NCBI GenBank assembly: GCA_038087875.1
Contig: JAXLNO010002577.1
Coordinates: 62,001 to 126,000, forward strand
Reading direction: 5' to 3'
DNA from: Malacoraja senta
Taxonomy: Eukaryota
DNA length: 64,000 bases
The first letter of the stretch is position 1. The number at the start of each line of letters is the position of its first letter. The position numbers and the translations under genes are program-made. Shown one piece after another: positions 1 through 64,000 of the stretch. The notes under the pieces were generated by a model. The model did not search any database and was not told the DNA's origin. It was given only the letters and a program-made list of their open reading frames with translations.

Positions 1-2723
1 TGTCTGTAAAATAATACTTCTTCCATATTCCATCTGTCCACAGATGGATACCTTTTCAGTGGCACCAATCCTAGTACACTGATAACAGTCTGTTAAGACC
101 ATGGAAGGCTGTTCAATCTGTATCTTGCTTGAACTACTGAAGACATGTTAAATCCACTACTGCAATCAGAAGCAGCATTTGTTTAATTGCATGGCCTATC
201 AAAAAATGGCCATCATGCATCTTAGTGTTTTTTCTTTTTGCAGTCTGCAGCTGCTGGTAGTCCAATGGCCCATATTGTATTGCTGGAAATAACACTAATT
301 CTCCTAACAAACTGGCCACCTGTCTTAATTGAAGATTGTTGCTTTTCCAACTGCTTAATACAATCATCAATTAGCTTTACCCTTTACCCTGGGTAAATTA
401 CTACCTTTTCAATTGAATCAAATAATCAATTGTTGTAAGTATCGTTAACTTAATTTCTCTCTGGATGAATTAAACCCAACTTTCAAAAGTGGTTTGAATA
501 ATTTGAGAGAGATAACACAAATTCTCTTGTTCGTCCTAATTAGGACATCATCCAGTTAAGCCATCCACATCTGTCCTTGGACTCTAATTAGCCGCAAAAT
601 TGGTTTTACCAATTTAGTGAATTTCTAGGGACTGGTCAACCCGTTAGGCAGAACTTTGAATTGCCATAATTGTTCCTTTAGATAATTTTATCTTATAAAT
701 GAACAAACATTAAGTAATATACATCTTTCAGATCTATGTGCCATAAAACATCTTTTTTGAAATAAATTGTTTGGCAGTCTCAAAGTCTCTATTTTGAAGT
801 GTCTATACTTCACAAAATTTTAAAAACTTGTCAGATCTAAAATACTCCTCACCTTTTTAGGTTGAGAAATTTTAAACACAATTTGGTGGTTTTGATAAAC
901 CGACCTTTCAATTACTTGTTTATAAACAAGTTTTCAATTCAGCTTGAACCTCCATCAATTATTTTTATGTGAAATTGGAGTGTTCTGCTTGGAACATGCT
1001 GGATGGCAAATCAGTATTTGAATCGAATCAATTAGAAACCTTTCTATAATACTCAGAATAATAACTGAAGTAATTTTCTTCCAATATTTGGCTGTTTTTG
1101 CCTTAATATGTTCCCATAAGAACCAGGTCCACCTACCTCCTTTGTCATCTGAGTGACCTGTGGTCCCTGGCTCCTGGCAGGCAAAACCCACGATTTTTTG
1201 TTTTCCTGCTGCAGGACATCAACTGAGTACCTGCTTCAATGGTCGATTTGCTCCTGATGTCGGTCCAGGATTTTGTATGATGTCTGAAAGGATACGTCCT
1301 CTTTGCAGACGTGACGACCATTGATGTTATGATCAACTTTGCTGTTTTTGCCTCATTATCCAACTCTTTCCCACGATTCATGAGGTTTTTTCTCTGAAGA
1401 ATAAGTTGAATGACTGCACATTGCTGGGCTTTACAGAGTTGCTGCAACTTTGAGTTGATGTTGGACCGAATGGCATACTTCCTGAAACAATTCATCTTGA
1501 AGTGGGCGCTACATAGCAACCTTAGTGCCACTTGATGCATCTCCATCCATGGCCTCCATCCATTGTTTTGCAAATTGCAGTTGTTCATCAACCGAGCAGC
1601 TTCAATATTCTCTGCAGTTTACTTTCCTTAGGCTTACATGCCTTCGCCCATCTGGCCCCTTTATCTTGGTTCACTGCTGGTACTTTCAGCAATACGCAGT
1701 CCCTTGGGATCTCGTGCTTTTTTGGCATTTTCATCCATCGTAAACTACTAGAGCTGATGGTAGACACAATAGTTGATCACAGAGACCACGTCCTTTCCAG
1801 TGGCTCTCTTGACTCTGACGGGGCAGCGAATCGTACTACCAGGAATAAAACATCTGGCAGCTGCCGTCTTCGCTTGTATCGGCCTCACCGTCAGACTCAG
1901 GGTCAGAACTCTCACAGAGCAGCAAATCGTACTGCCAGGAATAGCCCATCTGGCAGCTGCCATCTTCGCTTATTTTGGAAACTCAGCTGACCCTGTGCAC
2001 GCGCCTCATCAATGAGGGTGTTATCAAGCAGCCCTTTACTAGGTGCTGCTGACCTGGCTTCTGGAGCCTGGTTCTGACATCACTCCTCCTGAAGTATGTT
2101 TTGTTGGAGCAACCTGTGTACAGGTTCTCCATTTGGAATATCCACTTCAGAAAGTGGTATCCAGCCTTGGAGGTGAATCCTAACTGACTCTTGCTCCATG
2201 ACCCTGACTTGTATGGTGCCTAGCACCCAACTGACGCTGGCTCCGTTCTTGAATGCACAAGTCCACAGTTCTCCCCGCTCCCAGCCGGCGACTGTTGTAG
2301 GGTATGAGGCAGTCCTTTACCGACCGCATTCCTGCAGCTTTTTATCGGCTTTGCCTTGCCCCACTGGTGCTGACTAAATTCCCTTCAGCCCCAATACCCA
2401 CAGTCGCTATGCTGTCGACTGTACCGTGGTCAGAGGCGGCTGGTCGCTGACCGCAATATTGCGACTTTATACCGGCTGTGCCGCTCGCCTCCTCCACTTG
2501 CCCGTTTTTTCCATGATGCCTGTGGAAAAATCCCCACAGACCCACAGCAAACGGACACAGAAATACTTGAAAAAAGTTTATACTTACCTTGTAGTTGAAA
2601 ACTACAATTCCACTAGAGGAGCTGACTCCTCGCGTCCGTTTGCGCCAATGCGTCTGACGTAATGACGCGCAGGCACACTGGCGGGGTTCTTCACGTAGTC
2701 ACTCACGTGACTCCGAAGTAAAA
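1..2723 (-). mobile_element. DIRS1-like tyrosine-recombinase retrotransposon (5' part, decayed, runs off the window start)
   Basis: The terminus TTCACGTAGTCACTCACGTGACTCCGAAGTAAAA (2691-2723) is the reverse complement of the left termini at 35287 and 57290. Minus-strand gag-like (1145-1591) and RT-like relics (GGRW..F, IDLKD) parallel 58600-59500. Confidence 0.85.
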
Positions 2724-3076
2724 TACAAGGTGTTCACCGTAGTTCCAATAGTCCCTCTTCACTATCGGCACCCCTGCTATGCTGGGTCGCACTGTGTTCT
2801 CTCAGCGGCATGTCCTCGACCGACCTCCGGCACTCACCGCAGGCCCGTCCAGTGTTTCAAGTCGGGTGCCTTCTTCTATTATGACAAACTAACTATTATA
2901 GACTCAATGGGTTTTTTTGCTCTGACTTTTCTACATATCATTTCTTCCAGGAGGAAAAAGTCGAACTCCTGGAATCTGACCTCGTTGAAGTTTTTTGCTC
3001 ATTTTAAATATACATTGTCTGGTTCAATGCTCAGTAGCTTACATCTACAGCATCCATTGAACAATGCATAAATTTA

Positions 3077-3203
3077 TGAAGAAGGGTTTCGGCCTGAAAC
3101 GTTGCCTATTTCCTTCGCTCCATAGATGCTGCTGCACCCGTTGAGTTTCTCCAGCATTTTTATGTACCTTCGATTTTCCAGCATCTGCAGTTCCTTCTTA
3201 AAC
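3077..3203 (+). mobile_element. Short Penelope-terminus (pLTR) fragment with a 16-bp flanking duplication
   Basis: Matches the terminus of the Penelope at 56268-56360. Flanked by ACAATGCATAAATTTA at 3061-3076 and 3204-3219. Confidence 0.75.
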
Positions 3204-4114
3204 ACAATGCATAAATTTACACATGCATCTGTGACAAGCTTCAGCCAAATATATCACATTTGTACAGTTCCCTAGCATTTATTTCCATAATAATGAGACA
3301 GTTTAATGGCACGGCGCAAACATACTGAGTGACTTTTCAACTGTGTTGCCTTGTCAGCATTTTCAAGGGGCTGGATCATAATTATTTACATCAACATATG
3401 GCACACTTTAAAAATTACGGGAGGTAAAACTATTCTGTTATTTTAATGGTTCACTCAGGGGATTGAGAGACAGAATCAAGTTCTGTAAATTATCATAGTC
3501 TTAAATTGGAGAGCATAGTTCCACTCAATAAATACTCAGTGAACTGTGTATAATGTACTATCATTCTCCAGAGTACTCAAGTAAGTCTGAATGCATTCAT
3601 TGCAATAGTACAGGGAAATTGACTTACTGTCCTACAGTTTTTAATGGATAGGGGGCAGTAAATATTGCATCATCCCTGTGATATTGTGATCAATTGTTTT
3701 TAACACGAAGATAAAGAATCTCAGTTTGTTTAATGAATTAGGAGCCACACCATAATTATAGTGGTGCAAGTTATATATGCCAAGCTGAATTTATTACTCA
3801 ACCTATTCTAGAATCACACTTATCTAGTTGGATATCATAGGCATGCAATTAAGAAAATCCTCAATATTGCCGACTGCAACAACTTTCAATGTGTAGAGTC
3901 CCTTCACGTACCAAAATGTTCCAAAACCTTCAACAGGAAAGATGTCCAACAAAAATTGTCACAATGATGGGAGCATTCGACCAAAAGCTTATGAACGTAC
4001 GGATTAGGAGTGGGTGCAAACCACATGTTCCGTCTGCTCTTAAGTAGACATACAGAGTGATAGAATCATACAGCATGGGAAACAGGCCCATGGATAGCAC
4101 TGAGCATTAGTGTT

Positions 4115-4960
4115 AAGCAAAACGATTGCTGAGTCTGCGCTTGGTCTCGCCGATATACAGGAGTCCACACCTGGAACAGCGGATACAGTAGATGTGTAAG
4201 TAAGTAAGGAAGTAAGTGCATTTTATTTATATAGCACATTTAAATCAACTCGCGTTGAAACCAAAGTGCTTTACATAAAAGAAATAATAAAAGAAATAAT
4301 AAAGTTTCCGTACATCCATAGATAAATTAAAAATCAGAAAAATGACATAACACATTATAGAATTCAACAAGAACGTCCCCCCACAACAGAATCAAAATTT
4401 TCCACTGTGGGGAAAGGCAACAAAAAGTTAAGTCCTCTTCCTCTGTGAAACACCCGAGGTCGGGGCCTATTTGTGGCCTCCGCAGCCAGTCCGATGTTTT
4501 CAGGCCCTCTTTGCCGGAAAGCTGGAACTCCGGCGTCAGGTAAACACTCCTCAGCGGCTTGGAAGATGAGGTTGGAGGAGGTGCAAGTAAACCTCTGCCT
4601 CACCTGAAAAGACTGTCGGGACCCTTGGACAGAGTCGAGGGAGGAAGTATAGGGACAGGTGTTTCATCTCCTGCGGTTGCATGGGAAAATTCCTGGGGAG
4701 GGGGTGGTTTGGGTGGGAAAGGACAAGTTGACCAGGGAGTTGTGGAGGGAACGGTCTCTGCGGAAGGCAGAAAGGGGTGGAGATGTGAAGATGCAGCCAG
4801 TGGTGGGATCCCGTTAGAGGTGGCAAAAATGTCAGAGGATGATGTGTTGTATGCGACGGCTGATGGGGTGAAAGGTGAGGACTAGGGGGACTCTGTGTCC
4901 CTGTTATAACTGGGGGGAGGGGGAACAAGAGCGGAACTACTGGATACAGAGGAGACAAGT
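4115..4960 (-). mobile_element. Penelope-like element fragment (GIY-YIG region), interrupted
   Basis: The minus strand encodes RQRFTCTSSNLI..YIGETKRRL, homologous to 55261-56157. Confidence 0.8.
4195..4563 (-). mobile_element. Non-LTR 3'-end insertion (L2-like tail) inside the Penelope fragment
   Basis: AGATG is duplicated at 4190-4194 and 4564-4568. The minus-strand end is GTAAAGCACTTTG..GTGCTATATAAATAAA followed by an (ACTT)n tail. Confidence 0.6.
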
Positions 4961-5171
4961 GACACAAGAAGAACCTGTTCCTGAATCAAGATACCACACA
5001 TCCAATATATGCCCTTTGGCACCTGGTCACATCAGTCTGTGGTGGTGTTATCAAACTAGCCTTGGTGATGGACATTAAGTACCCACCCAGAGTATATTCC
5101 ATGCCCTTGCTACTTCAAGTGCTTCTTTGCAATATAGAGAAGCACTAATTTGTCAGCTGGTAAAGGGCCTT

Positions 5172-5405
5172 TCATACAAAGGGGGGTGGGTGTATAGAAC
5201 AAGCTGTCAGAAGAGGTAGTTGAAGCTGGGACTATCCCAACATTTAAGAAACGTTTAGACATGTACATGGATAGAACAGGTTTGGAGGGATATGGACCAA
5301 ACGCAGGCAGGTGGGACTAGTGTAGCTGGGACATGTTGGCCGGTGTGGGCAAGTTGGGCCGAGGAGCCTATTTCCACACTGTATCACTCTATGGCTCTAT
5401 GACTA
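5172..5405 (+). mobile_element. CR1 LINE 3' fragment
   Basis: Degenerate W/YNKLSEEVVEAGTI..FKKRLD.YMD motif and CR1 3' UTR. Confidence 0.75.
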
Positions 5406-5519
5406 TAAAGGGGAATAGATGGCAATCTGGAGGAGGTTTCCTTGCCTGTGTTTGCCCTTATATCATAAGAATACTGGGCTATTCACTAACATCTACAAAC
5501 CGCTGTGCTGTCACCTCCA

Positions 5520-6043
5520 GGGACATTATTGCTATTGAGGGAGTGGAGCGTAGGTTCACCAGGTTAATTCCCAGTATGGCGGGACTGACACATAATGAAA
5601 GAATGGGTTGACTGGGTTTATATTCACTGGAATTTAGCTGGATGAGAGGGAATCTTATAGAAACATATACTGTAACATTCTTAAGGAATTGGACAGGCAA
5701 AATGCAGGAAAAATGTTCTCCATGTTGGGGGAGTCCAGAACCAAGGGTCACAGTCAAGAATAAGGGGGAGGCCATTTAGGACTGAGATGAGGAAAAACAT
5801 TTTCACCCAGAGAGTTGTGAATCTGTGGAATTCTCCGGCACAGAAGGCAGTAGAGGCCAATTCACTGGATGTTTTCAAGAGAGAGTTAAATAAAGCTCTT
5901 AGGACTAAGGGAATCAAGGGATATGGGGATAAAGCAGGAACTGGGTACTGATTTTGGATGATCAGCCATGGTCATATTGAATGGTGGTGCTGGCTCGAAG
6001 GACCGAATGGTCTACTCCTGCACCTATTTTCTATGTTTCTATG
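5520..6043 (+). mobile_element. CR1 LINE 3' fragment
   Basis: IEGVERRFTRLIP..FTQRVVNLWNSP; 3' UTR with a (TTTCTATG)n tail. Confidence 0.9.
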
Positions 6044-6540
6044 AAACTGCCGTACACTTGAGACAGGTGGTATTCGAAGATTGTGAAGACAACCGCACAT
6101 TTACTAGTACGGTGCTTTGAGAACAAAGCCAGGCTATGACTTGACCGTTCTGTGGATTATTTATGCACCAACCGTCAGATGTTTACGAGAAGGTCTCAGC
6201 AAGATCCGCTACTGTTAAATCTGACGGGGGGACCAGGCGGGGAACCGCCGAGAACGATGGGGGGACCCTGCGTAGGGCCGCCAAGGAATGAAGAACGTGC
6301 AGTGGGAGGCCTAGTTCACCGCTGCGAGCAGATAAAACTATTTGATTGACCTTTTGCAACTTTGTCAGCATCAGAACCAAGGCGACTCTTGTATACTGCC
6401 TAGGTGAGGTCTGCCTTATGATTTTACCGGGTTGTATGCAAAACAAAGCATTTCAATGTACCTAGGCACATGTGACAATAAACTATCTTTGAATTATTGA
6501 ATAATTGAATCATTGAACTAACAGGGACCTAATTCATTAA

Positions 6541-6750
6541 TGTAGGAATGTAGGAAGGAACTGCAGATGCTGGTTTAAACCGAAGATAGACACAAAAAGC
6601 TGGAGTAACTCAGCAGGTCAGACAGCATCTCTGGAGAGAAGGAATAGGTGACGTTTCGAGTCGAGTCCCTTCTTCTGAACCCTATTCCCTATTCCTTTTC
6701 TCCAGAAATGCTGTTCAACCCATTGAGTTACTGCAGGTTTTTTTTGTCTA
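6541..6750. repeat. Palindromic Penelope-terminus-derived repeat (related copies ~8180, 12010, 12820, 14760, 18055, 25010, 43255, 54638)
   Basis: Inverted arms GCTGGAGTAACTCAG..CAGCATCT / AGATGCTG..GAGTTACT around a GACGTTTCG..GACCCTTCTTC core shared with the Penelope terminus at 56262-56360. Confidence 0.7.
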
Positions 6751-7387
6751 TAATGGGAAATCATGCACCATCTCGGGTATCCAAACAATATGTTGCCAAA
6801 GTTTGCAACCAAAACCAAGAGCTGCAGAACCAGCCATCACAAGAGCAGTCCCACTATACCAACCTGGAGAGTTTCAATTTAAAACTATCTGGATTCTGCA
6901 GGGAAAGGAGCATGATTCCTTAATGAAGGATGATACATTTTTTTTTATATCTTGCCTGCCTGAGTAATACTGCAGGGAGAAGGTGATGGTGTATTCATTA
7001 ATTTTTTAACATTTTCATTAATAAGCTGAAAAACAAAAGTTCTGCTTCACAGATAGAATTGATTGTTGGGTTATTAAGAATAATGAATTTTTGAATTATG
7101 ATAATTAGCCCAAATTATGCAAATTAATATAATTTGAACATGACTACTATATTACATGCTGCCCTTCTCATCTTTATGGACTTTGAATATTATAATCTCC
7201 ATGATTGAAGAGGTAGCACATATAGGTGCCTAATTTATATACCCAAAAAGTTGATAATAAAATAGTCTATCTCATTAACTGAAGCACTATTAAAGTTTTT
7301 TTTAGTTTGCAGATCATAAAATGAGTAATAGACTGTGAGGTGGTGCAGTGCAGTACAAAAGGCATTTGTGCAATATTAATGGTTCTT

Positions 7388-8130
7388 CATAAGTTCATAA
7401 GTTATAGAAGCAGAATTGGGCCATTCGGCCCATCGTCTACTCCACCATTCAATGATGGCTGATTTCTCTTTCCCTCTCAACTCCATTCTCCTGCCTTCAC
7501 CCCATAACCCCTGACACTCTTACGCCCTAATCAAGAATCTGTCAATATCTGCCTTAAAAATATCCATTGATGGCCTCCACAGCTGGCTGTGGCAATGAAT
7601 TCCACAGATTCACCATCCTCTGATGAAAGAAATTGCCTCTCATCTTTCTAAAGATACACCCTTTTATTCTGAGGCTGTGGCCTCTGGTCCTAGACTATCC
7701 CACTAGTGGAAACATCCTCTCCACATTCACTCTATCCAGGTAAGTTTCAATGAGGTAGAGTCCCCTCATCCTTCTAAACTCCAGCAAGTACAGGCCCAGT
7801 GCCGTCAAATGCTCATTGTTTGTTATCCCAATCATTCCTGGGATCATTCTCGTAAATTTCCTCTGGACCCTCTCCAATGCCAGCACATCCTTCCTCAGAT
7901 ATGGGGCCTAAAACTGCTCACAATACTCCAAATGCAGCCTGACCAGTGTCTTATAAAGTCTCAGCATTACATTCCTGTTTTTATATTCTAGTCCCCTCAA
8001 AATAAATGCTAACATAGCATTTGCCTTCCTTACTACCGATTCGACTTGCAAATTAACTTTTTGGGAATCTTGCTCCAGCGCTCCCAAGTCCCTTTGCACC
8101 TCCAATTTCTGAATTCTCTCCCATTTACTG
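7388..8130 (-). mobile_element. CR1 LINE 3' fragment
   Basis: Minus-strand ORFs KANAMLAFILRGLEYK..LVRLHLEYC and LERVQRKFTRMIPG. Confidence 0.9.
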
Positions 8131-8386
8131 TGGAAAATAATCCAGGATTGTGTAATAGAACAAGGTATTTCTATCTGTAGAAGGGTCCCCATCTGAAACA
8201 TCACCTGTCTATGTTCTCCAGGGATGCTGCCTGATCCACTAAGTTACTCCAGCAAATTGTGTTTTATTTCTGCAGAGGTTAGTTTGCCGATTGATAAGTA
8301 TCTCTTGTATAAGTTTGATACGTAGTTGAAAATGTTTAATAATATAACAATAAATAGAATTCCTCAAAATATTAAGTGTAACTTAA

Positions 8387-8702
8387 GGGTGGCACGGTGG
8401 CGCAGTGGTAGAGTTGCTGCCTTACAGTGCTTGCAGCACCGGAGACCCAGTTTCAATCCCAACTATGGGTGCTGTCTGTACAGAGTTTGTACGTTCTCCC
8501 CGTGATTGTGTAGGTTTTCTCCGAAATCTTCGGTTTCCTCCCACATTCCAAAGGTTTACAGGTTTGTAGGTTAATTGTCTTGGGTTTGAATACTTGGTAT
8601 AAGTGTGAATTGTCCCTAGGGTGTGTAGGATAGTGTTAATGGGCTCGACGGGCCGAAGGGACTATTTCCGCACTGTATCTCTAAACTAAACTAAACTAAA
8701 CT
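8387..8702 (+). mobile_element. tRNA-derived V-SINE (HE1-like)
   Basis: A/B-box-like head GGTGGCGCAGTGG..GTTTCAATCCC, V-core GTTTGTACGTTCTCCCCGTG..GGTTTCCTCCCAC, (CTAAA)n tail. Confidence 0.8.
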
Positions 8703-9264
8703 GCATTTGCTGCATAGTGACCAAAGTCTTCCTTACCTGATAACATCTTAGTTTTATAATATTTTGGGTTAACGTTTAGTTTAGTTTAGTTGCATCACTT
8801 ACTGTACATTCTGAAAAATAAGGCGTAGTAAGTATTATCATGACAATGTTTAATGGAGAGGGATTGTAAACTATACACTGTAGATGGCTCGATTGTAATC
8901 ATGTATTGTCTTTCCGCTGACTGGATATACACAACAAAAGCTTTTCACTGTACCTCGGTACACGTGACAATAAACTAAACTGAACTATGAAATATGTATA
9001 TTGCTGATAATCATGATACAAAAGATAACTGATTTACATATTTTTAAGACTTTTTGTCGTGCATTACTATTTTCCCATTGGCGTTGAGATTTGAAAGATT
9101 TAAACAGATACGGTGTGGTAGAAAAACCCAAACAGGTTCTTGCTGCAGGTTTCTTCCAGAAGCACAATATTTACAATGCATTCATAAAAATATGATCTAT
9201 TCTGTGACCCTAAAGCCCATCAGTTAACTAATTGCACTTTAAACTTGTTGTGGGATCAGAAGTT

Positions 9265-9580
9265 GACACAGTGATGCAGCAGGTAGAGCTGCTGCCTCAA
9301 CTCTCCAGAGACCCAGCTTCGATCCTGACCTCGGGTGCTGTCTGTGTGGAGTTTGCACATTCTCACTATGACCTCATGAGTTTCCTGTGGGTGGTTCGGT
9401 TTTCTCCCACATCTGAAAGGTCTGTGTGTTTATAGGTTAACTGGCCTCTGTAAACTGCCCCAAGTGTGTAGGCAGGAGATGAGAAAGTGGGATAACATAG
9501 AACTAGCGTGAATGGGTGATCGATGGTGGGCTGAAGAGCCTGATTCCATGCTGTATCTCTAAACTATACAAAACTTAACT
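9265..9580 (+). mobile_element. tRNA-derived V-SINE
   Basis: Same head, core and tail as the 8387 copy, more diverged. Confidence 0.75.
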
Positions 9581-10304
9581 GAACTTTTGACCTTCTGTTT
9601 GACACCATAACTAAGATGGTGCTATCTTTATAAATGTATGCATGTAGCTGAGCATGGAGGGGCATATGAGTTCATGAGCATTTGAGAACGCTATTCAACA
9701 ACCTAGTACAGCTTTAAACATTGTATGATGCAAGAGCTTAGGTTTATGATGCAAGAGCTAAGGTTTATGATAGGTTTGAAAAGTCTTTAAAGCCTATTGG
9801 ATTAATCAGAAACAATTCCCAGTCTGGGTTTAAAAATCAATAAATTGTTCATTTGGTGAACGATTAGAGAGAAAGATACTGAGAGTGAAAACATTTTGTG
9901 CTGGAAAGTATTCCTTCCAAGGTTTTGTTCATCTCTGCTTTTAAAGGCATTACAGCTGTGGATCAATAAACCTGACTATTGTGAACATTGAACTCTGGTC
10001 TGTTTTCATTTTATCACAGAATCTACCTTCAGTAGATTACAAACTCGATTGTGCCAGGTTTTCTTTTGAATTGCATTACTTCTCAGCCGAATATCAAAAT
10101 CAGAGCAAAAGTCTATCCTTGATTAGGTAGATCAGGTTAAGCAGATTACGTAGGGTTAAAAAGGTGGCTCAGCAGAACATTTCAAAGCAACACTGTTGGT
10201 TTATAGGCTTTCAAACTGAGACTTTACATAACCATCTACACCAACACCTACATGGAAAGAAACCTAACCATGAAAATGGCAATGTGGAAAGATGTAGTAG
10301 TACT

Positions 10305-11725
10305 AAAGAGCGCAAATGGTATGCTTGACTTCATATTGGTTGAAGTATTGAGTATAAGAGGCAGGAAATCATGATGCAGCTTTATAGGACTTTGTTAGGC
10401 CACATTTGGAGTATTGCATGCAGTTCCAGTGTAATTATGCTCCTAAAGCTAAACCCCCTCTAGTTCAGTAAAACACTGAGTCAAGCACTGGACCACTAAA
10501 ATTTATTTTTTTGAACGAACAATGAACCCCTATACGATACCTAAACCACCGCGGGTTCGATCCTTGTCTCTGCCTGGCCAAGCCCTTCAGCCTCGTGCAA
10601 GAAGACACTTCCAAAAGGTCACGCAGTCCCAAGCGCCATTCCAGAAGATCGCCAACGATCCTAGTGGGGGCTACCTTTTCTACGTCAATGAACCCTGAGG
10701 GGCCGAATTACATAGGGGTGGCGTCCCTTACAAGCCAATCACACATATCAATTTCATTAAAGTATTATTGACAGTCCCCCAACCCAATTACAAAGAGTCC
10801 CAATACAATGTTTCTACAGAAGCTTCTGGAAAGTAGTGAGCTAACTGAACAATGCAACATTTACCGTGGCAGTACAAACAATCCAGCCAGGTCTTCACAC
10901 TTCAGCCAATCATCAAACAGCAGTATAACTGTCTTGCAAAAATATTAACATTATTTACAATCCCTTTGCAGCAATCCAATCAAGCCAATGCACCAACAAC
11001 CCCTGAGAGTTTCTCTGCAGAATCCTCGTACATTTTATCAATTGGGAGGACATCTGGACCTCACCTTATCTGATGTATTGACCTGGGACCTAGACTTCCT
11101 GGCACCAGCTCGCAGCTTGTGGCTTCTTACAGAAAAGGGCTAACAAGTTTTGTAGATGCATAAATCCTTTACTTTATTTTAGCTCTGTTTTGGCCAGGAT
11201 TTACACCGGTTGCCCCATTACAGGAGGGACGTGGAGGCTTAGGGGAGGGTGTGGAAGAGGTTTACCAGAAGGATACCTGAATAAGAGGGCAATAGCTACA
11301 GGGAGAGGTTGGACGGACTTGGATTGTTTTCCCTGAAACACCAAAGGCTGCAGGGAGACCTGATAGAAGTATATGAAATTATGAGAGCAATTGATAAAGT
11401 ATACATCAGAACCTTTTTCCCAGGATGGAAATATAAAAATCGAGAGGGCATATCTTCAAGATGAAAGGGACAAAGTTTAAAGGGGATGCGTGGGGCACGA
11501 TCTTTACACAGATGGTGGTGAGTGCCTGGAATGTGTTGCCGGAGATGGTGGGGGCAGAAACAATAGTGGTGTTTAACAGGCTTTTAGATAGGTTCATGGA
11601 TATGCAGGGAATGGAGGGATATTGATTCTGTCTAGGCAGACAAGAGTTGGTCTTGGCAACATGTTCAGCACAAACATTGTGGGCCAAAGGGCTTGATCCT
11701 GTGCTGTACAGTTCTATGTTCTATG
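10305..11725 (+). mobile_element. CR1 LINE 3' fragment interrupted by a solo LTR
   Basis: LYRTL.RPHLEYCMQF before 10430 resumes as PHYRRDVEAL.RVWKRFTR after 11205; CR1 tail near 11715. Confidence 0.85.
10430..11205 (-). mobile_element. Solo LTR, family A (776 bp)
   Basis: TGTAA...TTACA termini, 4-bp flanks CCAG/CCGG, minus-strand AATAAA near 10502. Homologous to 22574-23351 in the opposite orientation. Confidence 0.8.
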
Positions 11726-13324
11726 GTAACGTAAATATGTTATTAAAATGTTGTTACAAATAGAGGCAATTGAGCTGGTCCATATAGTATGGTTCCTCAT
11801 GCACAGTAGGTTCTCAGTTTAAGACTGATCACAGCATCTGGTGGGGTTGTATGAGCAGTGGGTAAAGGTCTGGTGAAATATTAAAAGTTTAAAACTGACC
11901 ACCTCCAGTGTGGGACAAGAGGTTAGTAGTTAGCTTCTCCTCAGAAAAGAGTGGATCAGTTATTGTCGTTAATGAGGTAGGCAGCCATTAAATTAAGATG
12001 GAGACTTATGGAACTGGAGATGCTGCAATATTGGGTAAATCACAAAGTGCTGGAGAAACTCACCAAGTGTGGCAGCATCTATGGAGGGAATGGATAGGCA
12101 ATGGTTGGGACCCCTCTTCAGACTCAGCCATTGAATGAATCTGCTTTATGGGTGAATCCCTGATGAATATGTTTCCAAAAGAAAGCAGGGACAGTTACAG
12201 GGACCATCACTGCATGGGAAGGAAAACTGGTTGGTAGTATCCTGATGAATCAGGCTTTCCCACCGGAGTCCTAACTGGGAGAAAACTAAAGACCATGCCC
12301 CTACCCCAACACCTTTCATAGATTTCTTCTTCCCACTGCCTGCGCACATGGATTTTGACAAAAGGATCAAACGTAAAAATAACAAAGAAGACATATCAGT
12401 GGTGATTTGGGCAGTCATATAGAATGTAAGTAGTTGTCCACTATGGTATTTCGGTCACAGTTTGTGATGGAGGATCAATGGAAGTGAATAGAACAATATA
12501 AATAATTTCTTCAGTCCTTTGCACATGGCACACCAGTATTTTTCAATATGGCTCAACAACATAAGTTGGTTTCTTAATGCTTATTCATAGACACAGAGAT
12601 TTCTGTACAAAACTTTCAATTGATATTTTGGGGTTGCACTGGGCCAACTCAGAACAATAATCATGGGTAGCTCATACTTGTCTGTATCTAAATATGAACA
12701 TTTCTACTCACTGCTTCCAGTGTTTGTCTGGATGTTGTAAACAAATCTCTCTTGCTGTTACAGATGGTTCCACAATAAAATAAAATCCTCACAGACTGAT
12801 TTGTGGCTTTAGAATGAATTACACAGAGTGGGAGTAACTTATCGAGTCAGGCAGCATCCAAGAAAAGTAATTGGTGACAATTCGAATCGAGATCCTTCTT
12901 CAGTCTGAAGAAGGATCTCGACCCAAAACGTCAATTATTCCTTTTCTCCGAGCTGCTGAGTGACTCACTGAGTTACTCCAGCATTTTGCGTCTATCTTCG
13001 GTGTAAACCAGCATCTGCAGTTCCTTCCTACACATAGAGCGGGAAATGTATTGGGCTGGGCTTCTTTGTAACTGGTCAAAGGCCAACAGCTGGTGTACAA
13101 TCGGCTATCCTTGTTTAACCCAGTCCAATTTTAATTTCCATTAACTTGAATGAGAATTAAAATTGGATGTATTGTTTAACAGACTAAATTGCTCCCCCCA
13201 AAAGTCTTCTTAGTAGTTGCCTTCAACTGAGATCCCATCTTTTCCCTTCATTTTCTCTGAAGAACATAGAACAGTACAGCATAAAAACAGCCCCTTCAGC
13301 CCCCAATGTCTGTGCTGAACATTA

Positions 13325-14255
13325 TCAAAATTGCAGATGACACAAAGCTGGGTGGCTGTGTGAACTGTGAGGAGGATGCTATGAGGATGCAGGGTGACTT
13401 GGACAGGTTGGGTGAGTGGGCAGATGCATGGCAGATGCAGTTTAATGTGGATAAATGTGAGGTTATCCACTTTGGTAGCAAAAACAGGAAGGCAGATTAT
13501 TATCTGATTGGTGTCAAGTCTGGAAAAGGGGAAGTACAACAGGATCTGGGTGTCCTTGTTCATCAGACAATGAAAGTAAACATGCAGGTACAGCAGGCAG
13601 TGAAGAAAGCTAATGGCATGTTGGCCTTCATAACAAGAGGAGTTGAGTATAGGAGCAAAGAGGTCCTTCTGCAGTTGTACAGGGGCATAGTGAGACCACG
13701 CCTGAAGTATTGTGTACAGTTTTGGTCTCCAAATTTGAGGAAGGACAGTCTTGTGATTGAGGGAGCGCAGCGTAGGTTCACAAGGTTAATTCCCGGGATG
13801 GCGGGACTGTCATATGTTGATAGAATGGAGCTGCTGGGCTTGTTTACTCTGGAATTTAGAAAAATGAGAGGGGATCTTATTGAAACAAATAAGATTATTA
13901 AGGGATTGGACACGTTAGAGGCAGGAAACATGTTCCCGGTGTTGGGGGAGTGCAGAACCAGGGGCCACAGTTTAAGAATAAGGGGTAGGCCATTTAGAAT
14001 GGATATGAGGAAAAACATTTTTACCCAGAGAGTTGTGAATCTGTGGAATTCTCTGCCTCAGAAGGCAGTGGAGGCCAATTCTCTGGATTCTTTCAAGAGA
14101 GAGTTAGATAGAGCTCTTAAAGATAGCAGAGTCAGGGGATATGGGGAGAAGGCAGGAAGGGGTACTGATTGTGGATGATCAGCCATGATCACAGTGAATG
14201 GCGGTGCTGGCTTGAAGGGCCGAATGGCCTACTCCTGCATCTATTGTCTATTGTC
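13325..14255 (+). mobile_element. CR1 LINE ORF2 (RT C-terminus) and 3' UTR
   Basis: 290-aa ORF with ADDTKL, WQMQFNVDKC, YCVQFWSP and FTQRVVNLWNSLP; (CTATTGT)n tail. Confidence 0.95.
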
Positions 14256-15554
14256 TGAACATGATGCCTAGATAAACGAATCTCATCTGCCTACACATGA
14301 TCCATATTCCTCCTTTCCCTGCATATCCATGTGTTTATCTAAAAGCTTCTTTAACATCATTATAGTATCTGCTTGTAAAAACTTGTCCCGCACATTTTCT
14401 TTACATGTTGCCCTTCTTACCTTAAAGCTATCTAGTCTTTGATAGTTCCTCTGTTGGAAAAAGGTACTGCAACTTCTTGCTACTTCATTAATCCAGCATC
14501 CATCTCTCTGTCAGTTGTAGTCACCTGTTTCATGTTTGCATGCTGTCAGATTTATGCAAAATAAAACTGAACATAATACATCACAGATGGTGCTTCGAGG
14601 CACTTTGATGTGAGTTGTCAGCTCCTCTGTTACCCCAATGAACTAAATTTGCTATTTTGTTCTCTTTAACCATTAACAAAGCACATATTTTGTTATTCCA
14701 CCTCCTTTATCCTCATTCAACCCTCACCTATTGCAGGAGCTTTACCTAGACACTGTAAGGTGAAATAGACACAAAGTGCTGGATTAACTCAACGGGTCAG
14801 ACAGCATCTCTCGAGGACATGCATAGTTGACATTCTTTCAGAAGAAGCGTCTCAACCAAAAACATTACCGATCCATGTCCTTCAGTGATGTTGAGTTGCT
14901 CCAGCACAATGTGTCTTTTTTTGTAAACCAGCATCTGCAGTTAGTTGTGCCTACTGGTGATGTACTGGAGGATTTGTGCAAATGGAAGGTTGATCCTCAG
15001 CGTGAACTTTGTGGGCTGAAGGACCTATTTCTGTGCAGTATTTAGCAGCATTTCACTCCAGCATTGGACGCACAGATTCTGGCACTATAGTGGGACTTGG
15101 GCACTTCCCTTTGGGACCTGCAAGAAGAGTTCATGGAGAATTCATCAGTAATGCTCCCTTCTCTGATCACGGCTGTTACTCCACTCACTTTGTGACCTGG
15201 CTCATTGCGTCGGCCACAGCCTGCGATGGCTTGGACGCCACTGAGGATAGCTTGGGAGAGGTTGGCACATGGAGGGTCAGACACAACAAACTGCTTTTGC
15301 TGCCATTATCCTGGGTCAATGCTTAAACACCCTGCTCATGACAGTCACAGCACCGTGGCAGAAACTGCAATGGAGACGAAAGAGAACATGGAGGAGGATG
15401 AAGGCTCTCTCCTTTGTGTCTGATGCCCAACACCCTGCATACGACAACCTCTCCAAAACTACCCCTATCCTCACTGCCCCCTAAGCCAATGCAGGCTATT
15501 CCTGCCCTGTGCAGGAGGTCTACATGGTGTTGGAGACCATCACCCTTTCTAAGC

Positions 15555-16130
15555 TGGATAGGGTGCAGAGAGGATTTACCAGGATGTTGCCAGGACTCGA
15601 GGGCCTGAGCTATAGGGAGTTGTTAAGCATGTTTCACTCTATTCCTTGGAGCGCAGGAGAATGAGGGGTGATCTTTTAGGGGTATATAAGACCATGAGAG
15701 GATTAGATAGGGTAAATGTACAGACTTTTACCTAGAATAGGGGGCATAGGTTTAAGGCGAGGGGGGGGGGGGAGAAGATTTAATGAGAAACTGAGGGGCA
15801 ACATTTTTACACAAAGGGTGGTAGGTACATCGAACGAGCTGCCAGAGAAGGTAGTTGAGGCAGGTACTATCATAAAGTTTAAAAAACAGTTGGATAGGTA
15901 CAGGGATAGGAAAAGTTTAGAGGGATATGGGACAAATGCATGCAGGTGGGACTAGTGTAGATGGGACATGTTGGTTCATGCCTACTATATTCTGTTGTGC
16001 TGAAGCAAAGCAAGAATTTCATTGTTCTATCTGGGACACGACAATAAACTCTCTTGAATCTTGAATCTTGAATCTCGAATCTTGGTTGGGCCGAAGGTCC
16101 GGTTTCCACGCTGTACGACACTATGAATCT
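15555..16130 (+). mobile_element. CR1 3' fragment containing a short Rex1/Babar 3'-tail insertion (~15975-16082)
   Basis: RVQRGFTRMLPG..FTQRVVG; internal GACAATAAACTCTC(TTGAATC)n tail. Confidence 0.75.
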
Positions 16131-16206
16131 AGGACATTGTAATTCCAAACTCATACCCAATCCCCGCACAATGTGCTCCTTAACTTGTGTGGTACACTGC
16201 GTGTTC

Positions 16207-16735
16207 ACAAGTTCACAAGTTATAGAAGTAGAATTAGGCCATTTGGCCCATCGAGCCTACTCGGTTATTCAATCATTGCTGATTTTGGCTTTCTAACCCC
16301 ATTCTCCTGCCTTCTCCCCATAACCCTTGACACCCAATTCTAATCAAAAACTTGTCTTTCTCTGCCTTAAAAATATCCACTGATGGCCTCCACAGCCCTC
16401 TGTGGCAATGAGTCCCACAGATTAACTACTCTCTGACTAAAGAAGTTCCTCCTCACCTCATTTTTAAAAGAGCGCCCTTTAATTCTGAGGCTATGATCTC
16501 TGGTCCTAGACTCTCCCACCAGTGGAAACATCCTTTCCACATCCACTCTATCTATGCCTTTCATTATTCTGCAAGTTTCAATGAGATCCCCCCTCAACCT
16601 TCTAAACTCCAGCGAGTACAGGCCCAGTGCTGTCAAACGCTCATCATATGCTGACCCATTCATTCCTGGGATCATTCTTGGAAACCTCCTCTGGATCCTC
16701 TCCAGAGCCAGCACATCCTTCCTCAAAATTGGTGC
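16207..16735 (-). mobile_element. CR1 LINE 3' fragment
   Basis: Minus-strand ORF LERIQRRFPRMIPG..FSQRVVNLWDSLP. Confidence 0.9.
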
Positions 16736-16885
16736 CCAAATTGGCTCATTTAGAGTTGGACCATGTGACAATGCGCCCTGCTACCAGTCAATGCTTCTCT
16801 CTGGACAGGCTAGCCAGCAGTCAGTGGGAGCCAGCCCAATCCCAGTTTGTTTCAAACTGAACTGGTTCAAAAGGAAATCACCAGG

Positions 16886-17240
16886 GTGACACAGTGGCTC
16901 AGCTGATAGAGGTGCTGGCTCACAGAGCCAGAGGCCCGGGCTCGAACCTGACCTTGGGTGCTGTCTGTGCCGTGATTCAATGAATCATTGAATTAAATCA
17001 TGGAGTTTGCACATTCTTCTTGTGATCACCTGGATTTCTCTGGGTGCTCCGGTTTCCTCCCACATCCCAAAGACATTCAGGTCTGTAGTTAATTCCCCCC
17101 CCCCCCCCTGTAAATTGCCCCCTAGAGTGTAGGGAGTAGATGCAAAAGTGAGATAACATGCAACTAGTGTGAATGGGTGATCGATGGTCGGCGTGGACTT
17201 AATGGGCCAAAGAGCCTGTTTCTATGCTGTATTTTTCAAT
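16886..17240 (+). mobile_element. tRNA-derived V-SINE
   Basis: GTGGCTCAGCTG..CTCGAACC head and V-core GGTTTCCTCCCAC. Confidence 0.7.
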
Positions 17241-17818
17241 CAAAAACCACATCTCAATTCCCATTATGTTATTTTTCTAAAGGAAGATTAACCCTACCTG
17301 AAGTAAACGGCCTTCAGCAGGTCCTGTATATACAAATACCAACATACATATTGTGATTTTCACCAGACTTGACTCAGATGGAGGGCTGATTTGTTTTTAC
17401 CGCAGCCTACAATGCGATCAGGTCAAAGGAAGCCCCTGCATTAAGAATTAGGCAGGATACTTAATTACAATGAACACCTCGTCATTTGGTGCTTTTATTG
17501 CAGAAATCAGCACTGTTCCTTTAAAAATAAAGACAGCTTTTATATTGACAGGTCCAGGAAATAAAATAAAATCAGGCCATGTGCATCAAGTGCCTTCTGA
17601 GTGCGATCAGCGTTTCATTATTAATTAAATTCAGCCGTAAGGCACGCACCTCTCTATAACAAGCAGCTGTTTCCTGGAAAGACTGAAATCTTTTTTTAAT
17701 CAACAATAAAATCAGCTGCATTACTTTGTAATTAATGTGGTGTTTTTGATCTCTGCATCCATCTATACCGGCTCTTGCACGCAAATTAGTTTACTAAACA
17801 ATTTCAATTTGCAGATAA

Positions 17819-18054
17819 TATGGCGGGCGAATAAGCAAGCTGTGCGTGGTGAATCAAAGAGATCTTTCTTGATGAAGTAAAGAGAACAACACACACGCGA
17901 ATGGGGGAAGGCTGACCCAGGGTTCTATACTTATACTAGGACACACCCCTAAACCTCGTGACAACTCCTTCCCACCATTACCCAGTCACGTGACCCTAGC
18001 CCCGACAGCCGAGGGTTCGCATAGTGAGTGGCCTACCCACCGAGTGCCGCCACA
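17819..18054 (-). mobile_element. Short solo LTR (Gypsy-like) nested in a Penelope-terminus repeat
   Basis: Termini TATGGCGG / CCGCCACA, flanks ATAA/ATAG. The host repeat 17812-18224 is flanked by AATTTCAATTTG direct repeats. Confidence 0.6.
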
Positions 18055-19202
18055 ATAGACACAAGAAGCTGGAGTAACTCAGCGGGACAAGCAGACTGAA
18101 TAAGGGTCTCGACCCGAAACGTCACCCATTCCTTCTCTTCAGAGATGCTACCTGTCCCGCTGAGTTACTCCAGCTTTTTGCTTCTATCTTTGGTTTAAAC
18201 CAGCATCTGCAATTCCTTCCTACAAATTTCAATTTGACAATAGATCGGTTAATAAAATGACATTTTAGCAAATTTATTGAACAATTATCATCTGTGCTAC
18301 ATTCAATGTCAAATACACAAGACACAATAACAACTGTTGTATTAAATGTTGTATTCTATTAAATCCCGTTTGGTGTAAGCTATCATCATCCCAGTTATCA
18401 GCAGTACTGATCTCTAATGACTGGAACAAATGCTGAAAATGTGTTCCAATTTTTGCTTAATTATTCAAAACAATGGCAATTGTTGAATTACAACCTGTAT
18501 GCAGCTCTTTGAAAAATACAGTGTGTATACTGTTCAATCCTGTGGTGACAATTTAAACGAGAAAGTGATAGGTTTGTCCAGTTGGCAGTGTTACCATTAT
18601 AAAACCAAGGCTCCGTTCCCATTTTAAGGTACAAATTACATCCTTCATTAATAATTTCATTCCTTTTAATTACCACGGTAATTTATCATCAAACAAATCA
18701 TTATTTTACATGAATAAAATTTTTTGTTTAATTTTAGCAGGGAATATTTCACGCAGTCTCCAGCTGCAAAATGAATTCACACAAAGAAGGGTGTAATCTG
18801 TGATATGAGACCCAGAATGTTTATGTGCAGTGTGATTAACCTCACCAGTTTGCAGGGAGCCAGAAACATTGCATTTCTTATTTGGATCTGCTCTTCCAAA
18901 AGCAGGTTAGGTTAGCACTGCCATTGTGCCCTGAGCCATTGACTTTGTGCAATGCTACAGATGGTTCACAGGTTGCTAATGGAAATTACCTTAAAATAGC
19001 AAGGCTGAGAACTGTTGTGATTCTAATCATTGTGCGAAATGCTGGGGTCCAACTCCTGGGCATTGACCCGAATATAGAATGAGGAAACCTCACTCACATG
19101 GCTAATGCTGATGAGTACCTTCTGTGGGTCCCCAGAGGAGCTCCGCAAGGTAACATAGGAATTATCCTGGATCCTGCAATTTTGCTTTAACACAACATTT
19201 CA

Positions 19203-19445
19203 TGGAGGGGGAGGGGGGGATGGAGGGGGGAGGGGGTAGAGGGGGTGGAGTGGGTGGAGTGGTGGGTGAAGGGCAGGGTGGGGTGCAGGGTTGGATGGTA
19301 GGGAGGAGGGGGGAGGGATAGGTAGAGGGGGGAGGGGGGCGGAGTGGGAGGAGTGGGTGGTAGGTAGGAGGAGGGAGGGAGGGAGGGAGAGGGAAGGGTG
19401 GAGAGGGAGAGGGAGTCGAGGGCAGAGCGGGGGTGGGGGGGGGGA
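19203..19445. repeat. G-rich low-complexity tract
   Basis: About 240 bp of GGG runs separated mostly by A or T. Confidence 0.9.
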
Positions 19446-19880
19446 GCCCAATCACATAAAAACGTTTTGAAACACTGGACTTTAGATGCCTTTAGTGCAA
19501 TCACCCAGTGTCATTCCTTCTAGGTTTTGGGCCGAGCTTAGCTAAGCCCAAAGCAAAGAAAGTCCCATTCTGACAACACTTTCTACATTTTGCTTGGGGC
19601 AGATAGGAAATATCATGCCCTGAAAAAAAAAGCAAATTTCCAGGTCTCATGTAATTCCTGGAAATATTCCTTGATCATTGGCAGATTGAGTACTATGAGT
19701 CCTGAAACAGGTCAAACCTGTACCATACTAATTCAGCTGATAGAGACTACAGGCACTGCCCGACTTGTGTAAGGGTCACATCCTGTGGACCCTTGCATAA
19801 GTCAGATGTTACATGTCAGAAATGGAAGTCCTACTGCCCACGCATAGATTTACTATTCGACACGGAGTTTATGTGGGAGA

Positions 19881-20077
19881 TTGGGGAAGCTCAGACAGGG
19901 TGACCATGGGGAGCTCTGATGCAGAGACCATGTGGGAGCTCCGATGCGCAGACCACAGGGGAGCTGCAATGCAGAGACAACCTGGGAGCTCCAGAGCGGA
20001 GGTGATGGGGGAGCTCCGTCATGGAGACATGGAGGAGCTCCGTCGTGGAGACCATGTGGGAGCCTCCACGAGACCAG
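19881..20077. repeat. Minisatellite, ~25-bp unit x ~8
   Basis: Recurrent GGGAGCTCC..GCAGAGACCAT(G) unit. Confidence 0.8.
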
Positions 20078-21169
20078 CTGACTGTCTTGTGGGAATGGCC
20101 TAATGCGATGGCATTAGCGCACTGCTAACGAGATTACTGGGATGCACAACTCGGAAATAAAGCAATGGGCTTAAAATATTGCTTCTATAAGTGCAAGTTT
20201 ACATAAGCTACCTATTATGTAAGCTGGGGCGTGCCTGTACAGCATTTTTTTTGTTGGCCCTTCCAATTTGTGCATCCGTGATATTCTCTCCAGTGAGTGT
20301 TGTGGCATTAGACATGAACATGTGGTACTGTGAATGCAGTCTGGTTCAGTGGATAATTTTGCACATATTTCACGACTGAGAGAGCAATTGAAAACTATAA
20401 ATCCTGATCATATAACGACAACAAAGAAGGCAGATTTAATCACTTTCTGGAAGGTTGCCTCCATTTCAAAATGTTCTCACTTGCCTGGCATACACATACA
20501 ATACCACAAGCACTGGGGAGGTGTAGTCCCGAGCCCACACACGATAACTTGGTTCCTTGAAGGATGGGTTTGACTATGTGACATGTCAATGATTAGAAAA
20601 TGATAGGAACTGTCGCACTCTCCTGCCAAGGGCAGCAAGAAGGGTTACTTTGCTGCACCAGATAATAAAGTTTAAAGCGATGGAGACCATTCATTCCATA
20701 GTGTCGATGCTGGCCAAGAATTAAGTTATTTGGTCTACCCCCAGTTCTCATTGGATAGCCTTGTCAGTAGCTGGGAGGAATTCCGTTAGGTCAATATTTC
20801 CTGGAATTTCAATTGAAAAATGTTGCAATTTTCACCATTATGGCCTTGAAGATTGTTTCACTTCCATTTCCAGTTTATTGCACGTCACTCCAAGAACTCA
20901 TTCCAGTTGTGATCCCAACATGTGGCATTGTGGAATGTGAACTTGGACTACAATGTTTTAAAGTCTTGAATAACAATTTTGTCCCAGATGGCAGGGCAAA
21001 GCTGGAATGGACATCTGCTGGGTACATTAAATATTTACCTTCACCCTAGGGCACCAGCACCATCTCAATCTCTGGACTAGACACTTCCTGGTCTTATGAT
21101 CCATGATAAATAAAGCTCCCACATCTTGCAAAACTTGTTCTCGGTTTTAAAGAAACCAATCATAATGTC

Positions 21170-21315
21170 ATAAGGTCATAAGTGATAGGAATAGAATTAG
21201 GCCATTCAGCCCATCAAGGTTACTCCGCCATTCAATCACAGCTAATCTATCTCTCCCTCCTATCCCCATTCTCCTGCCTTCTCCCCATAACATCTGACAC
21301 CTGTACTAATCAAGA
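21170..21315 (-). mobile_element. CR1 3' UTR fragment
   Basis: GGCCATTCAGCCCATC..CCCATTCTCCTGCCTTCTCCCCATAA. Confidence 0.7.
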
Positions 21316-22360
21316 AATACATTCCCTTGCCTCGCATATTGATGAATCAATTCCAATCCTTCCTCTTCCAAGGCACAATCAGTAAAGATGTTCTTCTGCT
21401 CCAGATCTTAATGATCCCACCACAAGACGTTCAAAGAAGGTGATGGATGGAGGCTTGCAGCAGTCTCGGTCTAGCATGGAGCGGACAATGTTCATAACAA
21501 CAAAAGCGCGGACTGCATTTTGAAATTGGAGGGAAAACATGGCACGCGGGATCAGTGGACTATTTCTGTGCACTTGCTAATCGGGGCTGTGCTTGGGTAT
21601 GGTAACACTCCACTGGCCTGTTTGTAAGAAAATAATTTCACTGTGTGTTTGCACTTTGTACATGATTTCACGATAAAGACATCACTGAACCATTGAACCC
21701 TCCCATTTGCAGGTCTCCAGTGTATCAAATATCCACTGATTCCTGAGTCTGGTCTTTGGAGGGGAGAATCAAGACACACATGTTCTCTTGTCATTGTGCA
21801 TGTTCATGCAACCAAGCCCTTGGCCATTCTGGCCCTTGGTTCTGGGTGCACAAGGATTTTTAGTACGTTATTCCTGCTGTAGCAGTGAGCAAAAGTGTGG
21901 GAAGTAAGTAACAAAGCATAAAGGAAAGGTTCTTTCATTGTAGAAAAGAAATGAGACGTATAACAGGATTTATATAAATATGCTAGTGAAATGCATTCAT
22001 GCAGTACATTCATTTGGGCACTGCAGGACCAGCGATGAAACACATCTGTTCCATTACAGGATGCAGCTATGTTTAGTAACGAACAAACTCTCAGAACTCA
22101 TCATTTGTGATCAAACAAAGACAGCTACATGGGCTTTGTTAAAACCATGTTCAACAAATTTAAAAGCGTTATTTGAAGAAGTGACTAATCTAGATCAAAG
22201 GAATGGATCAGATGTGAAGGATGGAGATTAAGAATTCTCCCAGGAATGTTGCTGTGAAAGCTCAATCAAGTGATACAAGAAGTAAAGTGGCAACTCTGAT
22301 AGTTTGCTGGTGGTTGGGAAATAAAGAGATTTAGTAAACACTGCTGCTCGTGTTTAAAAC

Positions 22361-23465
22361 GGCAGCACGGTGGCACAGCAGTAGAGTTGCTGCCTTACAG
22401 CGCCAGATTTCTGGGTTCAATCCTGACTATGGGTGCTGTCTGTAGGGAGTTTGTACGTTCTCCCCATGACCTGCATGGGTTTTCGCTGGGTGCTCCGGTT
22501 TCCTCCCACACTCCAAAGAAGTACAGGTTTGTAGGCTTATTGGCTTGGTAAAATTGTAAATTGTCCCTAGTGTTGTTAATATTGGCTAAATTAAAGAGGT
22601 CACAAAATGGAGGATCTTTGCATTTGCGGGGCCTGCTTGGTCTCTTTCTGTGAAAGTTGCAAGATGGAGTCACGGCTCCAAGGAGTCAGAATCCTAGATG
22701 AAAGTTGATGATAAGGAGAGGTCCAGATGTCCTAACTTCGTTAATACGTATGAAGGTTTGCAGAGGGAGATAAGAAGGTCTGCAAATGCATAGTGGGGAT
22801 TGCTTATAGAAGGGGGTGTAAAAAGGTATTGTAAATAATGTTGCAGTGTGTTTGTGCTGTTGTTTGATGATTGGTTGAAGTGTGAAACCTTGTTTGACTT
22901 GTTTATACAACCTGGGAAAATGTTGCATTACTTTAGTTAACTGACCATTCTTGAAGCCTCTGTAGAAACATTGTAATGGGGTACTTTGTAATTGGGTTAG
23001 GGAACTGTCAATAACTGTATAATGTGATCGATATGCATGATTGGCTTGTAGGGGCTGCCTCCCCCATGTAGTTCTGCCCCATGAGTCCGATGGCCTATAA
23101 AAGATTGTATCCCATGAGTATCGGAGTCGATCTTCTGGAGGTGCACTTGGGATCATGTGACCTGCTGGAAGTGTCTGCTTGCACGAGGCTGAAGGGCTTG
23201 AACGAGCAGAGACAAGGATCGAACCCGTGGTGGTTAGGTATTGTATAGGGAGATCATTTGTATCTGGGTAGAATAAAGATGAGTTGAACCAGTGCTTGAC
23301 TCAGTGTTTTACTGAACTAGACTAAGGGGGTAAGCTTTAGGAGCATAATTAGTGTGTGTAGGATAGTGTTATTGTGCGGGGATCGCTGGTCGGTGTGGGC
23401 TTGGTGGCACGAAGGGCCTGTTTCCACGCTGTATCTCTAAACTAAAATAAACTAAACTAAACTAA
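22361..23465 (+). mobile_element. V-SINE split by a solo LTR
   Basis: SINE head and core at 22361-22573; tail at 23352-23465. Confidence 0.8.
22574..23351 (+). mobile_element. Solo LTR, family A
   Basis: Reverse complement of 10430-11205, GTGT flanks, AATAAA near 23272. Confidence 0.8.
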
Positions 23466-23767
23466 GGGTAGAATTGATGCATGGCACAGTGGTCTGTGAT
23501 GGCACTAATTTGTTTACAGATAAATAGACTCACACATGTGCATAGATGACACAGAGAAGCCAACAACCATGTCATTAGCAAAAGCAGCAAGTTGGTTTAC
23601 CAGAGTAGCTGAATGGACAGGGTGCAGTAAACCAACACAATCACGGAATGAGTGGCTACCAGGATACAAGTCTGCATTCATCACTGAGGTGCCAAGTAGC
23701 AAAGACACATCTTGAACATCTTGTGCAGACATGGCTTCCTACCACAGAACCCTTCCCCTCCTTTCTT

Positions 23768-24072
23768 TTAGATGTTTAAAGATACAGCGTGGAAACATGG
23801 CCTTCAGCCCATCGAGTCCGTGCTGACCAGCGATCACCCCGTACACCAACACTATCCAACAAATTAGGGACCATTTACAATTTTACCGAAACCTATTAAC
23901 CTACAAGCCTGTACGTCTTTAGAGTGAGGGAGGAAACCGAAGCACCCGGGAAAACCCCACGCAGTCACAGGGAGAACGTACAAACTCAGTATGGACAGCA
24001 CCCATAGTCAGGTTCGAAGCCGGGTCTCTGGCGCTGTAAGGCAGCAACTCTACCATTGAGCCACTGTGCCTC
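23768..24072 (-). mobile_element. V-SINE
   Basis: Reverse complement of the 8387-type SINE. Confidence 0.8.
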
Positions 24073-26359
24073 CCATCTTTCCTTCCAACATCTTACCCTG
24101 GTATTCTCATTCTTCTAGCCAAGTTGTTTTCCAAAGGGAACGCTACTAACTAATTCATGTCTAGGAGCAACTGGTTTACGCAGACAATTTTTGAAGTCAG
24201 CAAGGAGTCTTTCAGTGTTTGCCACAGAGGTCCCTGCAGATTAACACCTTGAACCAACTGTGAGAACATTTGCAGGATCAGAGCAACAGCCAAAAGAAAA
24301 ATCCACCAGCAACGAACCTCCAACTGGTAAATGATTCTTTGAAATAACTCAGGTGAGAGGTCCTCCCCAATGTTTGAGAGAGGTTATTATCTGGTAACGG
24401 CCATTACTCTGGCAATACTCTGCTGGACTGTTGGAAAGAAAAGAATTTCACTGTGCGTTTGCACAAGTAACAATAAGAGCACTATTGAACCATTGAACCA
24501 CAGATCCTTGTGGGATACAATTACATATTTCCACCCTGTGTAAGCACCTTTTTACTATCTCCAGGCTCGCTTTTCTACTAGCTAACCAATCGCCTATTCT
24601 TGTCAATGTCTTGCTTTCAGTCCATGATCCTAAATTTTAGCTTGCACATCTCTTAAACAGAGACTTATCAACAATATCTTCTCTGGCCCTTATCAGTGAC
24701 ACACATGGAGTTTGCTGTGTCTGTTATCTCATTACTTGTTCCAAACATTCAATTTCTGATTCAGATATGGGTCCATCCAATCTACCATGGGTAATAAATA
24801 CATATGCTGACAGAGGTAAATGATGAAGCAGACAAAGCAGAATATTGTATCAGCTGTGCTGTATCCAAATGGTATTCCCATGCCTGAACTTTAATTACCT
24901 AACACAGCTTTAAAGAGTAAACCACCAAAATGACTATTTCAGGAGTTTCACCAGGTTCTTCTGAGAATCAGGCACTCATGTAGTCTTGTAATTTCACTGT
25001 TGTCCTGCTGAATTTCACTGTTTATATCACTCGTTATCACCTTTGCCACTGCTAACAATGGACCATTGTGGGCTCCACCTTTCCTTGATTAACGTTGCTA
25101 GCTTTGTTGTCCTTTTGCACACCGTTCATTCATTTTTTCTGTGTACCTTTTCATATCTCTCGTTTCCCTCTGCACTGACTCTCAGCCTGAAAAAGATTCT
25201 CGACCATAAACATCACCTATTCCTTTTCTCCTGAGATGCTGTCTGACCTGCAGAGTTACTCCAGCTTTTTGTGTCCATCTTTGATGTAAACCAGCATCGG
25301 CAGTTCCTTCCTACACACTCATGTGGTCCCGATGGAAATTGGTTTGGCACTTTTGTAATTTGCGATTGCGCTTTCTGCATTGGGAGTATGTGCAATGAAG
25401 TTCTTCTCACTGCAGGACTATTATTAAGATAAGACAGAGGTTAATGATCCACAATGGCCTGTGTGTGCCCATTGGTGGGCACTCCCATGTTAGCATCATC
25501 TAACTAACGCTGCAAATACTTAGTGAGTTCTTGCCTTTCCCTGATCAGTACTGCACCCAGTTCCAGATCACACTTTGAAATCCAGCTTGCCCCCAAGATC
25601 TGATCATAACATCTATAGGAAAATGTAATCCCCAATCATTAAATGCCTACACATTTCCCCATCCACTTCACCTAATGCTGGATCAATCAACCACTCCATT
25701 CCCTTTCAGGAATGCTGGTGCATTTCCCAATCCGCAATTACCAACCCAATGTTCATCCCTTGATCACTAATCACTTTACACATGGGCATGTCAATACCCA
25801 GTGATACACAGCCTTGATCTGATCACCCCAACACGCCTCCCCCTTACATATAATCAGCTTGAGCCAACCCCCCCCCCACTTCCTCACCTCTCACGTTTCC
25901 CCCTACTGCACCGCCAACCCTCCATTTTCAAAATGTGGCCCCAATTCCCAATCGTACTTCAGGCAAATTACTCTCTGCCATCATCAGTCTCTTCACATGA
26001 TACTGATCCAAATCTTTTTCACACTCTTCATACAATCCTCATCCAAATCCAATTTCCAGTTGCACTTCACACAATGTCGGCCCAATCTCAAATCCCATTT
26101 GACACAATGTTGGTCTGACCCCCACAATGACCCCTCACTCAATGTAAATCTGTTCCATCACCATCTCTCAATCACTTCATACAGCGCCGGTCCAAATCCC
26201 CAAGCCTTCTCGATCTCGTCATACTACCCCAAAACAATTCCCAATCCCACTCCAATACCCTCTCATTCCTTTCACCTAGACCAATCCCAAGCACTGGAGC
26301 ACCAATGATATTGTACTAGAATGATTAATAATGTCAAATAGTTATGTTTTGTGTGATTA

Positions 26360-26526
26360 GCTAGAGAGAGCTAGATAGGGCTCTTAAAGATAGCGGAGTC
26401 AGGGTATATGGGGAGAAGGCTGATTGGGTACTGATTGGGGATGATCAGCCATGATCACGTTGAATGGCGGTGCTGGCTCAAAGGGCCGAATGCCCTACTC
26501 CTGCACCTATTGTCTATTGTCTATTG
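26360..26526 (+). mobile_element. CR1 3' end
   Basis: GAGAGAGCTAGATAGGGCTCTT..(CTATTGT)n. Confidence 0.85.
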
Positions 26527-26984
26527 ATTATATTAAACATCTGTGTCATGATTAGGGCTTCACGATTTTGTTATTTTACGTTAAAATGAATATAAAACAT
26601 GTTTGTGAAGTGAGCAAACAAAATAATAGATGCAAATCATTAAAGCATAATAAAAACTAATAATATTTCAAAGGTGTTCAGTAAAAAGAACAACTAATTA
26701 CTTGCTATTTATATGGCAACAGATTAGGTTGTAGATGCAACAATCCACAAACCCTACAATATCAAGGAAACCAGCATTTAAATGCTCCAACACTGTAGAT
26801 TCATGGCGTCAGTTCAGGTCCTTCTTGGACGACCCAGAGCAGCATTGTTCCTGTTCAGGGAAGAGGGACCAGTAGAGTGTCCCTTGTAGCCAAGATCCAG
26901 AGGGCAAGGAGCACCGCCACTCCACCTAGGGTCCGTCGGGGGAGGAGTGGCTCTGCTGTCAACGACCGGAGGACTGGTGACAGG

Positions 26985-27322
26985 ATCTAGGGAGAGGATA
27001 GGACTGAAGATGTCCTGGTGGGGTTATTCCTAGGTCTGGCCAAGCTGGCCATCCGCGAGTCACGGCGCCAGGCGGAAGAGGGTTTTGCCCGAGCCAGATG
27101 CTTGCCCCTTTTCCGGGGTTACGCCCGCGCCCGGGTGGTGTTAGAGAGGGACATAGTTATATGGTAGTTACTTAGTATATTTATAAGGATTGTAACATAG
27201 TTGTTTGCAAATTTAGTGTCTCGATAATTTGGTGATTTTGTACTATGGTGGCGGGTGTGTTACCACGGTTTTGTTATTTATCGTGATCGTAACTAAATGA
27301 ATTATTTTTGATACAAAAAAAC
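26985..27322 (+). mobile_element. Tx1-like LINE 3' fragment
   Basis: Translates EDVLVGLFLGLAKLAIRESRRQ..CLPLFRGYARARV, resembling the Tx1 ORF2 C-terminus; A-tail near 27315. Confidence 0.6.
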
Positions 27323-27809
27323 ACCATAGATTCTTTGGCATTAACAATTACTAGGTTTTACATTAGTAAAAACGTTCTTTAATTTGCTCACAAATATATC
27401 TATTGCCAAACGCCATCTCCATGCAAATTATAATTAAGTGCAGCTTCCATAGGAACTTCTAATTACAGGTCCTGGCCACTAATAGCAATCCAGCAACCCC
27501 AAGTTTATTTGCTGGTGGATGTTGCTGTTGAGTTTAAGTGGTTCTGCGAAAAATCTTCAGTGGAGCAACATTGCCAAAGCCTCACTTAAAATACTTCATT
27601 GCCAACAGCAAAAACAGTAAACATGTCACTTGAAAATAAAGTAAAGGTAAAAGATTTTCCAATTCATTTAAGTGAATTGCAGCATTTCTCACTTTGCATA
27701 TTTGAATTCAATTTTTATACCTTATTTTCCAGATTGCTACAGCATGTAATTCTTCTGTAAGAAAAAAAAAACAATTAAGCCTCTGCTTAAATATTGTGCC
27801 CAAACCAGA

Positions 27810-28570
27810 TTAGTTCATAAATTCTAGAGCAGAATAAGGCCATTGCCCATCAAGTCTACTCCACTATACAATCATGGCTGATCTATCTTTCCCTTTTAAC
27901 CCCATTCTCCTGCCTTCTCCCCATAACCCCTAACACCCTTACTAATCAAGAATCTATATCTCTGGCTTAAAAATATCCATTGGCCTCCACAGCTATCTGT
28001 GGCAATGAATTCCACAGATTCGCCACCCTCTGATGAAAGAAATGTATTCTCAACTTTCTAAAGGTAGGTCCTTTTATTCTGAAACTATGGCATCTGGTCC
28101 TAGACTAGTGAAAACATCCTCTCCACATTCACTCTATCCAGGTTTAGAAAGGTCTAAGAAAAGCCTAGATTAGAAAAGCCCACAATTATGCCTTTAAGGT
28201 TGGGCAGTTTGTGAAATTGGACATCCCCAAAACCAAATGTATGGGTCACCGTGTGTAGCCTGTATTGATTCCTTTCTATGGAGTTTCAGTAGAGTGATAC
28301 AGCTTGGAAAGTGGCCCATCGGCCCAACTTGCCCACACCGACCAACATGTCCCATCTTCACCGGTCCAATTGCCTGCGTTTGGCCCATATCCCTCTAAAC
28401 CTATTCTATTCACATACCTGTTTAAATGTTTCTTAAATGTTGCGATTGTACCTGCCTCAACTACCTCTTCTGGCAGCTCGTTCCATATACCGTCACCCTC
28501 CCTTTGCGTAAAAATGGGTTCCTATTAAATCTTACCTGCCCCCCCCCCCCCCCTCACCTTAAACCTAGGT
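27810..28570 (-). mobile_element. Two CR1 3' fragments (27810-28143 and 28285-28570)
   Basis: Reverse complements of CR1 3' ends seen elsewhere in the window. Confidence 0.8.
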
Positions 28571-28759
28571 GCTCTGGTGTGATATTGTGAGTGGTTAGTC
28601 CAACTTAATGGCAGTCTTGACCTCTCAAAGAGATTGTGGTTGCAAGAAAAGGAGGGAGTACTTGCCAAATCAGTCCAAACTGTGGTACCCTGAGTGATGG
28701 CAGAAGAGTTGTGAATATGAACAGTGAGGTCTGCTAATAATGCCTTGAAGCCTTTAGTG

Positions 28760-31700
28760 CAGGGGTGGTGAACCTGCAGCCTTAAAGCCGCATGTGGCCT
28801 TCTAGGCCATTAAGTGCGGCATTTTGAAAGAATCCAAATTTTGTAGAACAAATCCTTTTATTTTTATTAATATGTTTTTGTTCATCATTTATTATTTTAA
28901 TTTTAATGATAAAATTAACATATTTAAAATACCAAAGAGTAAAAGAAGTTTCAACAAAATAATCCTCCCCGACTGACGGCCACAATTAAAATACGTCAAG
29001 AGGGCAATTTTAACACCTGTTATGCTCATGATTTAGTTCTACTGCGACTCTAGAATGTACGTTAACCTCCCTGCCTGACTGGCGCCACCACTGCCTGAGG
29101 CTGGTTGACGAGAGGGAAAATGTCGGGGAGAGTCCGCTGGCCGTCAAGTCTTCAGGCACGAAAGGTCGCATTGCAGAAATTAAAAGATGAAAAGCAAAGG
29201 CAAAGACCCGGAAATAATGCTATTGAAGCGATTTATATACTCGGGGGGGGGGGGAAAGGGAAGCCATTTAGCGATGTAGAAATCGTGAAAGAATGCATTG
29301 TCAAAGTTGTAGGATGCTTAGACCTCGATAAGGTTTTAAAGTACAAACAACTGCCTCTTTCAAGGAGAAATATAACTGATCGGCAGCATGAATTAGCCCT
29401 TAACGTAACAGAACAACTTCACGCAATAATCCAAAAGGAAAATATATATTATTCAATCGCTTTGGATGAATCAACTGATACTACTGATGGCGCAGGTTTT
29501 ATACTTCATTCGGGCCATAACCGAAGATTTTCTTTGCTACGAAGCGTTACTCGCTTTGGGCATTCTTACGGGTAGAACACGAGGAATCGATTTCTTCAAC
29601 AACTTTCAAGATAAATGTCGTGAAGATGGACTGGATTTGGTTAATTTAGTGAGTGTATGTACAGATGGTGCACCTTCCATGACGGGAAAACGTGAAGGGT
29701 TTATTGCACAGATAAAAAAGGTATTATCAGATCCAGATGCTCTAATTTCTTTACATTGTATCTTACATCAGCAAAATCTCTGTTAAATCTACTATTTTAA
29801 GTGACACTTTGCAATTAGTATTGTTTACTATTTTCGTGCAAATGCAACACAGCATCGTCAGTTTCGTAATATGCTAAAGTTGGACGAGGAAGCATTCAGT
29901 GTGGATTTCCCGTATCATTGTAAAGTGCGTGGGCTATCGCAGGGACAGGTGTTAGCAAAATATTTATCTTTGCGAGAACAGATAGTTAAATTTCATGAAG
30001 AACAGAATCAGCAATGTGAATTATTGAAAGAAGATTTCTATAGAAATACTGCATTTCTGTGTGATATCACGTCAAAGCAAAATGACTTGAATGTTTCTTT
30101 GCAAGGTAAAACTAAGTCTATATATGATATGTGGCAAAATATACAAGCATTTTGAAAAAAGCTATCTTTTTTCAAAACTCTTCTTCAAAATGAAATTTCG
30201 GATGAACATGTTCCCCAGTTAGCAAAGGTCAGTGATGAGCAGGAGGATTCGTGCGAATCATTTGAAGAATACGCAGCTGTTATAGACTTATTAATTAAAT
30301 AATACAATGAAAGGTTCACTTACTTTGGGAATCATGACATCACACTCAAATTAGCATTTCAACCTCACCTAGTTGATGTCTCCAAGGCTCCTAAAGAACT
30401 ACAAATGGAATTGATTGAGCTCTCAGAAGATGACATTTTAAAGTCCTTATTTTAGGTATGTTACAATACTTACATTCAGCGGCCCTGCAATTCTGCCACT
30501 GGCCGTGTGCGCAATTTTGGCGCCTTTGAGGGGGGGGCGGGGTTAAAACACGGGTTTCTCCTACCTTCTCCTGGGTTATATTTCGTTGGAGTGCAAGCTT
30601 TTGCTGAAGAATCGTTCCGACGGGCGTTTTGTGTTTTTTTTATTTATTCGCCCGACAAGTTCAGCGCTGGAGTTATTTTAAAATCAGCTTCTAAAGCCGT
30701 CAACGCCGAAATTGGGGACGGATTTCACGCATGGGACAGGTAAACGAAAGCAGTTTATTTTATGTATAAAAGTGCTCCTTAAGAGGCCTTTAATTCACAT
30801 TTTAAGTTGCGAAACGGTGATTTTTTTCCCGAACGAACCGGCAGTATTTTTCATGCCGATACGGGTTTAAATTCACCGCAAATCAACGTTCCAAATGATT
30901 GCGTTCCAGAAAATCCCACTCGCAAGATGATTTAAATGGCCATTCATTTACAGGTATTAAACATTAAATTCCTTCCATTTGGCCTATAAATCCATGACAA
31001 TGAGATAAAAAAAATTATGTTATATTGTGAATTCTTGTGTGAATGTTATTTGGACACTTAGGCTTTTTAAAAATGTTAATCTATTCTTATGAAATTGATA
31101 GATGTTTAGATCTAGTAATTGAATTTTGTAATTAGCTACAATTAGGTAACTAACTAATTATATGCTTTAATTTCAGGTCATCCAAGTAAGATTGTTTCAT
31201 ATTTGTTTCAGAATGCTTCAATCTATAATAACTGAAAATTTCTTTCAGTTCTCTTAATTTTTAAGAAAGTTATGGGCTTTTGACTGTCCTCGATCACAGC
31301 TTTTGTGTTAAGTCAATGGAAAAGCAATATAGAACAAGATGCTAATTTCCTTGTATGAATATGGCCATAACCTTTTTAATACTGAAGATATGAAAGTGAA
31401 TTAGGTGTCAAATTAAACGTCTTTTTATGCTTTATCTGATGGGATAAATTACACTTGATTTTTAAAATCTCAAAATTTTGTAACATTGCTACTTATTTGA
31501 CACTAAGAAAGATCCGATTGAAATATGGAAAAATGCAATAGAATACCCACGTCTTCAGCAACATGCACGAAAAATGCTTTCTTGCTTTTCAACCATTTAT
31601 TGCTGCGAATCTACATTCTCCTACCTAACCCAAATCAAGACACCCGTAAGGTCACAAATGACGGATACCCATCTATTAAATCAGCTGAAACTGCGTACCT

Positions 31701-31937
31701 CCATGTTGCAACCAAATATTCAAATCTTTCCCACAAAAAGCAACAAAGTCATTAAAAGGTTAGCTAACTTTAGAATTGAAATTGTTTCATTTACATGAAG
31801 TTAGTACATAGTAGTTAGATTTTTACAAAATAATGTACATTTTGAAGTATATCTAATTGAAGTTTCTTGGATGCGGCCTTATTAGATTACAGCTAACTTA
31901 ATGGGGCATTCCAACATGAAAAGGTTCCCCACCCCTG
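28760..31937 (+). mobile_element. hAT DNA transposon (Buster/Charlie type, GTF2IRD2-like transposase pseudogene)
   Basis: TIRs CAGGGGTGGTGAACCT / AGGTTCCCCACCCCTG and a perfect 8-bp TSD CTTTAGTG with central TA. Motifs YSIALDESTD, CTDGAPSM, HCILHQ and CESTFS lie across frameshifts. Confidence 0.95.
30453..31491. mobile_element. Non-autonomous DNA transposon nested in the hAT transposase
   Basis: Imperfect TIRs TAGGTATGTTACAA / TTGTAACATTGCTA and a 7-bp TSD CTTATTT. Excision restores the frame ILKSLFDTKKDPIEIW. Confidence 0.85.
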
Positions 31938-33061
31938 CTTTAGTGGAACTGGGATGAGAGTTGCCCTGTAGCCACAGGAGGCCAGGATAATGCCACTGAA
32001 TGCATTAACTCTCACTGTTAACATACAGTAGCTGCCCTGTGATCTCTTGCATTCTATTATCGTTTTCCACTGTGAACATTGTTGTAAAATAATTGTGCAA
32101 TTTGTCTTTACCTTTTTTCACAAACAATATGCCCCCATTGCCTCAGGCGGCAATTATATTTCCAAATTTAACAGCAAATGTTTTAATGTGGTTTTGAAAC
32201 AATATATTTCATTATATCGTTGGATGTACAATTAAAGATTTGAAAATAAAAGTACATTCAGGGAAATCCTTTCCTTTAATCTTACTTGAAACAGATTAAT
32301 TGTTATGCCTCTATCTATGCCCTTCCAGCTTACAAAACATTAAATAGATTGGTTCCGTGACGATACTGTGTGGACCACTTCTAGAGTCCGAAGATTAAGT
32401 CAAGACATTAGCCCTACCTGTTACAAGTATCTAGCGCCCTTACTTTAGGTAGATCATCAAAGACTAAGCTATGTCACTATATTAGTTCATTTTCTGAATG
32501 GGTTCAGCTAATAAAAATTACTATTTTGAGCAATGGATCACCCTCTCCCAACCAAGGAAGAGATACTTCCAGTGAAGAAAGCAGTTTAATCATAGTTATC
32601 TTTTTAAATGAAGCATCTTTAATTCCGAGGAGTAATTTCTACAGAAATTATAATTTCCAAAACACAAGTACAATACTGATAATACTAGATAAATATACCA
32701 ATGAGCCTCAGACGAACAAGTCATCAGTCAAAGACAGACACTGAGTGCATTTCCGTATCTTTTCTCTGTTTCTCCAAACCCATCCTCACTGTCTTCTAAC
32801 ATTTATACATCTTTTCTAATAGTGGACATTATCTGTATGTGATGATTACATTGACCAGGCCAAGTGGATGGCGTGATTTGATTAAGTTAACATGGCCATA
32901 TCTGACAACAATCTTTGTAAGGTTACTGTGGACCTTATGGTATTTTTTTTACCAGTCTTTGTAACAAGAGGCCCCTAAACTGAAGGTCATCATGATCAGT
33001 AATGTTTCTCTTGATAATGGGTCATTAATGTCAAGAGGATAGAAAAGGTGTATTGGTTGAC

Positions 33062-33458
33062 AGGGGATCTTATTGAAACATAAGATTATTAAGGGTTTGG
33101 ATACGCTAGAGGCAGGAAACATGTTCCCGATGTTGGGGGATTTCAGAACCAGGGGCCACAGTTTAAGAATAAGGGGTAAGCCATTTAGAAAGGAGACGAG
33201 GAAACACTTTTCCTCACAGAGAGTTGTGAGTCTGTAGAATTCTCTGCCTCAGAGGGCGGTGGAGGCCAGTTCTCTGGATACTTTCAAGAGAGACCTAGAT
33301 AGGGCTCTTAAAGATAGTGGAGTCAGGGGATATGGGGAGAAGGCAGGAACGGGGTACTGATTGGGGATGATCAGCCATGATCACATTGAATGTTGGTACT
33401 GGCTCGAAGGGCCGAATGGCCTACTCCTGCACCTATTGTCTATTGTTTATTGTCTATT
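33062..33458 (+). mobile_element. CR1 3' fragment
   Basis: Close match to 13870-14255. Confidence 0.9.
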
Positions 33459-34769
33459 GGTTAGAAGCGTATCTTAATCCACAATAGGCCAGTTTGAACC
33501 TAAGTCAGCTTCTGTTGCTGTACCATGCTAGAAAACTGAGGTTAGCAATAAACCTTTGGGGCCTGGATAGTAAATATCCATCACAGTTCCATCCACTTGG
33601 TCTGCTCCTACCCCCTATTAACAACTGGAAACACTTTTTCCTTAACTTTTCACTTTGAACATGTGCCGTTGTATTACCTTAAGAGTTCATAGACTGAGAT
33701 GGGGAAAGATCTTTTTCACTCTTCTTAAATCCCCCCTTCAATGTAATGGGATTCATTTAAAGATGCAAGACCAGAATCTGCATGTAGTTTTCTATTTGTT
33801 GCCTGGAAATAAACTCTGCAAGGTTAATATGAGTTACCTTGACTTACACTTGACAGTGCTTGAGCTGTATTTCAATGCATTGAAGATTGCAATTCAATGC
33901 ATGATTTGCTGTATGACAACAATCACGATGTGGAAGGATAGATTCAATATCTGGCCATTCATTACACATATCATTCTTCCTTCTGTCATGGACAACATTG
34001 GTTTCGTCCTGGCTGATAGTGTGAGCTTTCCATAGTCAGCGGAGATTTTAGTGGCCTTCATTTGATTTCTTCCAAATATACTGTTTTATTTTTGTTTTAT
34101 TCTTTTTCGTTGATGGTAAATGGGAAGGCCAATCCAATGCTAAATGTTTAGTTCTCTGTAAGGGAAGGATTCAGTAGCTTTATTTGATAGGTGATAGGAT
34201 TCACTCAATTCTTCAATTCAATCTCACAGTGCAAAGGAATACGATTTTTCATTTGAACATGTTCGGTAATTCTACCACATTCAATTCCATTTGAATCATT
34301 CGATTCTAATGAAATGAATAGGTTGAGATCACTGTGATCACTAACGTTTGCAGGTGTCTAAAGCGCCCTTAAAGCTGGGTATGTTTGCAAAAAGCTGTAT
34401 CAAGTAAGAATTTCATTGTTCCAGTTCACATTCAGTGCCTTTGACTAATAAACAGTCCAGACTTTTACGATACGATACGATAGAACTTTATTTATCCCAT
34501 GAGGGAAATTGATCTTCCAACAGTCATAAAACACAAAATACATGAAACAATAAATTAAAGTGACGAGTGGAAAGGATTGGAGATGTGCAAAGATTGTGGG
34601 GGGGGGGGGGGTCGGGGGGGGGGTGGTTTAGGGGGGGGTCACTTTCACAAAAAGTGATGTTGGCAAGTAAAATATAATTGCATTTATGTACTGATGTGAA
34701 TTCAGAATTATGCAAAAATGGAAACAGCTTTACATTTGTTTATAGTATTCATCGCGTCATGAGGGAGAG

Positions 34770-34975
34770 GTTGTGTCTACCGCACGACAGAAGGGGGAGG
34801 AGTTGTAGAGTTTGATAGCCTCGGGGAAGAAGGACCTCCTGTGGTGTTCGGTACTGCATCTTGGTGGAACCAGTCTGTTGATGAAGGTCATGGTGGGGAT
34901 GAGCTGTATTGTCCAAGATGTTCCGCAGTTTGAGGAACATCCTCCCCTCCAAGACCACATCCCATGAATCCAACA
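34770..34975 (-). mobile_element. Rex1/Babar-like LINE 3' fragment
   Basis: KLRNILDNTAHPHH..RRSFFPEAIKLYN. Confidence 0.7.
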
Positions 34976-36702
34976 ACAATCAATTAAATTAACTCTCAAT
35001 TCTTATTTTTTTCTCATCTGATATTATAGCAATGTGGAACTAGGGTGTTTGATATCACCTCCTGCCTAAATTATACAACCATAAACTTAATAATAAATGA
35101 GATAGCATCAAGATTTTATTCACCAACATCAAAGCCAGATTCCCTAACAGCATGAGGATTGACTGTTTTGATCATCTCCAATATATTTATGTTCTTTAGG
35201 TAGAGTTTTCAAGAGAGAGTTAGATTTAGCACTTAGGGCTGAGGGAATCAGGGGATATGGGGAAAAAGCCAGAACAGGGTACTGATTTTATTTCGAAGTC
35301 ACGTGAGTGACTACGTGAAGAAGGCCATCAGCACGCATGTGCGTCAATTCGTCTAACGCATTGCGCCGCGACCGGCTGGGTGGCGCGCTGCTCCACCAGC
35401 GGTAAGTTTCAAACCTTAAGGTAAGTTTAAAAACTTATTTTTTCAGGTTGTGTGTTACCTGGCAGGAAGCTCTCTACAGAGTTCCTGCTGGATGTCGTTC
35501 CGGGGACTTCCCGGCTCCGTAGAGGAAAACTCAGCTCGGGGGAAACCCGGAAGCGGGGGCCGCGGGAAATCCCGGCTCCGCAAAGTGAACTCAGCTCAGG
35601 GGGAAACCCGGAAGCGGAGGCCGCTGGAAATCCCGGCTCCGCGAAGTAAAACTCGGCTCGGGGGCAACCCGGCCATGGTAACCACCGGCTGCGGAAGCCA
35701 CGGGGAATCCAGGCTCCGTAGGCATTACCGGCTCAACAGGCCGGTTAAACTTCAATCTAATCCGGCCAGGAGGATTCACCTCCTGCAGTGGGAGCATCTT
35801 CAGACGGGGTTTCTCTGCCAGATAGAGCATCTCATGAGGAGATGCTCCACCTGATACTCCAAACAAGAGAGTAATATCAGCACGGGTCTCGGGGGCCCGC
35901 GGCAGCGCCTGGTACAGGGCTGCAATATATCTCCCTCTCTGAGGAGTGGAGCTAGGCAGTCGCAGTTTGATGGTATGTCGTGAGGGAATTTTCCACGACA
36001 CGCCAGCTGTGTGACACCTGCAGCAGCGCCTGTTGCAGGGCTGCATTATATCTCCTTCTCTGAGGAGAGGAGCGTAGGCATTCAGTGTATAACTGACTCC
36101 AAATTCAGAAGTATGTCCGTGAAACATACTGGAGTGCATGTGTAAGGTCAGAATTCTGCCGTGACATTAAGGATTGCGATATCCACGTAAACGGAGCCGC
36201 TGCAAGGAAAAGTTGGCTTCCAGCCTATGGCAGAAAACCTGGAGCTTGGTAAACATCTTTGACCACACGTCACATCATTACAGAGTGCCAAGTCTTGGGC
36301 ATCTATGTCAGACAAGATTGTGACTCGTCGCAGTCAAAGAACGTTCCATCTTAAGGCAGCAGCTCGGAATGGTAGAGAGGTGCTACAGCAGCATGCACAT
36401 GTGCCTGAAACAACGCCTGCTTCAGGTTTGCTTTTCCTCCCACTCGGTTGAACGCAGTAATAGAGATGGTGCTAAAATACATGCACACATGCCTGAGGCA
36501 GCTCCTGGTTCAGGTTGCATAAGCCCTCCCATTCGGATGTGTAAAGGATGAAGATGGAGCCATATATATTATAAGACCATGGGAGATGGTGTCGTTAAAC
36601 ATGCTTGATACAAGGCATGCACAGACAAATTGAGGTATACGGATGGTGACACCTGGTTCAGGTGCAATTACGCCCACTGTAAAAAGGGTGTCTAAGGTTA
36701 GT

Positions 36703-37565
36703 ATGGATGAGTCAGAGTATAGAAGAGAGATCGAGCAATTGTCCATATGGTGCCAGCACAATAACCTGGCCCTCAACACGAGCAAAACCAAGGAACTGAT
36801 TGTGGACTTTGGAAGGAGTAGGATGGGGACCCACAGTCCCATTTATATCAACGGGTCGATGGTTGAAAGGGTCAAGAGCTTCAAATTCCTGGGCGTGCAC
36901 ATCTCTGAAGATCTTTCCTGGTCCGAGAACACTGATGCCATTATTAAGAAAGCACATCAGCGCCTCTACTTCCTGAGAAGATTACGGAGAGTCGGTTTGT
37001 CAAGGAGGACTCTCTCTAACTTCTACAGGTGCACAATAGAGAGCATGCTGACCAGTTGCATCGTGGCTTGGTTTGGCAACTTGAGCGCCCTGGAGAGGAA
37101 AAGACTACAAAAAGTAGTAAACACTGCCCAGTCCATCATCGGCTCTGAGCTCCCTTTCATCGAGGGGATCTATCACAGTCGCTGCCTCAAAAAGGCTGGC
37201 AGTATCATCAAGGACCCACACCATCTTGGCCACACACTCATCTCCCTACTACCTTCAGGTAGAAGGTACAGGAGCCTGAAGACTGCAACGACCAGGTTCA
37301 GGAATAGCTACTTCCCCACAGCCATCAGGCTATTAAACCTGGCTCGGACAAAACTCTGAACTTTAATAGCCCAATAACTGTTATTTGCACTTTATCAGTT
37401 TATTTATTCATGTGTGTATATATTTATAGAATGGTATATGGACACACTGATCTGTTTTGTAGTCAATGCCTACTATGTTCTGTTGTGCTGAAGCAAAGCA
37501 AGAATTTAATTGTCCTATCAGGGACACATGACAATAAACTCACTTGAACGTGAACTTGAACTTGA
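36703..37565 (+). mobile_element. Rex1/Babar-clade LINE 3' fragment inside the DIRS
   Basis: WCQHNNLALNTSKTKELIVDF, KFLGVHI, FYRCTIES, RFRNSYFPTAIRLLN; GACAATAAA(CTTGAA)n tail. Confidence 0.9.
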
Positions 37566-39557
37566 TTAACTCCAAACAGGAACCCGAATATGACTATGTG
37601 CCGGGGTCCCATGCTTAACGCATAATGCACGACAATCGCATGAGGGGAAGTGGTGTGCTTTGTCTCTAATATTACTGCTCCGTCAGAGACGGACTAGCCA
37701 CTACAAGAAAAGTTGGTCAGCAGCATTAGCGATCTAATGGAAATTACAACATGGACAAAGTCTGCGAATAAATTTGGCTGGAACTCCAGCAAAGGTAAGG
37801 AGACCTGGAGTTAGAGACACTGGTAAGTAGGTCTCATTATTCACTTCCATGATATTTCACGATGGTGGACAAACAGTATTCAGCATTGCTCCACTAACTT
37901 TCGTCAGAGAATCTTCAGTTACATTACAAACTGATGTTAGTGCTCAAAGATGGGATATTACTAATACCATCTCTAGTTACAGAGGTGAGAGGATTGGCAT
38001 GAGTTACCAATTCTTCAGTTATAGGGTATCAACTACCTATAGACACTAGGTGCATTCTATGGGTTAAATGTTTTGTGCGAAAATGTATAATCTGCATGCT
38101 CAAGGCCAAGTTGATACACTTGGTAGTGTCATATGTTAATCACATGGGTGCAATCAAGTCAAAGTATCCAGTGATAGTTTACCTAACCTCATTTGGCTCT
38201 GGTGTTTTCATCACGTAAAATCTATGCCAAAACAGAATGAATGTTGGATCACTAAGTATTAATGACTTGGTGGCTCATGGAACGCTAGATCGAGGGTTTG
38301 CATCCAGGCTCAATCACCAGTTGCAGTAAAAAATAAATTAATAATAATAAATAAATAATAAAATATAATATGTGGCATGGCAGTGGCGATAGATGCATTC
38401 TCGCCACACTGGGGAGCTATATCTTCCTCCATTTTGCCTCATCAGTCGGGTTGTATTATTGTCAGCACTATCCCACTTCAGTCATTTTTGTAGTGACTGG
38501 CCTATGCAGCCAGGATTACCGCTGATATTGGGAATGATATAGAACATTATATGGTTATTTCTAACATAGAATTGCTGGTTCTGCCCGTGACTCGGGCAAC
38601 CATCCAATGCATGATAAAATCAATTCATTGACTTACAGACCCTGAAAGGACTGTTTCCTGCAGCTCGGATTGTGAGGCAAACCCATGGACGTGCTCACTG
38701 CAGATTGCAGGGAAGCTGCGACTAGACAGGATGGTTACATCTGCAGATAAAATAACAATTTATGTTCATGGCTTAGTCAAGCGGAGCGGACCAAGGGCAT
38801 TAGGTCTCAAACTAAATTTTGGACATGCCCCATGAACCTTTGATTATGGGTGATCACATCTACTACAATACGTGAAGCTCACTAGACCCTTAGGAGCACT
38901 GATCTAGCAATGTTTGTTAGTTACAATAACCTCATAAGAAGGTATCAGTTCAGACCATCTCCAGGTGGTTAATGAGTTCTGGCGTGTGCAGGAGTGAACT
39001 CTAACATTTTCAAATCTCACTCCACCAGGGCTGCAACAGTTTTCAGCAGCAGGGTTATGGACGTTCCACTGTACCACATCCTAGCAACTGCAGGATGGTC
39101 AAACGAACGATCTTTTCAAACATTTTTAATAACAAACCCATTGCCAGACCTAGGGTATTTACCCAACTCTATTTTTTAGTTCTGTTTATAGTTTCCTCCC
39201 GGACAGAGGGGTTACTATTGTCATTTTGTTCATTAAAAGCATCAGCATGTCTAAATCTATGTCATGTCTGGTAGCATTATTAATGTTCACTCATCCCTGG
39301 TCATTTGATGCAGTGTGTGACGCATGGACTCGTTTCCACGGCATGAAATCACAGATCTTCAAAATCTTCACATAGTCACTCACGTGACTCTGAAGTAAAA
39401 TAGTAAGATTAAACGAGAACTTACCAGTTTGAAGTTTGATCTTTATTTTATGAGGTGTTACGATGAGGGATTACGTGCCCTCCGCTCCCAACCCTCCTCA
39501 TAAAAAGATCAGCTGGTAGTTCTAGTTTTCTCCAAATCTTACTATGTTTAGGTCAAC

Positions 39558-39770
39558 TGTGGCGGTCCCTGGGGGGTAAGCCACTCCTTGGATCATCCCC
39601 CTCGCCGAGTGAAGGACAGGGGACTGGTCTGCCACGGGGTTTCCAGTCGACCCTGGGTTTAGTGCTCTCGAGGTGTATGTGTGTGGTGTGCTCTCGTCGT
39701 AAGCATTAAAGTCTGCTAATTGAACCCGCCTGGCGTCTGGCCTTTTACTGACCTCGTTCAGGCCGCTACA
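39558..39770 (+). mobile_element. Solo LTR (213 bp, Gypsy-like)
   Basis: TGTGGCGG...CCGCTACA termini, perfect TSD CAAC (39554-57, 39771-74), ATTAAA near 39705. Confidence 0.85.
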
Positions 39771-41264
39771 CAACTTTTATTATCTGTGATTTCACACCGC
39801 TGCTTTGAAGATTGACGCGCATGCGTGCTGACGGCCTTCTTCACGTAATCCCTCATCGTAACTCCTCATAAAATAAAGATCAAACTTCAAACTGGTAAGT
39901 TCTCGTTTAATCTTACTATTTTGGATGATCAGCCATAATCATAATGAATGGCGGTGCTGGCTCGAAGGGCCGAATGGCCTACTCCTGCACCTATTTTCTA
40001 TGTTTCTATGAGTCAAGAGTGTTTTATTGTCATATGTCCCAGACAGAACAATTAAATTCTTACTTGCATATTTTTCTTACCAACTAAAATATCACCTTAA
40101 GGTTATACTTTGATTGCCAGTTAGAAGAATCATGTGTTTTCTAAGAAAACCATTGACATTGCCCACGTTGAGATTCAGAGAGGTTATTTTACAGAGGGAC
40201 TTGTTATTTTTTTCCACAGATTAACTTATGATGAAAGGTCTTCAGATCTTAGCAATAGCATTGGTTTCATACAAGAGCTGTACATGGCCTTGTACTTTAA
40301 TAGTAAACAGCGGGAGCAGTGTTGGTAACGACTGACAGGATAACAAGGATCAATAGAAAAAACTGTGATCCCAATGGCAGCTGGTAAAACAGAAGGTGGA
40401 CTTTATTGGCAATCAAATGAACAAACAGGGCAGCCTTATTTCAAGACACTTTAAATATCACTGCAAATGGCATTCCTTCAATAACTCAGAGACCATTAAC
40501 TATCTTGCTCACAAGCACAAAAATAAGTTTCCATAATCATACCCAGAGTGCAAGTGATATAACCCAGCAATATTGTTTGTAACAATGAGGAACAGAGCCC
40601 TATTTCAGGATGACAATGTAACTTTGTCTCTGGAATAAGGGGACATAAATTTATTAGGGCCAATTTTATCATTGAGTATTGGATTAAAATGGATGATATG
40701 TAACTGACAACCTATTATTGTCCCTCCTTGATGTGCGCTGTGGACCAATATAGTAGCATTGGAACTTTTCAACTCTTTCAGTGAAGTTAACAAGGAAAAT
40801 GGGAAAAGGGAAATAAAAAGTAATTCACGACAATGGGCTGTATTATAAGTGCTTTAAATTGGCTGGATAGTGAAACCATTGTGTCCTCTGGTCTCTCAAC
40901 AATGTTAAGTCCATCAAATCCTCACAAAATAATTCTGGGGAAATTGAGTCCGCATTTACTTTCAACTAATGTCAAATCAAAAAGGTCTTGAAAGCTCTAT
41001 TGCTATTGGTATTGGTTTAATATTGTCTCGTGTACCAAGTTACAGTGAAAAGCCTTGTTTAGCGTTGTATCCAAGCAAACAATGTTGCTGTTCATTAGTA
41101 TATCAGATTGTGAAAAAGAGAAAATAGAGAGTGTGTGGAATATAATGCTGCTACAGAGAAAGTGCAGATTAAAGAAAGAGTTCCATGGCTGCAACGAGAT
41201 AGCTTGGAAGATCGGGAATTTATTGTCAATGTCAGTCCATTTGTCAGTCTATTGTCAGTCCGAT

Positions 41265-43170
41265 AACAGCAGGGAAGAAGTTATTTTTGAATCTGATGAA
41301 ACGTTCTTTCAAGCTTTTGTATCTTCTGCCTGATGGGAGTGGAGAGAAAAGAGAATGACCAGGATGCGTGAGTGGCCCTTGATTAGGTTGGCTGCTTTCC
41401 CAAGGCAGTAGATGGAATCGATGGGGAGGAAGGGCCGTTTGCATGGTGGACTGCTGTGTTCACAATACTCCACAAAGCAGTTACCATACCAAGCTCTGAT
41501 GCATCTGGCTAAGATATTTTCTATGGTGCATCTGTAGAAATTGTAGCATGATGGTGCAGCGATAGAGTCGCTGCTTTACAGCGCCAGGGATCCGGGTTCG
41601 ATCCTGACTACGGGTGCGGTCAGAATGGAATTTGTACATTCTCCCCATGACCTGCGTGGGTTTCTCTGGGTGCTCCAGCTTCCTCACACGCTCCAAAGAC
41701 GTACAGGTTTGTACGCCAATTAGCTTGGTAAAATTGTAATTTGTCCCTGATGTGTGTAAGATGATAGTGTTAGTGTGTGGGGATCGCTGGTCGGTGCGGA
41801 CCTGGTGAGCCAAAGGGCCCGTTCCCGCTGTGTTTCTCTAAACTAAACTAAAAAATTGTCAGAGTCATAGGAAACATGCAGAATTTCCATTGCCTTCTGA
41901 GGAAGTAGAGGCATTGGGGCATTTTCTTGGCCATTGCATCAGTGTGGTTGGACCAGGACAAATTGTTGTTGATTTTTATACCTTGAAGCTCTTCATGGTC
42001 TCCACTTCAGAATCATTGATGCTGACTGGGCATGTACTCCACTGCACTTCCTGAAGGCAAGGACCATCTCTTTTATTTTCATATCAACAAGGGAAATGTG
42101 TTGTTTTGACATCATGTGATTAAGCTCTCGATCTCCTTCCTCTATTCCGTCTCATTGAGATCCAATCATCTGCAAAGTTGCAAATGGAGTGAGAGAAGAA
42201 TTTGGACTCACAGTCGTGAGTGTATCAGGAGAATAATAAAGTGCTGACATTATTGCCTTACAGGGCACCGACATTGAAAATTATTATGCAGGAGGTGTTG
42301 TCACCTATCCTTATTGATTGCTGTCTATGGGTCAGAAAGTTAAGGATCACCTCTAACATCTCCTTCTGCAACTGGATCCTTAATTTTGTGATCCATAGAC
42401 TGCGATCAATAATGATAGGTGACAACAAATCCTCCATGACAATGTTCAATGCTGGTGCCCGGCTAGGTCCATGTGTTGGAACATAAGTATGGTATTATGA
42501 TGAAATTATAGTATTGAAAGTGGAGCTATAGTCCATGACTAGAAGTCTGTCATCGGTGTTTAGTTTAGAGATACAGTGCGGAAACAGGCCCTTCGGCCCA
42601 CCGAGTCTGCACTGACCAGTGATCCCCGCACATTAACATTATCCTACACACACCAGGGGCAATTTACGCATACACCAAGCCAATTAACCTACATACCCAT
42701 ACGTCTTTGGAATGTGGGAGGAAACCGAAGATCTTGGAGAAAACCCACGCAGTCAGGGGAATAACCTACAAACTCCCTAGAGCCAGCAGCCGTAGTTGGG
42801 ATTGAACCCGGATCTCCAGCACTGCAAATGCTGTAAGGCAGCAACTCTACCACTGCGCCACCGTGGCCGTGTTCTTGCAATCCAGATGATCCAGGGATGA
42901 ATGTAGGGCCAGGGAGATAATGTCTGCCCTGGTCCTGTTAAGGTGGTAGGTGAATTGCAGTGCATCAAAGCTGTTTGGAAGATTGGAGTTGATGTGCGCC
43001 ATCACCAATCGCTCAAAGCACTTCATAATGGTGGATGTCAGAGCCACTGGATGTGGGTCGATAGGGCATCCTACTTTATTTCCTTTGGTGCCAGGATGAT
43101 AGTAATCCTCTTAATGCAGGTGGAAACCTCAGATTGGAAATGGGAGAGTTTAAAGATATTTGAAATACTC
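41265..43170 (-). mobile_element. Rex1/Babar LINE remnant with two V-SINE insertions (41548-41850 +; 42558-42870 -)
   Basis: ALTSTIMKCFERLV..LQFTY, NFLTHRQQSIRIG, LPSGRRYKSL..RFKNNFFPAVI. Confidence 0.8.
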
Positions 43171-44324
43171 TAAACACTAAGGGAGCTATTTTCATGTTCA
43201 GAGACTAAACTTGACAAGCTTTTTCAAGTGAAATTAAGGTTTTAAAGCATTGGGGACACAAAATGCTGGAGTAACTCAGCAGGTCAGGCAGCATCTGTAG
43301 AAAACATGGATAGGTAACATTTCTGGTACAGACCCTTCCTCAGACACTTCTGAAAGCATTGTGGTTTGTTGGCTGAAAGAAAAGACTGATATTGTTTCCT
43401 ATTTCCTTGAGGTTTCTTCCATATCTGGCTAGAGAACAAGGCAGCATTCATGACAATACACGTGCATAACGAGATAAAAAGCTGAACAATCAAAAGAGAA
43501 TCGGGATATTGCAGCCACTCAAATCCTTTCGATGAAGTAAAACCAAAAGTTTTCATACTTGGAGATTTGTTGCTCAGCCCGAATACTCATGAAGATGAGA
43601 TTAGTTAATTGAACCATGAAAATCAGCCAACCTTTAATGCTAGGAAATAATTAAAGTATTGGAGAGTAGAACATGAATCACTGCTGGCCCATAAGCAAAA
43701 GTGAGAGTTAGCTTCACACCTCACCATCTTTGCAGTGCAATTTAATATGGCTCCTCTCATCAACGCCAACGGAGCAGCAAAAGGAATGGATATCAAGCTG
43801 ATTAAGTGCCCACATTACCCTTTTGAAGGTAAACTTGTGAGAGAACAAACTAATCCAACATTCTGAAGGAATACATTTTATTCATGACTTGCTTCGGATT
43901 GCAGCTAGCTACAAAAACAAATTTTATGGAAATATCTGCCGAAACTGTGTCATGAGCTCAAGTCATGAATAATCTATGTTGGGGTGGATTGCCTGCTCTA
44001 CATCCATTCCAAAATTGCAGTGAACAATTTTGATTTAACAATTTCCTTTCCAGTGAAGGCAAAGGGTGAGGATTTTTACTTGAGGTGGATATTTGAGGTC
44101 AAGATCAAATCTCAATATGCAATCTCCTTGCAAGGCCACAGTGTAACTACATCCTATACACATTGCCTGCAATACCAGGGTACAGAAATCAATGGCTTGA
44201 TCCTTTATGCATGTTTCTTTCAATCAATCGTGCCATTAGTCCGTCAGGGAAGTTAGGTACAAATCAGAAACAATGGTAATCTCTCCAATCTAAGCCAAAT
44301 TCATGGTATTAATGAGCAATGCAG

Positions 44325-44640
44325 CAGTGGTGCAGCTGAAAGAGCTTCTGCCTCACAACACCAGAGACCTGGACTCAATCCTGACCTCGGGTTGCTGTCT
44401 GTGTAGAGTTTGCACGTTCTCATTGTGTCTGCATTGGTTTCCTCCTCCTTCCCAAAGACACGCGGAGTTGTAGGTTAATTGAAATCTGCAAACTGTTGCT
44501 AGTGGATGTGAAAGTGGGATAACATAGAACTCATGTGAACAGGTGGTCGATGGTCGGCGTGGGTTCGGTGAACTGAAGGGTTTGTTTCTATGGTGTGTCT
44601 TTTAATCAATCAATCGATCAATAAAAACAAACTAAACTGA
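44325..44640 (+). mobile_element. V-SINE
   Basis: Same architecture as the 9265 copy. Confidence 0.7.
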
Positions 44641-44914
44641 ATCAAGTTAATTAGTCATTCGTGGTTCACAATATTGCTGCTTCTGAGCTGGAGTTCTTTT
44701 AAATGTTTCTTGTTACCCGGCATTGATTTCATGTTTCTTTTTGTACTGGCCACATGCACCAGATGAGATAAGTGGGTCAGGGTGAGATGAACCAACAATG
44801 GAGATGACTCCTCTACACCAGCATGCTAAAGCAGAGTGTCAGCAGCAACACCCGTATAGTACAGTAAACCATCGCAATGACAGAGTTCTACATCACAGAT
44901 TTCAGCTATGAGGG

Positions 44915-45452
44915 TGAAAGAGCTAATAGTCAAATCTAATATAGTTTACAAAATGGAGTCATTCTTCTACAAAAGCATGGTCTAGTAGAACAAAAGAATG
45001 GCTTGGTGCCAAGTCTGAATGACTTTGCAAATTATATGGAACACAATATGGAGGACAGGTTGTCTTTTTAATGAAGACATTAAGATGGAAACCAGCGTAA
45101 TAACATGTGCATCTTTCAAAGCCATAAAGAAGCCGATTGAAAAAAATAGCTGATGCTCCAGAGATAAGTAATAACTTGTCATTGGATGAGCTTGATTTGG
45201 ACCCAGCTTTTCCTATATTCTGAAAGGCTATAGAATCTTTCAGTCATGCCATATTCAGACTTGGTAGGAGTGTTTTACATAAGAAAAATGAATAATTGCG
45301 CTAACCTTCCTTTGTTCTGTGAGTGGGGCCCGAGAAGCACTGAGCAACGTTTTACCTCATTGTAGATCTTGCCACTCCCGTCTAACGAATCGATTAAAGA
45401 TTGCCATTTACAATTTTGTTGCTGTCTGCTTTTTAAGAGACGAACTTTGACA
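44915..45452 (+). repeat. 5' LTR (538 bp)
   Basis: TGAAAGAGC...TTTGACA with ATTAAA near 45394. Direct repeat of 53179-53729, with 6 mismatches in the first ~155 bp. Confidence 0.95.
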
Positions 45453-45454
45453 TT

Positions 45455-45472
45455 TGGCGTTAGTCGGCAGGT
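45455..45472 (+). promoter_or_regulatory. Primer binding site, tRNA-Ser type
   Basis: TGGCGTTAGTCGGCAGG versus TGGCGTAGTCGGCAGG, the complement of the vertebrate tRNA-Ser 3' end ..CCTGCCGACTACGCCA; one extra T. Confidence 0.8.
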
Positions 45473-45992
45473 ATCTCACTGGGACCAGCAACAGATGACT
45501 GAGTAAGCGGGTGGAGTTGACCGAGATCTGAAGGGGAGAAAACTGAGCTCTAGTTGGACCCTTTGAGTCCGACCTCCCGAAGAAGCTCCCGGAAAAAAAC
45601 TATGGTCCCTCAGTCTGAGGTTGATCTGGTTCCCAGACAAGATCCTTAGAAGCAGACTGCGAAGCTAAGACTACGTGTGTAAAGGATTGGCTTGCGTATT
45701 GAATTGGGTAAAGTAAAGGATTGTGCATGGAAGACAAAAATGTTTTTGTCACTAATGTGTATTGGAAAGACAAGGTGTCTTGAAAAGAAGTGTATTGAAA
45801 AGACAATGTGTCTTGAAGAGACAGTGTTTCGAAAATACTGTTGTGAATTTGCTACCAGAGAGAGTAGCCAGGATTGGGCATTACAGACTGCAAATATACT
45901 AATTTACTAATATAAAGGATTGGGCATAACAGGCTGAAAAAGTTTGTTACAATTTGTGTACTAAGTAAGTAGTGATTTGGAGATTGGATAGA

Positions 45993-46700
45993 CATGGGAA
46001 TAATTTGGATCAGAGTGACTGAAAGATGGCTGTACAACACATGTGTCATAAGAACAACAAGGATTATAGAATATTGAATTATAAATTGACCAAATGTTTG
46101 AGTGATGAATCTTGGCCAGTAGGAGGAAGAGGGAATGTGGAGACTATTGAAGGCAGAGAGAGAGAGAGAGAGTGAGGCAGAAAAGAAGCAAGAGGAAATG
46201 CGAGATAGAAGTTAGATGGGCAATGCTTGTAAAAGAGGGATTGAATTGAGGAATAAAGGCAGAACTATTAAAGGATGGAAACTACTTCAGATGGAATGCC
46301 AGTGGGCAGAGGAATAGGAGATATGGGCTAAGGCAGAGAAAAAAAGCACTATTAAGAGTTCGGAGAACAGCAATTAGTAGTTAAGAACAAACCCGGTACC
46401 AGTAAGTCCACTCGAGACACTATGTCTGGCATGGTGACCCTGTCTATAGAAGAGGGAGAACTCTGGCCAATCACAATCTGGATCACTGTTCAATCACAGC
46501 TCAGACCACTCCCATTTTGAACATTATCCCACCCACCATTACATTAAACCACTCCCTTTGTTCATTTTAACTTCTCACTCCAACAAGAAGACGACTTTTG
46601 CAAGCCCTCCCAGTCCCAGTTCACAAAGTCTCCCAGGGGAATGCCCTAGTTTGCGAATTCTGCACATTGGTCCCCACAGAAACAAAGATTATTTTAAACA
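45993..46700 (+). pseudogene. Degenerate gag relic
   Basis: Lies after the leader and begins ATGGG (MG start); WPVGG motif; many stops. Confidence 0.4.
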
Positions 46701-47559
46701 GAACGGCTCTGTCAGACAAGGGAGGGGAATGTAAAATTGATACAGAGGGATGCCTCTAATGTGCAACGTGATTTTTTTGGAAACGAGGGGGCTGAGCCAC
46801 TCTGACTCTGTACCTGATGTATTGTGACATACATCAGGTACACAAATTTGTGTACCTGATGTATGTTTTGCCCATTCTTTTGTACTAGTTTTCTTTTAAT
46901 GTTCGAAGGGAAGTATTTGTTCTAAACCAAAGCTCTCTCAAAGTGTTCTCGGATGTTCCAAGTTGTGTCCCTTATCAGACTTGATAGATCTTCCTGTTCT
47001 TTTGAGTTGTCACTCATCCAAGTTCTGTCCCTCATCAGACTAGAGGGCTCTCACTGTTCTTTTCAAGGCGATGCTGCCTAGATACTAGCAGCTCTATTTT
47101 CCTTTGTTCAGGATTTTGCTCTGTCTGTTTCATTTCTCCCAAAGCCTATCGGGATACTTGACATCCAGTCCCAGGCTATACTTATATATTCATATATATA
47201 TGTCCCTTTTTGGTGAAATAGTCTGTGTCAGATGAAATAGGATGTCATTGAATGAGCTTGCAATCTATGGAAATTTATTGTTTATTCTTTGTTTTCTCTT
47301 AACTTCAGTTTATTTTCTTCCTATTTCTTACCATTTGAGTTGAGTTCAAATAGAGACCTGAGTTCCACGATGGCCACGTGGCATCCAGGTAGATGTGTTA
47401 GATGAAATTACAGATGCCTTTATCTCAGAACAAAATCTGTTAATTTGAAATTGTAAATTTTAGAGATAGATTGGAACAATTGGGAATATTTTTAAATTGT
47501 TTTTTTTAAATAATAATCTATTTTTAAAGGGTCTGCCTTATAGGTAGTTAAAGAGTGAT

Positions 47560-47910
47560 CTCACATCTCCCACCACCCATAGAATTCTGAATTAGTTGAG
47601 GGAATGAATAGGACACTAAAGAGTGTGGAAGTTCGTTATGACCGACAGGCCCGCAGCGATGAATCAATTACATATGCACAGCAATTAAGCACAACCTTGT
47701 CAGTCTTGCATTCACAGGGATTGGAAACACAGAAGCCACTGCCAGTTAAACACAGACACAGTCCATACTACTGGGAGACTACGTACTGATAAGGTACTGG
47801 GATCGGACAAAATTGGGACTATGTTGGAGGGGACTGTACCAGGTGCTACTACGACACCAACCGCCTTGAAGATTGAAGATTACTCCCGTTGGAGACATCT
47901 GATACGATTG
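47560..47910 (+). pseudogene. Retroviral integrase relic
   Basis: HP*NSELVEGMNRTLK (catalytic-E region) and WRGLYQVLL-TTPTALKIE..W.H (GPY/F module, gammaretrovirus-like). Confidence 0.85.
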
Positions 47911-48017
47911 ACTGTAAATGGAGTAGAACCAAGAAAGGACAATGGGGCTATTGACCATCCTTTTTATCCTGTGGTTGGCCCAGATGGGCTGGACTTGGGG
48001 AACAACCCCTGCACCAA

Positions 48018-48068
48018 GACGTCCTGAAGAAGGCTGACAACTGTCCTTACGTTTATAACACTGACCAA
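48018..48068 (+). pseudogene. THBS2: Thrombospondin type-3 repeat fragment (left piece of the captured cDNA)
   Basis: Translates [17 protein letters not shown]; THBS2 has [17 protein letters not shown]. Confidence 0.75.
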
Positions 48069-48330
48069 GATGGATCCATTACCACAGGTTCTTGAAGTAA
48101 CCAGAAAAAGGTGGCAGCTTATCCCGGAGCTACAGACCGAGCTGAAACAGGTGAGAAATGTGCTCACCAATGCCCAGTCTGAAAATGAGCATCTCACTTC
48201 CATCACACAGCAGCTGAGGGAGAGCAATCAGGTTGTGGAGTTGAAAAGCCTTGATTTTGGAGTGCAACTCAGTTACAGAACTGTATTGAGGTAAATCCCA
48301 GCCGGGATCAAAGTGAGGAGCTGAGTTGGG

Positions 48331-48398
48331 ATGGATCAGATGGAGAAGGAAGAAGAATGCTGGTTTCACACGCTGATGGACAACTTGGGAGAAAGAAC
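48331..48398 (+). pseudogene. CRACR2A: CRACR2-family cDNA fragment (left piece)
   Basis: EEECWFHTLMDNLG resembles CRACR2A EEAQFRMLMDRLG and continues at 51894. Confidence 0.65.
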
Positions 48399-48759
48399 GA
48401 CTCCATTTGTGAAAAGAAACTACATTTGTGATGAATGTGGACAGACTTTCAAACAGCGGAAACACCTGTCAGTTCACCAAATGCTCCTTACTGGAGCAAA
48501 ACCGTTGCAGTGTGAAGTTTATGATTTCCAGTGCAGGCAAAGAGCATATTTGAAATACCATATGACTCAGCACAAGGCAGAAGCTGAACTTGAATTTGCT
48601 TGTGACCAATGTGAGAAGCGGTTCGAGAAGGCTCACAATTTGAATGTTCATATGTCCATGGTTCATCACTTGACCCAAAATACAGATAAAAACAAACCTA
48701 TTGAAATTGAATCAATTCAGCTAAGTATAGAAACATTAATTAAGCAGGAACCCAGTTAA
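48391..48759 (+). pseudogene. ZNF276: Processed ZNF276 C-terminal part (last three C2H2 fingers and stop)
   Basis: RNYICDECGQTFKQRKHLSVHQM..KPLQCEV..QCRQRA.LKYHMT.HKAE.EL.FACDQC.KRFEKAHNLNVHMSMVH; no introns. Confidence 0.92.
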
Positions 48760-48773
48760 TAGAATCCTAGCAA

Positions 48774-51700
48774 ATGGAAGGACTGTACAGGACTCTGATA
48801 ACAGAGGGGAAGAAGCTAGTTGGTGTTGTGGTGATGCAGGATTCCACTTTGCCACACTATATATGTAGGAACTGTCAAGCTCAGTTTTTTAAGTGTTGGA
48901 CTATCTTGAAAAACTTCATTCAAAAAGTGAATACTTCACCAGTAGCTTCAGTACAACATGGACAAAAGGCTAACAGATGTGTTGCAGCAACTGAAACATC
49001 ATCAGTGCAATCACTTTCACAATCTCCGTTAAGCAATTCTGTGTCTGGTGACTTTAAACAGATGTTAAACGACGGTGTCTTGGTTGCAAGTCCACAGGTT
49101 CTACAGATTTTGGTCACCTTGGCTCACCATCATGGTAGTAGCTGTGGATCTCAGCCACATGTACAGAGTGTTTTAACAGCAGAGTATCGAGGAGTAGTCG
49201 GCGCTGTGTGGGGGTGTCCAGAGGGCCACAGTTACATCCTGGACATGCATTCAAGTCGCAGCGTTGTTTTGAATGAGGGACAGTGCCCATCCAGTAGAAA
49301 TAAGGACTCAATGGAGGAAGTTCTGGATGGTTCAATAACCCTTTCACCTCGGAATGGAACAATGACTGAAAATGGTGAGGGTGATAATGTTGCGAAGCAT
49401 CAACCTGTCCCAGTGTTAGCAAACTTTCAGCCTTGTACATACAGTGGAGCCACTTCGCGGTCGGTGGATGTGAACAACTCGGAATCCCCATTGAAGAAGG
49501 ATATGTTCTTGCGCTCAGATCCTGAATATACAGAGTGCTCTTGGGAAAAAGTTCAGGTACAAGATGCAACTCAACCATTAAATGTGAAAAAAACAGTTAA
49601 CTGCAATGAAGCATCTTGTTCTATAAGAAATTATGTTGTGGACGGATTGGAGTCCAGTGATCTTTCTGAAAGATATTCATCAAGTGAAGATGACATAGAA
49701 ATAAAAGTTAAGAATGGCTCTTCAGATGAGTCTTTTCAACCATATTGGAAGAAGAAGAGTAATTTACCAGTTAAAAGGTCTGTCTCACTGTGCGAGTTGA
49801 CCCACGAGTGACCCCGAGTGAAAGACTCGTGGTTGCGTACGACACTACAAGTTTATGATCCAGAGTTTAACCGAGTTCCCACGGGTATGTCTAAGTTTGC
49901 CGTTTACTTCTCATTTCTGCGATGTTCCAAGTTCGTCTCCCGAGTGTACCAAGTTCCTCTCCCGTTAATCTTGAGGCAACAATGTATATCGAAGTGTTGA
50001 AAAATGATCACACGTTAAAAAAATGATGTCATGACAGCCAAAGAACGTAGAGACTATTGTGTTTGCTGCATGTGTTCTGCACAACCTGATCCGTATCAGA
50101 GGTGCAGCTTCAGGATCAGCAACAGCCATGCAGGACGGTGAGTTAGTGGACAGTCAAACAGGAAGAATAACACTAGGTGCGTGGAGGAGTGGTACAAACG
50201 ACGAGACTTTGGTGCCACTGCAGTGTTTTCGAGGTAACACGGGGACCAACAGTGCAAAAGAGCAGAGAGACCATCTCTGCTCCTACTATAATTCAGAATT
50301 GGGCAGTGTGCCGTGGCAGGACAGCTTATTTTGAGCGGCTGCCGACCACAGGTACATCACTGCATGAGGAGAGCCCACATGCAGAAAAATCCAGTTAATT
50401 TCATGTTTAGTTTAAATCCTGCTGACTTTTCATTGTTTAACTTTAAGTGTGGATTTTATTTTTTATTGTGGTGTAAAAGTAATTTCATTGCATCTGTCTT
50501 TCCTTTAAAACGTGGTTATCATGCATCTGCTTATCTGATTGTAGATCTCAAAACTTGTCATTTAGCGCATTGCATTGTATCTTTTATTGCCTGAATTTAG
50601 ACGTGCATTTCTCAGCTGAATTAGTATATAGTGGAAATACTTTTATTTGTGCTTCATTTGTTGATTTTCATGTATGAGAAGCCCTTTTTCAGACCACTGC
50701 GTTTTGCTGTGGTGCTTCACCGTGATATGGGTTTGCAGGAAATTACGCATATTTCTCAATATGCGCAAAAAAGCGTTTTTTATATTGAACAAGAATAAAG
50801 ACTTTGTTTCACATTCAAGACATTTGTTTCACATAAGACTTTGTCTTATTTTCTGATCTACTGAGAGGTGACAATTTTAAACATTTAAAAAGCACAGCAT
50901 ATGAGGCAGCTGTCCTTAAATCTCACAAATGATTGTGAGAATCAAGATGTGAATATATTTTGCCTTCCTCTATTTTGTGTTTTATGATGAAAGGAATATT
51001 ACATTCAAGTCATGAGACTTTGTAGTGATATTAAAATGAAGACTTCCAGACATCAATTTGATCTTGATAGCAAAGAACTCTCTTTTATTGTGCAATGAAG
51101 TAAACAAACAGTGAGAATCAAACAGATCAGCAAAAAGCTTTTCAACACAACACAACACAACACAAATTTATATATAAACTTCAAGCAATTTTTTCTTTTC
51201 AACCCACTCTGTCACCTTATCAATAACTTGTTTAACTTTGTTAAGCAGAATTTGTCTTTAAAAAGTCTAAGTAACTGATATTTCTGTCCCTGATTATTGT
51301 TTCTAAAAAGAGTTCCCACGGTAGAATCACGAGTCACAAAGTTAAACGCACGGGCCACTACGTTCTTACAACGAGTTTAAAATGTTTCAAATTTTAACCA
51401 CAAGAGTACATTTTACTCGTGGAAAAGTACAAACATGTTTGAACTTTTGCAAGAGTTAACAAGTTTCACGTGTACCTCCCGTTAGCGCCAAGAGTCGCTA
51501 AGTTGCGTCCACGAGTTCCGACGTTCCCGCTACGTTAATTGTACGTGATTACCACGAGTTAAATTTGTTTTAAACTCGGGGTCACTCCTGGGTCAACTCG
51601 CACAGTGAGACAGCCCTTTAAGAAGTGCAATATTAAGGATGTGAAGAAACAATCTGGAAAAAAACGTGGCCGGAAACCAAAGTCAAACTTGGAAAGGGAA

Positions 51701-51901
51701 GATTTCCCCACCATGTATCGATGTCAGTATAAGGGTTGCTGTGCTGTTTACAGAGGAGTTGACGGACTTAAGAAACACATAAAAGAGCAGCATGAAGAGG
51801 TGCATGAAAGACCTTTCCCCCACCCAGGATGTAACAAGGGAGTTTCTGATTGATCGCTACCTGCAGCTCCATGTAAAGCTAATCCATACAGAAGAAAGAA
51901 C
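48774..51901 (+). pseudogene. ZNF276: Processed ZNF276 N-terminal part (end of zf-AD, linker, first two fingers), split by a Harbinger
   Basis: LVGVVVMQDSTLPHYICRNCQAQF..VWGCPEGHSY..SSDESFQPY, then after 51621 EREDFPTMYRCQYKGC.AVYRG.DG.KKHIKE.HEEV.ERP.PHPGCNK, a frameshift, and FLIDRYLQLHVKLIHTEER. Confidence 0.92.
49775..51618 (+). mobile_element. PIF/Harbinger non-autonomous (deleted) transposon
   Basis: ~45-bp TIRs AAGG(T/G)CTGTCTCACTGTGCGAGTTGACCC, TAA TSD, and a transposase C-terminal relic ACVLHN..GAWR..RDHL..YNSELGSVPWQ (50059-50334). Confidence 0.92.
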
Positions 51902-52223
51902 ATCTTTACAGATCAGGAGAAAGTGCAAAGCCTCTGATCACAACTTCGGAAAGACAAACCACATTTGATCAACAATAGACAATAGACAATAGGTGCAAGA
52001 GTAGGCCATTCAGCCCTTCGAGCCAGCACCGCCATTCAATGCGATCATGACTGATCATCCCCAATCAGTACCCCGTTTCTGCCTTCACCCCATATCCCCT
52101 GACGCCGCTATTTCTAAGAGCCCTTTAGATATTTTGAAGCATTTTGAGTTCTATCATATGACCAAGGGTCTAGAGAGAGAGAAGCTGAATATTTTGAAAC
52201 AGATGGACCTCTTGAAAGAAATT
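51894..52223 (+). pseudogene. CRACR2A: CRACR2-family cDNA fragment (right pieces), split by a CR1 tail
   Basis: KNIFTDQEKVQSL*SQLRKDKPHLI..FEAF and [25 protein letters not shown] versus CRACR2A [31 protein letters not shown] and [25 protein letters not shown]. Confidence 0.7.
51972..52125 (-). mobile_element. CR1 3' end inserted in the provirus
   Basis: (CAATAGA)n tail followed by GGTGCAAGAGTAGGCCATTC; reverse complement of the 33290-33458 type. Confidence 0.9.
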
Positions 52224-52971
52224 ATACATAACCCTACCCAGGAAGACAATGACTCAGACCTGGTGGGTAATCAGTGTGATGACAATCAGGACATTGATGA
52301 GGATGGCAATGATGGCGTTTCTGATGAGAAGGACAATTGCTGTTTTGTTCCCAACCCTGACCGGATCGATGCCGATGGTGACAGCAGAGGAGACACCTGC
52401 AAGGACGACTTTGACAACAACATCCCAGATTTCTATGACATGTGCCCCGAGAACAGTGCCATCAGTGAGACTGACCTGAGGAAGTTCCAAAGGGGATGAT
52501 GCCGATCATTCCTAACTGGGTAGTGCGCAACAAGGGCAGGGAGTTACTGCAGATCGCCAACTCTGACCCTGGCCTTGCTGTCGGATTTGAGGAGTTCAAC
52601 GCCATCAACTTCAGTGGCACCTTCTATGTCAACACAGACCACAATCTACGGTGGCTTTGTCTTTGGCTTCCAGTCCAGCAGCCGCTTCTGGTGATGTGGA
52701 TGCAGGCCACCCAAACCTACTGGGAGGAGAAGCTGTCCAAACCCATGGATACGCTAGCGTCTCGCTCAAGGTGGTGAACCCCACCACAGGCCGAGAGGGG
52801 GGGAGGGGGGGAACACCTGTGCAACGCTCTCCGAAGAGACTCGCAACACCCTCAGACAGGTGCGAACTTTAAGGCACAACCCCAATACCGGATGAAAGGA
52901 TTACACCGCCTCCAGGTGGCACCTGATCCATTAACCCTAAACAAGCTTCATCAGGATGGTTGTCAATGAAG
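52224..52971 (+). pseudogene. THBS2: Processed thrombospondin (subgroup A, THBS2-like) type-3 repeats and TSP C-terminal domain
   Basis: [97 protein letters not shown]; intronless with frameshifts. Confidence 0.9.
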
Positions 52972-53160
52972 AGAGTGAGAACTGGTTGCCATACCATTGG
53001 TTTGATGGACTTTGGGGTACTATTGAACTGGTGGCCATACCTTTGGTTTTGTGGACTTTGGCGTACTGTGATACATTATGGCTCTATCATTCTGCTAATC
53101 ATTGCTCTAATGCTTGCGACCATTGTGTGTACCTACCGAGGACTGCGAATGTTACCATGT
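52972..53160 (+). pseudogene. Probable env transmembrane-subunit C-terminal relic
   Basis: NWLPYHWFDGLWG and hydrophobic ILLIIALMLATIVC immediately before the PPT. Confidence 0.55.
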
Positions 53161-53166
53161 TTGATC

Positions 53167-53178
53167 AAAACGAGGGAA
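53167..53178 (+). promoter_or_regulatory. Polypurine tract
   Basis: AAAACGAGGGAA abuts the TG of the 3' LTR. Confidence 0.7.
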
Positions 53179-53729
53179 TGAAAGAGCTAATAATCAAATC
53201 TAATATAGTTTACAAAATGGAATCATTCTTCAACAAAAGCATGGTCTAGTAGAACAAAACAATGGCTTGGTGTCAAGTCTGAATGTCTTTGCAAATTATA
53301 TGGAACACAATATGGAGGACAGGTTGTCTTTTTAATAAAGATATTAAGATTGAAACCTGCATAATAACATGTGCTTCTTTCACAGTCATAAAGAAGCCAA
53401 GATTGAAAAAAATAGCTGACACTCCAGAGATAAGTAATAACTTGTTTTTGGATGAGCTTGATTTGGACCCAGCTTTTCCTATATTCTGAAAGGCTATAGA
53501 ATCTTTCAGTCATGCCATATTCAGACTTGGTAGGAGTGTTTTACTGATAAGAAAAATGTATAATTGTGCTAACTTTCCTTTGTTCTGTGAGAGGAGCCCG
53601 AGAAGCACTGAGCAACATTAGTGATCATTGTAGATCTTGCTACTCCCGTCTGACGAATCAATTAAAGATTGCCATGGTTTACCTTTAACAATTTTTTGCT
53701 GTCTGCTTTGTAAGAGATGAACTTTGACA
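53179..53729 (+). repeat. 3' LTR (551 bp)
   Basis: TGAAAGAGC...TTTGACA followed by the AGGG TSD. Confidence 0.95.
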
Positions 53730-53992
53730 AGGGACTGAGGCTCCCGTTGCACTCCATCCCTCCCATCTTCCTCCAGGTTACCCAGTGAGCTGGTGCCCAT
53801 GATGGACTTCCGGTTGCAGGAGCGGGGAGTGAGAGCAGCGTGAAGGTGGCTTGAGCGGCGGGCCCGTCACTGGCGCATCGCGTGTGGGGGCCAAGGGCTC
53901 TGTGGTTCCTCGGCCTGTGAACTCCCACTTGTTTACCAACCCCCCCTCCCCCGTCCCCCTCCCTCCCTGCGATGCTGTGTTTCTTCCCTCAG

Positions 53993-54290
53993 GAGTCAAG
54001 AGTGTTTTATTGTCATATGTCCCAGATAGAACAATGAAATTCTTACTCGCATCAGCACAACAGAATATGTAAACATAGTACACTGTAAACAATATAATAA
54101 ACGAGAGTGAAAAAAAAGCTCAGTGTATATACACACATACTCGAAAATATATATATATGTGTATGTATACACATACGTACACACAAATAAAATAATAATA
54201 GTGCAATAATAGTCTATGTAATTCAGAACTTATTTAAGGTTGTAGTGTTTAGTTGCCGTATGGCTATAGGGAAGTAGCTATTCCTGAGCC
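53993..54290 (-). mobile_element. Rex1/Babar 3' tail fragment
   Basis: Reverse complement of the 37320-37560-type 3' UTR. Confidence 0.65.
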
Positions 54291-54410
54291 TGACTTCCTA
54301 GCCTTGGATTAAACATTACCACTGAACGGTTCACGTCTTGTATAAACACAGTTTAAAAATTAAACAATACAGCTCAACAATTAGTACAAAAGGGCAAGGT
54401 GTGTAAAACC

Positions 54411-54590
54411 CCTGTCTCACGGTGCGAGTTGACCCACGAGGTACTCCGAGTGAAAGACTCGTGGTTGTGTACGAGATTCCAAGTGTATGATCAAGAGTTT
54501 AACCAAGTTCCCACAGGTATGACTACGTTTGCCGTTAACTTGTCATTTCTGCGATGTTCCAAGTTCGTCTCCCGAGTTACCAAGTTACTC
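54411..54590 (+). mobile_element. Harbinger left-end fragment (same family as 49775)
   Basis: About 180 bp matching 49780-49955; no right TIR. Confidence 0.85.
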
Positions 54591-55319
54591 TTGAGCCAAA
54601 CGTGAATGAAGGTCTGTTTTAATAAGCAACAGTGTTATTGAAGAAGGGTCTCGACCCGAAACGTCGGATATCTCTTCTCTCCGTAGGTGCTGCCTCACCC
54701 ACTGAGTTTCTCCAGCATTTTTTGTCTGCCTTTGCATATTTACAAGCCTTGTTACCACCGTTTTTAAACAAAACAATATTCATGCTCAACATTATGTTTA
54801 TCCAAGTACATTCACTGTACTTCCTTTACTGTAATAGACGTTGGAACCTCCTGAGTTTGTGATGGGCGCTATTTAAATACAGGGATGTCTTTTCATTGCT
54901 GGACGTTTTTCCCTGTAACATATTTAATAGAATTTAAACTTTATAATTAAACTATTCGCATCCGCGTATAAAATCTGAATTAAGCCGAATCACTCATTGA
55001 ACTGGCAAACGTGACATGAAGGCCATAAAGACGGAAATGGCAGACACAGACGCAGAATATTTGTATCTGCATTGCATTTACGTGCAGTTCATTTGGACCA
55101 CAGTCTATGGCCCTTCCGCTGCAGGATATTGAAATGGGGACACCCGTCAGACAAGGGTAGGGATATCACCCCAAGGGGCACATAGCGACAAGAGAGTTTT
55201 GTTTAAATATAGATGGAAACACTCCTAAGTATGACACTATTGAATGTATAGACACTGATAATGCATTGCACTGTTTTTGTTTTGTGCACATTTCTTATTC
55301 TGAGTAAAGTTTATTTTTA

Positions 55320-56362
55320 TCCTGCTTCCTGTAAGGACTCCATCCCCTACTCCCAATTCCTCCGTCCACGCCGCATCTTCTCCCAGGATGAAACGTTCCA
55401 CACCAGGGCATCCGAAATGTCCTCATTCTTCAGGGAACGGGGGTTCCCCTCCTCCACCATAGATGAGGCTCGCACCAGGGTCTCTTCCATACCCCGCAAC
55501 ACTGCTCTCTCTCCCCATCCCCCCACTCGCAACAAGGGCAGAGTCCCCCTGGTCCTCACCTTTCACCCCACCAGCCATCACATACAACAAGTAATCCTCC
55601 GTCAGTTTCGCCACCTCCAACGTGACCCCACCACTCGCCACATCTTCCCATCTCCCCCCATGTCTGCCTTCTGCAAAGACTGCTCCCTCCGTAACTCCCT
55701 TGTCAATTCTTCCCTTCCCTCCCGTACCACCCCCTCCCCGGGCACTTTCCCTTGCAACCGCAAGAGATGCAACACTTGTCCCTTCACCTCCCCCCTCAAC
55801 TCCATTCAAGGACCCAAGCAGTCGTTCCAGGTGCAACAGAGGTTCACCTGCATCTCCTCCAACCTCATCTATTGCATCCGCTGCTCTAGATGTCAGCTGA
55901 TCTACATCGGTGAGACCAAGCGGAGGCTTGGCGATCGTTTCGCCGAACACCTCCGCTCGGTCCGCAATAACCAACCTGACCTCCCGGTGGCTCAGCACTT
56001 CAACTCCCCCTCCCATTCCGTATCCGACCTCTCTGTCCTGGGTCTCCTCCATGGCCAGAGCGAGCAACACCGGAAATTGGAGGAAATGCACCTCATATTC
56101 CGCTTGGGTAGTCTGCATCCTGGGGGCATGAACATTGAATTCTCCCAATTTTGCTAGCCCTTGCTGTCTCCTCCCGTTCCTCAACCCTCGGGCTGTCTCC
56201 TCCCATCCCTCAGCCCTCGGGCTCCTCCTCCGCTTTTTTCCTTTCTTCTCCCCACCTCCCATCAGTCTGAAGAAGGGTTTCGGCCCGAAACGTTGCCTAT
56301 TTCCTTCGCTCCATAGATGCTGCTGCACCCGCTGAGTTTCTCCAGAATTTTTGTGTACTCTC
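55320..56362 (+). mobile_element. Penelope-like element 3' part with GIY-YIG endonuclease and terminus
   Basis: Open frame with SIPYSQFLR, a CNRKRCNTC Zn linker, NLIYCIRC..YIGETKRRL..RFAEH and GMN; followed by the terminal repeat. Confidence 0.92.
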
Positions 56363-57289
56363 AAAACATTGTTCCTTTGGCTACAGTTTATAGTCTTTAA
56401 CTATTTATTTTTATAACTGTGGTCTAATGTATTAAACTATTGGTAAAAAATACCCCAAAGGAAATATGCAGGATTATGTCCATTTTTAACATCTGCTGGC
56501 ATAAAATATATTTACTACTCTACATATATTTATTTTTTAAAAGAGTGTATACAAGTTATATATTTTACAAATGTCACTCTTGCTGTACAATTTTGTTCGG
56601 AAATAATTAAAATAGCAAGTGAAATGTAGTTATATTGCCAGGGAATGGCTTAAAATTGCTTGCTAAATTTAGGTTAGCAATAAAATACAGCAACGATTCA
56701 AATAAATTATAGAAAAATGTGTTTATTATTTCATTATTGTCACGTGTACCGAGTGAAAAGCTTTTTGCATACTATCTTATCAGATGGATAGCATAGGTTT
56801 GGAAGGATATGGGCCATACGCTAGCATGTGGGGTGCCATGTTCGGCATGGAGAAATTGGACCAAAAAAGCTGTTTCCGTGTTGTATGACTGACTCTATGA
56901 GATCAAATAATATTATACTTAATTATAATGAAGTCAAACTCAAGTACGAATCGAAGTGCAGTATACAGAGTGCAGAATACAGTTCTCAGCATTGCACCGC
57001 ACCAGTTGCACAGGGAGTCCAAATGTCCGTAATCATGGAAGCTTTATTGTCATTCAGACCTTTTGGTCTGAAAGAAATTTTGTTGCCTTGCAGTCATACA
57101 TATAATAAAATAATGAGGCAGAGTTGAATTGGACAGTACCTTCGGTTATAGAAAGACCTTAAAGAAACCTGATAATAGAGGGAAAGAAGCTGTTCCCGAG
57201 GCTGGGAGTGCGCGCTTTCAAACTTCTGTACCGCCCGCCGGACGGGAACAAGAAGAAGAAGAAATGACCGGGATGGGACAAGTCTTTGA

Positions 57290-60200
57290 TTTTACTTCGG
57301 AGTCACGTTAATTTACTTCGGAAGCACGGACAGCGGGAGGACAGAGCTCCTCCCGTGATAAGTATTTTAGAGTAATTTTAAAGAGTTTTAAAGCTCCAGC
57401 TAAGTGAGAAACTTAGCTGGAGTAAAACAGCTTCCTTTACTGTGGTGCTGTGCTCTGTGTTTTGTCACAGGCAGCACCATGGTGAAGACGAGCAGGGGAG
57501 GACAGAGCTCCTCCTGTAATAAGTACTTTTAAAGTACTTTTATAGTTTTAAAGCTCCAGCTAAGTGAGAAACTTAGCTGGAGGGAAAGTTTCTATTTTAT
57601 GGTGCTCTGTGTTTTTTATTACAGGCAGCACCATGATGAAGACGACCAGGGGGGGGGCAGCCGCAGGTAAAACATAGGCGAGCCACGGGAATGCGGTCTG
57701 TGAGCGGCTGCCTCGTACCCCTGCACAGTCGCCGACTGGGAGCGGGGCGACTTCAGACTTAGTGCTAAAAAAAAAAGCACCAAAGCCAACGCCTGTCGGG
57801 CGTAAGGCACGGGGAAGTCTGGGAGGCCTTCGGACTCAACGGAGTCGGGCCACAACGAGCCTGTACGGGGCTGGAGACGTTTTAAAACGGTTCTCCCAAA
57901 TGGAGCACCTCATCCAGAGGTTGCTCCAGAAACACACACTCCGGGGGAGGAGTTGTGTGGGCGGTAGGCTGCAGAAAGGCCAGGCTGGCAGCACCTGGTA
58001 GAGGGCTGCTTAAAGCACCCTCATGCATGAGGTGAATGCAGAGGGTCAGCTAAGTTCTGACCCCGACTCTGACGGAGACTTGGAACTTAGCGAAGAACGG
58101 CCGTTGTCAGTGGTCCATTCTCTGGCAGCACGATTTGTTGTCCCGTCAGAGTATGGAGTGCCACTGGGAGAAGAGCTGGCCTCCACGATATAGAGGCTGC
58201 TGGATAGCACCCTCATTTAAAAGGAGCTTGCAGAGGGTCAGCTCAGTTCTGACCCGACTCTGACGGAGACTTTGTTGACTAGCGAAGAACGGCCGTTGTC
58301 AGAGGTCCATTCTCTGGCAGCACGATTCGATGTCCCGCCAGAGTATGGAGTGCCACTGGGAAAGCGAAGACGGCCGTTGTCAGAGTTCCCATCTCTGGCA
58401 GTACGATTCGCTATCCAGTCAGAGTCTGTAATCACCAAGAGACCGGGGTAACTGCGAGTTGCTGAAGGTGCCAGCAGTGAACCGGGTGATATGGAGCCAG
58501 ACGGGCGTGGGCATGCAGTGCCCAGGAGATGAAGCTGCAGAGAATCCTAAAATTACTTGGCTCAGGAATCACGGCGTTCGCGAGAACAGTGGATGGAGGG
58601 CATGTGTCGGAGACGCATCAAGAGGTACTAGGGTTGCTTTGTAGCACCCATTTTTGAGATAAATTGTCTCAGGGAAAGTGCCATTCGGCCCAACATTAAT
58701 TCCAAGATTGCAGTATTTTTCCAGCCTAGCAACATACAGCCGGCAAACCTACTCTTCAGAGAGGACCTCGCCAAGAGTGTCAAGGACATGGATGATGAGG
58801 CAAAGACGGTGGGCTTGATCAAGGCACCGGCAGTCGGCAAGTTTCCAAAAAAGAAAGTACCCCCACAAACGAAGCGGGAACATGGTCAAACATCCACCAG
58901 GTACCAAGGAGGTAGGTGGGCCTGGTTCTCAGGTACACATATCAAATGTGACACAACTTGGGGTACATTACATCTGTTTCTGGGGTGAATGGAAGCAAAT
59001 TACCTTAGCTCTGTTGATACAGAGTGTTATTCAAAGGTTTCGAATGGATTTCAATCCAAATTGTGATTTGCACATTCAACATGTTCTTGGGAGAACTATT
59101 CAGTTTTCATTAACAGAACAGATGGATGTTCAGACTGCGTTTGCAAGCTTATGTGATAAAGGTGTAATGGTAAAGTTGGTTCACCAGCCCCATCAATTTG
59201 TGTCTAATATTTTCCCAGGCGAAAAAAGGATGGGGGATATAGTATAGACATTGTAAGATGGAATTGTCACTGCCAAGCAACTGGGTCAAGAGGATGCTAT
59301 ATGGCAACTATAGACCTTAAAGATGCTCATTACTCAATGTCTGTTTATTTGCAGGATAAGGATATTTGAAATTCACCTGGATGGATCAACTATGACAACA
59401 AAATTGTTAAAACCTATAATAGACATGCTGAGAGGCCAGGGTCAAGTGCTCATGGCTTAGCTCGATGATATCTTGATTACAGGGGTATCCAAGAGAACAG
59501 CTGAAGTAACAGGTGATAGTTGTTAAATCCAATTTTCAAAGATTGGGCATTATACATCCAGAGGAATCCAAATTAACACCTGACTATTTGGGTCACAATT
59601 GATTCAATTAAGTGACTCTGCCCAGGGAAAAAAGGGTAGAGCTAATTGACAGGTGTATCAAGCTAATGGAGGCATTAAGGATACATTCGGGTCATTATAA
59701 TAGACCTATGCAGATATCAGTAAAGGCTATTTCTGATTTGCAATGGTGGATTCACCATGTGTCCAGAAGTTATAGCAAGGTAGTGCTTGACCAGCCTTCC
59801 ATGATTTTGCAGATGAATGTCAGTGCACTCTGGTGGGGTGTCACGGATACGAGTTTCAGCTGTGGAGGCAGATGGACTGAGCAAGAGGCATCGCTTCTGC
59901 AGACATGGGCAATTAACTATTAAGAGGCTTATTGCTCTAACAAATGTAATCTGCATGTTCAGTTTCAGATTGACAATAATACGCAAGTGCCATATATATA
60001 TTAATCACATCGGTGGAATCAAGTCGGTATTTTGTGACAGATTGGCTAATCACATTTGGGCCTGGTGCATTGAAAAAGATATTTCAGCTATTTATCTACC
60101 AGGTAGATTCTACATAGTAGCAGAAGCCAAGTCACGAAAGTTCCATGACAACATAGATTGGATGTTGAACCAGGAGGTGTTCAATAATATAGTACTTATA

Positions 60201-62055
60201 TATGAATGCCAGATATCGATTTGTTTTGCATCAAGGTTCAACCATCAATAGCCTAAATAGGTTTCATGGGAACCAGACCAGGTGGCAGTTGCAATTGATA
60301 CTTTGATGTTACATTGGGGTGGTATGTTTTATATATTTTCCTACCATTTTGCCTAATAGTTCGGAGTCTGCAAGAAATCAAGCACGATGCTGCTTTGGGG
60401 GTGCTTGTAATACCTAATTGGCCGAATCAAGCATGGTTCCCTTTGATGTTACAGTTAGGGATCCAACCTCTTTTTGGTGGTTCCCAAGCATAGGAATTGA
60501 CTGCAGCATCCGCTAACACGGGAAAGTCATCTGTTATGTGATGGTATTGACTTGTTAATTTGCAGGTTTTAAGAAGGCCATACCTGGAGCAAGTATTGTC
60601 TGGGTGAACGGTGGACATGCTCATTGTAGCCTGGAGAAAGAGTACTCAAAAGGGGTATATTACTTATGTAAAAAAAATATTTAAAAATGGGAGCAATATT
60701 GTGTACAAAATAATATTGACTATAGTACTGCAGGTATTGTGGATATTTTAGAGTTCCTGTTGACGCTCTACGATGATGAGGGGCTCAGTTATAGCACCAT
60801 TAATACAGCTTGAAATGCTTTGTCCTCATATGGTTTTGATGGGGTCAGGAAAGATCCTATTGGGTTTCATCATATCAGAGCTGGATTGATGAAAGGAATT
60901 TCAACTCTAAACCTCCTAAACCCAGGTATATGACGATCTGGGATGTAAGTGTGGTTCTCAAGATGCTTCGACAGTAGGTTCCTGTCATGTCTCTGACTTT
61001 GCCAAACTAATCTTGAAAGTGGTTATGCTCATGGCAATGGTTCAGCATAGCAAGTGCAGAGTTTGCAAAAGCTTTTGCTAGACAGGATGGAAGTTGCTGA
61101 AGAGAATGTTATGTTATATATTTGCGTCCTGCTCAAACAGAGCAGGCCAGGTGTCACAGGTTTGCTAAAATTGTGTTTCAGCATAATCTACTGATCCATG
61201 TTTATGTGTAATGGCACATTTATTTTCATTATATTGAAGCTATAAAGACCTTAAGAAATGTGGAAACAGCATTAGTTACATGTAGCCACATAGGAGAATG
61301 TCAGTGCAGACTATCTCAAGGTGGTTTAAAGCAAATGTTGATTCAGGCAGGTATTAACACTGAAGTGTATATATCCCTTTCCACTAGTGCAGCAGCAACG
61401 TCGTCGGCTAGGGCGATGGATGTTCACATCGGCCATATTCTTACAGGTGCCAGGTGGTCAAATGTATTGTTTTTTTTTAAATTTACTATCGGCTGATTGC
61501 CAATCTGCGAGAGGCTGTTTGCAAATTCAGGATTAAGTCCTGTTTAGTTTCCCCTGGGATAGAGGGGTTACTGGTTGTTTTGATTATTCAAATCAATTGT
61601 TACTGCATGATATTCACATTTCATGTTTAACACATTATTGATTGTTTCTCATCGAAAGTCAATCAATGCAGTGAGAAGCCGGGATTTGGATCTGCGGCAT
61701 AAAATCACAGAGCTTTGAACCCTTCACGTGGTCAGTAACGTGACTCCGAAGTAAAATAGTAAGATTAAACGTGAACTTACCAAGTTTGAAGTTTGATCTT
61801 TATTTTATGAGTTACGTTGGTGATTACGTGCCTGCCACGCCCAACCCTCTCTCATAAAAAAGGTCATATGGTAGTTCTCATGTTGCACATCTTAATATGT
61901 TACTTCAAATATTGTGTTATCTGTGATTTCATACCGCTGCTTTGAAGATTGACGCGCATGCGCCCTGACGGGTCTTCTTCACGTAATCACCAACGTAACT
62001 CATAAAATAAAGATCAAACATCAAACTTGGTAAGTTCTCGTTTAATCTTACTATT
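57290..62055 (+). mobile_element. DIRS1-like retrotransposon (near full length, decayed)
   Basis: Left end TTTTACTTCGGAGTCACG, ICR at 61722-61830, right ITR at 61950-62055. Relics of RT (IDLKDA, LDDIL), RNaseH (YINHIGG, YLPG), MT (FASRFNHQ, PNWPNQAWFP) and YR (STSAAATS..ILTGARWS). It splits a minus-strand Rex1 fragment (57170-57289 / 62056-62105). Confidence 0.9.
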
Positions 62056-62564
62056 ATATATGTTTTGAGGCAGCGTGGAGTAAATGGTGGGAGACCTGGT
62101 CTTTGTAAAATAATATATCCTATAAGATTTTTTTCTCATTTTGAGACATATAGTAAAAGACTGTGTTCTGATACTAACTATTAAATCCCTTAAACTTGCA
62201 AAATAACTGTTTATTAGTTCTGGCGAGGACAGCTGACCCTTTACTTGTGCAGTGACAAGGGGAGGGGTTCTCGTAATTAGCATAAGGAATGGAAATGAAA
62301 CGTTCACAATATAATCACCAGGCCCGTACGAAGCTTTTCAAAAAGGGGGGTGGCATGACAGGATTTGCAGAACCAGGGTTGGTTTACAGGGCAAGGCCAA
62401 CGAATGCCCTTGCATTAGTAGTAGTGGTAAATGGCAATATACATTCAGGAGCACCTGTTCCGTTGTTTTGCACAATCCGCAAGCATTGCCACTTTCATTT
62501 TACTGCACATCTTATATGTATATGTGACAAATAGACTTGACTTACCTTGACTTGACGACAAGTA

Positions 62565-62800
62565 ATTTCCTGTTGTTCACAAACAAGGCACAAGGTAGGC
62601 AAAAGACGGCATCCACGTGATCGCTATATACAAGCCAGGGATATGCTCGAAACCAGTCAGGGTTAAATATTCGCCAGTATCCATTCTTATACAAGGCACC
62701 ATATTTGTATGTTGGACCCAGTTTAAAGTGATTCTGTATGAGGTACAGCTTCTGAGAGGTTGGCAATAGCTTTAGCAGCTTCTTCATTGGTTGTGGTAGA
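62565..62800 (-). pseudogene. hAT/ZMYM1-like TTF-type zinc finger relic
   Basis: RIFNPDWFRAYPWLVYSDHVDAVFCLPCALF. Confidence 0.7.
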
Positions 62801-63124
62801 ATTAAGGAGAACTGGACCAAGTGCAGACCCGTTCGGTCTGTTCGCCCAACGTGCGGTTGTGGGGGGGGGGCATGTGGCGTCACACACATTAACCACCCCC
62901 ACACACTAACTACCCCCCCCCCCCCGCACATGCGCTAACTACCCCCCTTGTCAATATATTAATGTTATTAATTTTCTCCTCCTGGAGCGGACGGACGTGG
63001 GAGTCCAGCTGCGGGAGGCATGGCGCGAGCGTACTTGAGCGGGGGGTGGGGCCAGGAGCCAGGTGGGCCTCGATTGGTGGGCATGTGGGTCAGTAAAACA
63101 CCGAGTCCAGCACTGGATCAACTA

Positions 63125-63255
63125 AAGGGCCTGTCCCACTGCGGGGACCTAATTTGCGAGTTTAGAAGCATTTGCACTCGACTCAAACTTGCAGCATGGT
63201 CGACACATGGTCCTAGGAGGTCTATGTAACTCTCCTTCATGCTTGAGAGAAGTTC
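63125..63255 (+). mobile_element. Harbinger-type terminal fragment
   Basis: AAGGGCCTGTCCCACTG resembles the 49775 TIR. Confidence 0.45.
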
Positions 63256-63314
63256 GAGCAAGAATGTCATTGTCCTATCTGGGACACATGACAATAAACT
63301 CTCTTGAATCTTGA

Positions 63315-63752
63315 TTAGATTATAGCTATTGACAGTTCCCAAACCCAATCACAAAATTCACCATTACATTGTTTCTACAGAAAGTTTTAGCAGGAAGACA
63401 GTTTACAAAAGAATAGAAACATTTCTCCAGGTAGTATAAACAATTTGAACAAGGCTTCACACTTCACAAGATAACAGCACAAGCACTACAACATAATTAA
63501 CAGTACTTTACAACACCCCCCTATCTGACCTAATCATGCATATGCAACACCTCTTAGCTCTTCTACAAAACCCTCATACATATAAACAAAAGGAGAGACA
63601 TTTGGACCTCGCCTTATCCTCAACTTCCATCTAGGGTCCAGACTCCTTGGAGCGTGACTCAGCTTGCATCCTTCCACAGAACGTGGACAAACAGGCTTTG
63701 CAAATACAGAGATTCTCCATTTTGTGACATATTTTATTTGGCCAATATTATC
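63315..63752 (-). mobile_element. Partial solo LTR, family A
   Basis: Homologous to 10760-11200 and to the reverse complement of 22574-23020. Confidence 0.75.
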
Positions 63753-64000
63753 ATTAACAGGACTCTTATAAGACATGACATGTATTCAAAAAATATTTTA
63801 CTGATAGGTTGCATATATGTGAAGTTTTCACAATTCTTGAAAGAACTCATGATATAGAATCATAAAACGTTTGTTTTTACTGCACCAAGGAGATCTTCCA
63901 ACTCCATCTTCTGCCTAGCTTCCACAGCAGCAACATCATCAAATTATATTAAAAATATGCTGCAAAAAGAGTCACAAACTTTGGAATTCATATTTTTCAG

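Follow-up and report, generated by a model that had tools for sequence, protein, structure and literature searches.

One complete turn of the spliced ZNF276 mRNA, circularly permuted and joined at a 7-nt microhomology without splice signals, in an LTR element family of Malacoraja senta

LTR elements are reported to capture mRNAs by microhomology-guided switching. As set out in the main text of the study on LTR-mediated retroposition (Tan et al. 2016, PMC5131818), the products resemble the block described here in that they consist of incomplete mRNA copies without introns, enclosed by two LTRs, with switches at microhomologies (median 6 bp in that study, 7 nt here), several genes per element and non-autonomous re-amplification. 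A second similar group are the circRNA-derived pseudogenes (Dong et al. 2016, PMC4897178), which share with our block non-colinear exons, the absence of poly(A), LTR/ERV flanks and dozens of copies. In that account, permuted LTR-flanked retrocopies are regarded as fossil traces of circular RNAs, their retrotransposition mechanism is called mysterious, and read-through of the reverse transcriptase (RT) on a non-closed RNA is offered as an alternative for the vault RNA case. RT is described as switching at template breaks: in forced or dynamic copy-choice of retroviruses, RNase H-dependent switching of this kind includes intramolecular switches that yield insertions and duplications (PMC3187697), and the RNase H cut is reported to fall 18 nt behind the primer end (PMC5389522). 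Finally, interior circular RNAs are described with back-fusions inside exons or UTRs at short homologies, without splice signals (PMC8153647), again as in our block.

The block belongs to the LTR-mediated retrocopies: it lies between two LTRs with an AGGG duplication, is an intronless partial mRNA joined at microhomologies, lacks poly(A) and has been amplified. Replacement of a part of the element, which is typical of Drosophila LTR retrocopies without being strictly defining and always occurred in the Drosophila set of PMC5131818, is not seen; the recipient loses nothing and 8–9 nt are duplicated instead. The main text of that study also contains none of the terms 'circular', 'exon order' and 'intramolecular', whereas the capture described here is a full permuted turn. 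The pseudogenes of PMC4897178 are defined there by a back-splice exon-exon junction; our block has a similar layout but fails this defining test, its join being a microhomology between mid-exon and UTR. It also lacks the poly(A) tail of a LINE-type processed pseudogene. In contrast to the copy-choice products of PMC3187697, it involves a host mRNA, a presumed backward jump to the uncopied 3' remainder, zero net loss and a germline family, and whereas the claims of PMC8153647 are made at the RNA level, ours concern genomic copies. Neither this family nor a capture of one turn joined at a microhomology is described in the literature searched, which excluded older subscription journals and the supplements of PMC5131818. 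LTR-mediated mRNA capture itself is known; new here is the capture of a full permuted turn with the recipient intact.

The window, by which we mean the whole stretch of 64,000 nucleotides analysed (contig JAXLNO010002577.1 of assembly GCA_038087875.1), corresponds to G000:C2577:62001-126000 in the 1.94-Gb assembly that we searched with the block. Features are on the + strand, except for the target-site duplication and two later insertions, which are given without strand. The carrier element is enclosed by a 4-bp duplication, AGGG (44911–44914 and 53730–53733), and by a 5' LTR of the form TG...CA (44915–45452) paired with a 3' LTR (53179–53729) at 90.9% identity over 552 columns. A primer-binding-site-like sequence is found at 45455–45471 and presumably matches tRNA-Ser. 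As regards a possible class I (gamma/epsilon-like) ERV ancestry, the carrier has the 4-bp duplication and, of gag, pol and env, only a weak match to Pfam MLVIN_C (47750–47866, E 0.094, under the Pfam cut-off), probably a decayed remnant of the integrase C-terminus. Between the LTRs of the window element (44915–53729) there is no long open frame beyond the captured pieces. To judge from its sequence, the carrier is a dead, retrovirus-like LTR element with viral genes reduced to remnants. Its LTRs enclose captured parts of four host mRNAs, those of BICD, CRACR2A, ZNF276 and a thrombospondin family member. Two insertions are later: a 1.84-kb TIR DNA transposon with a TAA duplication (49775–51618), which we take to be PIF/Harbinger-like and which is missing from sister copies, and a dispersed repeat resembling a LINE 3' end (51977–52130), missing from most of them. 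The genome search with the ZNF276 block scored 40 places of 458 candidates, namely 39 copies of the element, with that of the window among them, and the host exon; searches with other parts of the element gave 80–180 candidates each. The family thus comprises at least dozens of copies, and the element with the block has been amplified further as non-autonomous, non-coding copies (39 scored).

The donor gene is located at G000:C2, 152.639–152.673 Mb, adjoining a match to FANCA, and contains a 577-residue open frame with C2H2 fingers. We take it to be ZNF276, on the strength of this position and frame, of its apparent similarity and of the name given in an earlier note that had been made from the letters of the window. 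Its exons were spliced by script, and mRNA coordinates count from the start of the zf-AD exon (m1). The block consists of ten host exons with nine AG/GT introns missing, the last two exons and the 3' UTR coming first. The 3' half (48413–48817; host C2:152662674–152673244) encodes the last three zinc fingers and the stop codon (48757–48759) and continues into the 3' UTR, ending within an antisense LINE fragment. The 5' half (48811–51900) holds the eight upstream exons in order and without introns, from the middle of the zf-AD exon (C2:152638969) to IHTEE at the end of the IHT exon. The block thereby runs from ~m1390 to m2149 and then from m154 to ~m1395, which is exactly one circularly permuted turn of the spliced mRNA, 1989 nt in length, with its two ends overlapping by 6 nt. 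Both of its ends fall in mid-mRNA and poly(A) is absent. The host gene thus bears out the permuted order that the earlier note had recognised; its further proposal, that one turn was copied and closed by a return at the same microhomology, is supported, with one capture into a recipient that is continuous. The interval it named includes the later TIR transposon.

Among 94 records with matches, many of them the same place fetched twice, none has ZNF276 sequence below m154, and above ~m2150 there are only three matches, of 66–79%, to the LINE part of the UTR. Since no record of the family goes beyond one turn, there is no dimer, and the tandem ZNF276 arrangement that had been named as a possible counter-finding is absent from every copy. 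Within the UTR, the window copy has a ~220-bp deletion at 48762, where sister copies examined retain the sequence. A candidate 6-nt microhomology for this deletion proved to be a product of the neighbourhood search (~2 nt by eye) and was not counted. One copy, L082, retains 127 nt of UTR missing from the other copies, and that UTR deletion is therefore secondary.

The earlier note had placed the tail-to-head join at ~48760–48810. The step at 48762 is the deletion just described, and the true join lies at 48811–48817, where the 3' UTR (...GGGGA AGAAGCT GCTCC) and the zf-AD exon (...TTTCC AGAAGCT AGTTG) share a perfect 7-nt match, 154 nt into the coding exon and ~410 nt past the stop codon. It is intact in 18 of 59 copies; in the others it was removed by later deletion or lies outside coverage. 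On the UTR side the site sits in an antisense fragment of a high-copy LINE, ~330 nt beyond the only AATAAA found in the ZNF276 3' UTR. Random back-jumps reach a microhomology of at least 7 nt in 0.06% of 200,000 trials. The length resembles that at the family's other switch points, and in three later deletions that copies have in common the microhomologies measure 8, 7 and 8 nt. RNA folds pairing both join sites were not significant, with 7.5% of 400 random pairs equally stable.

In none of the eight registers in which the join can be read does a GT or GC donor meet an AG acceptor, and the join is therefore not a back-splice, in agreement with the doubt already voiced whether a connection from 3' UTR to mid zf-AD is a canonical back-splice site. 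A canonical back-spliced circRNA, which would make the block a circRNA-derived pseudogene, could account for non-colinear exons within LTR sequence, as in the mouse circRFWD2 copies (PMC4897178). Yet the join lies away from exon ends and the block includes the 3' UTR of the terminal exon, and this template has next to no probability left: it is refuted unless an unknown splice chemistry is invoked.

The 9-bp direct repeat that had been reported to flank the block, AGAAAGAAC, indeed occurs exactly twice on the + strand of the window, at 48390 and 51893. The accompanying claim, that it is a microhomology shared by ZNF276 and the recipient, stands for the sharing but not for the length: the host mRNA reads AGGAAAGAAAC at the entry word, so that part of the 9-mer arose by later change, and the word common to donor and recipient is the 7-nt GAAAGAA (left copy 48391–48397), found once in the ZNF276 mRNA (m1–2400) and once in the interior of the empty element. 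The recipient is a captured piece of a second gene, which we take to be CRACR2A from the first assignment and apparent similarity. Its left part (48289–48399) ends in GAAAGAACG, and its continuation, with the right copy of the microhomology, follows at 51894–51976 with no base lost, as judged against four empty elements (L084–L087) and the host exon (G000:C3:72218511–72218373), which reads GGGAGCAAAGAACGTCTTT. The empty elements have no ZNF276 block and run straight through the site, all without the C; the recipient at capture therefore read GGGAGAAAGAACG, sharing GAAAGAA with the ZNF276 exon junction. Filled copies have lost no recipient base and have GAAAGAAC(G) on both sides, with the 8–9 duplicated recipient bases coinciding with the microhomology. 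Entry equals exit in the recipient and also in the donor (start ~m1390, end ~m1395). As donor and empty element have 363 other words of at least 7 nt in common, exit and return at the same word are not due to chance.

Two of the empty elements, L086 and L087, likely predate the capture, because they keep the host letter on both sides of the site. To the left of the insertion, 42 of 43 filled records differ from this letter and the 43rd has a third one; to the right, 40 of 41 differ (two places counted twice). L084 and L085 bear the derived letters at these diagnostic sites, which would suit either copies made late before the capture or products of excision. A G/A letter after the right repeat was discarded as a pre-capture marker, G being present also in 3 of 43 filled matches. 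Trees of the flanks are star-like (25 and 32 of 60 rows long enough); they group L086 with L087 at 83/86, under the starred level and with a midpoint root only, and we did not use this as proof.

At the left junction, the short imperfect duplication described earlier is a 13-nt re-copy of ZNF276 (48400–48412), a stutter found throughout the family. Of the 40 copies with an anchor, 39 have the resulting longer spacing (33 of them exactly 38 nt; the last one is undetermined) and none has the 17-nt spacing of a clean crossover. This bears on the possibility that a ZNF276 cDNA was circularised by microhomology end-joining and the DNA circle recombined into a provirus at GAAAGAA. Integration by a single crossover would leave a permuted copy with a direct repeat on its flanks, as seen here, and empty sites exist; yet the clean crossover thus predicted is seen in 0 of 40 copies, the homology is only 7 nt and three separate rare events would be required, so that we judge this route distinctly unlikely.

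The duplicated GAAAGAAC(G) resembles a target-site duplication and the stutter a templated insert at a 5' junction, as would be expected had LINE machinery inserted the block into a genomic copy of the element by target-primed reverse transcription. A nick would have exposed the complement of GAAAGAA, which primed internally on ZNF276 RNA, and after one turn the cDNA would have closed on a staggered overhang of 8–9 nt. The genome is rich in LINEs and the tail site lies within a LINE fragment. Against such an insertion, poly(A) is absent, the permutation still requires a loop or circle, and the three other captured mRNAs point to capture in particles; we consider it unlikely.

These other captures flank the block. 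A BICD piece (48096–48248; Pfam BicD, E 3e-11) is 94–96% identical to its host exon and colinear with the host gene at G000:C4:87.08 Mb. Another CRACR2A exon is represented at 52146–52215 (host C3:72210543–72210474), followed at 52216–52870, with an approximate right end, by a thrombospondin-family piece (Pfam TSP_3, TSP_C) whose host gene was not found in the genome searches; a locus at C2:44.76 Mb was rejected as a paralog of only 69–84% identity. L144, a candidate for a longer CRACR2A capture, was set aside as disrupted by a LINE. To the left of the recipient, 33 nt of a downstream CRACR2A exon (48264–48296) are placed 5' of the upstream exon. This second back-jump, alike in filled and empty copies, has a mid-exon joint at an 8-nt microhomology, AGGTAAAT (48289–48296), and formally reads as GT-AG in one of nine registers. 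It is supportive of RT switching, though not clean.

We propose that the block was produced from one linear mRNA by three RT switches, with an RNase H cut at the entry point fixing the length at one turn, an account that in our judgement has an even chance of being right. A linear ZNF276 mRNA would have been packaged in a retroviral particle. In the order of minus-strand synthesis, RT would have quit the element RNA at GAAAGAA and primed at the identical word in the mRNA; synthesis would then have proceeded for ~1.24 kb in the direction of the mRNA's 5' end, with RNase H degrading the copied RNA and making its earliest cuts in or just 5' of GAAAGAA, so as to leave a 3' remainder of the mRNA that begins at the entry word. 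From AGAAGCT in the zf-AD exon, RT would have jumped to the identical 7-mer that this remainder carries in its 3' UTR, run to the end made by RNase H, stalled and copied 13 nt again, and gone back to the element RNA at the point where it had left, copying 8–9 nt twice. Afterwards the chimera would have multiplied as a non-autonomous element, mobilised in trans, lost further sequence through microhomology deletions and been left to neutral decay. A backward jump of this kind would run out at the entry word, and the observed end, ~m1390, lies inside m1389–1395. A stall at the template end fits the 13-nt stutter, and an element RNA that keeps a few bases behind the exit point fits the 8–9-nt duplication. 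The second mid-exon back-jump and the three other mRNAs in the same element also speak for this account.

The footprint that the earlier note had read as evidence of a circular template is equally predicted if RNase H cuts a linear mRNA at the entry point, and no circle would be needed. The broader statement, that a retroviral RT turned a linear mRNA into a perfect circle footprint with zero loss, possibly twice in one element, we make tentatively, as falling slightly short of an even chance. Several points speak against the linear template. With its tail site past AATAAA, the account requires a longer form of the UTR; a fold bringing both sites together was not found; and the CRACR2A back-jump spans 33 nt, not a full turn, with GT-AG in one of its nine registers. 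The recipient duplication and the templated insert resemble LINE-type target-primed insertion, there is a slight per-copy difference in divergence between the halves (see below), and a covalent, non-spliced RNA circle would also be halted by RNase H after one turn.

Such a covalently closed, non-spliceosomal ('interior') circle of ZNF276 RNA, joined at AGAAGCT, packaged and copied once, would explain with two RT switches instead of three why entry equals exit in donor and recipient, and circles with short homologous junctions have been reported (PMC8153647). Junctions of this type, non-colinear and with short homologies, are however usually treated as marks of RT switching (PMC4132752), the family's later deletions carry microhomologies of the same length, and the second back-jump in the element would require another such circle. 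We therefore regard it as fairly unlikely.

Whether the two halves share one origin was assessed from their divergence. The window's two halves show 45 mismatches to the host in 1226 sites and 17 in 343 (Fisher p=0.27), and columns in which most copies share a difference number 19 of 1202 and 6 of 343; paired per copy, divergence is 4.2% and 4.9% (n=46, p=0.011; the copies are non-independent and the UTR is included). This supports the origin of both halves from one gene in one capture, and the separate captures that the first reading had allowed for as a refutation were not found. Alternatively, the halves would stem from two molecules of ZNF276 mRNA, or from a tandem dimer trimmed afterwards. 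The slight per-copy difference would agree with this, and sequence cannot tell one molecule from two identical ones; but no copy extends past one turn, the columns common to most copies are similarly affected in both halves, and two copies of one mRNA would be required in one particle. We hold this origin to be very improbable.

If RT on a linear mRNA is indeed responsible, some non-colinear retrocopies that are read as fossils of circular RNAs would need no circle. The whole circle footprint, comprising permutation, a single turn, a flanking repeat and an intact recipient, is possible without back-splicing, which provides a junction-level rule for re-auditing circRNA-derived pseudogenes and calls for caution in such assignments. 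The family shows an LTR element reordering the domains within one gene, and since one genome contains the genes of donor and recipient together with empty sites and dozens of filled copies, each junction is open to reading at single-base level. The family is an unusually complete record of how permuted copies can arise.

The divergence of ~4–5% from the host fits the 5–11% between LTR pairs of the family, suggesting that amplification closely followed capture. The copies decay neutrally and no function is indicated: stop codons interrupt 31 of 57 and 21 of 48 copies in the two halves, and among private changes in 52 copies, singletons numbered 109 against 103.6 and 50 against 46.3 synonymous (p ~0.26). 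An apparent selection at the protein level, with raw pN/pS of 0.50 and 0.28, vanished against a context-matched null (52 copies). In assembled contigs of related organisms, which do not phase alleles, none of the matches listed bridges the join, a result that weighs neither for nor against a circle. These matches have the normal linear order of the ZNF276 mRNA (joint 7649 to 5822 on L127) and, at the joint 5800 to 7646, continuous CRACR2A with an additional C; deletion joints of the family type are present in contigs of two of the four related-organism runs.

Deletion joints of the type found in the element family also occur in contigs of two other organisms (the related contig sets X4 and X15, compared with the sequence L127). 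The family therefore probably predates the split of these organisms from Malacoraja senta. Within the M. senta assembly, matches to the thrombospondin piece are grouped, several per contig, on G000:C385, C124, C2402, C864, C2711 and C5373, which suggests that the LTR element was amplified in tandem or segmentally once it had inserted.

To the left of the ZNF276 block, a second non-colinear capture is present at 48264-48296, where a 33-nt stretch from a CRACR2A exon that lies downstream in the gene is placed 5' of an upstream exon. The join between the two is an 8-nt microhomology, with GT-AG in one register. The approximately 15 nt separating BICD from the CRACR2A piece (48250-48263) match neither of the host exons examined.

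In this copy, the 13-nt re-copy of ZNF276 sequence at the left junction (48400-48412) keeps the CRACR2A piece in frame with the final three zinc fingers of ZNF276, giving a single open frame of 144 codons (48325-48759). No protein-level selection was found across the element family. The only copy seen with an uncut ZNF276 3' UTR is that recorded as L082 and L146 on G000:C1609, in which a large deletion has removed the remainder of the ZNF276 block.

The window holds further repeats. A TIR transposon at 49775-51618, with a TAA duplication, carries a decayed transposase-like stretch near 50050-50370, and a related end (89% over 189 bp) lies just beyond the LTR element at 54404-54591. The decayed internal region of the element contains a near-perfect 40-bp palindrome (46827-46866), shared by several sisters. 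Short, MITE-like, near-perfect inverted-repeat pairs are located at 39397-39922 and 61752-62058 (81 nt at 99% and 79 nt at 96%).
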